UHGV virus genome: UHGV-0225063 | Origin: a virus | Direction: 5' to 3' (one strand) | Length of the DNA: 37,092 nt | In this document: positions 1 through 37,092 of the stretch, piece by piece | Layout of the letters: each line of letters begins with the position of its first letter | Numbering within the stretch: position 1 is the first letter of the stretch | Translations under genes and position numbers: made by a program | The notes under the pieces: generated by a model | Told to the model about the DNA's origin: nothing | The model's input: the letters and a program-made list of their open reading frames with translations, nothing else | Database searches by the model: none

Positions 1-478
1 CATTATCTGCTCCAACATCTCGTGTTGCAGCGGTCCCTAACTGGAGCGCATTTCGGAAGGCTGATACATCAGAAATATCATATCCATTAGCCGATTTCTG
101 CATAGCTCCGGAGGCTTTATCTATCGTTTCTCCCAAACCAAGGTTTTCGAGAGCCGTTTGCACAGTGCCATCCGATTTGATATCGCCAAACGGATTCTTG
201 CGGCTCAGGTATTCAACAGCAAACCCCGATCCCAGCAATTCAACAAAACCGGGCAGATCACCATTATCAAGCACATCCCGTTGCGTTTTGTCACTTACAA
301 ACTGGGCCAGAGCTGCAGCAATAAAGCTGGCCTGCCGAATAACCTTATTGACTTGCGCACTGGATGCTTTACCTGCTGTAAATCCGGATAAAAGCGCAGG
401 CAACGCTTCCCATTCCTCCTGCGACATAACATTGGCATTTCGATCCGTTGCAAACGCTTTAAAGTCATTTTTCGCCAT
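1..478 (-). CDS. Tail fibre protein, N-terminal part (partial; continues past window start)
   Basis: Minus-strand ATG at 476-478 overlaps the upstream stop (ATGA). My translation begins [45 protein letters not shown], which matches the conserved N-terminal domain of Mu/P2-type tail fibres as I remember it. Not in the ORF track because no stop falls in the window. Confidence 0.6.
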
Positions 479-1158
479 CAGAGTAATACTCCCCATGCTC
501 CTACATCAAAACCACTGATGAATTCGTTATCCATATCAAAACCAAAAAATTTTGAGCCTTCCGATGGGGCTTCCACCGAAGGTGTTTCAATGCCGCCCGC
601 CCACACACCGGCGGCTTTTACTGTGAGATATCCCTGTTTAATTGCAGCAATTAACTCACGCGATACATCTGAAATATCATTATCGGGAAAGACCCAGACC
701 GATATCGTCATGTCCTGGTTATCGACTATCTGCATTCGCAGCCCGGAGCCTGCTGTTGCAGCGTCAAGAATTGCTGGAAGCGAATCATTCCGTCCGTCCC
801 AGTTATTAATCGCAATCTTCGCTTTAAGGATGACACGATAAGTTTCATCGCTGAGGTACATGTATCCGGAATCAGGATCGTATGGCCCCTGCCATACACC
901 CTGATCATATCCAAGCCCGTCGGTATCCCAGCTGAAATAGACACCTGAGATAGGCTGGCTGACAACACGGCTACGTCCGATCCACAATCCCAGAATGTCA
1001 AGTTGCACACCAACCGCAGAGTCAATATCAAATGCAGTAATCAGCCCTCTGGTGGCCGCCGCAACATCAATAAGCGGCCGGGTCATCAGATCAACATGTG
1101 CAAGAAATTTAGGTTTGGTGGCGTGGTAGTTCGTGATTAGTTCGGTGTATTTGCTCAT
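478..1158 (-). CDS. Baseplate/tail protein (Mu gp48 / P2 gpI-like position)
   Basis: 226-aa ORF translationally coupled between the J-like gene and the tail fibre; position in a V-W-J-I-fibre series. Confidence 0.5.
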
Positions 1159-2354
1159 GACTCCACCGTTATAACGATATTTTCCGGGGTACAGGACGCA
1201 GATTCGTTGTATCTGATATCAATGTTTGATGACGACAAAGCCCCCGGGGATTTCCCAATCGTCAGTTCCTGAATATCGTAATAGCGTGCATTCCCGCCAC
1301 TCACCACGCCAAGATTTGCCGGTGAGTAAATGCGACTTAAAAGGACCGAATCACCGATCGTCAGACTATTGATATAGTCGGAAATAGCCTGCTGGATCTG
1401 CTGCCCTATCTGTGAGGTATAACCCGTAAAAACTTTTAATTTAATCCGGGCATAAACAGGCACATCACTGGAACGCGAGAATTTGATTACATGGGGATTG
1501 CCGTATTTATCCGGAACCGTAACGGATGTTGTACCGTGAGTGGCTGTCCCCTGGCCTTTATTCCCTCTGATAGCCTGAGCAATATCCGTCACATCACCGC
1601 CATCCACAATTACAGCAACAGAGTGTGGCGGTAACCCGTTGCCGTCCTCCGAACCAGTATCGTTTTCATAGAGTTTGTGGCGGGTTACACCGGTAACATT
1701 AGAAACAGCACCATCCAGTGCTTCAAATGGGGTTATTGATGGCAACGCAACACTTTGCGACTGGCGGATACGTAACTCAGCGTCAGTTTCTGCCGGAGTG
1801 CCCACAGTAGCCGCAGCAGGATTGGTTACCGAAACCCAGCCACGGGTTGGCGTATTAATTTCAGTGATAGTTCCAGCCTGCGCCGCCACTGCACCACTGA
1901 CGGAACATGTTGCGGTCACCATCACTGTACCATCCACGCCGACCACCACTGAAGCAGGCAAACGCCATATCACATTATTACTGTCTTTCACGCTGCCATT
2001 AATGATGGTTGTTCCGGTAGTTCCTGTAAGAAGCAAATCAACCGTAGAATTCGTCGCGCCTTTACGTGAAATACCATTTATTTTCACGTTACTGGTCAGT
2101 GCAGCCCCATAGCCGGTTGCCGGTGAAAAACAGTTGTAGACAGTTATCGCAGTATTATTGGCATCATGAATCGCCAGCGCCATCAGAGCCACCATCTGGC
2201 CGTCTTTGCTGTCCGGTTCGAGGTAGGCATCACTGCCATAAATCTGCTGAAAATAGCTAATCAGGGTGCTGAGTATCGTCTGATAATCAGGCGCACTGAT
2301 CCCCTCCGCGGTTACCTTTGCAGATAAACCGAGAGAATCAAGGTTCAGAGCCAT
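1155..2354 (-). CDS. Baseplate J-like protein
   Basis: 399-aa ORF; size and position (after the W-like gene, before the I-like gene) fit Mu gp47 / P2 gpJ. Confidence 0.6.
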   Translation of the reverse strand: MALNLDSLGLSAKVTAEGISAPDYQTILSTLISYFQQIYGSDAYLEPDSKDGQMVALMALAIHDANNTAITVYNCFSPATGYGAALTSNVKINGISRKGATNSTVDLLLTGTTGTTIINGSVKDSNNVIWRLPASVVVGVDGTVMVTATCSVSGAVAAQAGTITEINTPTRGWVSVTNPAAATVGTPAETDAELRIRQSQSVALPSITPFEALDGAVSNVTGVTRHKLYENDTGSEDGNGLPPHSVAVIVDGGDVTDIAQAIRGNKGQGTATHGTTSVTVPDKYGNPHVIKFSRSSDVPVYARIKLKVFTGYTSQIGQQIQQAISDYINSLTIGDSVLLSRIYSPANLGVVSGGNARYYDIQELTIGKSPGALSSSNIDIRYNESASCTPENIVITVES

Positions 2355-2707
2355 TACGCCTCCGATGTAACAGTCGTTATTCCATAAAGAGTGTCGATTT
2401 CAGCGGAAAACATGACACGTCGGGTCGTGGTATCCAGCGTCGTATTGAAAGAGAGGATTGATTTAACGCCCTGCGTTTCGAGGATGCGCTTACGGATCGC
2501 CAGGTTGTAGGTTTCCGGCTTCTGCTTACCGAGTACGGACTGGATCCACGGAGTCCCCTCGGTGGTGTCGAGAAACCATTGCCCATACCACAATTCGAAT
2601 CGCGTTTTTACCGCCTGCGCCACGGCCTCCGGTGAGTTAATCAGCCAGGTGTCATCACCGCTGCCAAAGGTGTAATCGCCATCGGCGTCTTCACGTCTGT
2701 ATCGCAT
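2354..2707 (-). CDS. Small baseplate protein (gpW/gp25-like position)
   Basis: 117-aa ORF tightly coupled between the V-like and J-like genes. Confidence 0.45.
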   Translation of the reverse strand: MRYRREDADGDYTFGSGDDTWLINSPEAVAQAVKTRFELWYGQWFLDTTEGTPWIQSVLGKQKPETYNLAIRKRILETQGVKSILSFNTTLDTTTRRVMFSAEIDTLYGITTVTSEA

Positions 2708-3459
2708 CAGTTTACCCCATCGGTATTGCTTCCACCGCGCTGAACACCGCCATGAGTGTGCGTATCATCGATTGGCTTGCCGTTAGCCTTAACGCTCCCC
2801 AAGAACTCAACAGCACCAGTGATTTTTGAAGCCACACCAGAAGCAACAGACCCCACCATGCCACCCATCCAGGTTAACAGGCCATGAATGGTTACTTTCT
2901 CAGAAAAATCAGCCAGAGGGGCAACCACATCAAGACCACCCGGAGCGACAATTTTAATTTTCCGGGTATCAGGATTAAGCTCAAAATAGGTGCTGCCGTC
3001 GTCACTACGCAACTGTGTGGCACTGGTATTAATACCGCTAATCTTCCTAGCCTGCGACTGGGGACCGACAATACAAAACGCATCCGATAAATCATGCATT
3101 CTGTCATCGACCGGCTCCTGTATCCCGCCACTCTGCCACCAGAAATCAATACAACGATCGGCAAAAACGACAAGACACTCATCCCCGGCTTTTACCGGAA
3201 AAGTCAACGTACAGCCTCCGCCGCGCGGGAATACCACTGGTACATCCACCAGCAGGGGTAATGTCGTCGACTGGTTGATTCCATTTGAGTCCGGCTCATA
3301 GCCTTTAATCGCTGGTTGAACAACTACCGTTACCGTGTCCTGATCAAATGACTGGACGATACCGGGCATAGAAACACGCAGCGCCGACATGACAGAACCA
3401 GCAAGTCTTACATCGGCCTGTTCTTTACTGCCGAGTTGAGAGGAAAGTGAAACTGGCAT
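2707..3459 (-). CDS. Baseplate spike / assembly protein V-like
   Basis: ORF 2707..3474; the start is more likely the second ATG (MPVSLSS...), which has a GGAG Shine-Dalgarno. His-rich C-terminal motif (DDTHTHGG) and position resemble gpV-type spikes. Confidence 0.55.
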   Translation of the reverse strand: MPVSLSSQLGSKEQADVRLAGSVMSALRVSMPGIVQSFDQDTVTVVVQPAIKGYEPDSNGINQSTTLPLLVDVPVVFPRGGGCTLTFPVKAGDECLVVFADRCIDFWWQSGGIQEPVDDRMHDLSDAFCIVGPQSQARKISGINTSATQLRSDDGSTYFELNPDTRKIKIVAPGGLDVVAPLADFSEKVTIHGLLTWMGGMVGSVASGVASKITGAVEFLGSVKANGKPIDDTHTHGGVQRGGSNTDGVN

Positions 3460-3474
3460 ATTTTCTCCAGACAT

Positions 3475-3500
3475 AAAAAACCCGCTCGACGGCGGGTTAT
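3475..3500 (-). terminator. Intrinsic terminator downstream of doc
   Basis: On the minus strand: AACCCGC-cgtcga-GCGGGTT stem-loop followed by TTTTTT. Confidence 0.55.
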
Positions 3501-3530
3501 ATACATTTTACGTTTACCGTTGATACGCTA

Positions 3531-3938
3531 TCAGTATCCAGTAATCGTGTCTGCCAGCAGCTCATTCTTATAATCTGACAAGAGTTTTAGTGCCAGTGCA
3601 GTATTATCACAATCAGCTTCTCCAGTAGCAGCAAAGATAGTCAACTTCACCAACTCCATGGAGGTGTTAAGTTCATAGCCATTCATTAGCAAGAAAATGC
3701 TGGTGGCCTGGAAAGCTGTTCGCTTGTTGGCATCGTTAAAAGCGTGAGACTTCGCTATTGCTACCATATACATAGCGGCAAATTTAAATAAATCCTCACA
3801 GCCTTCATATATGTGCAGATTATGCACCCTGTTCAGGGCACCTTCGAGCTTACCTATATCAGGCTGCCCGCTGTTCGGCAGCGTACTTTTCTGAATCGCA
3901 ATAACCTCATCAACCGAAAGAAACGTAATCTCAGCCAT
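3531..3938 (-). CDS. doc: Doc toxin (Fic-fold kinase family)
   Basis: 135 aa; motif HAFNDANKRTA matches the Doc signature (P1 Doc has HIFNDANKRTA, from memory). Start codon overlaps the stop of the upstream antitoxin. Confidence 0.85.
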   Translation of the reverse strand: MAEITFLSVDEVIAIQKSTLPNSGQPDIGKLEGALNRVHNLHIYEGCEDLFKFAAMYMVAIAKSHAFNDANKRTAFQATSIFLLMNGYELNTSMELVKLTIFAATGEADCDNTALALKLLSDYKNELLADTITGY

Positions 3939-4351
3939 TATTTATCTTCCAGTTTTTTTATAATTTCCGCATGCTTAGTCTGAGTATGTTGCAAAGCTTT
4001 AATAAATGACTCTGATACGCCCTGCAGGGCAAGTGCAGCATTGGCAGCCTTCATCATTGCCTGGCGCGCCTCATCAGACTGCAGAAGGACATCTAATTGC
4101 TTAGTAAACTTCATGACTCCCTCCGTTACCTGTGGGGATAAATTAGATGAAATTAACTGTGCAAGATGCGCATCTATCGTTTTGTTTTGTGGCTTAATTT
4201 CTTTTCCAGACACCACCTTATCAACGGTTTTTGCACTGATAACAGTATCAGGCTTCCCCCGTTGCGTTACCGTTACACTCTCACCTGAGCGTAACAATTC
4301 CAGCGTGGCAGATAAATCCGAACGCATTTGTGTATAAGTAATGGTTTTCAT
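3938..4351 (-). CDS. phd: Phd/YefM-like antitoxin with an extended C-terminal region
   Basis: N-terminus MKTITYTQMRSDLSATLELLRSGESVTVTQRGKPDTVISAK resembles Phd/YefM. Start taken at MKT (4351), which has a GAGGG Shine-Dalgarno, rather than the ORF-track start at 4369. About 137 aa, longer than the ~73-aa P1 Phd. Confidence 0.7.
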   Translation of the reverse strand: MKTITYTQMRSDLSATLELLRSGESVTVTQRGKPDTVISAKTVDKVVSGKEIKPQNKTIDAHLAQLISSNLSPQVTEGVMKFTKQLDVLLQSDEARQAMMKAANAALALQGVSESFIKALQHTQTKHAEIIKKLEDK

Positions 4352-4360
4352 AGCACCCTC

Positions 4361-4376
4361 TCTGTACATGTACAGA
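4361..4376 (-). promoter_or_regulatory. Perfect 16-bp palindrome TCTGTACATGTACAGA just upstream of the antitoxin start; candidate autoregulatory operator
   Basis: Exact inverted repeat read from the sequence, about 10 nt upstream of the antitoxin start codon. Confidence 0.4.
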
Positions 4377-4431
4377 TTAGCGCATATTCAAGATGAGAGA
4401 GCAATGATTAATACAGTTGTGTTGGTAAAGA

Positions 4432-4773
4432 TCACTTCACCTTCCGGCAATCATACGTCCAGAACTCCCGAGGGTCGTCCATATTTTTACGGATAACTTC
4501 AACGTTGAGTATGGGTTTTTTATTACGAATAATGTAGTCCATACCTAACCAGTGCCCATCACCGGGAACCATCAGTTGGATCATGAAGTTGTCATAATCT
4601 TCTTTCGCTTTCAGGAAGGTAAGTTTCTGCGTTTCAGGTTCCCGGCCATTTACCATGGTCAACCCTTCGGCATTAGCCTTAAGGTAAAACGGCCCACACT
4701 GAACTGCTGTCCAGCCTGTTAACGGAATGACTGTAAAGATAGTGACCAGCCCAAAAACATTTAAGAGCTTCAT
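4432..4773 (-). CDS. Small exported protein (N-terminal signal peptide), unknown function
   Basis: 113 aa; N-terminus MKLLNVFGLVTIFTVIPLTGWTA looks like a signal peptide. Start overlaps the stop of the upstream hub-like gene by 4 nt. Confidence 0.5.
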   Translation of the reverse strand: MKLLNVFGLVTIFTVIPLTGWTAVQCGPFYLKANAEGLTMVNGREPETQKLTFLKAKEDYDNFMIQLMVPGDGHWLGMDYIIRNKKPILNVEVIRKNMDDPREFWTYDCRKVK

Positions 4774-5801
4774 CCTAAATATCCCTTGTCAATTGTAGCT
4801 TTGCTTAGAATTTCTTTGCCACCTTTAGCCAGGCAAAGCAGGTCCATATACCACGCCTGCCCTCGGGTGTCGCCAGTATAATCAATGCTGCCCACAATGT
4901 AATCACCGTCAGTATTAATGCTGGCAGGCTGTGACATGCCTGGCAGACCGTTAACGTAGAGATTACCGTCGCTTTCAGACTCATCCAGTCGTGCTGGCGA
5001 TTTCGCTACCTGGTCATTACTCAAAGAGGCACGGTATACAGATGCCTGATCCAGACGAATAAGCCCACCGAGCTTAATATTTGGATTAATCAGACATCTG
5101 ACATTTACGCCAGCTCCCATCGTCTGCTGTGGCATACCGATAAGCCCGGTGTTAGCATTCAACACCGTAGCAACACCAATATATTTATCTTCAGGAACAA
5201 TATTTACCAGATTATTTTCATACCACCAGTTAGCCTTACACTGCCCTGCGATATGATTCATCAACCTTGATGTGTTTTGATAAACAACACGACCCCGGGG
5301 AAATACCGTTTCAGGCATGTCAGGAACTGCGCCGGATTCGATGCCATATGGTTCGAATGATTTCATACCCAGACTGAAAAGATCGCTGTACTTCCAGCCA
5401 GCAGCCACTGTGGTTTTCACACTTGCGTTCAGGTGACCTTCCCAGCTGTCAATACACTGCAACATGATCCAACTGTCTGTGGCATTATCTTTACCAGTGA
5501 CAGTAAAACGGATATCTCCATTGAATATCATGCCAACGTTTTCATCAGGATAATTACCTGCTGCATCCGGTTGCCCCTTGTATCCGGCAATAACCTGTAT
5601 ACGCGAAAACTCCTTCTGCATAATCCGGTTCTGAGTGGTAGGAGACAGGTTATAAACCTTAAAATTCCCAACGAATCCATTAAATATGGTCGCAGGCATT
5701 TTCTGAATATTGAAAGTGACTTTAAGCTCAGAAATTTTTATCCCGTCGCCCTTATCATCAACAAGCAATAATTCAAAGTGACGCATCCAGTTTTTCGACA
5801 T
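4770..5801 (-). CDS. Baseplate hub-like tail protein
   Basis: 343-aa ORF between the tape-measure-proximal genes and the V-like spike; assigned by position only. Confidence 0.45.
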   Translation of the reverse strand: MSKNWMRHFELLLVDDKGDGIKISELKVTFNIQKMPATIFNGFVGNFKVYNLSPTTQNRIMQKEFSRIQVIAGYKGQPDAAGNYPDENVGMIFNGDIRFTVTGKDNATDSWIMLQCIDSWEGHLNASVKTTVAAGWKYSDLFSLGMKSFEPYGIESGAVPDMPETVFPRGRVVYQNTSRLMNHIAGQCKANWWYENNLVNIVPEDKYIGVATVLNANTGLIGMPQQTMGAGVNVRCLINPNIKLGGLIRLDQASVYRASLSNDQVAKSPARLDESESDGNLYVNGLPGMSQPASINTDGDYIVGSIDYTGDTRGQAWYMDLLCLAKGGKEILSKATIDKGYLG

Positions 5802-5803
5802 TG

Positions 5804-6106
5804 TTACTCCGTGAAAACATAGAGGTGTGAGAGCGTTCCAAGATCGAATTGCGTCGGGTTTTCCTGCCCTGCCACGTCGCAGAGTACCACCAGCGAAAAC
5901 CCGAGATTCATATATCGATACTGCGCCAACAGGTCAGCCCCCGTAATCATCGGAATGCCTGAGATAATGGCGGAACCATTGCTGTCAGCAAGATCCAGAA
6001 CCCAGTACTCTCCGCGCCAGATGACAGACAGTTGATAAACCGTACCGTTAATTGTGGTGGCAAAAGTCTGATTATCAGCCACCAGTGGGATTTCTACGGC
6101 CTCCAT
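5804..6106 (-). CDS. Small tail/baseplate protein
   Basis: 100-aa ORF tightly packed in the tail operon. Confidence 0.4.
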   Translation of the reverse strand: MEAVEIPLVADNQTFATTINGTVYQLSVIWRGEYWVLDLADSNGSAIISGIPMITGADLLAQYRYMNLGFSLVVLCDVAGQENPTQFDLGTLSHLYVFTE

Positions 6107-6109
6107 GAA

Positions 6110-6760
6110 TCACCTTCCCAGAAATAAATTGCTCAGATACCCATCAACAGTGGAGATACCTTCTTGCGCCATCTGTGGCAGCGATTTCAGAATGGAATTA
6201 TTCGGCGGCACCGTTGTTTTGGTGCCTGTATTCTGCACAGCAGACGTTCCGCCCCCCTCGGTCATATTGTTTTTCGAGGCAACCCTGATTGACTGCGTGG
6301 AGGTAATAATCACCTCCCTGAGGGTAAGGGTCGCCAGAAGCACATTCTCACTACTCTTGTCAGTCGTCACCTCCAGCGTTTTTATCAACATATTGTTGTA
6401 AATACGCTTGCCGGTTGTCACATCGAAAGGAATACGATCCCGCTGCAGATTAAGCAACTCCTGATACAGTTCTTTCGGGCTCAGACCCAGTAAACTGGTA
6501 GCCGTCAGGTTACTGGCAAAATCAAGCAGCGATCCGCCTCCGGAAAAACCGGTTTCCATCACAACCTCAGAAGGCCGCCTGAATGCGTGTTCTGATATAT
6601 AACCAGCGCCCTCACCACTGGCACCAGCATTCGTGGGCTGTTCAACCGGATGTTCCGTAATTTCCAGGGCGTCAGTGTGCTTTTCGGTAATAACCACATC
6701 AGGAATAATGATTCCTATTGAGCGGGTTCGCTGCTGCAGTAAAACAGATAAAAAGTCCAT
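6110..6760 (-). CDS. Tail protein immediately downstream of the tape measure gene
   Basis: 216-aa ORF directly abutting the tape-measure stop. Confidence 0.45.
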   Translation of the reverse strand: MDFLSVLLQQRTRSIGIIIPDVVITEKHTDALEITEHPVEQPTNAGASGEGAGYISEHAFRRPSEVVMETGFSGGGSLLDFASNLTATSLLGLSPKELYQELLNLQRDRIPFDVTTGKRIYNNMLIKTLEVTTDKSSENVLLATLTLREVIITSTQSIRVASKNNMTEGGGTSAVQNTGTKTTVPPNNSILKSLPQMAQEGISTVDGYLSNLFLGR

Positions 6761-8733
6761 TACGCAGGTCCTTTCAATTGCTGTACCGCCCTGGCATTTA
6801 CAGCCCCCTGCTTGTCAGCGATCAGATTAGCCGCCTCCTGAGGGTTGTTAACTCCATGAACATTTATAACAGTCTGCTGGTTAAGGCTGCCAGCGGCGGC
6901 CTGATACGCCAGCGGGCTGTTCCAGTTTGAATAACCTTCTTTGCGCGCCATCGACTGCATCAATGCTCCCATAGTCTGGGGATCTGTAAGATTCAATATT
7001 GCATTCGGTGATACTCCCATCCATTTCGCAACATCCTGTGCATACTTTTTCGGATCGTTGTTATCACCTGCCGGGGCCCAGGTACTGACAATATCCTGAA
7101 TAGTCTGTAATGCCCGTCCGGTTGTTTTCCCGGTAAAGTAACGCATGAGCTGGTTTTTCATCGCCTCCCAGCCCTCAAGAGCTGATTCGAAAAACCGGAA
7201 CCCTTTACCGCTCACCGGGCGAATGTTCCCTGGATTGTTATTCCGATCGGCTAAAGTACGCTTCGTAGCCTGTGCATATTGTTCCGGCTCAGCACCTGGA
7301 ATATCTGACTGAATATTTGCGCCTTTTACGGTATGAGGATTACGACCAAAATCGGTATCAATGCCAAGCCAGCGCAATGAATCTCCAATATTTTGTTTCG
7401 TGTAATCCCAGGATGACTTCGCACTGGCACCAATATTTTCGCGATCAGAGTACAAATACGCCGCATAAGCCATCCAGCCTTTTAACCACGGCGGGACCGG
7501 TATCCCTGCAAGTCGTGAAAATGCTCCTGTGACCTTGCTAATCCATACTCCGGCGATAAAAGTCGCCAGCAACTCCAGTGCATTTTGCCAGCCGCCAACA
7601 CCATCTTTTAGTTCCAGAAGGTGATCACGAAGCCAGGTGATCGCATCCTTCGCTTTATCTATTGCCGGTTGCCATTTTTCCCAGTCGATAAGACTGTTAC
7701 CGCCTTCTTTCCATGTTTTGTAGTCTTCCCACAAGAGACCGAGAGCCACGATCAGACCGGTAATCAGCCCTATAGGTGACATCCAGAAAGTAGAGTTAAG
7801 TATCCGCATGGCGACAACCAGACCGCCGATAACCTCTATCAGGGTTTTCGTTTCGGCATCCAGTTTCCCCCACCACTCGATGATATCACCGACACCATCG
7901 ACTATCCGAAATGCAACCCGCCCGACTATCTCACCCAGCCAGAGGATCCCCTTTATGACCTTTGTGATGGTGACTTCAATTTTGGGAAAATTTTCAATTA
8001 TCTTTTTGCGCAGGTTATCAATCTGCCCCGCCAGTCCGTCCGCAAGATTCGATCCGATTTTGTCCCGCGCCATCCCGGCCATTTCACCGAGCGATTTCAG
8101 CGAGGTCATAAACCGGTTTGACGATAAGGCAGCCTGATCGGCATTAAATCCGATCGCTTTCACCATTTCTGAATACTGAGCGCTGAACTGCCCCACTCCG
8201 CGACGCATAGCCATCAGGGTATTTTCGTCAATGCCCAGCATCTGCGCATACTGGTTAGCCCGGTAATACGGCATGCTGCTGAGTTTCTGTCCAACGCCCG
8301 TAAAGATAGCGGCCATGTCACGCATGTTACCGCTGGCATCACGGGTCTGTACGCCCAGGCGATTCAGAAAGCCTTCTGCACCGGGATTGTTACGAATAAA
8401 CCGGGAGAGGCTTTCCAGAGAAGATCGCGCAGCGTCCACGCTGCCGCCAACCTGCGAAACCGCATAGCCAATAGACTGAATTCCCTGGACTGTCGCGCCG
8501 GTGCGCTGTGACGCCCAGTAAAGATTATCCAGACCGGAGGCGATCTTAGCCGTAAAGGCCACCACGGACAGTGCAGCTCCTTCAACAGCCAGCCCCATTT
8601 TGATGACATTTGCAGTTGTACCGGCGAGGACAGAACCGAACTTTTTCGCTCCTGCATCATCCACACTGAAGCCAAGCGAAACGAGGAAATCTTTAATAGT
8701 TTCAGCGTTCATTATCCTCTCTCCATTTCTCAA
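6760..8733 (-). CDS. Tail tape measure protein
   Basis: 657 aa, the largest tail ORF; long helical N-terminal part, central hydrophobic segment (LIEVIGGLVVAMRIL...IGLITGLIVALGLLW), distinct C-terminal globular region; sits between the chaperone and baseplate genes. Confidence 0.75.
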   Translation of the reverse strand: MRNGERIMNAETIKDFLVSLGFSVDDAGAKKFGSVLAGTTANVIKMGLAVEGAALSVVAFTAKIASGLDNLYWASQRTGATVQGIQSIGYAVSQVGGSVDAARSSLESLSRFIRNNPGAEGFLNRLGVQTRDASGNMRDMAAIFTGVGQKLSSMPYYRANQYAQMLGIDENTLMAMRRGVGQFSAQYSEMVKAIGFNADQAALSSNRFMTSLKSLGEMAGMARDKIGSNLADGLAGQIDNLRKKIIENFPKIEVTITKVIKGILWLGEIVGRVAFRIVDGVGDIIEWWGKLDAETKTLIEVIGGLVVAMRILNSTFWMSPIGLITGLIVALGLLWEDYKTWKEGGNSLIDWEKWQPAIDKAKDAITWLRDHLLELKDGVGGWQNALELLATFIAGVWISKVTGAFSRLAGIPVPPWLKGWMAYAAYLYSDRENIGASAKSSWDYTKQNIGDSLRWLGIDTDFGRNPHTVKGANIQSDIPGAEPEQYAQATKRTLADRNNNPGNIRPVSGKGFRFFESALEGWEAMKNQLMRYFTGKTTGRALQTIQDIVSTWAPAGDNNDPKKYAQDVAKWMGVSPNAILNLTDPQTMGALMQSMARKEGYSNWNSPLAYQAAAGSLNQQTVINVHGVNNPQEAANLIADKQGAVNARAVQQLKGPA

Positions 8734-8889
8734 TGCGCCGCTGGTTATCCGCTTTTACCGCCAGATGGTCATTCAAAAGAGCAATATCGTACAAATCGAC
8801 AGAGCCATCTTTAAGTGCTGTATAAGGAATTAACCCGGCGTCAACCGGATTGAGAAGGTAGGACAGCCCGTCCGGCAGGCTGTTAAACG

Positions 8890-9342
8890 TCAGCCCTGTT
8901 GCAGGCTCTGCGTCGTGCTGGTAAGGGGTGTAGGCAAAAAATTTCCCAGCGAATCGGCGACCACCCGCGCCACCAGCTGCAGCATGACCAGCAAGTCAAT
9001 ATCATCAAACATCAGTTCGCCCTGGGTAAATACCGGAACCCATCCGTCCATATGACGCCGCGATACCACCGCAAGACAGGGATGAATAATCGCACTGGTG
9101 TCATCTTCGGTCAGGGAAGACAGTTCCTCAGCGATACGCGGGAGCATGGTTTCAAACACCGGTTTTAACTGCTCGAATTTCACGGTGTCGATTTTGCCAT
9201 CAGCAGGCAAACGGGAGCGAATGCTCCCGAAATCTGACATCATTCCTGCCAGCACCGGCAGAAGTTTGCGGGTCACTTTCAGCTGGTCAAAAACGCTGAG
9301 TTTTGCCACGCGATATTTCACGCCTTTGATTTCGAATTCCAT
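8890..9342 (-). CDS. Tail assembly chaperone (candidate)
   Basis: 150-aa acidic ORF between the tube and tape-measure genes, the usual chaperone position. Confidence 0.45.
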   Translation of the reverse strand: MEFEIKGVKYRVAKLSVFDQLKVTRKLLPVLAGMMSDFGSIRSRLPADGKIDTVKFEQLKPVFETMLPRIAEELSSLTEDDTSAIIHPCLAVVSRRHMDGWVPVFTQGELMFDDIDLLVMLQLVARVVADSLGNFLPTPLTSTTQSLQQG

Positions 9343-9345
9343 GTA

Positions 9346-9786
9346 TTAAAACTCCCCGAGAACCTGGTCAATCTTGCCGCAGTCAAACACCCACGGCATC
9401 GTATTACCGGTTTTAGCGTTGGCGTTATCCGGTTGTTTCTGGAACGCAACACTGCGTGCCGTGATGATGTCGCCGCTGACCTTGTTGCGGATAACGATAA
9501 CGTTATTCCCCCATGTGGCAGAAGACTGGCTCTGTGCGTTATACGCCAGCGACAATTTTTTATTTGTCGGTGATGTCTTCAGAAGGTTAACGGTAATCGT
9601 CCCGCTTTTATCTGCATGGAGACTGTGCATCACTTCGCCATCAGCACCGATGGTCATGGTGTTTTTAGGACCGCCCATCGCAACCACAATCCCCTCCTCA
9701 GAACTTGCCGAACCGTACCCGAGGTCAATCGAACCGGTCGGCCCGGTCAGCGTCGCAGTGACATCCATAAAAGAATAGGTAGACAT
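9346..9786 (-). CDS. Tail tube protein (candidate)
   Basis: 146-aa ORF directly after the sheath-like gene. Confidence 0.5.
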   Translation of the reverse strand: MSTYSFMDVTATLTGPTGSIDLGYGSASSEEGIVVAMGGPKNTMTIGADGEVMHSLHADKSGTITVNLLKTSPTNKKLSLAYNAQSQSSATWGNNVIVIRNKVSGDIITARSVAFQKQPDNANAKTGNTMPWVFDCGKIDQVLGEF

Positions 9787-9796
9787 TCACTTCCCC

Positions 9797-10942
9797 TTAG
9801 CGAACAACGTTAATCTGTACGTCAGCGTAATGAACCGCGCCTGCAAGTTTTATTGCAGCCTGAATCACCGGAGCCTTACGGGCTTCACGCTCTGATTGTG
9901 CCTGTTCATCCAGCGGCTGGGCGTATACGTAATAACCTTTGGGCAGCGTGTCACCTGATGACAACTGACCAAGGTCGCCACCGTTCCATACGCCCGGAGC
10001 AATCAGTCCATTCTGAACGGCCTGATCCAGTGATTTTTCAACATTTGATAACAGTCGGGTAATACCGGCTTCAGTCTGGGGAACCTTCGTGGTGCTGGTA
10101 TAAAGCAGGTTATAAAGGTTGGTCTGCACATAATTCTGTAACCAGTCCAGGCCGTGGCGTTCATCAAAGAAATCGCCGTTAGCCATCACTCCCTGCTGGA
10201 GGATAACTGTATCATTCTGGTAGTACACGAACACATTGCAGTTTTTTGCATCAAGTGCCGATGCCTGGCTGACTGTCAGTGTTTCATACCCGACACCCGG
10301 CTCCTGCTTAAACTTGAGCGTAATCGCGGTATTACTGCCATTGAAATTAACCGTGAATGCCCGGCCAAATGCAGATAACGCAGCGTATTTATTACCCGAT
10401 GAATACTGAATAAAACTGCGTGAATATCCGGCGGTTTTCAGTTTTGATGCCAAATCATCGCTGGATTCAGTCTGCAGGCATTTTTCATCGCTTGTCGTAA
10501 TCGCCAGAATACGGCTTACAGAAGAGGATTCGATCGCCGCAGCCACTTTCAACCAGTCTGCATCCGGAATATCTGCATCGTCTGCAATCCCCAGCCCATA
10601 CCATGAAGTATAATCAAGCATGGCATTCACAGCCTGCTCCAGCGTCTCAGGCGTGGCCTGTTCGCTGTCTCCCTTCGTTTTCACCCAACGACCAACAAAA
10701 ACCTCCTGAGGTTTCGGTGATTGAGAGAAAAACACCTGCGCAGCCTTATATTCTGGTGATTCCAAGCCAAAATCTTTTCCAATATCTTCCGCGGCAGAAT
10801 AACGGCGAATGCGCTCACTTACCGGAATAATTGTGGACGGGCCGAGAATGAGTAATGCACCAAAATTTCGCCCTGATGCTGCACGCGGCGACATGATCAC
10901 ACCAACATTAACAACGTTTGATACAGGCAAGCCCTGTGCCAT
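9797..10942 (-). CDS. Tail sheath protein (candidate)
   Basis: 381-aa ORF at the head of the tail block, followed by tube, chaperone, tape measure and V/W/J/I-like baseplate genes, which together imply a contractile tail. Confidence 0.5.
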
Positions 10943-10945
10943 AGC

Positions 10946-11554
10946 TTAATCTCCGAAAAAGATGACTGGTGCTTCCACCAGCGATTTAATACCGTACTCG
11001 CGCACAACCTTCCGGCGCAGACGCACCGTCATATCGTAGCGGCGGACCCATTGCTGATTAATAAGTTCAGGGAAGGGAGTCAGACCTGTGTAATCGCTAA
11101 GAGACAGCCCCAGCGCATTCAGTGCTGCGTTGTTCTGCGGTACAGATATACCGTCACGAAACCGGGACGCATACACCATCCCCGCCGGACCATAAAACGA
11201 AGCCATACACTCAATCGTTTCATGCCGCCAGAGCTGAGAGCCATCATCGGTCTGTCTGGTGAATGCCGGACTGTCATCACCTGACCATCCGATAACCCCA
11301 AACGCACACCAGTTCGTTTCAGCCGGTAGCAGTGGCGGTTGCTCTTTCTGCCAGCGCGGACGAACCATCCCGGCAGACAGACCGGAAACGTTACGCATCC
11401 ACTGGCTTAACAGCCTGTCGAGCGCTTCGTCATAATCCGGATCGCCACTGGTTGGTATCAGCCATCCGCGCTCTGTGCTGGTGTTATTGCTCAACCGGAA
11501 TTCCCCCATCAAACGGCAGCAACTCACAATGCGCCTGAACGAATCCGGCACCAT
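10946..11554 (-). CDS. Head-tail joining / neck protein (hypothetical)
   Basis: 202-aa ORF between the capsid and sheath genes; the true start may be an internal Met. Confidence 0.4.
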   Translation of the reverse strand: MVPDSFRRIVSCCRLMGEFRLSNNTSTERGWLIPTSGDPDYDEALDRLLSQWMRNVSGLSAGMVRPRWQKEQPPLLPAETNWCAFGVIGWSGDDSPAFTRQTDDGSQLWRHETIECMASFYGPAGMVYASRFRDGISVPQNNAALNALGLSLSDYTGLTPFPELINQQWVRRYDMTVRLRRKVVREYGIKSLVEAPVIFFGD

Positions 11555-11873
11555 ACGCTGTATACGGGTCGACGAAAGTCACACGATAATCACGGCCCTG
11601 ATACGTCACGATATCGGCATCACGGCCAGTCTGTCCCTGCGTCAGTCGCTCAGTCGTCACAATCAGAATTGCACCACTGATTACCTGCCCGGCCTGCATA
11701 CGACGGTTTTCCAGAGAGCGATCAACAGTTACGACTCCGGCAAACTGCTTTTTAACTTCGCTGTCGCTGCCGATCCCGTCCTCATCCACCGTTTGCACAC
11801 GGCGTGTTACCCACAAATTGAAGTCGCAAAAATCGGGGTCAAAAAGCACATCTGTTACATCAAGAGTCGGCAT
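11484..11873 (-). CDS. Head-tail joining protein (hypothetical)
   Basis: 129-aa ORF in a run of overlapping late genes. Confidence 0.4.
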   Translation of the reverse strand: MPTLDVTDVLFDPDFCDFNLWVTRRVQTVDEDGIGSDSEVKKQFAGVVTVDRSLENRRMQAGQVISGAILIVTTERLTQGQTGRDADIVTYQGRDYRVTFVDPYTAYGAGFVQAHCELLPFDGGIPVEQ

Positions 11874-12414
11874 TTTTATCCCTCACAACATGGGTAATCG
11901 CTCTGCGATATTGCCCGGTGTCAATTAATGGTTTCGCCAGTTCGGTTCCCGGGGATTCGCCAGCAGCACGCCGGGCAAGTTCCAGTGTTGCCCCCTTGCG
12001 CCCCCGACGAGCCCGGGCTTCAACAGTACTGTCAGCAAGCGGCGTAAAGCCGGTAATGGTCATGTAACGCCTGACGCCATTAGCGGCCAGTGTTCCGGCA
12101 CGGTTGAGTGCGCTTTCTGCTCCCGCAGCATTACCATCAAGAGCAGCCTGCGCCGCGGCTTTGAGCTGCGGCACCGTCTGTTCTTCTGCCGATTTAACGC
12201 CGGGGACCAGGTGAGGTCGTGGCGGGATGTTCTGCTCTGGTGAGCCGTATTCGTTGAGGTAACCAATGCCCGCATTACCAAACGAAACATCATCCCGCTC
12301 GCTGTCTTCCGAAGGGATGCCGACCAGCACATCTTTTTTGGTTAACGACCTGAGCACATCCAGAATGGCCTTAGCGTTATCCACCCTCGTTGTTACACCG
12401 CTTTTGAAACTCAT
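11860..12414 (-). CDS. Head completion / adaptor protein (hypothetical)
   Basis: 184-aa ORF with 4-nt overlap to the upstream gene. Confidence 0.4.
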
Positions 12415-12818
12415 AGCTGGCGACCGCCTGCACCGAACATCGTGATCAACTGATAAAATTCAGCGCCATATCGGGTGTTATTCCAGAAACCTGCATCAGG
12501 ATTCAGCGTCGCGCTGGTGTCATAGCTGACGCTTACCTTGTCAACGGACTTTGAGGACTGAACACCATTGGTTGAACCGCCCGGACCACCAGCCAGCATC
12601 GCTCTGCTGTCTGCCACCCAGAGCGTCATGTAGTGCGCAACGAACAATCCGGCAAAGTACGGAAACAACTTTTTGCCGGTGACGTTTTCACTCAGCAGTT
12701 CATCGGCCAGATTCAGACGAAACTGGATTTGCGCTTCGGGATATTTGGCAGGGTCAGCAAACTGCGGGAAGTCGCGGCGAAAATCACTTACCGCTGGCAG
12801 ACTTTGATTCTTTGGCAT
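12411..12818 (-). CDS. Head-tail connector-like protein (hypothetical)
   Basis: 135-aa ORF downstream of the capsid gene. Confidence 0.4.
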
Positions 12819-13005
12819 TTTTTACCTCGTTACGCGCGTCTGTGGCTTTGCCAACGGATACTTCCGCGTGCGCACGAGTGAACCAGTGCGTGGCAACTTC
12901 TTCCTCCACAGCATGACGGCCTTTAACAAACTCGCACCGTGAACCGTCGGGAAGCGTGAGCACAAACGGGGTATGTACGTGTATTACTGCATTATTTTTT
13001 GCCAT
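12784..13005 (-). CDS. Small head-associated protein (hypothetical)
   Basis: 73-aa ORF immediately downstream of the major capsid gene. Confidence 0.35.
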
Positions 13006-13046
13006 CGGGTCATCCTTAATGGCCCCGCCAGGGGGCCATGTGGCTG

Positions 13047-13988
13047 TTAAATGCCATCAACGTACGAAATGGTTTCTTTGTACACTGGCTCAACCGCGCC
13101 CAGCTTGCCGTAGTAAGTGACGATCTGATACAGACCGCGATACTGCACCGGCACGCTCTGAAGCGGAACCAGCGGGTAGCGGACGTATTTTTTATCGTTG
13201 GTGTACGCAACCATGCGATCCTTTTTCCCCACACCACGGCCTTTCAGCCATTTAACCGCGCGGATATTCAGCGGAACACCGTTCTGGTGATAGCTGATGG
13301 TGTTGGTCTGAAGATACGTCAACAGGGACTGGTTACCCGCAGATGAAACGATGATGCTGGACAACAGAGCAAACTGCTCAGGCGGGATCAGCAAATCACG
13401 CGGAACCACAGAGTAACCGGAAGCGGCCCACGCATCAGACAGCACCTGGTTAATGCTTGCGCGGATTTCGTCCGGTGTTGAGGTTGCCCACGTTTTGGCA
13501 GCGTTGTTGACAGGCACGCCGTCCAGGGTAACAAGGCCTTTCAGGTTTAATGCGGAATCGCCAACATATACCTGTTCATCGTTATCCATCTGCCATTTCA
13601 GTTGCATACCGTCATACTTCTGCGTATCAATCGGGCGGCCGACCTGCTGAGCAGCCTGCAATTCTATGACCGTCCAGCCAAGTTCCATCCCCCACAGGTT
13701 CAGCGGGTTACCGGATTTGCCGATATCCACGTTCACGCCAGCAATAGCGGTTGAGTCTTTGCCTACCCAGTTTTTGCCATTCGGATTTGCACCAGTACCC
13801 GCAGCGGCGAAGCTGGTATTCGTCCAGCTGGAAATGTCATCTGCGATAGAGACATCTTCACGCAACTGAATATCGCGGGTCCAGGTGTACCCCACCAGTG
13901 GCAGGTTCAGCGTCTGGTCGAGTCGCTCCAGCTCCCCGATGAGAAAGGCACCAGAGCTGTCAACGGTTGCCTGATCAAAAGTAATCAT
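13047..13988 (-). CDS. Major capsid protein
   Basis: 313-aa ORF following the scaffold and small structural genes; size and position typical of a major capsid protein. Confidence 0.65.
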   Translation of the reverse strand: MITFDQATVDSSGAFLIGELERLDQTLNLPLVGYTWTRDIQLREDVSIADDISSWTNTSFAAAGTGANPNGKNWVGKDSTAIAGVNVDIGKSGNPLNLWGMELGWTVIELQAAQQVGRPIDTQKYDGMQLKWQMDNDEQVYVGDSALNLKGLVTLDGVPVNNAAKTWATSTPDEIRASINQVLSDAWAASGYSVVPRDLLIPPEQFALLSSIIVSSAGNQSLLTYLQTNTISYHQNGVPLNIRAVKWLKGRGVGKKDRMVAYTNDKKYVRYPLVPLQSVPVQYRGLYQIVTYYGKLGAVEPVYKETISYVDGI

Positions 13989-13999
13989 TCGTCTGTTCC

Positions 14000-14506
14000 T
14001 TAAATCTTCCAGGAAATTTCTGCATTGCCGTCAGCATCACCGGCACCTGTGAATTCAGCGTTGGTCAGCACCACATTTTTGCCACTGACTGACGTGGACA
14101 TGAATCCACCCAGCGGCACTTTGATGGATTCACCAGTGGAGACGACAACGTATACCGGGTCGCCTTTTTTGATGGTGCTGGCATCAAAATCAGAACCGAG
14201 ATTAACGGTCACGTAGCCACGCTTCATGGCGTCACCCGGGAAGTTCTTGCCACTCCCCACCTGGCGAACCATGTCCGGCTGAGAAGTGGTCGGATAAGGG
14301 CGCACGTAGATCCCCTTCACCTTGTCGGCGGTGTCACCGTCCGCCAGCGGCACGAAAAAGCCGTCAGCGTCATATTTGCCAGCCAGACCATAGGCAGCGA
14401 AGGCGTTAGCGGATTTAAGGATCACCGGTTCGACGGTTAAGTCCTGCGGGCGAGAGACAGCCCCGGCAATGCCAACAGGCATCCGGTACAGAAATACATT
14501 ATTCAT
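14000..14506 (-). CDS. Head structural protein (decoration/cement candidate)
   Basis: 168-aa ORF between the scaffold-like and capsid genes. Confidence 0.45.
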   Translation of the reverse strand: MNNVFLYRMPVGIAGAVSRPQDLTVEPVILKSANAFAAYGLAGKYDADGFFVPLADGDTADKVKGIYVRPYPTTSQPDMVRQVGSGKNFPGDAMKRGYVTVNLGSDFDASTIKKGDPVYVVVSTGESIKVPLGGFMSTSVSGKNVVLTNAEFTGAGDADGNAEISWKI

Positions 14507-14509
14507 TTT

Positions 14510-15730
14510 TTACCCTTTACGGTTTGCCCAGAATTCAGCGTTTTGTTTGTTCAGGGAAGCGATACTGGTCATGCCCATGTTTAGGCGCTGTGCATCGCCG
14601 GTGGTGGCGCGGGTGTTTCGCCCTTTGGCAATCTCAGACACGGCATTAAACGCCATGTCGACCGATTGTTTCGGCAATTTGCGGATATCCGCATCACCGA
14701 CGATCTGGCGAACCAGCGTTTTATCTGCAGAAGCCAGAACCTCGCGTTTGAACTCGGTCGGTTTCATCTTACGGCTCAGATCGATACCCGGAACGATAAC
14801 TTCGGCACGCCAGGCTGAGTCACCAGTAATCGTGGTTTCCTCTTCATCGTCCTCGCCGTCACCGGTCGGATTATCGTCAGGTTTATTATCGTTATCGCCC
14901 GTGGCATTTCCTTCCAGCTTAGCCAGCAGGGCTTTCAGTAATGTTTTGAGGTCATCATCACTGTCGCCGGTTGGACCTCCACCCATCTCTGGTGCTTTGT
15001 CCGGTAGTGGTTGCTGCGGGGACAGGTTGATGTTGAGATTAACGCCCTGCGGCAAATCCCCCTCATCTCCTGTAACCGATGCGGGAGCCGACTCCACCAG
15101 TTCGTTCATGGTGTCGGCATCTCCTGTCTTGATGGCTGCACGCATGCGGTTCCACCAGTTTTTCTTTTGATTTGCCATTGTGTCTCTGTCTCCAATTGCA
15201 CAACGATTTCCGGCTCTGCCTTTGGGGACAAGAGCCACATGGTTTCCGGTAATATCGACCTGCCCGGCTTTACCTGGCTCGGTCTGCTCGTACTCCGCGT
15301 CATAGCCGCACGACACTTCACGCAGGCCATCTTCGATAAGCTGAATGGCGTTTTCGTCTTTGACGATAAGGTCAGCCAGCATCAAATCAGACTGCTCACC
15401 CGTCCCGCGCCGGACATTCTGGAGGTGCCCGACAGCAAGCTCTTTCCAGTTCTCGGGATTTACCAGCCGCACATTCCCGTTTTCATCTTCAGGATGCAGG
15501 ATCGTGATGCTCATCCCTTCGAATGAGGCAAGCGTGGCCGGATGGAATACCTGCTCAGGAGAACGCGTGACGACTATTTCACCGAACTTATCGGGTTTCA
15601 GTTTTGGCAAGTCATCAGCACCATAGAGCTGCTTACCTGTTCGTCCTATCGGCACGTCTCTGCACAGCAACGAGCCGTCAGCCAGCTGATAGCGGGTTTC
15701 CCCCAGCCGGGTATTGAAAAAATATTTCAT
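14510..15730 (-). CDS. Prohead scaffold / core protein (possible protease-scaffold fusion)
   Basis: 406 aa; structured N-terminal half, then a highly acidic Gly/Asp/Glu-rich low-complexity segment (GDSDDDL...GDGEDDEEE) and a basic C-terminus, as scaffolds often have. Confidence 0.5.
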   Translation of the reverse strand: MKYFFNTRLGETRYQLADGSLLCRDVPIGRTGKQLYGADDLPKLKPDKFGEIVVTRSPEQVFHPATLASFEGMSITILHPEDENGNVRLVNPENWKELAVGHLQNVRRGTGEQSDLMLADLIVKDENAIQLIEDGLREVSCGYDAEYEQTEPGKAGQVDITGNHVALVPKGRAGNRCAIGDRDTMANQKKNWWNRMRAAIKTGDADTMNELVESAPASVTGDEGDLPQGVNLNINLSPQQPLPDKAPEMGGGPTGDSDDDLKTLLKALLAKLEGNATGDNDNKPDDNPTGDGEDDEEETTITGDSAWRAEVIVPGIDLSRKMKPTEFKREVLASADKTLVRQIVGDADIRKLPKQSVDMAFNAVSEIAKGRNTRATTGDAQRLNMGMTSIASLNKQNAEFWANRKG

Positions 15731-15744
15731 GTGTTACCTGCGAT

Positions 15745-16533
15745 TCAGGCGGGATAAGATTGGGAGGTGGGAAAAACGATTTCTTTATAACAGCGACAAT
15801 TCGGGAGCTCGCCAGCGTGGCCTGTCATGCCGTCAAGCGTTGGAGGTTTGCCCCATTCGACAAATTTACCTTCCATTTCCCGATGAGAATGCCTGACGTC
15901 ACCATCTTCGGCTGTACGCCAGATATAACCATTCGAACCAATTGACAGCGCACGCGCCTGATCCAGCGCGCCGGTTGCACGTCCAAGTTCAGTACGGGCA
16001 ATCAGGTCAGCTCTGGACTTTGCTATATCACCCGATGCGGCTATTTCTTTAGCAAAATATTCTGCTCTCCCACCGGTCACAACAGCTTCTGTCGCCCGAT
16101 TCTGGATGTCGTACACCCTGTCAGCCGCCTCGAGGGGGAGCGATTTGATGTACTTGACCTGTTCGGCGATGATGGATTGCATCACCTGGCCCACAGGAGC
16201 GCTTTCCACAAGATTGCGGAGCTCGCGACTGATGTTCTTGCTGTGTTGCCGCCAAACTTTCTCGTTCTGCCGGGTTAGGTCCGCAGTAAAGTTTTCCGCG
16301 ACCTTTGTCGCCCAGGGGGTGATGATTTCACTGTAGCGTTCCAGCGCCTCAATAATTTCCGTGATACTGTCATTTGAACCATCGTAGCGACCATTTACGA
16401 TGTCTCCGACCGCCCGCGCTATCCTGCGTAGGCTGGTTCGATAGCGGATTTCCGCCTGACGGTTCCTGCGGTTCGTCATCAGATTCGCCGATGCCGGGCG
16501 GCGCTTCATCTTCGGCATTCTCGATGTCCTCAT
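15745..16533 (-). CDS. Head morphogenesis protein (Mu F / SPP1 gp7-like)
   Basis: 262 aa with a basic N-terminus, directly downstream of the portal, the usual Mu-F-like position. Its 5' end overlaps the portal 3' end by more than 100 nt. Confidence 0.6.
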   Translation of the reverse strand: MRTSRMPKMKRRPASANLMTNRRNRQAEIRYRTSLRRIARAVGDIVNGRYDGSNDSITEIIEALERYSEIITPWATKVAENFTADLTRQNEKVWRQHSKNISRELRNLVESAPVGQVMQSIIAEQVKYIKSLPLEAADRVYDIQNRATEAVVTGGRAEYFAKEIAASGDIAKSRADLIARTELGRATGALDQARALSIGSNGYIWRTAEDGDVRHSHREMEGKFVEWGKPPTLDGMTGHAGELPNCRCYKEIVFPTSQSYPA

Positions 16534-17836
16534 CGGTAATGGATGCCCCGATGCCGGTTACGTCAGAATTTTCGCGCAAATCAGTCATAGCGGCTTTCAG
16601 TGTCATCAGACCATCACCCAGCGCCGTACTGATTGCGTTGGTAGTGTTTAACGCCACCGTTGAGCGATCGACATCAGACATTTGCCAGAGCGGGTTAAAC
16701 TCAAACGTGAAATCGTCCGGCAGCGGCTTGCCAAGCTCCGAACGATGCATGATGTCCAGTATCCGCCGCACCGGAAGACGTAAACGCCTCTCCTGTAACG
16801 AGCTTACCCGGTCGTAATAGTTGGCAAGGTCTGCATCGCCGGTAGAAAATCCTTTCGGGGACTGTCCGAACAACCGCACCAGTGGGATACCAACAGCGCC
16901 ACTAATCTGTTCTGCAAACTGCGAAAGGATGTCATCCAGACCACTGAAGCTGTACTGATGGGTTTCAAACTTATCCCGCGAGTCCATGAGCGTCATGCCT
17001 TCATTGCTCTGGAACTGTCGAATCAGGTCGATATTCTTCAGCAACGCTTCATACGCAGGACCACCAAGTGCGATAAGCTCGCGTAGCTTCTCCACGCTGT
17101 AGGTACGCAAATGCGCCTTGTAGACCAGCTGCGCCGCGCCGACAGTAGCGCTGTCGAACGCGGTAAGACGATCCCAGATACGCTCTACAACCGACATTCC
17201 CCATTCGTTCTCGGTCATCTTCTGCTGGAATGGCAGCGTGACGCCATCAAAGCGAATCAGACGACTGTGATGAATGCGCCAGGCAGGAATTCCCGTTGCT
17301 GTGGTCACCACATCGTAAAACTCAGGTTTACCCAGGTCCGGCCCCATATCTTTAATGCGGCGGGTCAGCACTGGGTTAATCATCCAGCGGTCGAGCGGGA
17401 GAATGCCCTTAAACTTGCCTTCTCCAATGGTTTCGGGTCGCAGCGGGGTCATTGGTGCCTGCCCCTCAATCATGATGAAACCCACCGCGCCGCCGTAGAG
17501 GCGCGACCATTTCAGCACGTCATTCAGCGCATCCCAGATTTGCAGCTCATCCAGTTGTGATTCGAGAATGCCACGATCTTTTGCATCAATTTCCGAAGTG
17601 ATGCGAATGCCTTTGCGGGTCATATCATCCGGGATAGCATCGACTGCTTCGCCGATGATCCAGGACGAACGATAGGACCATTCCACCAGCATGCGGTTAC
17701 GACTGGTGAAATTAGCCCGGTAGGTGGATGCTGAGTGCTGGTTAGGTGTCTGCATCCCTACGCGGGCAATAAAATTCTCATAACCATCAGCTGTGGCCTG
17801 CGCAGTTCGCCGCAGGGCTTGTTTGTTTCGTGCCAT
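16370..17836 (-). CDS. Portal protein
   Basis: 488-aa ORF immediately downstream of the large terminase, with an acidic C-terminal tail. Confidence 0.75.
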   Translation of the reverse strand: MARNKQALRRTAQATADGYENFIARVGMQTPNQHSASTYRANFTSRNRMLVEWSYRSSWIIGEAVDAIPDDMTRKGIRITSEIDAKDRGILESQLDELQIWDALNDVLKWSRLYGGAVGFIMIEGQAPMTPLRPETIGEGKFKGILPLDRWMINPVLTRRIKDMGPDLGKPEFYDVVTTATGIPAWRIHHSRLIRFDGVTLPFQQKMTENEWGMSVVERIWDRLTAFDSATVGAAQLVYKAHLRTYSVEKLRELIALGGPAYEALLKNIDLIRQFQSNEGMTLMDSRDKFETHQYSFSGLDDILSQFAEQISGAVGIPLVRLFGQSPKGFSTGDADLANYYDRVSSLQERRLRLPVRRILDIMHRSELGKPLPDDFTFEFNPLWQMSDVDRSTVALNTTNAISTALGDGLMTLKAAMTDLRENSDVTGIGASITDEDIENAEDEAPPGIGESDDEPQEPSGGNPLSNQPTQDSAGGRRHRKWSLRWFK

Positions 17837-19464
17837 CAGGCCTGTCTCCCTAGCAGCTCCCAGATGTTCAGGGCTGAATTCATTGGGGCATAGTTGATCA
17901 TCACCGAGTCGGCAAGGTTTGGCGACCGGGTTCCATCAGGCTGTTTATCAATAACGATTTTTCCCACACCATTAATGGAATAGGTCGGCTGCGAAAGCTC
18001 GATGATGAGTTTATCTTTGAGTGCCATGCTACTGCTGATTGAGATGATTTCGTCCGGGTTGTAAGCCATACCGTCAACCACGGCGCGCCAGGTATTCTGA
18101 AAAAGTTTACGTAACCGCCACCAGCTCTGGGCTTTGGCGTTAGCGAAGAAGTCCTTGTTCAGACGTGCGGCTTGCCCGTTGTCCCCGCGAACAGCTTCAT
18201 CATCCGGATCAAATACCGCACCACTACCTCGAAACGGTGTGGCGAGTATTGACGGTCGGCGCGCAGCGTTACGCAGTTCGTTGATAGCGCGTGCATCGCC
18301 GCGAACGCCAGCGCCCAGCCCGTCCTCGTCAAAGCGAAACTCATCAAGATTGTCCTGTTCGCAAAAGCCGAAGACCTTCTCGACGGACTGATAAATGTCG
18401 CTGCCCACCCCGGACCATTCCCGCACACTCTCCAGGAGGAAGCCATGACGGGTGGAAAAGGCATTTTTGTCCCTGCCTTCGTCGGCGACATCCATCGCGC
18501 CAAGTCGTTTGCCTGTTGGCTGGATACCCAGTTTGATATGCGCATCAACGGCAGCCTGTACCCATTCGGATGGAATCAGGACGCCTTCCGCTGATGCGCT
18601 GTAGTTCAGATCAAGTTCCTGTGCCACCACCACCGGATTATCGATTTTCTCGCATTCCCTGTGATACCACTCTTCATCCTTGCGAGGATCATCCCGCCAG
18701 TGGAATGTGAATACCGGTATCTTCCCGCCATGACGCTTCTGAGCGAACGGGTTCGCCATGCCGTTAACTGAACTCAGGTCAATACGGCAACGCGTCGTTT
18801 GTGACAACGCCGCATCAATCAGCAGAGGACGCTGAAGGAATGCAGCCTCATCAACCAGATAAAGCGTGGTACGGTCACCACGACCAATATTATCGCCAGC
18901 CTCGCCTTTGATAACGGCACCAGTTTCAGGAAACTCAACACGCATATATGGCGCGTGCTTCTTCTCGCTCCACGAACCGCGAAACTCTACAGGTAGTGTT
19001 TCCACGAACTTGCGCGCCTTCCAGAACAATGCTTTCGGGTCACCGGTGCTGTCGACGTATTCCTCTTTACGGGAGCCGAAACCGATAACCATTTCTTTGT
19101 TGAAGAGACAAAGCGAGCAGGCCAGTCCGATCGCGGTCCAACTGAGCCCCATTTCACGGGATTTTTCGGTAATACCATTCTCCCGATTGCCCCAGCGTTC
19201 CATAATCCAGTGGATCCACTCCTCCTGCTTAGGGAAGAGTAAAAACGGAATGGTCACCGGCAGGCCATAATCAATATTACGCGGGTCCGTTGTCATGCCC
19301 CAGTCGATGATGAACTGAGCCGGGTTGGTTCGGTAAAACTGTTTTAGTGCTGGCAATATTTCAGGGTTCTGGCGAATGCGCTGTAAGCGTTCCATCCGCC
19401 ATTCAAAAACCATCTGGTAATCAGGGTTTCTGAAATCGAATTTAAACGGAAGAGGCATGATCAC
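17836..19464 (-). CDS. Terminase large subunit
   Basis: 542 aa; Walker-B-like LYLVDEAAF; preceded by the small subunit and followed by the portal. Confidence 0.8.
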
Positions 19465-20090
19465 CCCATCATTTTGCGGTAAATCTCTGCGGCCTGATCT
19501 GCGGTGAGATTGGTTGTCTCGGTCTTGATCGGTCCACCCTCCGCGCCAGTCAGTTCGGTTTTCTTAGGTGCTTCCCACCCCTGCAATTCAGCCAACTGCT
19601 TTATTGCTGCTTTCGGGTCGTGCATCTTCAATTTGATACCATCTTTCCCTGAGGTCAATTCTGATACTGCGCTCATCGCGTCAGGGTCCTGAAGGGAAGA
19701 ATCCTTGAAGCTCCAGACGGCTTGATAGACAGGATTCCCGTCTTCATCCTCCCCCACGATGCTATTACTAAACTCGGCGATATCGGCGATTGAAGCACGG
19801 CCTATTTTAGACAAACGCTTAAGAGCTTCTTCGCGGGTCATGATGGCCTCATCGATGATTTCACGCTGAACAGACTTAATGAACGCCTGAACGTCGCAAT
19901 TTGTCGCAATTACGTGCGCAGCTTTGCGGAGGTTGTCGCCCTTCGCTTTCCCTCCGGCTTTGCGGTAAGCCTCTGTCTGATTCTTGCCCTTGATAATGGC
20001 TAAGCTGAATCTTTTCTGAAGCGGAGTCAGCACATCGAAAAGGCGCTGCTGTTCTGCCGTTAGCTTTTTCGATGCCATGATGGTTTCCAC
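19461..20090 (-). CDS. Terminase small subunit
   Basis: 209-aa ORF coupled to the large subunit; the start may be the internal MASKK. Confidence 0.65.
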
Positions 20091-20138
20091 AAGTTGTTAA
20101 CATTATCGAAGCCCCTTATCAAAGGAGCTTCTGTAATG

Positions 20139-20351
20139 TCAGTCCCGAACGAACGTAACCTTCGTGTTTGTCGCTCGCCGTACAAGGCGCGCCGCTTCGC
20201 GTTGCATTTCATCGATAACTTTTGGCGTCATCGGCTGATGCGCATATTTACGTTCAATCTCTGCAAAAATCCCGTTCATCGTTTCGCTGTCTGGTGGGAT
20301 AACTTCAACGTTTAATCGTGCCATTGGTTTGTGCTGCCCTGTTTTTCTCAA
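20139..20351 (-). CDS. Hypothetical small protein between lysis and packaging genes
   Basis: 70-aa ORF, no recognisable motif; overlaps the Rz1 3' end. Confidence 0.3.
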   Translation of the reverse strand: MRKTGQHKPMARLNVEVIPPDSETMNGIFAEIERKYAHQPMTPKVIDEMQREAARLVRRATNTKVTFVRD

Positions 20352-20583
20352 AAGTCCTGATATCGGCCTTATCCCTGTTGCACTGTGCTAATGCTGACAA
20401 CAACGCAACATTCAGGTTAAGGCTGGCTCCCCACGTAAACGGGTCGGGTAAATCTGGCTGGGGTGTTTCATCCGTCAGACTGGCTGGTAACGGAACGACC
20501 GGCACCGACACGTATACCGTTCGCGTATTCGTGCAACCGCTTAACTGCGCCAGAAGGAACGATACGAACAGCACAATCATCAT
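20305..20583 (-). CDS. Outer-membrane spanin (Rz1-like lipoprotein)
   Basis: Internal Met of ORF 20305..20649 gives MMIVLFVSFLLAQLSGC with a lipobox (LSGC) and a proline-rich mature region; it starts inside Rz in another frame and extends past the Rz stop. Confidence 0.6.
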   Translation of the reverse strand: MMIVLFVSFLLAQLSGCTNTRTVYVSVPVVPLPASLTDETPQPDLPDPFTWGASLNLNVALLSALAQCNRDKADIRTFEKNRAAQTNGTIKR

Positions 20584-20860
20584 CCGCAACAGCCACTTTG
20601 ATATCTTCCTGGGTTCTCTGTGACTCCAGTGCGATCTGCTGTTTTGCATGCTGGTTAGCCTCTATAACTGTATTGATGATTTGCAGTGATTGCAGGACGT
20701 TACTGGTAATGGCTGTTGCAGATTCAGCATTTCGTACAGCCTCATCAGCACGCTCCTTTTCGTGTTGATATTTGCTGTAGTAATGCCCGGCAGACCAGAT
20801 AAAAGAACCGATGACGGTAACAAAGAAGGCAACAATAACCAGCTTATATCTCAACTTCAT
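20468..20860 (-). CDS. Inner-membrane spanin (Rz-like)
   Basis: 130 aa; N-terminal transmembrane helix (LVIVAFFVTVIGSFIW) then a coiled-coil periplasmic part; follows R with a 17-nt overlap. Not similar to lambda Rz as I recall it. Confidence 0.6.
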   Translation of the reverse strand: MKLRYKLVIVAFFVTVIGSFIWSAGHYYSKYQHEKERADEAVRNAESATAITSNVLQSLQIINTVIEANQHAKQQIALESQRTQEDIKVAVADDDCAVRIVPSGAVKRLHEYANGIRVGAGRSVTSQSDG

Positions 20861-21320
20861 TTACCACCCCACCAGCTTCTTTAAATCGGGAAATCAGGTC
20901 ACCGATTCTATGTTCATACTGACCGTAACCTGCACCAGGTAACGACGCCCAGATATTGCTGCAACGATCGATAGCCTGACGGATATCACCGCGATCAATC
21001 ATCGGTAAAGCGCCACGCTCTTTAATCTGCTGCAATGCCACTGCGTCCTGGCTTTTGGGGGAGAAGTCTTTCAATCCAAGCTGCTTACGATAGGCATCCC
21101 ACCAACGGGAAAGAAGCTGGTAACGGCCTGCAGCTGTTGATTTGAGTCTTGGGTTTAGCGTGACAAGTTTGCGAGGGTGATCTGAGTAATCAGTGAATAG
21201 CTCTCCTCCTACAATGACGTCATAACCATGATTTCTGGTTTTTTGACGTCCGTTATCAGTTCCTTCTGACCACGCCAGCATATCGAGAAACGCCTTACGT
21301 TGATTATTGATTTCCACCAT
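20844..21320 (-). CDS. R: Endolysin (lambda R-type lytic transglycosylase)
   Basis: 158 aa; [53 protein letters not shown]... is near-identical to lambda R as remembered. Confidence 0.9.
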
Positions 21321-21627
21321 CTTCTACTCCGGCTTTTTTAGCAGCGAAGCGTTTGATAAGCGAACCAATCGAGTCAGTACCGATGTAGCCGATGAACACG
21401 CTCGTTATATAAGCGAGATTGCTACTTAGTCCGGCGAAGTCGAGAAGGTCACGAATGAACCAGGCGATAATGGCACACATCGTTGCGTCGATTACTGTTT
21501 TTGTAAACGCACCGCCATTATATCTGCCGCGAAGGTACGCCATTGCAAACGCAAGGATTGCCCCGATGCCTTGTTCCTTTGCCGCGAGAATCGCGGCTAA
21601 CAGGTCATGTTTTTCTGGCATCTTCAT
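21304..21627 (-). CDS. S: Holin (lambda S-type, class I)
   Basis: 107 aa; [39 protein letters not shown]... is near-identical to lambda S, including the Met1-Lys2-Met3 dual-start motif. Confidence 0.9.
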
Positions 21628-21742
21628 GTCTTACCCCCAAAAAGGGGATTTGCTCTATTTAATGAGGAATAAGGTCGATTACTGATAGAACAAATCCAGG
21701 CTACTGTGTTTAGTAATCAGATTTGTTCGTGACCGATATGCA

Positions 21743-21782
21743 CGGGCAAAACGGCAGGAGGTTGTTACCGCGACCTCCTGCC
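21743..21782 (-). terminator. GC-rich hairpin with short U-tract (candidate terminator/attenuator) upstream of S
   Basis: Minus strand: GGCAGGAGG-tcgcggtaacaa-CCTCCTGCC followed by GTTTTG; 9-bp perfect stem. Confidence 0.3.
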
Positions 21783-21869
21783 ACCCGCTTTCACGAAGGT
21801 CATGTGTAGAAGGCCGCAGCGTAACTATCACTGATGAATTCAGGATAGCCAGTGGCTACGGCTCAGTTA

Positions 21870-21945
21870 TGGTGCTGGTTAACGGACTTGAACCGCTACC
21901 CATTCGCTTACAAGGCGACTGCTCTACCATTGGAGCTAAACCAGC
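21870..21945 (-). tRNA. tRNA, anticodon UGU by manual folding (Thr)
   Basis: 76-nt minus-strand sequence GCTGGTT...AACCAGCACCA folds as a cloverleaf: 7-bp acceptor stem, D-loop with GG, T-loop TTCAAGT, encoded CCA. The anticodon stem has one G/A mismatch, so the isotype is tentative. Confidence 0.55.
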
Positions 21946-21950
21946 ATATT

Positions 21951-22025
21951 TGGCGGGACAGCGTGGACTCGAACCACGATAAGAAGGTTAACAGCCTTCC
22001 GTAATGACCTTTATACGACTGACCC
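21951..22025 (-). tRNA. tRNA, anticodon GUU by manual folding (Asn); slightly degenerate
   Basis: 75-nt minus-strand sequence GGGTCAG...CTGTCCCGCCA; anticodon arm GAAGG-CTGTTAA-CCTTC, T-arm CGTGG-TTCGAGT-CCACG, encoded CCA; one T/T mismatch in the acceptor stem and a 3-bp D-stem. Confidence 0.45.
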
Positions 22026-22026
22026 A

Positions 22027-22072
22027 AATAAAAAAAGCCACCGTTGCAACTTAAGAGTCACTAACGGCAGCT
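22027..22072 (-). terminator. Intrinsic terminator just downstream of Q (tR'-like candidate)
   Basis: Minus strand: GCTGCCGTT-(17-nt loop)-AACGGTGGC followed by TTTTTTTATTT. A TTGACA hexamer lies immediately after the Q stop codon (pR'-like candidate). Confidence 0.4.
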
Positions 22073-22116
22073 TATGCCAATAGTGTTGCTCATTTGCTCA
22101 ATGATGTCAACACGTT

Positions 22117-22629
22117 CTATGCTACATGTTTAATTTTCTCTACACGTTTCCGATTTTTAAACGCACTATCCAGAACCGGGTAAATCATAAACAACGAGGC
22201 ATTAAGGATTTCGTCAACTTCCCGTCGACAGGTTGCGAGCGATGGTTTTTGAATGCGCCCGCCGCCACGGCATAACATCTTGCGAGGTCTTGCGACGCGA
22301 TGATAGTAAGATGCAATGGCGTGCTTGGAAGAGCCATGAGCGTAGTAGCTGAGGAGGATTCCAAAGGCTTTCTTGTCAATGTACATGACGGAATCGACGA
22401 CCTGAGAAATCAACATTCCATCATCATCATTACACATTGGCCTTGTCATAACTCTTCCCGGCTCTACGCTCTCCATGAACTTCGCTATTACGCTGCTCAT
22501 GCGCTTTTCCAGACGACCTGAATAAACCCATGCGCCCCACAGTTCAAGCCAGCCATTCAGCCACTCATGCTGTTCTTTGGTGAGGTTTAGTTCTCTTATG
22601 CCCACGCGTCTTCGCGCTGGTTTAGCCAT
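22117..22629 (-). CDS. Q: Late-gene antiterminator Q (non-lambda type)
   Basis: 170-aa ORF immediately upstream of the tRNA/lysis region; the motif ELWGAWVYSGRLEKR resembles phage antitermination-Q family proteins as remembered; differs from lambda Q. Confidence 0.65.
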   Translation of the reverse strand: MAKPARRRVGIRELNLTKEQHEWLNGWLELWGAWVYSGRLEKRMSSVIAKFMESVEPGRVMTRPMCNDDDGMLISQVVDSVMYIDKKAFGILLSYYAHGSSKHAIASYYHRVARPRKMLCRGGGRIQKPSLATCRREVDEILNASLFMIYPVLDSAFKNRKRVEKIKHVA

Positions 22630-22855
22630 CGTCTTCTTCCTCGTACATTGAGCTATTCGGATCGCTCATCAGTTCTGCGCAGCAATCTGAGCACACGTGA
22701 ACTTCCAGCACATGCAGCTTCTGACCGCAGTTAGCGCACGTTAAAGCCCGCTCGACGCTTTCTTTCTGGTATTGAAGGGATTGGGATGGGCTAAGCATGG
22801 CTTTCACCATTAAAAAGTCGCTTGTAAGCATCAATGTCTCGTTTTGCTTCACCAA
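22622..22855 (-). CDS. Small zinc-ribbon protein (hypothetical)
   Basis: 77 aa with CANCG...CSDCC (two CxxC pairs); overlaps the Q start by 8 nt. Confidence 0.35.
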   Translation of the reverse strand: MVKQNETLMLTSDFLMVKAMLSPSQSLQYQKESVERALTCANCGQKLHVLEVHVCSDCCAELMSDPNSSMYEEEDDG

Positions 22856-23234
22856 GCTTTCGTCTTAATTCCATATTTTCTGATTCAAGCTTTTCCATGT
22901 CTTGTTGGTATCGATCGCGGTGTTCTTTCCATGCTTTTTGATACGCCTTCATGTATGTCATGTTGGCCTTTCTCTTTGCCTGACGAACTGCGTGGTGGTT
23001 TTTCACAAACCAGTCAGGGTCGTTAAATGCTGCTCTGGCGCATGTATACCAATAATTTGTTGCCTCCATGTTTAGCCAATAAATACTGATAAATGGCAAC
23101 CGGATAGACACCATTTTTCGTTGTGACTCTTTCTCGCCAAACATGTGGCCTTTTTTGATGCTAAGTCCAAATCCAGGTTGAATTAAAAGCATTGTCATTT
23201 CCTCGCACGATGTCTTAGCCACCGGATATCCCAC
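22791..23234 (-). CDS. Hypothetical protein with basic coiled-coil C-terminus
   Basis: 147-aa ORF; C-terminal heptad-like basic helix ([41 protein letters not shown]); start uncertain. Confidence 0.35.
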
Positions 23235-23402
23235 AGGTGAGCCGTGTAGTTGAAGGTTTTTACGTCAGATTCTTTTGGGATTGGCTTGGGTTTATTTCTG
23301 GAGCGTTTCGTTGGAAGGTATTTGCAGTTTTCGCAGATGATGTCGGTGATGCTTCGTCGCTGTCGCCTCATGCCGCCCTCCTGACGCCCTGCCCGATCGC
23401 CA

Positions 23403-23897
23403 TCAATGCCGCTTGGATACGGTAGTAAACATCCGTCGAGGACTGATGAACGGCCGCCAAATCAGCAGCATGGAGCCTTTGCTGTTTCCCTTCTTCTCCA
23501 GCCCCGTCGATGGTTCGATAAAATTAATCCGTCCATCAGTGATAATGCGAACTTCGTCGACACTCTCCAGAGCCTTGCTGAACCATCCGACTGACATATC
23601 CTCTGGCACAAGCATAACTACCGTCTGTCGCTGTTGTATGCACTGCTCAGCGGCTTTTTCCACCCACGGCCTGATATTGCTGTACGGTGGGTTATTCCAG
23701 ATTGCACCGTGGCTTACCCACTCAGAATTGAGCGCGTCGTCGACCTCAGTTAGCCAGTGAGCGCACAGAGCGTTTTTGTCGCTCGCAGCTGAATCCAGCC
23801 AGAATCCAAACTCAATATCCAGTGCATCAAAAAGCCAAAGCGGCGTTTGCCAGCAGTCTCTAACTTCTTTTGGTGTTTCTGATTTATGCTTAATCAT
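23403..23897 (-). CDS. DNA N6-adenine methyltransferase (phage Dam-type, orphan)
   Basis: 164 aa with an NPPY catalytic motif ([10 protein letters not shown]) and an N-terminal region typical of phage Dam methylases; no adjacent restriction gene. Confidence 0.7.
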
Positions 23898-24441
23898 TCA
23901 ACCCTCGCATATTGTCCGTGATATTAGCCTCACTGGCAACCAAACCAGCAAGCTCAAGATCTTCATAGAACCCAAAATGCAACCGGCCAAAATCTGTGCG
24001 CACTTGAACGGCCCATTTATTTTTTTGCTTGTTCCATAAAACATTTTTTATTCCAGAACGGCTATTGCACTTAGTTTTCTGATTTCGGCTGTTTGCTATC
24101 CGGTTTGCCTCCCTAAGATTTTTTGGGGAATTGTCCAGCCTGTTTCCGTTAATATGGTCAATATTTTTCAATGGCATTCTTTTGTTGTGCAGCGCAAAAA
24201 CAACTACGTGAACAAACATCTGAATGCCTGCAAAACACACCTGTCTATACCCAGATCCATTTATCGATGTTTTAATTTCATCTCCGGCCCGGTGGCTGTG
24301 GTTGGGGTGTTTTAGCGAGTCCTTTTTGTATCTGACTGTATCTCCGTCTAAATACAGATAATCCTCAATAAGCCGATACCTATCTGACGCTGGTGTATTT
24401 GATTTGATAGTCATGCAGCCTTCCCTTTTCGTTGTGACCAT
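23890..24441 (-). CDS. HNH homing-type endonuclease with AP2-like DNA-binding domain
   Basis: 183 aa; HNH motif IDHINGNRLDNSPKNLR and an AP2-like segment WNKQKNKWAVQVRTDFGRLHFGFYEDLELAG. Confidence 0.7.
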   Translation of the reverse strand: MVTTKREGCMTIKSNTPASDRYRLIEDYLYLDGDTVRYKKDSLKHPNHSHRAGDEIKTSINGSGYRQVCFAGIQMFVHVVVFALHNKRMPLKNIDHINGNRLDNSPKNLREANRIANSRNQKTKCNSRSGIKNVLWNKQKNKWAVQVRTDFGRLHFGFYEDLELAGLVASEANITDNMRGLND

Positions 24442-24857
24442 TCATACTCTCGCCGGGAGTCATCACTCCACCGCACGTTGCGCTCTGAGCCGAACCAGAA
24501 CATGATTTCGATAAGCTCAGTCATGCTGGCCTTTCGCATTTTGCTGGTACGCACGCCAAGCATGACAACGCCACCGTCGATACCAGGAACACTTCGTTGC
24601 TCCAGTTTTTTGGTCTTAAGCCACAGGGCAGTGAACAGGTCTTTCCAGTCTTCCGGTGCCAGCCGTTGACCATGCCATAGCACCTGACGCGAAACATCGT
24701 TCAGCATCGGCCACATACGGTCATTCTGCGCTTTGCTGCGTTTGGGTTCTTTAAGGTGGACTTCGTGGGGTGACTTGTCGTCGATGGGAAGTGAGAGTAT
24801 TGCGTCTATGGCGTTATTTCTGATTGCTTCGTTGCGAAGCATGTATATTTGCTTCAT
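24411..24857 (-). CDS. ninB: NinB (Orf-family recombination mediator)
   Basis: 148 aa; conserved stretches (QNDRMWPMLNDVSRQVLWHGQRL...WSDDSRREYEW...AA) parallel lambda NinB as recalled. Confidence 0.8.
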   Translation of the reverse strand: MKQIYMLRNEAIRNNAIDAILSLPIDDKSPHEVHLKEPKRSKAQNDRMWPMLNDVSRQVLWHGQRLAPEDWKDLFTALWLKTKKLEQRSVPGIDGGVVMLGVRTSKMRKASMTELIEIMFWFGSERNVRWSDDSRREYEWSQRKGKAA

Positions 24858-25131
24858 CGAAATTCTTCTCTTTAATTCCAGCGGATCTGATAGCTTTCAT
24901 TACTGCAATTACCGTTTTGTCTCTCCCATCCTCATAACCCATCGCATAAGCACCTTCTTCACCATCTTTCCAAAAGTCGTCATTCGATTCGGGCCAGTCG
25001 ATATCCAGTTCAATAGCAGAGCGCGATGCCTGCCATATCACCCAGGCAAACTCTTTTAATTCATCGTCTCCCGTGAACTGGCTTTTGTCTTTTGACCACC
25101 AGTTTTCAAACTGTCGGTAGCTATCGTTCAC
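24814..25131 (-). CDS. Hypothetical acidic protein, possibly with a GTG start
   Basis: ORF 24814..25146 has no ATG near its 5' end; a GTG preceded by GGGGGAGAGGGAA sits where lambda has the ninB start after tR2. Confidence 0.35.
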   Translation of the reverse strand: MNDSYRQFENWWSKDKSQFTGDDELKEFAWVIWQASRSAIELDIDWPESNDDFWKDGEEGAYAMGYEDGRDKTVIAVMKAIRSAGIKEKNFDEANIHASQRSNQK

Positions 25132-25142
25132 TTCCCTCTCCC

Positions 25143-25176
25143 CCAAATAAAAAGGCCTGCGATTACCAGCAGGCCT
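25143..25176 (-). terminator. Intrinsic terminator (lambda tR2-like)
   Basis: Minus strand: AGGCCTGC-tggtaatc-GCAGGCCT followed by TTTTTATTT; matches my recollection of lambda tR2 downstream of ren. Confidence 0.65.
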
Positions 25177-25201
25177 GTTATTAGCTCAGTGATGTAGATG
25201 G

Positions 25202-25492
25202 TCATCTTTTAACTCCATATACCGCCAATACCCGTTTCATCGCTGCACTCTGGCGACACTCCTTAAAAATCAGGTTCGTGCTCACCTTTCCTTCCCGTTC
25301 TTCCCTGGTAGCAAACCGGTAATACACCGTTCGCCAGACCTTACCATCAATGACCAGGATTCCTGCCCGCGCCATTTTAGCCGCAGCCTGATTTATGCTG
25401 GTTACTGTTGCGCCTGTTAGCGCGGCAACGTCCGGCGCACAGAAGCTATTATGCGTCCCCAGGTAATGAATAATTGCCTCTTTGCCCGTCAT
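25202..25492 (-). CDS. ren: Ren (resistance to Rex exclusion)
   Basis: 96 aa, near-identical to lambda Ren as recalled (MTGKEAIIHYLGTHNSFCAPDVAALTGATV...). Confidence 0.9.
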   Translation of the reverse strand: MTGKEAIIHYLGTHNSFCAPDVAALTGATVTSINQAAAKMARAGILVIDGKVWRTVYYRFATREEREGKVSTNLIFKECRQSAAMKRVLAVYGVKR

Positions 25493-26190
25493 ACACTTGC
25501 TCCTTTCAGTCCGAACTTAGCTTTAATTTCTGCGATCTTCGCCAGCGCCTGAACACGATTTAGAGGTCTGCCGCCCATGACAGGAAGTTGTTTTACTGGT
25601 TCAGGTATCGTCTCACCACGGTTAATTCGCGCTGTCATACAGGTCAGTTCATCGGCAGCCTTGCGTCGTAATTCCGCGTCAGTCAGCGCATTGGCCCGCA
25701 TGTTCTGGTACAGGTTGGTAACCAGCCAGTAGTGCGCGTTCGATTTCCACGGATAAGACTCTGCATCCGGATACAGGCCTCGCTTCCGGCAATACTCGTA
25801 AACCATATCAACCAGCTCGCTGACGTTTGGCAGTCCGGCGATAACGGATGCTTCTTCCCGGCACCATGCAACAAACTGCCCGGGTGATGGAAGAAATGGT
25901 CGATTCTGCCGACGGGCTACGCGCATTCCTGCGTTAACCTGTTCCATCGAGGTGATCCCGTTTTCCCGGAAAGCCAGAACCCACTGGCGGCGGATTTCAT
26001 TCAGTTCGTTCTGGTCCCGGTTAGCCAGACTCGCCGGGAAAGTTGCCAGTAACTGGCTGAACACACCGTTGATGATCTGCGCTACCTGTTGTACCTGCGG
26101 CTTTTCGTCGTACTGTTCCGGCATGTTGTTGGCGATCCGACGCATCTGCTCACGGTCAAAGTTAACCATCTGTGCGGCGATGTTTTTCAT
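25489..26190 (-). CDS. P: Replication protein P (DnaB helicase loader)
   Basis: 233 aa, near-identical to lambda P as recalled (MKNIAAQMVNFDREQMRRIANNMPEQYDEKPQ...). Confidence 0.95.
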   Translation of the reverse strand: MKNIAAQMVNFDREQMRRIANNMPEQYDEKPQVQQVAQIINGVFSQLLATFPASLANRDQNELNEIRRQWVLAFRENGITSMEQVNAGMRVARRQNRPFLPSPGQFVAWCREEASVIAGLPNVSELVDMVYEYCRKRGLYPDAESYPWKSNAHYWLVTNLYQNMRANALTDAELRRKAADELTCMTARINRGETIPEPVKQLPVMGGRPLNRVQALAKIAEIKAKFGLKGASV

Positions 26191-27125
26191 AAATCCACCC
26201 CGTAAATCCAGTCAGTGTTTGTCAGGTCGAGTTTTGGTTTTCCAGCTGTCACGCCAGCCTGTTGCTTGTTACGGTTGATTTCGAGCTGGGTCCACTTGTC
26301 GCGGAGTTTGGCCGGACTTAGCACGTTACCGGACCAGAAGTTGTCCTGGCATGCCCAGCGGAACAGCACGCACATGTCGCGGTGGTTACGTCCGTCACGT
26401 TCACGCATCAGGCGGATATCGTTAGCCCACCCTGCAAAATTCGGTTTTCTGGCTGATGGTGCGATGGTCTTCACCATGTCAAACATCCACTCTGCGGCGG
26501 TCAGGTCTTCTGCTGTTCCCCACTTGCTGCCGCTCTGAATTGCAGCATCCGGTTTAACCACAGAAAGATCGTTTTCTGGCTGGTCAGAGGATTCGCCAGA
26601 ATTCTCGGACGAATAATCTTTTCTTTTTTCTTTTGTAATAGTGTCTTTTGTGTCCCCCTGTTTTGAGGGATAGCAATCCCCTAATTTGAGGGATGTTTTA
26701 TCCCTCGTTTTAGGGGATTTTCCCTCGTTTTGAGGGATGTCCCTCATTTTAGGGGAACCTCCCTCGTTTTGAGGGATGCACCATTCTGAGATGTTTTTAT
26801 TTGGTCCAAACATGCCGCCTTGCTGCTTGATAATATTCATTCTGACGAGTTCTAACTTGGCTTCATTGCACCGTTTGACAGGTAACTTTGTAATCTCGCT
26901 AAGTTGAGAATCGGTGATTCTGTCCATTGGTTTATTCCACCCATAGGTTTTACGCAGAATGGCAAGCAGCACTTTAAACTGTCGCTTGGTCAGATCTGCG
27001 CCTGAATAAGCCTCAATCAGCATATTTGATAGTCTGGCGTAACCATCATCGAGATCTGCCACATTACGCTCCTGTTTGGCAAAGTTACCTCTGCAGAAGT
27101 TGAGTATTTTTGCTGTATTTGTCAT
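26187..27125 (-). CDS. O: Replication initiator O
   Basis: 312 aa, near-identical to lambda O as recalled, with a 13-aa insertion (GSPKMRDIPQNEG) in the iteron-encoded linker. Confidence 0.95.
   Translation of the reverse strand: MTNTAKILNFCRGNFAKQERNVADLDDGYARLSNMLIEAYSGADLTKRQFKVLLAILRKTYGWNKPMDRITDSQLSEITKLPVKRCNEAKLELVRMNIIKQQGGMFGPNKNISEWCIPQNEGGSPKMRDIPQNEGKSPKTRDKTSLKLGDCYPSKQGDTKDTITKEKRKDYSSENSGESSDQPENDLSVVKPDAAIQSGSKWGTAEDLTAAEWMFDMVKTIAPSARKPNFAGWANDIRLMRERDGRNHRDMCVLFRWACQDNFWSGNVLSPAKLRDKWTQLEINRNKQQAGVTAGKPKLDLTNTDWIYGVDL
26652..26777. repeat. ori-lambda-type iteron array, six ~19-bp repeats
   Basis: Six tandem copies of the TCCCTCGTTTTGAGGGAT consensus counted in the sequence; an AT-rich tract lies at about 26610-26650. 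Confidence 0.8.
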
Positions 27126-27157
27126 AATGACTCCTGTGGATTGATCCAGTAATGACC

Positions 27158-27457
27158 TCAGAACTCCATCTGGATTTGTTCAGAACGCTCGGTCTTGCAC
27201 ACCGGGCGTTTTTTCTTTGTGATTTCATCAAGCGCATACTTAAAAGCCCTGCTAATCGGACTGATGTCTGATGCCATTCCGAAAGCACACAAGACCGAAG
27301 CAATAAATCTCCAGTCCGTTCTGCTTATCTTCGATTCATGACAGCCAATCATCTTTGCCAGACCGCGCTGGGTAAGCGTTGACAGGTTGATGAGTAAATC
27401 TGTTTCTGCGCGATCAACGTCGCGCTGTGATAGTTTGCTGTAACTTGTTTGTTCCAT
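27158..27457 (-). CDS. cII: CII-like transcriptional activator (mosaic: non-lambda N-terminal part, lambda-like C-terminus)
   Basis: 99 aa; C-terminus KKKRPVCKTERSEQIQMEF parallels lambda CII (…KKRPAATERSEQIQMEF, from memory) while the N-terminal/HTH region differs. Confidence 0.7.
   Translation of the reverse strand: MEQTSYSKLSQRDVDRAETDLLINLSTLTQRGLAKMIGCHESKISRTDWRFIASVLCAFGMASDISPISRAFKYALDEITKKKRPVCKTERSEQIQMEF
27435..27448 (+). promoter_or_regulatory. CII-binding-type site (TTGC-N6-TTGT), pRE-like -35 region
   Basis: TTGCtgtaacTTGT inside the 5' end of cII on the opposite strand, where lambda pRE carries TTGC-N6-TTGC. Confidence 0.4.
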
Positions 27458-27542
27458 TTCTTAAGATTTCCAATAGTGAATAGTTAGTTGAAAGGTATGC
27501 GTGGAAACGCATATGGCCTTAGTTGGTCAGATATCTTGGGGC

Positions 27543-27588
27543 TCGCTTTGTCAGCGACGTAGGACGAATGTCCATTGTGAAAAGAGCG
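27543..27588 (-). promoter_or_regulatory. nutR-like site: boxA-like CGCTCTTTT plus boxB hairpin TCGCTGACAAAGCGA
   Basis: Read on the minus strand in the cro-cII interval; the boxB loop/stem matches the one downstream of pL. Confidence 0.45.
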
Positions 27589-27595
27589 GTGTTAC

Positions 27596-27796
27596 TTATG
27601 CAGTTGTTTTTTTGTTACTTGGGAAGGGCTTTATTTCTTCCGCATAAACGCTTCCATCAGCGTTTATAGTTAAAAAAATCTTTCGGCCTGCATGAATGGC
27701 CTTGTTAATCGCGCTTTGATATACGCCGAGATCTTTAGCCGTCTTGGTTTGCCCAAAGCGTATTGCATAATCTTTCAGGGTTATGCGTTGTTCCAT
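27596..27796 (-). CDS. cro: Cro repressor
   Basis: 66 aa, near-identical to lambda Cro as recalled ([42 protein letters not shown]...). Confidence 0.95.
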
Positions 27797-27820
27797 ACAA
27801 CCTCCTTAGTACAGGCAATC

Positions 27821-27890
27821 ATTATCACCGCTAGAGGTATAATAGTCAACACGCACGGTGTTAGATATTTATCCCTTGCGGTGATAGATT
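27821..27890. promoter_or_regulatory. Right operator: OR1 (27823-27839), OR2 (27847-27863), OR3 (27870-27886), with divergent pR (minus) and pRM (plus)
   Basis: Three 17-bp lambda-type operators; pR -35 TTGACT and -10 GATAAT on the minus strand; pRM -35 TAGATA and -10 TAGATT on the plus strand with leaderless cI. Confidence 0.85.
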
Positions 27891-27893
27891 TAA

Positions 27894-28610
<717 letters not shown>

Positions 28611-28709
28611 TGTGACTGCATGTAATTTATCAAAAGCGCACATACCCTATGCTAAACAACTTACTGATTAATTTACTGAAAATCATTTATTAAAAAATAA
28701 GGATTGCCA

Positions 28710-29561
28710 ATGAATTTTTCGGAAGAAAAAAATAAAGATTTCCCCAAAAAAGTACAAACTTCGCTATTTGAAGTAGATTGTAATGACGGATGCTCATTTG
28801 TAGATGTCTTGAAGACATGCGAAAATTTCAAACAAAACTATGACTTTGAGTACTCTAACGACACTCGGGCAAGGATAAAAAGTCTAATAGTTAACGATGA
28901 CCAAATCTTTGCTGGGATAACACTCTATGAGCCCAAAGCTTTGGTCCCGGTAACTCCAAAAGATGGAGACCATAACGATTTGCAGGATGTAGATAATTAT
29001 GATAAATGCCATATATTCTTGCTTGCAACAGAAAGCAATATTCTAACAATTTTTCAACTATCAGGAACTCATCCTTTATCTAAGTTAAAAAAAATATTTA
29101 GCCTCATGAATATCAATGTGAATATTTCTGAGAAACTCAACAAAGATGCACTTGGCAAGATAATAAAAGATGGAATACGCTCCATCAGCCTAAGTATTGA
29201 AACAACAAAAGAAGATCTAGAAGAGGCAAAAGCAACATCATTAGGTATCACTGGAAAAGCTAAAGAAGCTTTATCAAGATTATTTGATAAAGAGCAAGAT
29301 GATGACAACTCTTTCTATGGGCTTCTGACTCTTGACAAGAGACATAACCCAAAACTCTTAAATATTGCGAACAAAAATCCAAGCCTGATCATTGATGAAT
29401 TATCGGAAGAGTTCTTCATCACAACATCAAAAGGCCAAGCGATCAAAAGCTCTGAAATCAAAACAAAAAAAGATTATTACACAAGAAAGTATGGCTCTAC
29501 CACCATAAAAGCGGAACACGCTAAGGAAATTCTTGAGCACTTCAAGGATTTCATACTATAA
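28710..29561 (+). CDS. Unknown soluble protein (~284 aa), first gene of the cassette in the rexA position
   Basis: ATG at 28710 with an AAGGA Shine-Dalgarno (the ORF-track start at 28704 is a TTG); about 28% GC over the first 60 nt; no motif I recognise. Confidence 0.6.
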   Translation: MNFSEEKNKDFPKKVQTSLFEVDCNDGCSFVDVLKTCENFKQNYDFEYSNDTRARIKSLIVNDDQIFAGITLYEPKALVPVTPKDGDHNDLQDVDNYDKCHIFLLATESNILTIFQLSGTHPLSKLKKIFSLMNINVNISEKLNKDALGKIIKDGIRSISLSIETTKEDLEEAKATSLGITGKAKEALSRLFDKEQDDDNSFYGLLTLDKRHNPKLLNIANKNPSLIIDELSEEFFITTSKGQAIKSSEIKTKKDYYTRKYGSTTIKAEHAKEILEHFKDFIL

Positions 29562-29598
29562 TGGAGGGTTGTACGTATAACCAAAGGGGGAGGTATGA

Positions 29599-30090
29599 AT
29601 GAGAGGTAAAGATTGGAGTTATATTTTTTCCATAATCTTTTTTATCTGCCTTTCTCTTGTATTAACTTATTATTTACATGATAAGGTTAGATATAACAAA
29701 GAGTTGCTTGGACTTGTGGCAAATATATTTTCAATATTAACAGGGTTTCTGTTACTTGTTATAACCACAAGTGGAGACGTAGCATCGTTTACAGAAGGTA
29801 AATCAAGATCAGAAAAGTATGCAACTAAGAGGAAATTCGAAATTCGGTTTTCTCGTTACATGATGCTTTTTTACCTCTATCTTACAGTCTTGTGCTTAAT
29901 ATTCTTCTACTACATGCTGCTGCCACCAGGAGACACCAGTAAAATCTTAGCAAGCAAGCCGCCTGTGACCAACCTGAGTCTGGTACTTGAGTTTATTATA
30001 TGCTGGCTAAGCATAATTTCATTTGGATGCTCTTTTTTCATACCAATAAAGCTGAAACAGATTTATAACGAAAAACTCAAGCAACAATAA
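29599..30090 (+). CDS. Unknown four-helix integral membrane protein (163 aa), second gene of the cassette in the rexB position
   Basis: GGGGGAGG Shine-Dalgarno before the ATG; four hydrophobic helices (about residues 8-27, 37-57, 87-108, 128-151); AT-rich. Confidence 0.6.
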   Translation: MRGKDWSYIFSIIFFICLSLVLTYYLHDKVRYNKELLGLVANIFSILTGFLLLVITTSGDVASFTEGKSRSEKYATKRKFEIRFSRYMMLFYLYLTVLCLIFFYYMLLPPGDTSKILASKPPVTNLSLVLEFIICWLSIISFGCSFFIPIKLKQIYNEKLKQQ

Positions 30091-30118
30091 CCCGGCCTCA
30101 GCGCCGGGTTTTCTTTGC
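30089..30118 (+). terminator. Intrinsic terminator (t-imm-like) ending the cI-cassette transcript
   Basis: AACCCGGC-ctcagc-GCCGGGTT followed by TTCTTTG; begins at the stop codon of the membrane-protein gene. Confidence 0.6.
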
Positions 30119-30268
30119 CTCACGATCGCCCCACCTAAAAACACATAACCAATTGTATTTGTTGAAAAATAAATAGATACAACTCACTAAACATCGCAAT
30201 TCTGATCTCTCGCCCTCCAAAGCAATACCCCAATTCAAAAAATAAATTCATATAAAAAACATACAGAT

Positions 30269-30331
30269 AACCATCTGCGGTGATGAGTTATCTCTAGCGG
30301 TGTTGACATAAATACCACTAGCGGTGATACT
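30269..30331 (+). promoter_or_regulatory. Left operator and pL: OL3 (30269-30285), OL2 (30289-30305), OL1 (30313-30329); -35 TTGACA (30303-30308), -10 GATACT (30326-30331)
   Basis: Sequence matches the lambda pL/OL region as remembered, with single-base differences. Confidence 0.8.
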
Positions 30332-30399
30332 AAACACATCAGCAGGACGCACCACTCACCAGGGCGGTGAATATACAACGATTCAAATATGAATCTACG

Positions 30400-30414
30400 G
30401 CGCTGACAAAGCGC
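30400..30414 (+). promoter_or_regulatory. nutL boxB hairpin GCGCTGACAAAGCGC (P22-type boxB)
   Basis: 5-bp stem with GACAA loop downstream of pL; identical to the P22 nutL boxB as I remember it; no clear boxA seen. Confidence 0.5.
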
Positions 30415-30579
30415 AATAACCAAAGTGAACTTTGGGGTGTGGTGAAGGGTTCATGGACGGGAATATGTCGCACGTAAAGCGGCGAGGCCTGCGGGACTAT
30501 TGCCGAATTGAAGTAGGCCGAAACAGGTCGAAATGGGTCTCCCACCTACCACACCACCAAAGTTCATCAGGAGGTCTAT

Positions 30580-30963
30580 ATGACACGCAGAACTCAGTTC
30601 AAAGGCAATTCACGTTCTCGTCGTCGTGAGCGTTTAAAGGTAAAGGCATTAGCTAACGGCGTACTGGCCCGCGAAGAAGCAATAAGTTCAGAAGTATTAC
30701 ACCGCCCTACTCTAAGCAGAGCGCAGATTCAGGCTAAAGGTACTCACAAAACGCCTGAGCGCATAGAAGACGCTAAGCCAATTAAGTTCATGGCACAGGA
30801 CGTGATCTGGCAACAGAAAGAATACAGACGCAATCTGGAGCGAGCGGCCATTGTGTACGCGAATGAGTTTGGACATAAGCAACCAGAAACTGGTGTATGT
30901 CTTCCAAACGTAGCTCTTTACGCGGCAGGCTATCGGAAATCAAAACAACTGACAGCGAGGTAA
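30580..30963 (+). CDS. N-like early antiterminator (arginine-rich motif; non-lambda, P22 gp24-like)
   Basis: 127 aa; N-terminal arginine-rich motif TRRTQFKGNSRSRRRERLK; first gene downstream of pL/nutL; unlike lambda N. Confidence 0.6.
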   Translation: MTRRTQFKGNSRSRRRERLKVKALANGVLAREEAISSEVLHRPTLSRAQIQAKGTHKTPERIEDAKPIKFMAQDVIWQQKEYRRNLERAAIVYANEFGHKQPETGVCLPNVALYAAGYRKSKQLTAR

Positions 30964-30965
30964 TT

Positions 30966-31265
30966 ATGGATTTAAGTAAATTAGAAAGCTCCTTGGAAGC
31001 ATCAGTAAAAAATTTTATATCAGTAATTGATGAAAAAACTGAAGATATTAAGAAAGCAACTATTGCCGAACTTATTCAAACAAGAGCCAGTACACTTGAA
31101 CATCTTCCTGATGATGTCCGGTCAGCGGCAATTAGCGTATATGTAACGGCACTAAGCAATAGTGAACCCCCAATTGATGAAGAATCAAGAGATATTCAGA
31201 AAAAACGGTTTGAGATGTTAGCCAGCAACATTATCGCTGGCTTTGCAAAGCTTACTTGTTGTTAG
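30966..31265 (+). CDS. Hypothetical acidic protein (99 aa)
   Basis: ATG 3 nt after the N stop with a GAGG Shine-Dalgarno; AT-rich; C-terminal CC dipeptide. Confidence 0.4.
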   Translation: MDLSKLESSLEASVKNFISVIDEKTEDIKKATIAELIQTRASTLEHLPDDVRSAAISVYVTALSNSEPPIDEESRDIQKKRFEMLASNIIAGFAKLTCC

Positions 31266-31434
31266 ATTCTTCCTGAACTTGCTCAAACCTTTCTTTCAAC
31301 TTGTCAAAGGCATTAATGAAAGCAGTTCCGCGATCGCTTGAGTTGTTGAATGCCCCAGCCTTTGCAAGCTCAAGTGCGACCTGATAGGCGGCATGAACTG
31401 GGTACAAAGTTACATCTACATTGTTGCTAGACAT
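31252..31434 (-). CDS. Hypothetical small protein (60 aa), antisense to the pL operon
   Basis: Start at MSSNN with an AAGGA Shine-Dalgarno; convergent with the preceding plus-strand gene; status uncertain. Confidence 0.3.
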   Translation of the reverse strand: MSSNNVDVTLYPVHAAYQVALELAKAGAFNNSSDRGTAFINAFDKLKERFEQVQEESNNK

Positions 31435-31445
31435 AGCATTTCCTT

Positions 31446-31494
31446 CTTTTGACTGTGGAAACAACAGTCTACCCATTTCCTTTGACTGTGGAAA
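31446..31494. repeat. Two direct copies of TTTGACTGTGGAAA spaced 33 bp apart
   Basis: Copies at 31446-31461 and 31479-31494, immediately upstream of the minus-strand small ORF. Confidence 0.4.
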
Positions 31495-31684
31495 GTGAAG
31501 GAACCACCGAGCCTGATGTGGTTAAAAGACAGGCACAATCTTTACTACCGCAATCCACTATTTAAGGTGATATACGGAAGAACAAGCAAACAAGATTCTC
31601 GTAGAACTACTGCAAAAAGCCAGCAATGGAATAGACGCGGCTGTTTCATTTAGCCAGGCACAGATTCCTGATGTTGTTCATCAG

Positions 31685-32023
31685 TTGCTGCTATGGAATA
31701 TGGTTGACAGTCTGATTAAAACATTAATAGCCATTCTAACAATCCCACTGGTTTTCTGGTTTATGAAGAAGCAGTGCCAAAGAGTTGAGACAGGTGAAAT
31801 CGGTGATGAAGGATATTCATGGGAGAAAGGAAATCCCAAATACAGGTCGACAATGGTTTGGGATAGCAAAGGTGATATTAATCTTCTTATCGTGCCATTG
31901 GTTGGAGTTTTGACTCTGTGGGGGGATTTTATTATTGGTGCAGTAACCAATATGACTTGGTTAAAAATTTGGCTGGCCCCAAAGCTTTACCTTATCGAAT
32001 ATGCAGCATCATTGGTTAATTAA
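31685..32023 (+). CDS. Small two-helix membrane protein (hypothetical)
   Basis: 112-aa ORF (the track start is a TTG; an ATG lies 5 codons in); two hydrophobic helices (LIKTLIAILTIPLVFWF and LLIVPLVGVLTLWGDFIIGAV); AT-rich. Confidence 0.45.
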   Translation: MLLWNMVDSLIKTLIAILTIPLVFWFMKKQCQRVETGEIGDEGYSWEKGNPKYRSTMVWDSKGDINLLIVPLVGVLTLWGDFIIGAVTNMTWLKIWLAPKLYLIEYAASLVN

Positions 32024-32063
32024 TTTCAGGCCGCATAATCGGCCTTTATTTTTAAGGAGACAT

Positions 32064-32306
32064 ATGAAAATCAAAACTATGGGCGCAAGCCCATTAAGTG
32101 GTCGTATTTTTCAAGGAACATTAAACACTGAAAAAGGAATGTGGGTGGGAAAGAAAGAAGATGTAACCGAACAGGCAGTTAAGGCAGTAGCTGAACACAT
32201 GATGATAAAAGACCAGAAATATGCATACGGAACGAAGGATGGCAAATGGCTGATAATAAGCCATCAAGTGGTTGATAAATTACCAGAAGAGTTTGTTGCT
32301 GGTTAA
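32064..32306 (+). CDS. Hypothetical small protein (80 aa)
   Basis: ATG preceded by an AAGGAG Shine-Dalgarno; start taken at MKIKT within ORF 32001..32306. Confidence 0.45.
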   Translation: MKIKTMGASPLSGRIFQGTLNTEKGMWVGKKEDVTEQAVKAVAEHMMIKDQKYAYGTKDGKWLIISHQVVDKLPEEFVAG

Positions 32307-32363
32307 ATTTGCTTTGGAATAAGCAACAGAATAAACACTGCACTGAATTATTTGAGGTGAGAT

Positions 32364-32834
32364 ATGACAAAATCATGGAGCGTACCTTTTCCTGAATCAG
32401 AAACTGAACATGATGGAATGCCTGTTTTCTGGAGATTCCAGGCGACAGTTGAAGAAGATGGAATCAAAATATTCGCACTTCAATATATAGCTTTTCATCA
32501 GACAGAGCATTATGCATGGTTGGTTCCTGCGCATTGGATTGTTAATTTTAAACCAGCACCAAATCAGTGGTTACAGGAATGGAAACAAAGGAGAAATAGA
32601 TATGCAATTAAGAAAGTAGCAAAAAATGCAGAAAGATCTTTTGCATTCCCGACGAAGAAACTTGCCATTGAAAGTTTATTGCGCCGGAAGAAATACCATT
32701 TGATGAGAATCAAACAAGATTTGGCTGTTGTATCAACTCTTGTTGATGGGATGAAGAATATTGATACATCAACACCAGATATTGAATATAACTTTGGACA
32801 CAACCAAGAAACAGAAAACTGGGTGTTTTATTAG
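32364..32834 (+). CDS. Hypothetical protein (156 aa)
   Basis: ATG preceded by a GAGGTG Shine-Dalgarno; no recognisable motif. Confidence 0.5.
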   Translation: MTKSWSVPFPESETEHDGMPVFWRFQATVEEDGIKIFALQYIAFHQTEHYAWLVPAHWIVNFKPAPNQWLQEWKQRRNRYAIKKVAKNAERSFAFPTKKLAIESLLRRKKYHLMRIKQDLAVVSTLVDGMKNIDTSTPDIEYNFGHNQETENWVFY

Positions 32835-32938
32835 TACGAATAAGCACTGTGTATTCATTCCAACGAGTGAATACACGGAGCAATGTCGCTCGTAACTAAA
32901 CAGGAGCCGACTTGTTCTGATTATTGGAAATCTTCTTT

Positions 32939-32965
32939 GCCCTCCAAGATGAGGGCGATTTTTTA
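32939..32965 (+). terminator. Intrinsic terminator-like hairpin upstream of ea10
   Basis: GCCCTC-caagat-GAGGGC followed by GATTTTTTAT. Confidence 0.45.
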
Positions 32966-32984
32966 TCTGTGAGGATATGAACAG

Positions 32985-33353
32985 ATGTCAAACATCAAAA
33001 AATACATCATTGATTACGACTGGAAAGCATCAATAGAAATTGAAATCGACCATGACGTAATGACAGAGGAAAAACTTCACCAGATTAATAATTTCTGGTC
33101 AGACTCTGAATACCGACTCAATAAACACGGCTCTGTATTAAATGCTGTATTAATCATGCTGGCGCAACATGCTCTGCTTATAGCAATTTCAAGCGACTTA
33201 AATGCATATGGTGTTGTGTGTGAGTTCGACTGGAATGATGGAAATGGTCAGGAAGGATGGCCTCCAATGGATGGTAGCGAAGGAATAAGAATTACCGATA
33301 TCGATACATCAGGAATATTTGATTCAGATGATATGACTATCAAAGCCGCCTGA
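32985..33353 (+). CDS. ea10: Ea10-like protein
   Basis: 122 aa; same size and position as lambda ea10 (between the N-proximal genes and cIII); sequence appears lambda-like from memory. Confidence 0.65.
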   Translation: MSNIKKYIIDYDWKASIEIEIDHDVMTEEKLHQINNFWSDSEYRLNKHGSVLNAVLIMLAQHALLIAISSDLNAYGVVCEFDWNDGNGQEGWPPMDGSEGIRITDIDTSGIFDSDDMTIKAA

Positions 33354-33425
33354 GCGCGGCGTTACCGCATACCAATAACGCTTCACTCGAGGCGTTTTTC
33401 GTTATGTATAAATAAGGAGCACACC

Positions 33426-33590
33426 ATGCAATATGCCATTGCAGGGTGGCCTGTTGCTGGCTGCCCTTCCGAATCTTTACTTGAACGAATCACCCGTAAA
33501 TTACGTGACGGATGGAAACGCCTTATCGACATACTTAATCAGCCAGGAGTCCCAAAAAATGGATCAAACACTTATGGCTATCCAGACTAA
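33426..33590 (+). CDS. cIII: CIII (FtsH inhibitor that stabilises CII)
   Basis: 54-aa ORF translated by hand: [54 protein letters not shown], matching lambda CIII as recalled; below the ORF-track length cutoff. Confidence 0.85.
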   Translation: MQYAIAGWPVAGCPSESLLERITRKLRDGWKRLIDILNQPGVPKNGSNTYGYPD

Positions 33591-33702
33591 ATTCACTATC
33601 GCCACTTTTATTGGCGATGAAAAGATGTTTCGTGAGGCCGTCGACGCTTATAAAAAATGGATATTAATACTGAAACTGAGATCAAGCAAAAGCATTCACT
33701 AA
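33559..33702 (+). CDS. kil: Kil (host cell-division inhibitor)
   Basis: 47 aa from the internal Met of ORF 33433..33702: [47 protein letters not shown], matching lambda Kil as recalled. Confidence 0.8.
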
Positions 33703-34073
33703 CCCCCTTTCCTGTTTTCCTAATCAGCCCGGCATTTCGCGGGCGATATTTTCACAGCTATTTCAGGAGTTCAGCCATGAACGCTTATTACATTCAGGAT
33801 CGTCTTGAGGCTCAGAGCTGGACGCGTCACTACCAGCAGCTCGCCCGTGAAGAGAAAGAGGCAGAACTGGCAGACGACATGGAAAAAAGCCTGCCCCAGC
33901 ACCTGTTTGAATCGCTATGCATCGATCATTTGCAACGCCACGGGGCCAGCAAAAAAGCCATTACCCGTGCGTTTGATGACGATGTTGAGTTTCAGGAGCG
34001 CATGGCAGAACACATCCGGTACATGGTTGAAACCATTGCTCACCACCAGGTTGATATTGATTCAGAGGTATAA
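33657..34073 (+). CDS. gam: Gam (RecBCD inhibitor)
   Basis: 138 aa, near-identical to lambda Gam (long form) as recalled. Confidence 0.95.
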
Positions 34074-34078
34074 AACGG

Positions 34079-34864
34079 ATGAGTACAGCACTCGCAACGC
34101 TGGCTGGGAAGCTGGCTGAACGTGTCGGCATGGATTCTGTCGACCCACAGGAACTGATCACCACTCTTCGCCAGACGGCATTTAAAGGTGATGCCAGCGA
34201 TGCGCAGTTCATCGCATTGTTGATCGTCGCCAACCAGTACGGCCTTAATCCGTGGACGAAAGAAATTTACGCCTTCCCTGACAAGCAGAACGGCATCGTT
34301 CCGGTGGTGGGCGTTGATGGCTGGTCCCGTATCATCAATGAAAACCAGCAGTTTGATGGCATGGACTTTGAGCAGGACAATGAATCATGTACATGCCGGA
34401 TTTACCGCAAGGACCGTAATCATCCGATCTGCGTTACCGAGTGGATGGATGAATGCCGCCGCGAACCATTCAAAACCCGCGAAGGCAGAGAAATCACCGG
34501 ACCGTGGCAGTCGCATCCCAAACGGATGTTACGGCATAAAGCCATGATTCAGTGTGCCCGTCTGGCCTTCGGATTTGCTGGTATCTATGACAAGGATGAA
34601 GCCGAGCGCATTGTCGAAAATACTGCATACACTGCAGAACGTCAGCCGGAACGCGACATCACTCCGGTTAACGATGAAACCATGCAGGAGATTAACACTC
34701 TGCTGATCGCCCTGGATAAAACATGGGATGACGACTTATTGCCGCTCTGTTCCCAGATATTTCGCCGCGACATTCGCGCATCGTCAGAACTGACACAGGC
34801 CGAAGCAGTGAAAGCTCTTGGATTCCTGAAACAGAAAGCCACTGAGCAGAAGGTGGCAGCATGA
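34079..34864 (+). CDS. bet: Bet (Red-beta single-strand annealing protein)
   Basis: 261 aa, near-identical to lambda Bet as recalled. Confidence 0.95.
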
Positions 34865-35541
34865 CACCGGACATTATCCTGCAGCGTACCGGGATCGACG
34901 TGAGAGCTGTCGAACAGGGGGATGATGCATGGCACAAATTACGGCTCGGCGTCATCACCGCTTCAGAAGTTCACAACGTGATAGCAAAGCCCCGCTCAGG
35001 AAAGAAGTGGCCTGACATGAAAATGTCCTACTTCCACACCCTGCTGGCTGAGGTTTGCACCGGTGTGGCTCCGGAAGTTAATGCTAAGGCGCTGGCCTGG
35101 GGAAAACAGTACGAGAACGACGCCAGAGCCCTGTTTGAGTTTACTTCCGGCGTGAATGTTACTGAATCCCCGATCATCTATCGCGACGAAAGTATGCGCA
35201 CCGCCTGCTCTCCCGATGGTTTATGCAGTGACGGCAACGGCCTTGAACTGAAATGCCCGTTTACCTCCCGGGATTTCATGAAATTCCGGCTCGGTGGTTT
35301 CGAGGCCATAAAGTCAGCTTACATGGCCCAGGTGCAGTACAGCATGTGGGTGACGCGAAAAGATGCCTGGTACTTTGCCAACTATGACCCACGAATGAAG
35401 CGTGAAGGCCTGCATTATGTCGTGGTTGAGCGGGATGAAAATTACATGGCGAGTTTTGACGAGATGGTGCCGGAGTTCATCGAAAAAATGGACGAGGCAC
35501 TGGCTGAAATTGGTTTTGTATTTGGGGAGCAATGGCGATGA
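34861..35541 (+). CDS. exo: Exo (Red-alpha 5'-3' exonuclease)
   Basis: 226 aa, near-identical to lambda Exo as recalled. Confidence 0.95.
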
Positions 35542-35720
35542 AGCATCCTCACGATAATATCCGGGTAGGCGCGATCACTTTCGTCTACTCCATTACAAAG
35601 CGAGGCTGGGTATTTCCCGGCCTTTCTGTTATCCGAAATCCCCTGAAAGCACAGCGGCTGGCTGAGGAGATAAATAATAAACGGGGAGCTGTATGCACAA
35701 AGCATCTCCCGTTGAGTTAA
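35538..35720 (+). CDS. orf60a-like small protein
   Basis: 60 aa from the second Met of ORF 35532..35720; position immediately after exo as in lambda. Confidence 0.6.
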
Positions 35721-35884
35721 GAACGAGTATCGAGATGGCACATAGCCTCGCTCAAATTGGAGTCAGGTTTGTGCCAATACCAGTAGAAACAGACGAAGTA
35801 TTTCATACGTTAGTCGCATCCCTTTCACAAAAGCTGGAAATGATGGTGGCGAAAGCAGAAGCAGATGAGAGAGACCAGGTATGA
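35693..35884 (+). CDS. orf63-like small protein
   Basis: 63-aa ORF in the lambda orf63 position. Confidence 0.6.
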   Translation: MHKASPVELRTSIEMAHSLAQIGVRFVPIPVETDEVFHTLVASLSQKLEMMVAKAEADERDQV

Positions 35885-35960
35885 CAACCACTGAATGCAT
35901 TTTTCTGGCAGCGGGCTTCATATTCTGTGTGCTTATGCTTGCCGACATGGGACTTGTTCA

Positions 35961-36176
35961 ATGACACCTCAGCAGGAAAACGCCCTTCGCAGCATTGCCC
36001 GTCAGGCTAATTCTGAAATCAAAAAAGCCAGACAGCAGTTTCCGGATAAAAACGTCGATGACATTTGCCGTAGCGTACTGAAGAAGCACCGCGAAACGGT
36101 AACGCTGATGGGATTCACACCGACTCATTTAAGCCTGGCGATCGGCATGTTAAACGGCGTCTTTAAGGAGCGATGA
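35961..36176 (+). CDS. orf61-like small protein
   Basis: Internal Met (MTPQQENALRS...) of ORF 35895..36176 gives 71 aa; position as lambda orf61. Confidence 0.5.
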   Translation: MTPQQENALRSIARQANSEIKKARQQFPDKNVDDICRSVLKKHRETVTLMGFTPTHLSLAIGMLNGVFKER

Positions 36177-36197
36177 ACATGAAAAGCAAAATCATCA

Positions 36198-36225
36198 GGG
36201 AGCTACAGGCTCCTTTTTTATTATT
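36198..36225 (+). terminator. Intrinsic terminator-like hairpin in the pL operon
   Basis: GGGAGC-tacag-GCTCCT followed by TTTTTTATTATT. Confidence 0.4.
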
Positions 36226-36274
36226 CGCATTCACCCTCAAGCGTATTAACCAACAATTCAGGGATTAATGAAAG

Positions 36275-36496
36275 ATGGCAGACATCATTGATTCAGCATC
36301 AGAAATTGAAGAATTACAGCGCAACACAGCAATAAAAATGCGCCGCCTGAACCACCAGGCTATATCTGCCACTCATTGTTGTGAGTGTGGCGATCCGATA
36401 GATGAACGAAGACGCTTGGCCGTTCAGGGTTGTCGGACTTGTGCAAGTTGCCAGGAGGATCTGGAACTTATCAGTAAACAGAGAGGTTCGAAGTGA
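36275..36496 (+). CDS. TraR/DksA-family C4 zinc-finger protein (lambda orf73-like)
   Basis: 73 aa with CxxC...CxxC (CCECGDPIDERRRLAVQGCRTCASC), typical of TraR-like RNA-polymerase-binding proteins. Confidence 0.7.
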   Translation: MADIIDSASEIEELQRNTAIKMRRLNHQAISATHCCECGDPIDERRRLAVQGCRTCASCQEDLELISKQRGSK

Positions 36497-36975
36497 GCGA
36501 AATTAACTCTCAGGCACTGCGTGAGGCGGCAGTAGCAATTGAAACAGTAGCAACGCCTCAAAAATTGCTGGCATTTCGTATGAAAGTCACACCTCAGGTT
36601 GTGCTGGCACTGCTGGATGAACGGGAAAGAAACCAGCAATACATCAAACGCCGCGACCAAGAGAACGAGGATATTGCGCTAACGGTAGGGAAGCTGCGCG
36701 TTGAGCTTGAGGAGACAAAATCAAAACTCAACGAACAGCGTGAATATTACGAAGGTGTTATCTCGGATGGGAGTAAGCGCATAGCAGAGTTAGAAAGTGA
36801 TTCTCAGGAACAAAAGTTAGTTGAAGCAATCATTGTTGCGATAGAAAACGAACAGGAACGTCTTTTTGATGAAGATTACCTAATGGATTCGAAAGAATGC
36901 ATTGACGTAATTCGTGAAGAAGTAAAGCGATGGAATGATTCCCGCGCCGCTGGCATTCGCATCAAAGGAGAGTGA
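36493..36975 (+). CDS. Ea22-like protein (mosaic)
   Basis: 160 aa; N-terminal and coiled-coil segments (MSEINSQALREAA...LLDERERNQQYIKRRDQENEDIALTVGKLRVELE...) and the C-terminal AGIRIKGE resemble lambda Ea22 as recalled, with a different middle. Confidence 0.55.
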   Translation: MSEINSQALREAAVAIETVATPQKLLAFRMKVTPQVVLALLDERERNQQYIKRRDQENEDIALTVGKLRVELEETKSKLNEQREYYEGVISDGSKRIAELESDSQEQKLVEAIIVAIENEQERLFDEDYLMDSKECIDVIREEVKRWNDSRAAGIRIKGE

Positions 36976-36976
36976 T

Positions 36977-37092
36977 ATGGCGTTAACACACCACGAACTC
37001 TGTCAGATTGCGTACAAGTTCCTTAAGCGCAACGGGTTCAAGGTTTGCTTTCATGACCGCTTTGTTGCTGTAACCAGTACCGGAGAACAGCC
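36977..37092 (+). CDS. Hypothetical protein, 5' part only (continues past window end)
   Basis: ATG at 36977 overlapping the upstream stop; hand translation MALTHHELCQIAYKFLKRNGFKVCFHDRFVAVTSTGEQ...; no stop within the window. Confidence 0.35.
   Translation, partial: MALTHHELCQIAYKFLKRNGFKVCFHDRFVAVTSTGEQ

Follow-up and report, generated by a model that had tools for sequence, protein, structure and literature searches.

The closest described relative of the locus reported here is the phd-doc addiction operon of P1, a plasmid prophage, in which the gene for a 73-aa antitoxin (Phd) stands first and overlaps by one base the gene for a 126-aa toxin (Doc; PDB 3K33, 4ZM0). In the P1 promoter region a -10 element, two 8-bp palindromes with GTAC cores lying 13 bp apart, a ribosome-binding site and the ATG follow one another. 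In the Phd-Doc system of Salmonella Typhimurium the antitoxin likewise comprises 73 aa, and Doc is neutralised by a short C-terminal antitoxin helix; residues 52-73 of Phd suffice for neutralisation, and six Doc-binding hot spots (F56, I59, M60, H63, L67 and L70) have been described (PMC9207808). TGTACA or GTAC cores are operator motifs of both YefM and Phd (PMC1802561). In YefM-YoeB and Axe-Txe, the TGTACA hexamer is the operator core of a Phd/YefM-fold repressor, the motifs are 12 bp apart and the toxin, YoeB, is an RNase and not a Doc protein. Insertion of such pairs into phage genomes has a parallel in the antiviral hotspots of P2 and P4 (PMC9122126) and in morons, where conserved flanks enclose highly variable cargo, including toxin-antitoxin and defence genes, inside the late or structural block.

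The two genes investigated here, doc and a Phd-type antitoxin gene, lie on the minus strand of a stretch of 37,092 nt of the virus genome UHGV-0225063 (the window). They form a genuine but ordinary Phd/Doc type II toxin-antitoxin pair, and both proteins are already named in RefSeq. The assignment to a Phd/Doc type II operon in the initial annotation was supported by profile and fold matches, by the gene order and by the one-base overlap of the genes. With considerable confidence, the locus can be described as an intact, presumably self-repressing Phd/Doc cassette of ~930 bp (roughly 3499-4431), carried as accessory cargo in a dedicated variable slot of a tail operon; the prophage that bears it is lambdoid and has a contractile tail like that of SEN34. 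The features of the locus are as follows:

2707-3474, minus strand: central spike gene (Pfam Gp138_N, 148 bits, and Apex)
3479-3498, minus strand: hairpin AACCCGC-CGTCGA-GCGGGTT, followed by six T at 3473-3478; intrinsic-terminator-like
3531-3938, minus strand: doc, encoding a Doc/Fic-fold toxin of 135 aa with an intact HAFNDANKRTA catalytic motif
3938-4351, minus strand: gene for the Phd-type antitoxin of 137 aa, with a DNA-binding/dimerisation domain (residues 1-42), a variable spacer (~43-112) and a conserved C-terminal helix (113-137)
4361-4376, no strand assigned: perfect 16-bp palindrome TCTGTACATGTACAGA, the putative Phd operator, made of two abutting TGTACA motifs and situated 10-25 nt upstream of the antitoxin start codon
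4377-4431, minus strand: intergenic promoter region of the cassette as read from the sequence, with a -35-like TTGCTC 19 nt upstream of a -10-like TAATCT (4374-4379)
4432-4773, minus strand: conserved 113-aa backbone gene between hub and cassette, whose product is hydrophobic over an N-terminal stretch; the stop codon of the gene marks the upstream edge of the slot
4770-5801, minus strand: baseplate hub gene (Pfam E217_GP41, 31.5 bits), with homologues that carry a baseplate hub annotation in Salmonella phage SEN34
22117-22629, minus strand: Q-family late antiterminator gene of the same prophage (Pfam Phage_antitermQ, 87.2 bits), upstream of the cassette and co-oriented with it

The initial annotation had placed the doc/phd pair between the baseplate hub and spike genes. 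Pfam matches bore out both neighbours, and on the hub side the 113-aa gene was found to intervene as well. Homologues of the 113-aa product occur in most related loci at 26-99% identity, but it showed no family match in Pfam, NCBIfam or PADLOC. The spike gene likely starts at its second ATG at 3462 (MPVSL), which has GGAG ahead of it; PGAP uses the 250-aa start. A 98%-identical copy of the locus is present in E. coli and has been annotated by PGAP in RefSeq. In E. coli Br_190, where the counterpart of the Q gene bears the annotation antiterminator Q family protein, the prophage is integrated into the chromosome next to bioA-ybhB; the carrier differs from the plasmid prophage P1 in being an integrated lambdoid prophage. 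No close DNA match was found among sequenced phages. An Rfam scan of positions 3000-5200 detected no RNA family, and a sub-threshold match to a Trp leader merely reflects the terminator.

The doc product scored above the cutoffs of TIGR01550 (81.2 bits, cutoff 38.65) and of Pfam Fic (42.2 bits, cutoff 24), matched PDB entry 3k33_A with an E-value of 1.8e-19 (phmmer) and was ~40% identical to P1 Doc (tblastn). The Doc-type motif HxFx(D/N)(A/G)N(K/G)R is present as HAFNDANKR, which aligns with HIFNDANKR of P1, HxFxDANKR being common to both. The Doc toxin with a HAFNDANKRTA motif named in the initial annotation was therefore upheld, with the motif complete. The motif was invariant in all seven copies compared, among which Doc identity to the window copy was 74-94%. 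Measured against copies with a dS of 0.6-1.5, the dN/dS of doc was 0.02-0.05; by this estimate the gene is under strong purifying selection, which argues that the protein has been kept functional and argues no more than that. When analysed with PADLOC, Doc gave a weak match to the candidate system PDC-M59B (E 4.8e-6), and neither Doc nor the antitoxin matched an established defence system.

The antitoxin gene precedes doc in the same orientation, and its stop codon shares one base with the start codon of doc (TAATG), as in P1 phd/doc, an arrangement taken as translational coupling. Its start is preceded by the ribosome-binding site GAGGG and is identical to that annotated by PGAP in the 98%-identical E. 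coli locus. An alternative start at 4369, inside the palindrome, would yield a protein of 143 aa; it was set aside in favour of 4351 on account of the ribosome-binding site, the PGAP call and the fact that Met1 lines up with P1 Phd and with every homologue. The antitoxin resembles P1 Phd in both sequence and fold in its N-terminal domain. Pfam PhdYeFM_antitox (PF02604) scored 31.1 bits (cutoff 29.8) and matched only residues 1-38, and NCBIfam phd_fam scored 19, just under its cutoff of 20.8. Searching the PDB with a profile of the antitoxin family retrieved P1 Phd with an E-value of 6.8e-5 over residues 1-51; hhalign aligned the family with P1 Phd at 93-97% probability, in the N-terminal part only, and Foldseek matched the antitoxin model to 4zlx_A with an rmsd of 0.8 Å over 39 residues. 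The AlphaFold2 model had a pLDDT of 92 for residues 1-40 and of 43-63 for residues 41-110; the three final blocks, which cover 111-137, reached 68, 85 and 77. Among the copies compared, the N-terminal domain was 69-90% identical to that of the window and had a dN/dS of 0-0.08. A Fic/Doc gene followed every family member examined (80, 128, 134, 137, 153 and 226 aa). The overlapping Phd/YefM-like antitoxin of ~137 aa, about twice as long as P1 Phd, was thereby confirmed from the initial annotation by Pfam, profile and Foldseek matches. The Phd/YefM profile support by which that reading was to be judged was present, for the N-terminal domain only (Pfam, hhalign).

An extra C-terminal domain, which the initial annotation had deduced from the length of the antitoxin, was not borne out. 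The extra length (~65 aa) lies in a central, fast-evolving spacer of ~70 residues, variable in length and sequence and without a family match, and the true C-terminus is a short helix. Identity of the spacer to that of the window copy was 26-76%, as against 80-96% for the last 25 residues, and its dN/dS was 0.16-0.46, as against 0.03-0.08 for the C-terminal helix (dS over these comparisons was ~0.2-1.5, the smallest values coming from the short C-terminal segment). The spacer values correspond to relaxed but purifying selection, and positive selection was rejected on these grounds. Spacer length ranged from ~25 to 165 aa in relatives (81 family clusters). The spacer is probably flexible, and AlphaFold2 modelled it with low confidence. 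Sequence and fold searches of the PDB with the spacer and the C-terminal half yielded nothing beyond chance; fold matches in this part are meaningless because of the low-confidence model.

In contrast to the spacer, the last 25 residues of the antitoxin were near-invariant, and their conservation tracked that of Doc. F116, A119, T123, H127 and I130 were invariant and L120 near-invariant, with a spacing (i, +3, +4, +7, +11, +14) equal to that of the six Salmonella hot spots. At the two 'gatekeeper' positions the helix carries F and an aliphatic residue, as does Salmonella Phd, but the residues differ at four of the six positions, and Salmonella Phd is without a spacer. Nor could the helix be aligned by profile with the Doc-binding helix of P1 Phd (residues 52-73): hhalign of long and short family members against P1 Phd gave nothing past residue ~50. 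Its position, conservation and residue spacing suggest that the C-terminal amphipathic helix (~113-137) probably neutralises Doc, in a manner comparable to the short helix of the Salmonella antitoxin.

The perfect 16-bp palindrome that the initial annotation had noted ahead of the antitoxin start was recovered at its position and found to be 100% conserved in seven diverged copies, with antitoxin identity down to 50%, whereas the flanking intergenic sequence diverges; conservation extended over three genomic contexts. It is the sole perfect 16-bp palindrome in the window and also the longest. A perfect palindrome of this length is not improbable by chance anywhere in 37 kb, but the chance of one within this 80-nt intergenic region is ~1e-3. 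All relatives examined, whose lengths range from 80 to 226 aa, have the core TGTACATGTACA in the upstream region. The palindrome overlaps the -10-like TAATCT and is followed just downstream by the ribosome-binding site, a layout shared with the P1 phd promoter. Taken together with the TGTACA motifs, these observations indicate that the palindrome is very probably the operator of the cassette. It differs from the paired operator of P1 in being a single compact palindrome, with TGTACA motifs only 6 bp apart centre to centre as compared with 12 bp for YefM and 13 bp for P1 Phd, so that the stoichiometry of binding may differ. The promoter assignment is tentative because a spacing of 19 nt between the hexamers is poor, and a consensus promoter scan called none in the cassette intergenic region. 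The positions of TTGnnn and TAATCT were nevertheless kept in five further slot copies, and the Serratia copy showed TTGCCT-17 nt-TATTCT.

The hairpin with its T-run, situated 32 nt past doc, had initially been regarded as the terminator of the cassette itself. The structure is present as described, but its ownership had to be revised: among 48 related loci, 45 had hairpin and T-run directly ahead of the spike ribosome-binding site, independently of the cargo. These 45 include a nearly empty slot of 47 bp and the sister prophage L002 with its opposite-strand cargo. The hairpin was absent only from the three loci where the counterpart of the 113-aa gene abuts the spike gene, and compensatory changes in the stem were seen in five loci. 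This distribution assigns the hairpin to the phage backbone, as a boundary of the cargo slot, and not to the cassette. RNA folding of the terminator region was no more stable than that of shuffled sequence (z = -1.06), as expected for a short hairpin.

Between the stop codon of the 113-aa gene and this hairpin, related prophages carry 0-2.8 kb, with ~47 protein clusters among 78 ORFs (45 loci). With its flanks conserved around many unrelated cargos, the slot is a hotspot, and the position within a structural operon, initially considered unusual, proved to be a recurrent site for dozens of unrelated accessory genes in this phage group. In L002, the hub and spike proteins are 99% identical to those of the window and a different gene occupies the slot, homology resuming exactly at the stop codon of the 113-aa gene. 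Comparison with the sister prophages thus identifies the cassette as an insertion, in agreement with the inserted unit of the initial annotation. Like a moron, the cassette is present in one and absent from another of two homologous phages, but it has no terminator of its own; in contrast to the P2/P4 hotspots and morons, the slot itself permanently supplies the terminator, which does not arrive with each cargo. The setting also differs from P2/P4 in that lambdoid early genes are combined with a SEN34-like tail and the slot lies between a small hub-proximal gene and the spike gene. Literature searches gave no description of this slot or hotspot and nothing specific on this protein pair. Burkholderia phages with Doc were considered as parallels for the tail position but are not comparable, as their gene lies among early/regulatory genes and the antitoxin is short.

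Cargo with a recognisable function included a protein resembling PD-Lambda-1 in its C-terminal half only (E 1.4e-82; two loci), an Mrr-type nuclease, Sie-like proteins in three loci, a superinfection-immunity protein (Imm_superinfect) and a YafO toxin. The majority of the cargo is without known function, so the defence flavour of the slot rests on a minority of genes. The cassette itself is rare in related prophages: 43 E. coli genomes contained a related locus and 5 of these carried the cassette, as did 1 of 45 species-level loci. Diverged copies are located in this slot in E. coli, Serratia, Pantoea and Pectobacterium, and a related copy was found at a different slot, between Q and terminase, in another lambdoid prophage; all loci examined were prophage contexts. 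Doc was 92-94% identical between backbones whose hub and spike proteins are just 51-70% identical. The near-identity of Doc in diverged backbones, together with the copy at the other slot, indicates horizontal movement independent of the backbone.

While gene identities, conservation patterns and slot architecture were observed directly, we infer the activities of the proteins, DNA binding, termination and biological role from sequence and homology. By analogy with the P1 and Salmonella systems, Doc would act as a Fic-fold kinase that phosphorylates EF-Tu and halts translation. An antitoxin dimer would bind the TGTACATGTACA palindrome through its N-terminal Phd domain and, as the palindrome overlaps the -10 element, repress the operon, and the C-terminal helix (~113-137) would block Doc. 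In the lysogen, the cassette would be transcribed from its own weak promoter, and transcription would stop at the backbone hairpin terminator before the spike gene. During lytic growth, Q-antiterminated late transcription would pass through cassette and terminator; the upstream, co-oriented Q gene offers an explanation for such passage of late transcription beyond the slot terminator.

Most likely, the cassette would benefit the prophage when antitoxin synthesis fails, either through abortive infection under host shut-off by a competing phage or through killing of cells that lose the prophage. A slight lean to competitor exclusion comes from the defence and exclusion genes carried in the same slot by sister phages. 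Shut-off by a superinfecting phage would halt synthesis of the labile antitoxin, and free Doc would block translation, abort the infection and protect clonal lysogens. This course of events is a realistic possibility, though short of probable: the PD-Lambda-1-like, nuclease, Sie-like, immunity and YafO genes in sister slots, the weak PDC-M59B match and a promoter region of its own, which would permit expression in the lysogen, speak for it, whereas literature searches gave no report of Phd/Doc as a defence system, no established PADLOC system was matched and most slot cargo is of no known function. Addiction as in P1, in which cells losing or deleting the prophage (or this part of it) would be killed or arrested, so that the prophage is maintained in the lineage and the cassette has no role against other phages, appears somewhat doubtful. 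The locus is a direct homologue of the P1 operon, alike in gene order, overlap and operator layout, strong purifying selection has kept it functional and it occurs only in prophages among the loci examined; yet chromosomal integration, as in E. coli Br_190, means that loss by mis-segregation does not apply, the rarity of the cassette shows that it is not needed for prophage maintenance, and exclusion and defence genes fill the same slot elsewhere. That the cassette is a purely selfish passenger, hard to lose and moving between phage accessory slots by recombination to the benefit of neither phage nor host, is unlikely. Such a passenger would account for the similar Doc proteins in dissimilar backbones and for the copy between Q and terminase, but by sequence alone it is indistinguishable from the other explanations, and its long persistence at this slot across four genera also fits a benefit.

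A more elaborate scheme, in which the spacer would serve as a sensor bound or cleaved by a component of an invading phage, so that Doc is released in a triggered abortive infection, and the tail operon of SEN34-like/lambdoid prophages would house it in a dock made for cargo and provided with a fixed terminator, is considered quite improbable. The original version of the locus, in which a self-contained insertion brings its own terminator and the antitoxin bears an extra C-terminal domain of new function, is now hardly tenable. The hairpin does follow doc closely and the antitoxin is about twice as long as P1 Phd, but the hairpin occurs irrespective of cargo and the extra residues are central, variable and modelled with low confidence, with no family match. 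The preferred reading remains that of an ordinary, intact Phd/Doc cassette in a variable slot, most likely to the benefit of the prophage.

As a toxin-antitoxin pair, the cassette adds little to what is known, both proteins being named in RefSeq and the mechanism borrowable from P1 and Salmonella. Its putative operator, a very compact TGTACATGTACA element kept throughout the subfamily, may lend itself to work on operator spacing and cooperativity. In this Phd subfamily, which is paired with Doc, the DNA-binding head and the C-terminal helix are constant and are joined by a spacer of 25-165 aa, a natural experiment on the length of tether that a Phd-type antitoxin tolerates. The slot, with its fixed terminator, belongs to a widespread group of enterobacterial prophages, and with most of its ~47 cargo families uncharacterised it would be a place to seek new exclusion and defence genes.

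All genes of the tail region are on the minus strand. The features concerned are, in order of transcription:

22117-22629, minus: Q-family antiterminator (87 bits)
21304-21627, minus: lambda-family holin homologue
20844-21320, minus: family-104 endolysin homologue
6760-8733, minus: tape measure
6110-6760, minus: Dit-like baseplate protein
5804-6106, minus: Pam3 gp18-like plug
4770-5801, minus: baseplate hub (Pfam E217_GP41)
4432-4773, minus: 113-aa small gene following the hub, no assigned function
3938-4351, minus: antitoxin, between the 113-aa gene and doc
3531-3938, minus: doc, between the antitoxin and the central spike
3473-3498, minus: terminator-like hairpin with T-run (AACCCGC-loop-GCGGGTT), downstream edge of the slot
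2707-3474, minus: central spike (Gp138_N and Apex)
2354-2707, minus: 117-aa gene; Pantoea and Pectobacterium homologues match Pfam Sheath_initiator
1155-2354, minus: baseplate J protein, last of the listed genes

The window copy of the 117-aa gene gave no Pfam match. The 113-aa gene is conserved in the backbone, its start overlapping the hub stop. Its product has a hydrophobic N-terminal stretch (MKLLNVFGLVTIFTVIPLTGW) and a conserved YDCxKVK motif at the C-terminus, and searches of Pfam, NCBIfam and PADLOC gave no family match. The Q antiterminator lies upstream of the tail cassette in the same orientation, within a lambdoid late-control and lysis block (20305-22629, minus) that includes lysis/spanin-like ORFs. 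From this block and the tail genes, the window covers the larger part of a lambdoid prophage whose contractile tail is SEN34-like. The layout CI/Cro/CII, Q, lysis, head and tail genes was read from the annotated counterpart in E. coli Br_190, which is integrated beside bioA-ybhB.

By its sequence, the toxin gene is unambiguously doc. The protein scored 81.2 bits against TIGR01550 (cutoff 38.65), was about 40% identical to P1 Doc in tblastn, and its motif HAFNDANKR aligned to HIFNDANKR of P1. The start codon of the antitoxin is at 4351, six bases downstream of GAGGG, and Met1-Lys2 of the product lines up with Met1 in P1 Phd and in every homologue. For an E. coli locus of 98% identity the NCBI pipeline placed the identical start and calls the products a Phd/YefM family antitoxin and a death-on-curing family toxin. 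The antitoxin stop shares one base with the doc start, an arrangement identical to that of P1 phd/doc. The Phd/Doc pair of the initial annotation was thus confirmed, Doc by TIGR01550 and motif and the antitoxin N-terminus by Pfam, profile and fold; it belongs to a known type, and RefSeq already gives both proteins their correct names.

Related loci were collected by a hub-protein scan with one genome per species (50 loci), and hub, small gene, spike and neighbours were then placed in each. Two records carry Flavobacteriia host labels that look doubtful, through contamination or mis-assignment: OM284015 ('Elizabethkingia phage EKP1'), whose hub is 75% identical to that of this enterobacterial prophage, and 'Chryseobacterium sp. 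18061', with a 48% identical hub and a spike and neighbouring gene 83-89% identical. The interval between small gene and spike (3475-4431 in the window) ranged from 0 to 2.8 kb and is a cargo hotspot, holding 78 ORFs in about 47 unrelated clusters across 45 loci. Most cargo belonged to phage families without assigned function. Known exclusion, defence or toxin genes were few; the cargo included a protein whose C-terminal half matched PD-Lambda-1 (E 1.4e-82, two loci), a Mrr-type nuclease, Sie-like and superinfection-immunity (Imm_superinfect) proteins, a YafO toxin, a P22 Ant-like antirepressor and an OB-fold (tRNA_anti-like) protein.

Of the 48 loci with both hub and spike (a total that takes in E. 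coli loci, a Klebsiella phage and two loci recovered through the antitoxin), 45 have the hairpin AACCCGC-loop-GCGGGTT followed by 5-7 T immediately ahead of the ribosome-binding site of the spike gene, independently of upstream content. It was kept in L013, where the whole 47-bp interval holds little else, and in the sister prophage L002, although the cargo there is on the opposite strand. Loops varied freely and stems carried compensatory changes (CCCACC/GGTGGG in L019, CCTGC/GCAGG in L050, more in L006, L020 and L048). Its absence is confined to three loci, in which small gene and spike gene are directly adjacent. The hairpin had been taken for the toxin-antitoxin unit's own terminator; its presence whatever the cargo makes it a backbone element. 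The window and the 99%-identical L002 backbone lose homology precisely at the 113-aa gene's stop codon and regain it at the hairpin 5′ arm, so the cassette proper spans about 3499-4431. The description as a self-contained inserted unit therefore holds as to insertion, the unit being absent from L002 and having distinct ends, but not as to the terminator: the cassette appears to bring a putative promoter-operator and to borrow the terminator of the slot. By analogy with lambda Q, Q-dependent late transcription would pass through this terminator, while lysogen transcripts from cargo promoters would end there. The hairpin may also be a recombination boundary. Just upstream of it, seven loci (L002, L015, L019, L023, L038, L047 and L051) share the motif CCTGAYATTTGATCAG, which reads along the cargo strand as an imperfect inverted repeat CTGAT...ATCAG; cargo is on the opposite strand in L002, L015, L019, L038 and L047, and the motif may be a common promoter or operator of that cargo class.

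The cassette is rare. It occurred in one of 45 species-level loci, and in five of the 43 genomes giving any match when 5,426 complete E. coli genomes were searched with a 1.4-kb query. Three E. coli genomes carried it at ≥96% identity in the same slot, and two carried an 82%-identical copy there between a hub and spike merely 51-53% identical. Serratia sp. Ag1 had a same-slot copy with Doc 92-93% identical, against 70% for hub and 55% for spike, and Pantoea ananatis and Pectobacterium actinidiae also used this slot. Placement in a tail operon, first regarded as unusual, is therefore normal for the group. In a different lambdoid prophage of Serratia (L057-L059, 5001-5797), a 50%-identical cassette with the same 16-bp palindrome lay between the Q antiterminator and terminase genes, with no backbone-type hairpin directly 3′ of doc. 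This copy and the same-slot copies in diverged backbones indicate that the cassette moves among phage accessory slots.

The Pfam Phd/YefM model covered only residues 1-38 of the antitoxin (31.1 bits, cutoff 29.8). Profile-profile comparison with P1 Phd gave 93-97% probability, the family profile matched P1 Phd in the PDB (E 6.8e-5, residues 1-51), and the AlphaFold2 model (pLDDT 92, residues 1-40) matched 4zlx_A in Foldseek (rmsd 0.8 Å, 39 residues). Because these agree, the N-terminal 40-50 residues are identified as a predicted Phd domain. Across 21 aligned relatives the first 36 and last ~23 residues (SESFxKALQHTQTKHAEIIKKLEDK) were nearly invariant, and the middle varied in sequence and by indels. 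Doc and both antitoxin ends are strongly conserved:

Identity to the window copy and dN/dS (dS 0.2-1.5)
N-terminal: 69-90%; 0-0.08
Middle: 26-76%; 0.16-0.46
C-terminal (identity, last 25 residues): 80-96%; 0.03-0.08
Doc: 74-94%; 0.02-0.05

Positive selection on the middle was ruled out, the values there being relaxed. Beyond the N-terminal domain there is no conserved domain; the surplus length, previously read as an extra C-terminal domain, is this variable middle. An exhaustive profile search yielded 81 clusters at 50% identity, 80-226 aa long, with constant head and C-terminal motif (F..AL..T..KHA..IKxLEDK) and a spacer of ~25 to 165 residues; a Fic/Doc gene follows both an 80-aa and a 226-aa member. 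Spacers of some members are tandem repeats, as in P0094 (226 aa, L064) and P0074 (214 aa), e.g. PNYLDDLKQAQKAM three times, which suggests that the tether grows through repeat expansion. Six C-terminal positions (F116, A119, L120, T123, H127 and I130, all invariant except L120, which is near-invariant) are spaced i, +3, +4, +7, +11, +14, the same as the six Doc-binding hot spots F56, I59, M60, H63, L67 and L70 of Salmonella Phd, whose residues 52-73 are enough for Doc neutralisation (PMC9207808). Because of this shared spacing, the antitoxin is read as a head, a variable tether and a putative Doc-binding helix. Profile comparison supported Phd homology at the N-terminus, but homology of the C-terminal helix to that of P1 Phd was not demonstrable by these methods. 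Long Phd-fold antitoxins have precedent in PDB 3k6q (139 residues, found by Foldseek).

The palindrome noted before the antitoxin start was found at 4361-4376: TCTGTACATGTACAGA is perfect, 16 bp, the only one of its kind and the longest in the window. The second longest, TGCGGATATCCGCA (perfect, 14 bp, 14680-14693), lies in the head-gene region. The significance of TCTGTACATGTACAGA rests on position and conservation, not occurrence alone. It is flanked by a -10-like TAATCT on one side and the ribosome-binding site on the other, and was unchanged in seven cassette copies with antitoxin identity down to 50%, one from the quite different Serratia prophage position, while other intergenic sequence had diverged. 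Distant 80-aa and 226-aa members keep its 12-bp core TGTACATGTACA with unchanged spacing to the start codon. The elements of the annotated P1 promoter come in the same order (-10, GTGTACAC, GAGTACAC, ribosome-binding site), and TGTACA/GTAC cores are on record as operator motifs for both YefM and Phd (PMC1802561). The hexamers abut in the window (6 bp centre to centre), whereas the spacing is 12 bp for YefM and 13 bp for P1 Phd. TCTGTACATGTACAGA is very likely the operator of the cassette. The promoter is assigned only tentatively. TTGCTC, the best candidate for a -35 hexamer, is separated by 19 nt from the -10-like one, the Serratia copy having 17 nt here, and a consensus promoter scan of the intergenic region called none.

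The sequence is compatible with three biological roles. Simple addiction of the prophage is one candidate, but the prophage is integrated and the cassette is missing from most relatives. Exclusion of competitors would suit the company in the slot, the cargo neighbours of sister loci; against it, PADLOC reported no established matching system, the one hit being a weak match of Doc to the candidate PDC-M59B, and the literature search found no paper showing Phd/Doc defence. Selfish persistence of the cassette is also possible.

The subfamily traits (variable tether, distinct C-terminal motif and putative operator of abutting TGTACA) and the fixed-terminator slot were not found described in the literature searched. 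They are variations of well-known themes: the modular build of Phd antitoxins, morons, and hotspots in prophages, for example those of P2/P4 (PMC9122126). By analogy, there is good confidence that the molecular mechanism should be transferable from the P1 and Salmonella systems.

Follow-up and report, generated by a model that had tools for sequence, protein, structure and literature searches.

Organization of the Late Region

We analyzed the late region of virus genome UHGV-0225063 in a stretch of 37,092 nt, here called the window (the term always means the whole 37 kb), in which the late genes lie on the minus strand. In late-strand order, the region comprises a gene for a Q-family antiterminator; a promoter, Q binding element (QBE), pause element and terminator; a gene for tRNA-Asn(GUU), a 5-nt spacer, and a gene for tRNA-Thr(UGU); and lysis genes for a lambda-family holin (S), R and an Rz-like spanin, with 242 bp of noncoding DNA holding several hairpins between tRNA-Thr and the start of S at 21627. 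The identity and position of every element of the cassette come from the present analysis (Table 1).

Table 1. Features of the late region in late-strand order (positions are those of the whole stretch)
Feature	Position	Strand	Evidence or detail
Q antiterminator gene, Q21 type	22117-22629	-	Pfam Phage_antitermQ (PF06530), E = 1e-24
-35 hexamer TTGACA of pR'	22105-22110	-	transferred from OL657228
QBE, two 8-bp direct repeats	22087-22102	-	ATTGAGCA (22102-22095) and AATGAGCA (22094-22087)
-10 hexamer AACACT of pR', 17-bp spacer	22082-22087	-	transferred from OL657228
Predicted late transcription start site (A)	22075	-	transferred from OL657228
Sigma-dependent pause element TAAGCTG	22068-22074	-	transferred from OL657228
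Intrinsic terminator tR'	22030-22073	-	17-pair hairpin with one bulge (22073-22037), then U7 (22036-22030)
tRNA-Asn, anticodon GUU, CCA encoded	21951-22025	-	ARAGORN; Rfam RF00005, 55.3 bits, E = 2e-9
tRNA-Thr, anticodon UGU, CCA encoded	21870-21945	-	ARAGORN; Rfam RF00005, 61.5 bits, E = 4e-11
Hairpin A, long and imperfect, about 20 pairs, directly 3' of tRNA-Thr	21813-21862	-	-27.7 kcal/mol, z = -5.5
Hairpin B, GC-rich, 10-pair stem	21753-21782	-	stem GGCAGGAGGU..ACCUCCUGCC (21782-21753), then GUUUUG
Conserved S-leader block with hairpin C (21688-21728)	21680-21737	-	-13.9 kcal/mol, z = -2.5
Stem-loop UCCCCU..GGGGGU upstream of the S start codons	21633-21649	-	found at the same place in lambda, with a nearly identical sequence
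Holin gene S, lambda type, MKM dual start	21304-21627	-	Pfam Phage_holin_3_1, E = 2.4e-30; Sf6 and lambda annotations
R	20844-21320	-
Rz-like spanin gene	20468-20860	-

An earlier note made from the letters of this DNA had placed two tRNA genes on the late strand, about 240 bp from S and with no toxin cargo, and all three points are borne out: both genes are on the minus strand, the distance differs from the estimate by 2 bp, and the gap, which is the noncoding S leader of lambda, holds neither a toxin gene nor any other. The genes stxA and stxB, which would mark a Shiga-toxin-converting late region, are absent between the tRNAs and the lysis genes. We considered and rejected a hidden gene in the gap; the sole ORF there (50 aa, 21679-21831) has no Pfam match, and the lambda records leave the segment noncoding. 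We conclude with high confidence that the region is a late-gene control cassette of a lambdoid phage, of the Q21 type, followed by two functional tRNA genes and then by a lambda-type S leader. The feature is already known and widespread, and each of its control elements has been annotated and studied experimentally in phage 21.

The Q Gene, Late Promoter, and Terminator

The longest form of the Q ORF runs from an ATG at 22629 to a TAG stop at 22117-22119, and the 162-aa form found in phage 21 records and Protein Data Bank entries would begin at a GTG at 22605. Residues 9 to 170 are 100% identical over 162 aa to the Q21 chains of 6JNX and 6P18, the crystal and cryo-EM structures of the phage 21 Q protein. 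We transferred the positions of the control elements from phage 21 record OL657228 through its alignment with the window, which shares 98.2% identity with phage 21 and 100% with phage phi458 over 22040-22420. The TTGACA hexamer that the earlier note had spotted just past the Q stop begins six bases beyond it and is, by this homology, the -35 element of the late promoter pR'. Between the -35 and -10 elements lie two exact repeats identical to the annotated QBE of phage 21, whose repeats have been described previously (Yin et al., bioRxiv 10.1101/651190; PMC8022706), and the pause element and the hairpin/U7 terminator are likewise identical to annotated phage 21 elements. The -10 hexamer is weak, matching only three of the six consensus positions.

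A strong hairpin followed by seven U residues had also been reported between the Q stop and the first tRNA; we find it there and recognize in it the Q-controlled terminator tR', which is annotated as a terminator in phage 21 and Sf6. Its hairpin folds at -20.2 kcal/mol (z = -6.1), and none of 200 shuffled sequences was as stable. In the phage 21 annotation, as transferred to the window, the terminator extends to 22026, and more than 120 viral contigs contain an identical 27-nt core of tR'. A simple consensus scan for promoters and terminators across 21200-22700 called neither pR' nor tR' because it is too strict for a -10 element matching at three of six positions and for a bulged terminator stem; the identification of both thus rests on homology with phage 21.

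The functions that we ascribe to promoter, QBE, pause element, terminator, and Q are carried over from published work on that phage. There, polymerase that has initiated at pR' is held up at the pause element and then terminates; a pair of Q21 protomers occupying the direct repeats is loaded onto the paused complex, where Q21 forms a ring (a "nozzle") on the RNA exit channel that blocks formation of the terminator hairpin, and Q-dependent readthrough of the terminator has been demonstrated (Yin et al., bioRxiv 10.1101/651190). Given the near-identity of the two regions, the same mechanism probably operates in the window phage. Transcription from pR' would fire constitutively from A22075, and without Q the polymerase would pause at the pause element and stop at tR', releasing a leader RNA of about 45 to 50 nt. 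Once Q21 had accumulated, two protomers would occupy ATTGAGCA and AATGAGCA between the -35 and -10 elements and load onto the paused polymerase, the resulting ring around the RNA exit channel preventing terminator hairpins from forming, so that the modified polymerase would pass tR' and then hairpins A and B. Host tRNA-processing enzymes would excise the tRNAs, the remaining RNA being that of S, R, Rz, and the structural genes, and the most likely role of the tRNAs would be to help decode ACA and the many Asn codons of the phage during late protein synthesis.

The Two tRNA Genes

Applied to the whole window, as the earlier note had suggested for the two cloverleaf-forming sequences it had read as carrying anticodons UGU and GUU, ARAGORN calls exactly two tRNA genes, tRNA-Thr(tgt) and tRNA-Asn(gtt). 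Both cloverleaves are real by this program and by Rfam, where they score far above the gathering score of 29 for RF00005, and both tRNAs adopt the cloverleaf at minimum free energy. The tRNA-Asn is annotated in phage 21, in Sf6, and in E. coli genomes. Charging in E. coli depends on G34, U35, U36, and G73 for Asn and on G1-C72, C2-G71, G35, and U36 for Thr, and direct reading of the sequence finds all of these features in the tRNAs of the window. The stems contain a few mismatches: tRNA-Asn has U4.U68 in its acceptor stem and U13.U22 in its D stem, and tRNA-Thr has G27.A43.

We infer that the two tRNAs are cotranscribed with the late genes, excised from the transcript, and used in translation. 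A separate tRNA promoter was considered and rejected, since the 4 nt between the U-run of tR' and the start of tRNA-Asn leave no room for one. For such tRNAs the authors of the phage L study left undecided whether they arise by processing of the late mRNA or from a promoter of their own (PMC8022706). RNA-seq of BTP1 lysogens appears to contain many reads from both tRNA genes, judging from their exclusion from a list of highly expressed genes, and the lytic operon is drawn as beginning just past them, which hints at expression of the tRNA pair without full induction.

Codon use lends moderate support to a decoding role. Of the Thr codons, 17.1% are ACA in the late genes of the window, 37.8% in its early genes, and 10.2% over 50 kb of E. 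coli K-12 (for the comparison with K-12, Fisher p = 9e-4 for late and 1e-17 for early genes), and Asn codons number 48.7, 48.1, and 37.7 per 1,000, respectively; the comparison of phage late genes with the host that the earlier note had proposed thus finds both ACA and Asn codons to be commoner in the phage. Against a decoding role, the excess of ACA is strongest in the early genes, whose translation would precede any help from a strictly Q-dependent tRNA. The SfI paper reported, for this tRNA pair, a bias toward ACA and no bias that would explain tRNA-Asn. Nor are Asn codons scarce in E. coli, a further observation that counts against this role.

Hairpins of the S Leader

From 21868 to 21628 the window follows lambda 44,945-45,186 almost base for base, through hairpins A, B, and C to the stem-loop at the S start. 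Hairpin A is common to phage 21 and lambda, homology with phage 21 stopping at 21808. The stem of hairpin B is the same in lambda, the sole difference being one loop base (G in the window, C in lambda), and its extended structure (21739-21794) folds at -28.5 kcal/mol (z = -3.4). The block around hairpin C is identical in 70 of 82 distinct relatives, while the parts flanking it vary. The last stem-loop, which precedes the Met1-Lys2-Met3 dual start, matches lambda almost base for base, as expected of a dual-start leader, and we take it to correspond to the sdi structure of lambda. In 83 distinct relatives we sought covariation for hairpins A, B, and C and found almost no compensatory changes; the structure of the three is therefore not provable by covariation. 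The tRNAs had been described in the earlier note as flanked by hairpins. Both hairpins exist, the second being the GC-rich hairpin B ahead of S, but this one belongs to the lambda S leader and is not a flank of the tRNA module.

It is possible, if rather doubtful, that hairpin B serves as a back-up intrinsic terminator that limits leaky expression of holin in lysogens and is overridden by Q or, in a variant of this idea, that hairpins A and B are sites for RNase III or other processing that set the stability of the late mRNA. With its stable GC stem and the GUUUUG behind it, hairpin B looks like a weak intrinsic terminator and is kept in lambda at an equal distance from S, and the hairpin A of phage 21 itself is followed by a run of seven U residues; for the variant, the title of a 1988 paper speaks of sites at which RNase III processes the late transcript of lambda in vivo, the title leaving the sites unspecified. 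However, the U-run of hairpin B has only four U residues and can be sequestered in the extended stem, the terminator scan did not call this hairpin, and its central pair (21778/21757) is paired in 31 of the 83 distinct relatives and mismatched in the other 52 with almost no compensation. The literature that we covered, older texts on the lambda late leader lying outside it, held no experiment on a back-up terminator. We treat hairpin B here as a component of the lambda-type S leader.

Decay, Decoding, or Counter-Defence

The stem mismatches that had led the earlier note to suggest that one of the tRNA genes may be decaying are present (the two U.U pairs of tRNA-Asn), but decay of the window copy is rejected on scores, identity elements, and variation among relatives. 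A broader form of the suggestion would make one or both tRNAs, tRNA-Asn above all, nonfunctional passengers that persist in an often-exchanged block between tR' and the S leader, and this we consider very unlikely. Besides the two mismatches, such a reading draws on the variable sites among 50 relatives, which number 12 in tRNA-Asn and 4 in tRNA-Thr; on individual loci bearing U33A or a GAU in place of the GUU anticodon; on the Stx2c phages, which retain just the first 24 nt of tRNA-Asn; and on the roughly 40 of 127 relatives with the same terminator that have no tRNA. Yet the tRNA-Asn of the window carries the majority allele at every position among relatives with this terminator, retains the GUU anticodon, the G73 discriminator, CCA, and a 7-nt anticodon loop with U33, and with its Rfam score equals the tRNA-Asn of T5 (55.4 bits) and exceeds the tRNA-Thr of T5 (45.4 bits), both of which are biologically active in vivo (PMC12409363). 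Both genes are also less variable than their flanks: variation per site among the 50 relatives, counted over sequences and not over independent events, is 0.0011 in tRNA-Thr (the least variable stretch of the region), 0.0053 in tRNA-Asn, 0.092 in the 5-nt spacer, and 0.0187 in the next 60 nt, although by the count of variable sites the flank is only marginally more polymorphic than tRNA-Asn (17 of 60 against 12 of 75). The pair is moreover kept in at least 73 terminator-bearing viral contigs, and 281 complete E. coli genomes have the entire segment. Some lineages may be losing tRNA-Asn or may have relaxed the constraint on it, whereas the window copy bears no sign of decay.

If the tRNAs are functional, as we conclude, their main use may lie elsewhere than in codon usage. 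In E. coli, the nuclease AriB of the PARIS system cuts between positions 40 and 41 of the tRNAs Lys(UUU), Thr(UGU), and Asn(GUU), targets that have U36-A-A-U39 in common; the change U39A in E. coli tRNA-Lys abolishes cleavage, and the T5 variants of the three tRNAs neutralize PARIS. The window tRNAs could similarly be nuclease-resistant versions of host tRNAs destroyed by AriB or by HepS, or by a related nuclease of narrower targets borne by a prophage or satellite, and, switched on with the late genes, could keep late translation going. Thr(UGU) and Asn(GUU) are exactly two of the three main AriB targets, and positions 36 to 41 read UAAGCG in the Thr and UAACCU in the Asn tRNA of the window compared with UAAUCA and UAAUCC in E. 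coli, so both lack U39 and differ at position 41 (G39/G41 in Thr, C39/U41 in Asn). The same G39 occurs in the tRNA-Thr of T5, and HepS of Gifsy-1 cuts tRNA-Thr species too. Against this, the substitutions at or beside the cleavage site (positions 39 to 41) are present without the full set of Lys(UUU), Thr(UGU), and Asn(GUU) with which T5 neutralizes PARIS: ARAGORN finds no tRNA-Lys(UUU), the prime AriB target, anywhere in the window, and in published tests Thr and Asn without Lys were insufficient. The differences at 39 and 41 are, in addition, expected by chance because the phage tRNAs have diverged from those of the host over their whole length. In relatives, the same slot holds Asn with Gly(UCC), Asn with Leu(UAA) in phage L, or no tRNA, none of which fits the AriB target set, and the match to one among several known tRNA nucleases is a post hoc observation. 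A role of the pair in counter-defence, rather than mainly as an aid to codon usage, therefore seems unlikely to us, and added decoding capacity stays the reading that we prefer.

As it stands, the region is of little importance in itself, being a textbook late-gene switch whose parts are already annotated in GenBank (phage 21, Sf6) and in hundreds of E. coli genomes, and the function of the tRNA pair is the sole part that merits experiment. Were counter-defence true, the escape through viral tRNAs known from virulent T5 would extend to temperate phages and prophages that are common in E. coli, Shigella, and Salmonella, and a very common prophage feature, if it protects temperate phages from tRNA-cleaving immunity, would be tied to the conflicts between phages and their hosts' defences.

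A Swappable Slot Beyond the Terminator

We collected 127 sequences sharing the 27-nt tR' core and compared what each carries past the terminator. The pair tRNA-Asn and tRNA-Thr occupies the slot in about 73 of them, tRNA-Asn with tRNA-Gly(UCC) in 6, and the Stx-type tRNA set in 4; the approximately 40 sequences with no tRNA have a lambda-type or another noncoding segment there. On the other side, three different upstream promoter regions are joined to the one terminator at the start site. The region is thus a clean example of mosaic joints, in which the slot between the U-run and the S leader holds, depending on the relative, two tRNAs, other tRNAs, a noncoding lambda segment, or a Shiga-toxin cassette.

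A 531-bp stretch of the region is found at 80% coverage or more in 281 of 5,426 complete E. coli genomes, where the NCBI pipeline labels its parts as tRNA-Thr, tRNA-Asn, lambda-family holin, and Q-family antiterminator. The same tRNA pair past Q has been described earlier in Sf6, SfI, BTP1, and others; the SfI paper reports the tandem Asn/Thr pair downstream of Q and lists Sf6, ST64T, PS3, and p21 as having one or both of the tRNAs.

Comparison with Known Systems

The closest counterpart is phage 21 (OL657228, AJ237660), with about 98% nucleotide identity from Q to some 60 bp beyond tRNA-Thr, an alignment that is ungapped through the terminator, both tRNAs, and those last 60 or so bases. The Q protein, QBE repeats, -35, -10, terminator, and both tRNAs are identical and stand in the same order and spacing. 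The two differ at promoter position -3, which is C in phage 21 and G in the window, the G allele being common to 11 viral contigs, and they part past window position 21808, where phage 21 has lysis genes of its own, for pinholin S21 and a SAR endolysin, whereas the window has a lambda-type S leader and S and R genes.

Sf6 shares with the window the terminator, the two tRNAs at 100% identity, and the lambda-type S leader and holin, and its record annotates promoter, qut site, terminator, tRNA-Asn, and tRNA-Thr as "similar to phage 21." The P22-like phages L and BTP1 and the myovirus SfI group with Sf6 as sharing the terminator, and they have the same tRNA pair except for L, in which Leu(UAA) takes the place of Thr; SfI also has a Q region of the Q21 type (98% identity). 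In Sf6 and L, unlike the window, the C-terminal half of Q has diverged and the QBE is another (ATTAGCC/ATTTAGCC type), and their sequences join that of the window at the start site, near 22074. The phage L paper distinguishes two QBE types and places the beginning of the tRNA genes 46 bp past the late start (PMC8022706).

The T5 tRNAs have the same anticodons as those of the window and likewise lack U39 beside the AriB cleavage site, but they differ from the window tRNAs at many positions, as the window tRNAs do from those of E. coli, and T5 has in addition the tRNA-Lys that is missing from the window.

Lambda contributes the downstream part of the arrangement. Its late leader runs from tR' to S (44,780-45,186), and the part from 44,945 onward is matched by window 21868-21628, whereas its Q, promoter, and terminator are different and a noncoding segment of about 165 bp lies where the window has its tRNAs. 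Finally, the likeness to the layout of Stx phages that the earlier note had pointed out is real. Stx phages (2851, 933W-type) have the general order of Q, terminator, tRNAs, cargo, and lysis genes, and the Stx2c phage 2851 and its relatives carry Q21, pR', and tR' themselves at 96.6% identity; in 2851, what follows the truncated tRNA-Asn is tRNA-Ile, two tRNA-Arg, and stx2AB, whereas the window proceeds from its two complete tRNAs directly to the lambda S leader.

Junctions in the Late Control Region

We find the same terminator fused, at the start-site region and among the viral loci compared, to three unrelated upstream regions: the QBE (Q binding element) type of phage 21, the QBE type of Sf6/L, and a third type (TTTGAGGCAGCCAGAATGAAATATCATACCGTTTAAAGAT) found in 10 loci, a type that lacks TTGACA at the corresponding position. 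Downstream of the terminator, the tRNA-Asn gene survives in Q21-type Stx phages (the Stx2c phage 2851, L007, and three further loci, L019, L033, and L054) as a remnant of its first 24 nt, beyond which the sequences diverge. Because the match extends only this far, the breakpoint importing the Stx-type tRNAs and toxin genes lies within the tRNA-Asn D-arm. In one relative (L024, an IMG/VR contig), the anticodon at the Asn position is changed from GTT to GAT, together with a neighboring C-to-T change, and ARAGORN calls the gene tRNA-Ile(gat).

Positions of features in the window and in compared loci
Feature	Source	Position	Strand	Sequence or match
Structural genes	window	128-21302		about 97% match to myovirus-type phages
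Embedded spanin ORF (probable)	window	20305-20649	-	lipobox (LSGC)
S-leader block with hairpin C	window	21680-21737		GAACAAAUC..GAUUUGUUC
Central pair of hairpin B	window	21778/21757		G/A/U facing C/A
Terminator fusion point	window	about 22074-22075		GTAAGCTG
Rfam RF01804 match	window	33413-33471	+	88.5 bits, E = 1.7e-20
Element 3' of hairpin A	phage 21 (L004)	about 2110-2125		CTTCTTTTTTT
tRNA-Asn remnant	phage 2851 (L007)	about 3890-3925		GGGTCAaTCGTATAAAGGTCATTA

Conservation and Variation in the S Leader

The 58-nt block of the S leader that includes hairpin C is unchanged in 70 of 82 distinct relatives, and the hairpins 5' of it vary freely. Such strong conservation could reflect either function or a favored recombination joint. 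Within the GC-rich hairpin B, the central pair is hypervariable across 83 distinct relatives, only 31 of which have a standard pair there; each remaining stem pair is retained in at least 68 of the 83, and the majority in at least 79. This position may be a mutational hotspot, or selection may act to weaken the hairpin.

Hairpin A, which directly follows tRNA-Thr, is itself followed in phage 21 by a U-run, whereas the window and lambda have none; the phage 21 arrangement resembles an intrinsic terminator, which would be the second one, placed after the tRNAs and ahead of the S21 pinholin.

Mosaic Composition of the Phage

Overlapping the Rz-like gene in a different frame is an ORF that has a lipobox and probably encodes an embedded outer-membrane spanin of the Rz1 type. 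Farther away, the Rfam hit for the cIII thermoregulator of lambda (RF01804) marks the early region of this phage as lambda-like. The structural genes match vB_EcoM-606R2 and related phages and, more weakly, SEN34-like phages, and so contractile-tail virion genes are joined here to a lambda/21-type regulatory and lysis region, the same combination that has been described for SfI.

Follow-up and report, generated by a model that had tools for sequence, protein, structure and literature searches.

Of the known abortive-infection systems, Rex is the oldest; how it is triggered and how it works have still to be resolved. In phage lambda, rexA and rexB follow the repressor gene cI and precede the terminator tImm, the OL operators and the promoter pL. 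What occupies this slot in a lambda-like phage that carries neither gene behind cI? We addressed this question in the virus genome UHGV-0225063, a 37,092-nucleotide stretch of DNA that we analysed at its full length and refer to as the window. The first-pass annotation had recognised an AT-rich cassette of two genes at the rexA-rexB position and had proposed that it encodes a Rex-like abortive-infection system. We conclude that the cassette, whose genes we call A and B, is probably a divergent two-component module of the RexAB type that excludes phages and has taken the place of lambda rexAB. Exclusion itself we infer by analogy.

Replacement of rexAB between cI and OL

The cassette is embedded in a lambda-type immunity region in which cro lies on the minus strand and cI, A and B follow one another on the plus strand. 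The OR/pR/pRM control region (27797–27896) separates cro from cI. It includes a pR-like sequence on the minus strand (TTGACT-17-GATAAT, 27849–27821) and, by homology to lambda, the presumed pRM promoter of a cI-A-B transcript. The cI gene (27897–28610, plus strand) encodes a lambda-type repressor of 237 amino acids and is 96% identical to lambda cI at the nucleotide level. Beyond the cassette, the OL operators and pL (TTGACA-17-GATACT) occupy positions 30270–30340 on the plus strand. The promoter itself (30303–30331) reads away from the cassette, toward N (30580–30963).

BLAST comparison with lambda identified two flanking blocks of similarity and no match between them. The left block (27582–28611 in the window, 38255–37226 in lambda, 96.3%) covers cro, OR and cI. 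The right block (30082–30370 in the window, 35833–35550 in lambda, 89.6%) covers the last 9 nt of rexB, tImm, OL and pL. Lambda similarity stops 1 nt past the cI stop codon and picks up again 9 nt within the rexB 3' end. Thus rexAB has been swapped exactly, with 1,470 bp in the window replacing the 1,392 bp that carry rexA and rexB in lambda. These matches, together with the terminator hairpin and pL, both of which we found, bear out the earlier description of the flanks (cI, terminator, OL/pL) as lambda-like.

At the left junction, lambda similarity gives way to a 99-nt AT-rich spacer (28611–28709, plus strand) that contains no plus-strand terminator-like site. Gene A (28710–29561, plus strand) follows and encodes a soluble protein of 283 amino acids, a proposed sensor or activator with a predicted RexA-like fold. 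The list of open reading frames gives this gene as 28704–29561, with a TTG start and 285 amino acids. Gene A belongs to the PHROG family phrog_23561 (E 2e-166), and we place its true start at the ATG at 28710 because this family and all homologues begin with MNFSE. A ribosome-binding site (AAGGA) lies 6 nt 5' of this ATG.

Gene B (29599–30090, plus strand) is preceded by a strong GGGGGAGG ribosome-binding site and encodes a protein of 163 amino acids with four transmembrane helices and a predicted N-in/C-in topology, the proposed inner-membrane effector. The right junction and the intrinsic terminator (lambda tImm) lie at 30082–30118 on the plus strand, with similarity resuming 9 nt before the B stop codon. 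The G+C-rich tImm hairpin (stem 30089–30110, then TTCTTT) is directly 3' of gene B and is the sole plus-strand terminator-like site between cI and pL. The position assigned by the first-pass annotation is therefore correct, since both reading frames lie on the plus strand between a lambda-type cI and tImm. Its layout of a soluble protein and a four-helix membrane protein of 163 residues also holds, and the length of the soluble protein changes from 284 to 283 residues.

We found no promoter belonging to the cassette itself, and neither the upstream regions nor the spacer are conserved across contexts. A promoter-like site on the plus strand (TTGAGC-18-TATAAT, 29533–29562) lies within A at its 3' end, precedes B by 36 nt and is by analogy a possible counterpart of lambda pLIT. 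This site is positionally kept only in the close clade of rex-site cassettes, where it overlaps conserved coding sequence. Across the family, promoter-like sites before B are not enriched (11 of 41, compared with 16% in shuffled sequences).

Phages 2G7b and PhiR11_1 carry a near-identical cassette (99.7%), as do 7 of 5,426 complete E. coli genomes, in each case behind a repressor with a different N-terminal half and different operators. The segment common to the window and the 2G7b/PhiR11_1 type runs from mid-cI to just before OL (28200–30211, 98.8%). The mosaic arrangement of the window is absent from the complete E. coli genomes searched. The window's N differs from lambda's N, which makes the phage an imm-lambda hybrid.

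The drop in GC content that first drew attention to the cassette is real, and its size needs revision. GC content is 34.5% in the cassette (34.5% in A and 34.1% in B), rather than about 28%. It is 45.4% in cI, 44.6% in the flanking 4 kb on either side and 48.4% in the whole window, rather than roughly 50%. The A-B pair lies 6–22 GC points under its flanks in every host. Canonical rexAB genes are GC-poor as well: the three homologues that we examined lie 5–12 points under their flanks, and lambda rexAB is also below its own. AT-richness is thus a trait of such modules and not a sign of a recent swap. We rejected it as a sign of recent foreign origin, since it is family-wide, occurs in all hosts and is shared by the canonical homologues.

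The phage does carry ren, as had been noted (25202–25492, minus strand, 96 amino acids). The gene adjoins P and is annotated Ren in the homologous phages PhiR11_1 and 2G7b. The first-pass annotation had noted its known role, protection against Rex exclusion; as an argument about the cassette we give this little weight. The gene is linked to the O-P module, and in the one checked rex-position locus that has a different replication module (L012, from Citrobacter), ren was not called. The presence of ren is thus not evidence about the cassette.

A co-inherited pair at prophage accessory sites

A and B are conserved over their full length across Enterobacterales, down to about 20–40% identity. The A family is rare (18 clusters at E<1e-3 among 1.84 billion representatives), and all members with a source organism name come from Enterobacterales. 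Relatives of B are slightly more numerous than relatives of A. Hundreds of contigs from E. coli, E. albertii and Shigella encode variants of both proteins, labelled hypothetical or mis-annotated. Searches with the phages, the protein accessions and phrog_23561 found no literature on the family.

We retrieved 46 IMG/VR loci by way of B, 45 of which could be tested for pairing; in the remaining one, B lies at a contig end and the upstream side is missing. All 45 testable loci encode an A homologue immediately upstream of B on the same strand, and intact loci all have an A-B gap of –11 to 40 nt. Pairing persists with A relatives at about 20% identity, at which the gene caller had missed B. The two proteins also diverge in concert (Pearson r = 0.98 across 43 distinct pairs), and dN/dS is 0.13–0.14 for both A and B, indicating purifying selection.

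The pair recurs at two genomic sites. The first is the rex position, right after an S24-type repressor and co-oriented with it. The first-pass annotation had suggested a search of other prophages for the same pair at this repressor (cI-N) locus, and at least 9 loci in addition to the window have it there. Examples include PhiR11_1/2G7b, Citrobacter, Budvicia and other prophages, and the repressors are of different immunity types. The second site lies between Q and the lysis genes, where the pair is antisense and ends 14–52 nt from Q; it accounts for about 36 of the 46 viral loci. In single cases, the pair is found in a satellite-like island of Morganella and, in Xenorhabdus, flanked by a P4-type integrase and a tail-fibre assembly gene. 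All of these locations are classic prophage accessory-gene slots, among which A and B travel together. One of them, the cI-N interval, is well recognised as a mosaic hotspot, where rexAB, bstA and abortive-infection systems are carried. The exact junctions in the window and the behaviour of the pair as an obligate, co-diverging unit at prophage accessory sites uphold the earlier claim of cassette replacement at a known defence locus.

This distribution bears on the possibility that the pair modulates the choice between lysis and lysogeny, with A acting like RexB-independent RexA, B tuning its action, and exclusion absent or incidental. RexA has documented roles outside defence that are independent of RexB: it binds DNA or CI/Cro and stabilises the lytic state after induction. 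The predicted fold of A matches RexA (see below), and the pair lies inside the repressor operon in the window and in several homologous loci. However, most viral loci have the pair antisense between Q and lysis, and others have it in the satellite-like island or at the tail-fibre end. Moreover, the pair occurs behind repressors of different specificity, so its function is not tied to one CI/Cro pair. Its frequent location far from the immunity region suggests an autonomous function, and we consider a modulator of a specific CI/Cro switch unlikely.

Predicted RexA-like fold of A and a four-helix partner

Gene A encodes a protein with no hydrophobic segment, and searches of Pfam, PADLOC, NCBIfam and PDB sequences gave no match. 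The RexA models of Pfam (PF15969) and PADLOC (PDLC02339), which score lambda RexA at 1e-97 and 9e-110, had zero matches among A and 23 family members. Comparison of a 23-sequence A alignment with a 19-sequence RexA alignment by hhalign yielded a probability of 0.3%. Overall, family-versus-family probabilities for A/RexA and B/RexB ranged from 0.1% to 0.5%, and single-sequence runs were also negative. Judged by sequence, A and B thus fall outside the RexA and RexB families.

Structure prediction points in a different direction for A. Lambda RexA is the best PDB fold match of the A model, the single top match among 48,164 chains. RdgC (PDB 2OWL), a known structural relative of RexA, is in the top four and scores below RexA. 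The structural alignment of A with RexA covers only half of A. Confidence in the model is moderate, and residues 78–96 and 174–199 are disordered. Lambda RexA is not among the best 50 Foldseek matches in BFVD listed for A.

The domain plan of the A model also resembles that of RexA. Residues 13–132 form six strands and two helices. They are followed by an inserted block (137–239), in which four strands are combined with four to five helices, and then by a last stretch (253–282) with a further, seventh strand (253–258) and a C-terminal helix (268–282). The RexA crystal structure has a seven-stranded globular domain in two parts (1–139 plus 248–279), interrupted by a dimerisation domain of four strands and four helices (143–234). 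Compared by element order, the predicted secondary-structure elements of A match the published RexA plan in both order and boundaries. Conservation within the A family peaks at about residues 235–275, which by position only corresponds to the RexA swivel loop and to the chain's re-entry into the globular domain.

Based on this predicted model, the most likely identity of A is a RexA homologue so remote that only the fold reveals it. The first-pass annotation had described two unrelated genes that share only a layout with rexAB, and had named clear homology of both proteins to RexA/RexB as a finding that would count against it. Unrelatedness in sequence stands for both proteins, but A no longer fits this description in full: its predicted fold best matches RexA and goes part of the way toward such homology.

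The fold match could instead be convergent or artefactual. The pair would then have a function unrelated to Rex, for example as a prophage-stabilising membrane toxin with its partner or as a moron that acts on host physiology. Sequence-level support for the match is zero, only half of A is aligned, and the model has the moderate confidence and disordered stretches given above. On the other hand, RexA ranks first among all chains searched, and RdgC is in the top four. Agreement with rexAB extends to the order and limits of the domains, the lengths of the proteins, the gene order, the four-helix partner and the exact slot. We therefore regard a spurious match as improbable.

Two further candidate leads on A were rejected. 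A is not identified as RdgC, as it has no Pfam RdgC match and its RdgC fold score is below that for RexA. Isoelectric point does not serve as a discriminator of DNA binding, since medians of 6.4 (A family) and 6.7 (RexA family) do not separate the families.

B has four hydrophobic segments (residues 8–26, 37–55, 90–108 and 132–150), and its AF2 model (pLDDT 75.7) contains four long helices (6–30, 34–62, 70–107 and 125–162). The second protein is thus polytopic with four helices, as had been annotated. Lysines and arginines cluster at both termini and in the TM2-TM3 loop (8 K/R), a distribution that predicts an N-in/C-in topology. Two motifs are invariant in the B family: ANIFSILTGFLLLVI in TM2 (polar face, A-N-I-F-S-I-L-T-G) and F-x-I-R-F-x-R-Y just before TM3.

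A relation of B to RexB finds no comparable support. The RexB models PF15968 and PDLC02340, which strongly recognise lambda RexB, had zero matches for B and 22 family members. Comparison of 31 B sequences with 7 RexB sequences by hhalign gave a probability of 0.1%. What ties B to RexB is size, four-helix topology and gene order alone, and a four-helix bundle is a non-specific shape. Weak Pfam matches of B (DUF4064, DUF6056 and various permeases) all fall below curated cut-offs, and we set them aside as generic transmembrane noise. The B model has no significant structural match in BFVD. Its best match (E 0.048) is a protein of the uncultured phage ctylc9, and one of the four significant BFVD matches of A (E 1.4e-7) is a protein of the same phage. 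This coincidence of predicted structures hints that ctylc9 encodes a still more distant A-B pair.

The conservation of the two proteins is relevant to how their roles are divided. In the mycobacteriophage pair Butters gp30/gp31, roles are reversed relative to lambda Rex; a similar arrangement here would make A the toxic or antiviral effector and B a membrane anchor that holds A back until infection sets it free. One Rex-like pair has been described as working in this way, and the C-terminal 50 residues of A, its most conserved part, could be an interaction or effector surface. However, the membrane protein is the effector in 4 of the 5 Rex-like systems described in the literature. B, moreover, carries the most invariant motifs of the pair (the TM2 polar face and F-x-I-R-F), which fits an active membrane component. 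Reversed roles thus seem to us a doubtful assignment for A and B. The Butters case and the non-defence roles of RexA nevertheless imply that the fold does not fix the mechanism.

Least probable of the functions weighed here is exclusion at the envelope, in which B would block DNA entry or a membrane step as SieA, Sim or Imm do, with A as an accessory in the cytoplasm and the cell spared: B is indeed a small polytopic inner-membrane protein at prophage accessory sites, which also carry sie genes, but known injection blockers need no 283-amino-acid cytoplasmic partner with the fold of a DNA-binding protein, and strict co-inheritance of A and B together with the predicted RexA fold points to intracellular sensing. 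Identities as a GtrA-type flippase or a holin were rejected (no model match; strand or gene-order mismatches).

A candidate exclusion module among Rex-like systems

Several observations support the A-B pair as a candidate Rex-like exclusion system, the core of the first-pass proposal. First, the junctions of the replacement are exact. Second, the pair is obligate, diverges in concert and is found at accessory sites. Finally, RexA is the top PDB match to the predicted fold of A. The cassette also has several features expected of a RexAB-type module. Its soluble component has the RexA fold in the predicted model, and its four-helix partner is encoded immediately downstream in a putative operon. 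In the window the pair follows a CI-type repressor, and by analogy it would be expressed in the lysogen from pRM.

We propose the following mechanism for such a RexAB-type module. On the model of Rex in lambda, P. putida and actinophages, a lysogen would transcribe the pair together with cI from pRM. A, probably dimeric, would sense a product or nucleoprotein intermediate of an infecting phage and would then engage B. Engaged B may compromise membrane energetics or integrity, so that growth of the infected cell would stop and the superinfecting phage would be aborted. In its trigger and in the set of phages that it excludes, the module probably departs from lambda Rex.

Among known systems, a precedent for naming the pair is RexABpp (PP_5643/PP_5644) of the P. 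putida prophage P1, for which experiments support defence, binding to DNA and membrane damage that depends on RexB. Judged on its predicted structure, the A-B pair has the same in-silico characteristics on which the P. putida pair was called RexAB-type: the fold, a four-TM partner and a position after the repressor. The two differ in that HHpred still connects PP_5643 with RexA (98%), while hhalign shows no such connection for A.

Actinobacteriophage pairs (Sbash gp30/gp31, CarolAnn gp44/gp43 and Butters gp30/gp31) likewise combine a soluble and a membrane protein and are located near or in the immunity region of temperate phages. They exclude heterotypic phages, and their hosts belong to a different phylum from the hosts of A-B. 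One weak structural match to B, at rank 30, is a Sbash protein of 165 amino acids (E 0.86, not significant).

Other systems share single features with the A-B pair. RdgC, unlike A, has no obligate membrane partner. BstA of BTP1-like phages occupies the same cI-N hotspot, with a presumed shared repressor promoter, and is a single protein of unrelated architecture; the analogy is one of locus only. Kiwa is a two-gene defence system that consists of a small four-TM membrane protein, KwaA, and a soluble protein of about 300 amino acids, KwaB (DUF4868). Its gene order is opposite to that of A-B, and the best fold match of A is RexA, not KwaB. We rejected a Kiwa identity because A, B and their family members have no Pfam or PADLOC match to KwaA or KwaB and because the gene order is mismatched.

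The pair can also be set against lambda RexA/RexB (PDB 8TWQ). Both modules have the same gene order in the same slot after cI and before tImm/OL/pL, and the proteins are of similar sizes (283 and 163 amino acids for A and B, 279 and 144 for RexA and RexB). A has the RexA-like fold and domain plan in its predicted model, and both modules are AT-richer than their flanks. B and RexB both have four TM helices, cytoplasmic termini and a basic central loop, as judged for RexB by inspection of its sequence. B differs from RexB in its longer TM2-TM3 and TM3-TM4 loops and in its own invariant motifs. Neither protein is similar to its lambda counterpart by sequence, even profile against profile. The antisense niche between Q and lysis, which the A-B family occupies, was not seen for canonical rexAB at the three loci examined.

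Because A-B is invisible to Pfam, NCBIfam and PADLOC, defence censuses based on sequence models would miss the pair, and the annotations examined here that use these resources likely under-count Rex-type systems. The Q-lysis interval, in antisense, and the cI-N interval are alternative homes of one module. A broader reading, which we hold only tentatively, is that a large superfamily pairs a sensor of the RexA/RdgC fold with a four-TM effector and that its members exchange like alleles at the cI-N and Q-lysis slots. A-B would then be a functional defence with a trigger and target range unlike those of lambda Rex, and B would not be homologous to RexB. If so, Rex would be the visible tip of this superfamily, in which a conserved sensor fold has independently recruited a membrane effector. 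The module would be co-transcribed with the repressor in one slot (cI-N) and antisense to late transcription in the other (Q-lysis).

Since the same cI gene and the same terminator flank both modules, simple recombineering should suffice to exchange the cassette for rexAB. Two very distant versions of one design could thereby be compared in an isogenic background, which could reveal the essential features, such as the fold, the domain hinge or the motifs of the membrane partner. The design and the slot of the A-B pair are already known from lambda Rex. New are the protein families, which current models do not detect, an effector without a demonstrable relation to RexB, and the antisense niche downstream of Q.

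The immunity-region hybrid and its neighborhood

The window encodes an N protein (30580-30963, + strand) that belongs to the N_peptide family yet is not lambda N. Similarity of the window to lambda ends at 30370, just beyond pL, leaving the stretch 30370-30580 ahead of N. Because of these two features, the window phage is, judged by its sequence, a hybrid that combines imm-lambda with a nutL/N module of heterologous type.

A second AT-rich stretch lies 3' of N (30850-33300, GC 0.36-0.40) and contains several small ORFs without assigned function. These are ORFs of 122 aa (30897-31265) and 156 aa (32364-32834), a DUF7446 protein (32001-32306), and a DUF2528 protein (32985-33353). No sieB was recognized in the window at its lambda position.

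Replication and ninB-proximal genes

In the O replication protein (312 aa, 26187-27125, - strand), a peptide is repeated in tandem, IPQNEGGSPKMRD / IPQNEGKSPKTRD; this repeat presumably reflects, at the protein level, additional ori iterons in the DNA that encodes it. An ORF encoding a 183-aa HNH_3 endonuclease (23890-24441, - strand; Pfam E 2e-10) is flanked on one side by ninB (24411-24857) and on the other by a Dam-like methyltransferase ORF (23403-23897). In PhiR11_1 and 2G7b, phages with the same cassette, the methyltransferase directly adjoins ninB, and the HNH_3 ORF thus looks like an inserted homing-type endonuclease.

Homologues of the pair in other loci

Public records mis-annotate gene B, which encodes the four-helix membrane protein of the pair. 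For phage 2G7b (locus L002), a 132-nt antisense ORF (5300-5431) is annotated in place of B. In locus L015, a clear B homologue of 162 aa with a GTG start (5895-6383) was overlaid by the gene caller with a 73-aa antisense ORF. One IMG/VR locus (L030, 4195-5568) has an ORF of just 612 nt homologous to gene A, which encodes the soluble protein, followed by a 276-nt gap and an intact B; this may represent a disrupted A gene.

In three Morganella morganii loci (L003-L005), the pair resides within an island that also has a DUF927/Toprim primase. Genes for Csy1-Csy4 (type I-F) are found within a few kb, in the region ~4-8 kb 3' of the pair, with neither cas1 nor cas2-3 visible alongside them in the retrieved sequence.

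Candidate regulatory sites of the pair

At loci where the pair is antisense between the Q antiterminator gene and the lysis genes, a conserved palindrome-containing element, TTTTGCGTACGCGTTA, is located ~60-75 nt 5' of A (L007:6090-6110, L042, and L054). This element could be a promoter or operator particular to the Q-lysis antisense niche.

Within the window, a promoter-like TTGAGC-18-TATAAT site (29533-29562, + strand) overlaps the A stop codon, 36 nt 5' of B. The site showed no enrichment versus shuffles and is kept in the closest clade only. It recalls lambda pLIT, the promoter of rexB.

Follow-up and report, generated by a model that had tools for sequence, protein, structure and literature searches.

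Between an N-like gene and ea10, flanks confirmed by the Pfam models N_peptide and DUF2528, the window (the whole 37,092-nucleotide stretch of viral DNA that was analyzed) carries five open reading frames (ORFs), all present as given in the preliminary description. They encode a 99-aa protein (Y99), a convergent 60-aa protein on the minus strand (X60), a protein with two hydrophobic segments, an 80-aa protein, and a 156-aa protein (Table 1). The GC content of this block, put at about 27 to 35% in that description, measures 39.1% versus 48.4% for the window, with 36.3 to 43.2% in the ORFs and 34 to 45% in 300-bp windows; 26% is reached only in the first 100 bp. The reading frame is intact in all genes of the block, each with a good Shine-Dalgarno sequence; in the membrane protein gene, the start codon position reads ACG.

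TABLE 1 Features of the block between the N-like gene and ea10, with flanking genes (window coordinates)
Feature	Position	Strand	Basis or remark
N-like gene, left flank	30580-30963		Pfam N_peptide
Y99, acidic helical protein, 99 aa, pL strand	30966-31265	+	ORF listing; homologues; dN/dS
X60, helix-loop-helix protein, 60 aa, convergent with Y99	31252-31434	-	ORF listing; lambda sieB position and orientation
sas-like antisense RNA region, pL strand	31430-31551	+	Homology to P22 sas
X60 leader and putative promoter	31435-31494	-	Conservation
Two direct repeats, TTTGACTGTGGAAA	31448-31461 and 31481-31494		Bracket putative -10
H-type pseudoknot, 3' domain of sas-like RNA	31502-31534	+	Covariation
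ral-slot cassette, 149-codon two-transmembrane protein gene (phrog_3054)	31574-32023	+	ORF listing (two hydrophobic segments, stop at 32023)
Terminator-like hairpin and T-run	32028-32045	+	-9.7 kcal/mol; 5 nt past membrane gene stop
DUF7446 cassette, 80 aa (phrog_1578)	32064-32306	+	ORF listing
156-aa cassette, 933W L0079 family (phrog_1636)	32364-32834	+	ORF listing
Lambda-conserved spacer upstream of ea10	32844-32966	+	Near-identity to lambda, 933W, mEp234
ea10, right flank	32985-33353		DUF2528

Replacement of ral and sieB by other genes, as first proposed, was upheld by Pfam, NCBIfam, and BLASTP. No Pfam or NCBIfam model for Ral matched in the block, none of the five ORFs matched SieB in Pfam or NCBIfam, and BLASTP of Y99, X60, and the membrane protein against lambda and P22 SieB gave no alignment or E>30. 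With no Ral or SieB homologue among the five, the earlier observation is right at its core; ral-carrying related prophages have ral in place of the cassettes described here. The genes are also conserved in related prophages, in line with the same claim. The statement that none of the proteins was recognizable stood for Y99 and X60 and failed for the 80-aa protein (Pfam DUF7446) and for the matches to three PHROG families of unknown function (phrog_3054, phrog_1578, and phrog_1636). Sequence searches of the block proteins against NCBIfam, PADLOC, and PDB gave nothing useful, and PADLOC 2.0 defense models gave just two chance-level matches (E values of 0.009 and 0.018).

The block, first presented as one AT-rich unit of five ORFs, makes up the variable accessory part of a lambda-like prophage's early-left (pL) operon and consists of four independently recombining cassettes joined at linkers conserved in lambda and P22. 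That the interval from N to ea10 is variable was borne out by comparison with lambda-like relatives; homology breakpoints lie at 31252, 31441, 31501/31564, 32053, 32313, and 32844 (versus L001 to L003 and 80 IMG/VR loci), and each cassette occurs elsewhere in other combinations. The exact combination is rare: in a search of 50,697 phage records and 5,426 Escherichia coli genomes, none reached 80% coverage of the block. L014, a relative, matches at 100% identity across 3 kb, and in E. coli close relatives are widespread. Viewed simply as a set of five hypothetical proteins, the block shows nothing beyond the usual lambdoid mosaicism.

The second cassette holds the membrane protein gene. Its hydrophobic segments, noted earlier, were confirmed (transmembrane segments at about residues 42 to 65 and 102 to 125); its start was not, since the ORF begun at TTG 31685 or ATG 31700 in that description covers just the end of a longer frame of 149 codons, open from 31571. 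The start position of the family, preceded by an intact AAGGTG Shine-Dalgarno sequence, reads ACG here (31574-31576); it is ATG in L001 (in which a 149-aa coding sequence is annotated) and in 73 of 80 IMG/VR relatives, and ACG is shared by L014 alone. With ACG in place of ATG, the gene is probably not expressed in this phage. The change amounts to a naturally occurring start-codon knockout in a widespread family of phage membrane proteins, a hint that a lysogen pays a cost for carrying the protein. The phrog_3054 match (E value, 9e-62) covers profile positions 2 to 136 of 137, beginning at read-through residue 3, and relatives are found in phi92-like, Vibrio, and Pseudomonas phages. A terminator-like hairpin after the gene marks the cassette boundary at 32053.

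The 80-aa protein of the third cassette is a member of Pfam PF24233 (98.2 bits versus a cutoff of 24.1; profile positions 2 to 70 of 70). DUF7446 occurs in 283 phage records, mostly of virulent Ackermannviridae (Kuttervirus and Limestonevirus), plus lambdoid phages; no relative was found in PDB. The 156-aa protein of the fourth cassette matched phrog_1636 over its full length (E value, 2.7e-112; positions 1 to 156 of 156), and at the DNA level its gene is 98% identical to that of 933W and further Stx phages. The family comprises 33 clusters, from Enterobacterales only, with identity down to 56% and 40 invariant columns. Its AF2 model was poor (pLDDT of 60 from a 20-sequence alignment), and Foldseek with this model gave no meaningful fold match (best E value, 1.9; TM of 0.1 to 0.2). 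Literature searches on DUF7446 and on L0079 found no papers.

The block closes with a 123-bp spacer that is nearly base for base the lambda ral-ea10 spacer, and likewise that of 933W and mEp234. Both hairpins described earlier fold, one at 32847-32878 (14 pairs, among them the perfect 9-bp stem; -18.8 kcal/mol; z score, -6.3) and one at 32937-32958 followed by a T-run (-12.9 kcal/mol), an intrinsic terminator; the mEp234 record annotates a rho-independent terminator at the equivalent spacer. As part of the novelty of the block they did not hold up, being ordinary lambda features within a conserved spacer. By its sequence, the right-hand end of the block is lambda's own terminator region before ea10.

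The first cassette comprises Y99 and X60. Y99, net acidic (D+E of 17 versus K+R of 12), has its ATG 2 nt past the N stop codon and a GAGG Shine-Dalgarno sequence within the end of N. Its homologues (n = 22) are found in Escherichia, Shigella, Salmonella, Citrobacter, and Edwardsiella prophages, always after N and always convergent on the 60-aa gene in the contexts compared. No match was found in Pfam, PHROG, NCBIfam, PADLOC, or PDB. A reading of Y99 as a truncated 150-aa gene was rejected, the 99-aa form with its 14-nt overlap being conserved from E. coli to Edwardsiella. A stretch about 90% identical to residues 1 to 96 is found next to a wholly different 84-aa minus-strand ORF as well, which speaks against Y99 as a specific protein antidote of X60.

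X60 overlaps the 3' end of Y99 by 14 nt and has the position and strand of sieB, which in lambda (34482-35036, + strand) and in P22 lies between N/24 and ral, opposite pL. That this minus-strand ORF shares the place, orientation, and leader/antisense region of sieB was overlooked in the preliminary description. X60 clusters (n = 9; identity, 72 to 98%) all encode 60 aa, bar one of 62 aa. Convergent X60-Y99 geometry is identical in the window, L007 to L013, L095, L121, and L134 to L139, and the pair with its 14-nt overlap is invariant in at least 17 prophage contexts, an obligate pairing that the preliminary description also overlooked. Judged by dN/dS (0.05 to 0.09 for X60 and 0.13 to 0.31 for Y99), both genes are under purifying selection, and they diverge in parallel, with Y identities of 89, 72, and 61 to 64% accompanying X identities of 100, 90, and 80 to 85%.

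X60 is net acidic and without a membrane segment, and its AF2 model has two helices (pLDDT of 66); Foldseek with this model returned generic helical hairpins alone (E>2). Among 1.84 billion representatives searched, the X60 profile had only 12 matches at E values of ≤1e-3, of which six were small proteins. No relative was found in PADLOC, Pfam, or PDB. An internal Met that could start an Esc-like product is absent; with neither this, nor a membrane segment, nor similarity to SieB, the effector logic of P22 is not simply transferable to X60. Two other assignments were rejected. A ribbon-helix-helix protein is contradicted by the AF2 model (no N-terminal strand), by the acidic charge, and by the lack of a family or PDB profile match. 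A type II toxin-antitoxin pair does not fit genes that are convergent, not co-directional, or an X60 model that is a plain helical hairpin; a VapB match was subthreshold (14 bits versus a cutoff of 60; NCBIfam).

The leader of X60 contains an AAGGA Shine-Dalgarno sequence ahead of the ATG at 31434 and a putative promoter, with -35 TTTCCA (31494-31489), a 17-nt spacer, and -10 TAGACT (31471-31466). We infer this promoter from conservation and from earlier work on P22; it has 8 of 12 consensus positions and therefore went unreported by the promoter scanner. The pattern TAnnnT is retained in all variants, including the TAAACT of lambda and P22, and across 33 IMG/VR contigs and the genomes of 5 species the leader is conserved ahead of each small ORF. 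At positions equivalent to the two direct repeats, lambda and P22 have two copies of CTGTAGGGGT, and an invariant 52-bp piece lies directly upstream of sieB in both. A natural variant (L137) is without the 33 bp between the repeat copies, i.e., the putative X60 promoter is deleted.

On the pL strand, a region complementary to the X60 start codon, Shine-Dalgarno sequence, and 5' untranslated region resembles the sas RNA of P22, for which a 127-nt sequence has been published (PMC13397905, Table 2) and which maps to L005 positions 1725 to 1851, beginning 4 nt inside sieB. Between positions 31440-31551 and P22 sas, 91 of 105 ungapped columns are identical, with a single mismatch in the final 51 nt. 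With covariance model R1, the 3' domain scored 61 bits (E value, 2e-11), and the model matched the window, P22, and lambda; no Rfam family matches the region. Its 3' domain is predicted to form an H-type pseudoknot with an A-rich loop 3, in which stem I pairs 31502-31507 with 31518-31523 and stem II pairs 31511-31515 with 31530-31534. RNAalifold recovered stem II, in which one pair shows 8 double-sided changes, and the pseudoknot pairs were 87% paired (77% in shuffles; 23 to 45% in slid controls) with a covariation of 0.26 versus 0.10 in shuffles (0/500). Alignment by MAFFT and by cmalign left the two sequence types shifted by one column against each other, so that stem I was undercounted in this formal pair count, and we relied on an anchor-based table, in which complementarity is kept across 11 stem-I and 4 stem-II haplotypes, and on a non-cognate control (cognate helices, mean of 5.6 bp; non-cognate pairings, 3.5 bp). 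Wobble pairs do not discriminate which strand bears the pseudoknot; the pL strand is favored by loop geometry and the published RNA only. A stable nested RNA fold of the leader was rejected (z scores of -0.4 to -1.9 on either strand), covariation being confined to the pseudoknot stems.

The same leader precedes ORFs of 54, 57, 60, 67 to 71, 80, 84, 92 to 94, and 95 aa, at least eight types of cargo in Escherichia, Citrobacter, Edwardsiella, Pantoea, Erwinia, and other genera, and most types are faced by a convergent ORF on the pL strand that reaches or overlaps the end of the small gene. X60 and the 54- and 57-aa proteins (X54 and X57) are remotely homologous (z scores of 5.8 and 19.6), as are their partners Y99, Y97, and Y56 (z scores of 6.5 and 11.9; BLASTP E value, 2e-4). 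A PHEAAQQ-type protein found with the X60 profile forms a bridge between the two groups.

The sieB-esc-sas superinfection exclusion cassette of P22 and lambda was reportedly characterized by Ranade and Poteete in 1993. SieB aborts the lytic growth of superinfecting phages, and Esc, an inhibitor of SieB, arises from an in-frame internal start. Our tentative reading, held at somewhat less than even confidence, is that the X60/Y99 cassette is an exclusion-and-immunity module like that of SieB, Esc, and sas, accompanied by early pL genes in cassettes 2 to 4. The promoter of X60 is probably a weak sigma-70 one, the homologue of that upstream of lambda and P22 sieB, and X60 would then probably be made in the lysogen. 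Firing of pL, on induction or on infection by a phage with the same module, would drive transcription antisense across X60 and yield a sas-type RNA over its Shine-Dalgarno sequence and start codon, with a pseudoknotted 3' domain. By analogy with P22, X60 would be a prophage-expressed factor harmful to incoming phages, the sas-type RNA would shut it off, and Y99 may neutralize X60 protein already made. Cassettes 2 to 4 would supply pL-driven early proteins; they also occur in virulent or Stx phages, a distribution that makes host takeover or counter-defense likelier for them than lysogeny functions. Exclusion or host takeover, the roles anticipated for this block from the outset, is a sensible expectation.

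X60 lies opposite the pL strand and so is not expressible from pL, which tells against a rival account, the one first proposed, that we consider fairly unlikely. In it, each of the five ORFs would be a common early-lytic accessory gene (anti-restriction or host takeover), the minus-strand ORF and its leader would play no particular part in lysogeny, and the leader would be conserved as a recombination linker only. This account fits an interval that is the classical home of ral and other pL accessory genes, the presence of cassettes 2 to 4 in virulent or Stx phages, and the coincidence of the conserved pieces with recombination breakpoints. It fits less well with a block in which no Ral-type model matches, with a leader that keeps TAnnnT, Shine-Dalgarno sequence, and ATG at a fixed 8 to 15 nt before eight unrelated cargos, with compensatory base-pair changes that a mere recombination site would not need, and with the RNA that P22 makes from the corresponding sequence (PMC13397905).

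That X60 is instead a small DNA- or protein-binding regulator, tuning pL/N expression or lysogen stability with the help of convergent transcription, and that Y99 is an unrelated early protein, strikes us as unlikely. A soluble 60-aa helix-loop-helix protein under very strong purifying selection would suit such a role, as would direct repeats that bracket the putative -10 in the usual layout of an operator pair, transcription of X60 that would run into Y99 and N, and a Y99 core that also pairs with another minus-strand ORF; the same repeats precede eight unrelated cargos, though, and are thus not X60-specific operators, while the acidic charge of X60, its model without a ribbon-helix-helix strand, the lack of a DNA-binding family match, and the parallel divergence of the X and Y families all point away from it. 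Decaying cargo, i.e., ORF remnants without current function in a defective prophage, is quite improbable: the lost start codon of the membrane gene, the relative that deleted the putative X60 promoter, and the rarity of the exact cassette combination are outweighed by low dN/dS for X60 and Y99, 40 invariant columns across genera in the 156-aa family, intact frames with good Shine-Dalgarno sequences in every gene, and a relative (L014) identical over 3 kb with close relatives widespread in E. coli.

The reading of X60/Y99 as an exclusion-and-immunity module can be widened to the other cargos, a step that we regard as possible but rather doubtful. The sieB leader, promoter plus pseudoknotted sas-type RNA, would be a portable regulatory socket into which enterobacterial prophages insert many unrelated small genes, mostly with a convergent partner on the pL strand, and X60/Y99, with their 54/97-aa and 57/56-aa kin, would form an undescribed exclusion-and-immunity class. 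A small protein made by the prophage would block incoming phages, and the phage's own early transcription would cancel it via the antisense RNA and the partner protein. The sieB/esc/sas cassette seems to represent a single case of a broader design, in which a conserved leader and antisense RNA, with a covarying pseudoknot, serve at least eight different small cargos. Being 54 to 95 aa in length and clonable with their native leader, these cargos are cheap candidates for new prophage exclusion or regulatory functions, and the sas-like RNA element, absent from Rfam, could enter annotation pipelines.

Set against known early-left regions, the window resembles 933W (N-L0079-ea10/ssb), with which, as with many Stx phages, it shares N, the 156-aa gene, and ea10 at 98 to 99% identity; 933W has nothing between N and L0079, whereas about 1.4 kb of extra cassettes lies there in the window, and the match comes as two pieces covering 50% of the query. 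The ral slot of lambda is likewise recognizable. The membrane protein cassette begins at the same conserved linker in the same Shine-Dalgarno context, its first codons are those of the gene after the sieB leader in P22 and lambda, and the interval closes at the same terminator spacer before ea10; unlike in lambda, there is no Ral homologue, and three unrelated cassettes, the first without a start codon, take the place of one.

Among the exclusion cassettes of lambdoid phages, sieB/esc/sas is to our knowledge the only one under antisense control that has been studied well. The X60 cassette has the same place (between N/24 and the ral slot), the same orientation opposite pL, a common 52-bp element with one base different from P22, and the same leader layout (two direct repeats around TAnnnT, then Shine-Dalgarno sequence and ATG), and in both a pL-strand antisense region, known here from sequence, spans the start codon of the minus-strand gene. 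It differs in its product, a soluble 60-aa protein unrelated to SieB and without an internal start for an Esc-like product, in its repeats (TTTGACTGTGGAAA here versus CTGTAGGGGT in lambda and P22), and in having a protein gene, Y99, at the pL-strand site that in lambda and P22 holds just the sieB antisense.

In the literature covered here, no paper was found that names the sieB slot as a hotspot. Like prophage moron or defense hotspots, such as those of P2 and P4 (PMC9122126), the slot has conserved flanks and variable small cargo with its own, here putative, promoter running against the operon. Unlike in those hotspots, the cargo here is 54 to 95 aa, matches no known defense model, mostly has a convergent partner gene, and in all cases stands under a common antisense-RNA leader.

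BLAST searches against three Escherichia coli prophages and 80 IMG/VR loci placed sharp homology breakpoints in the block at 30966-32965 (31252, 31441, 31501/31564, 32053, 32313, and 32844). The membrane-protein cassette (31564-32053) directly adjoins the terminator spacer in most relatives; some carry the 156-aa cassette after it, and others have DUF7446 and the 156-aa gene after N. From these breakpoints and varied combinations, the block is a mosaic of four cassettes: a 99-aa/60-aa pair (Y99/X60), a membrane gene, DUF7446, and an L0079-type gene (156 aa). In searches of 50,697 phages and 5,426 complete E. coli genomes, no record covered 80% of the block; one IMG/VR contig (L014) was 100% identical over 31442-34500, with a different left part.

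Features of the early-left region and its flanks (the window plus strand is the lambda leftward, pL, direction)
Feature	Coordinates	Strand	Remark
cI-like repressor	27897-28610		
rexA/rexB-slot gene pair	28704-30110		AT-rich, 34% GC
Bidirectional terminator-like hairpin	30089-30110		Closes rexA/rexB-slot pair
Promoter TTGACA-17-GATACT	30303-30331		Upstream of N-like gene
N-like gene	30580-30963	+	
Y99	30966-31265	+	99 aa
Weak terminator-like hairpin	31000-30988	-	Within Y99 5' end
X60	31252-31434	-	60 aa
Direct repeats	31448-31461, 31481-31494		TTTGACTGTGGAAA
Invariant 52-bp piece	31501-31553		
Terminator-like hairpin	32028-32045		Membrane-gene cassette's own
ea10	32985-33353	+	
cIII thermosensor	33413-33471		Rfam Lambda_thermo, 88.5 bits, E 2e-21

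The Rfam match confirmed a lambda-type cIII leader, followed by kil, gam, and bet, in that order. 933W and many Stx phages were 98 to 99% identical to the window's N, 156-aa gene, and ea10, but in 933W the 156-aa gene (L0079) directly follows N, whereas other cassettes intervene here. The lambda rexA/rexB slot, between repressor and pL, holds genes for a 285-aa protein (phrog_23561; no Pfam or PADLOC match) and a hydrophobic 163-aa protein, which may form a defence pair expressed in lysogens.

All five ORFs of the preliminary description were present where it had placed them, and folding agreed with its account of two hairpins. The latter, listed there as part of the block, are ordinary lambda features, since the 123 bp holding both (32844-32966) are almost identical to the lambda ral-ea10 spacer, 933W, and mEp234, in which the second is an annotated rho-independent terminator. 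GC content, put at 27 to 35%, was 39.1% for the block (window, 48.4%) and 36 to 43% for the ORFs. The proteins had been called unrecognizable, which fails for the 80-aa protein (Pfam DUF7446; 98 bits); the 156-aa protein falls in PHROG 1636, the 80-aa protein in PHROG 1578, and the membrane protein in PHROG 3054, each recorded as of unknown function. As first described, the finding is an ordinary lambdoid accessory region, reported with some errors.

The 107- to 112-aa membrane ORF reported earlier is the tail of a longer frame, and its possible starts (TTG 31685 or ATG 31700) lack a Shine-Dalgarno sequence. The frame is open from 31571, phrog_3054 matches from read-through residue 3 (E 9e-62), and an E. 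coli relative carries an annotated 149-aa CDS starting ATG-GAA-GAA. In the full protein, transmembrane segments span residues ~42-65 and ~102-125, the earlier start falling at the first. The window has lost the start codon (ACG-GAA-GAA, with Shine-Dalgarno AAGGTG intact upstream); 73 of 80 IMG/VR relatives have ATG in the homologous linker, 2 more have an ATG start in a different upstream context, and ACG is shared only with L014. Initiation at ACG is very inefficient in E. coli, so the gene is probably not expressed, or expressed at a much reduced level. The opening codons of the ral-slot gene, ATG-GAA-GAA, are part of a conserved linker (window 31571-31582); in P22 (L005 1875-1961) an acidic ORF of 28 codons, upstream of ral, begins at this start, and the ACG mutation lies inside the linker common to P22.

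Virulent phages (phi92-like myoviruses, Vibrio and Pseudomonas phages) also carry members of the phrog_3054 family, DUF7446 is commonest in virulent Ackermannviridae, and the 156-aa family (40 invariant columns; AF2 model pLDDT 60, too poor for fold assignment) occurs in Enterobacterales prophages only. The three cassettes are best regarded as encoding early accessory proteins; anti-restriction specifically is without support.

The Y99/X60 pair is conserved. A tblastn search of the phage collection matched neither protein; homologues formed nine clusters for X60 (72 to 98% identity; 60 aa long in all but one, which has 62 aa) and 22 for Y99. In every context inspected (E. coli MS 21-1, Citrobacter, Edwardsiella, two IMG/VR contigs, and six further E. 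coli/metagenome contigs), Y99 directly follows N and X60 is convergent, with the same 14-nt overlap. The dN/dS was 0.05 to 0.09 for X60 and 0.13 to 0.31 for Y99, and the two diverge in parallel (Y99 at 89, 72, and 61 to 64% identity, X60 at 100, 90, and 80 to 85%). The hairpin ~250 nt past the X60 stop may end the minus-strand transcript. A variant module (E. coli F5505-C1 prophage L002, 2501-3152, and about 12 IMG/VR loci) joins the first 96 residues of Y99 to a different 40- to 55-residue tail, encoded antisense to another minus-strand ORF, of 84 aa (60- to 100-nt overlap); PGAP annotates its plus-strand gene only.

Both lambda and P22 have sieB between N (P22 gene 24) and ral, on the strand opposite pL. 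The 52-bp piece is invariant across lambda, P22, and the window, with sieB just downstream of it in the two phages and X60 just downstream of it in the window. The P22 antisense RNA sas (127 nt; sequence from a 2026 small-RNA study, PMC13397905) is on the pL strand, begins 4 nt into sieB, and spans the leader to the end of this piece; window 31440-31551 shares 91 of 105 ungapped positions with it, with one base differing in the last 51 nt. P22 and lambda have two direct CTGTAGGGGT copies where the window has two of TTTGACTGTGGAAA, bracketing TAGACT (lambda, TAAACT). Because it is conserved, TAGACT is read as the -10 of TTTCCA-17-TAGACT, a putative weak promoter of the minus-strand gene. One relative of the pair (L137 2470-2520; E. 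coli GCA_018017965.1) has a single TTTGACTGTGGAAA copy and lacks the 33 bp between repeats, including the putative X60 -10, a natural promoter-deletion variant.

Many compensatory changes among 19 sequence variants leave two interleaved stems complementary (stem I, AACCAC/GTGGTT, CCACG/CGTGG, AACCCGC/GCGGGTT, CCCTG/CAGGG, CGCG/CGCG, and TCACG/CGTGA; stem II, GCCTG/CAGGC and GCCGGG/CCCGGC). Their pL-strand order, Ia, L1 (1 to 3 nt), IIa, L2 (usually 0 to 2 nt), Ib, L3 (5 to 9 nt, A-rich), IIb, matches a classical H-type pseudoknot. Stem-I helices averaged 5.6 bp for cognate and 3.5 bp for non-cognate halves, and RNAalifold recovered stem II. In a formal count, whose result stands despite stem I being one column out of register in half of the sequences, 87% of cells were paired (77% in shuffles; 23 to 45% with partners slid) and the covariation score was 0.26 versus 0.10 (0/500 shuffles). 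Rfam has no family at the sas-like region.

The double repeat recurred in 33 IMG/VR contigs and in species-representative genomes of Izhakiella, Trabulsiella, Pantoea, Erwinia, and Leclercia, in every case with an ATG 8 to 15 nt after it opening an ORF of 54 to 95 aa, of at least eight types, none above threshold for any Pfam family; the leader can be viewed as a socket for varied cargo. Most types have a pL-strand ORF that ends at the 3' end of the small gene or overlaps it. The motif AA(Y/Q)Q..(L/V)E(L/M)(V/I)(K/R)AG is common to the 54-, 57-, and 60-aa proteins, which are remote homologues, as are their partners (~97, 56, and 99 aa); when 1.84 billion representatives were searched, the 60-aa family profile retrieved only six more small proteins, one of which bridges both motif types. 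Under this leader at IMG/VR loci L112, L116, and L123, the cargo is a 92- to 94-aa protein (MAIYTVRVVLRGAEWDTYEKLHESM...) with a convergent 52- to 58-aa partner (..IADEEGISFADAI..) resembling a ribbon-helix-helix antitoxin; neither matches Pfam. Another IMG/VR locus, L114, carries after the leader a gene for a 95-aa Cys-rich protein with a weak, below-threshold N-terminal match to Pfam Lar_restr_allev (E 0.006). There and at 71-aa cargo loci (L096 and others), the upstream pL-strand gene is an HTH-type regulator, not N, so that non-N phages carry the leader too.

The mosaic, the conservation of the pair, the homology of its slot and leader to those of sieB and sas, the covarying stems, and the start-codon loss are established. 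Beyond these, in a full mechanistic reading, X60 would be expressed by the prophage, pL transcription would silence it via the sas-like RNA, and X60 and Y99 would form an exclusion-and-immunity pair comparable to SieB and its inhibitor Esc. We hold this tentatively, as a real possibility somewhat short of probable, because X60, in contrast to the P22 system, is soluble, unrelated to SieB, and without an Esc-type internal start, and because the Y99 core also occurs beside the 84-aa minus-strand ORF, which argues against a simple copy of P22. A conserved convergent pair in the sieB slot, with a P22-type antisense control region retained, is worth an experiment.
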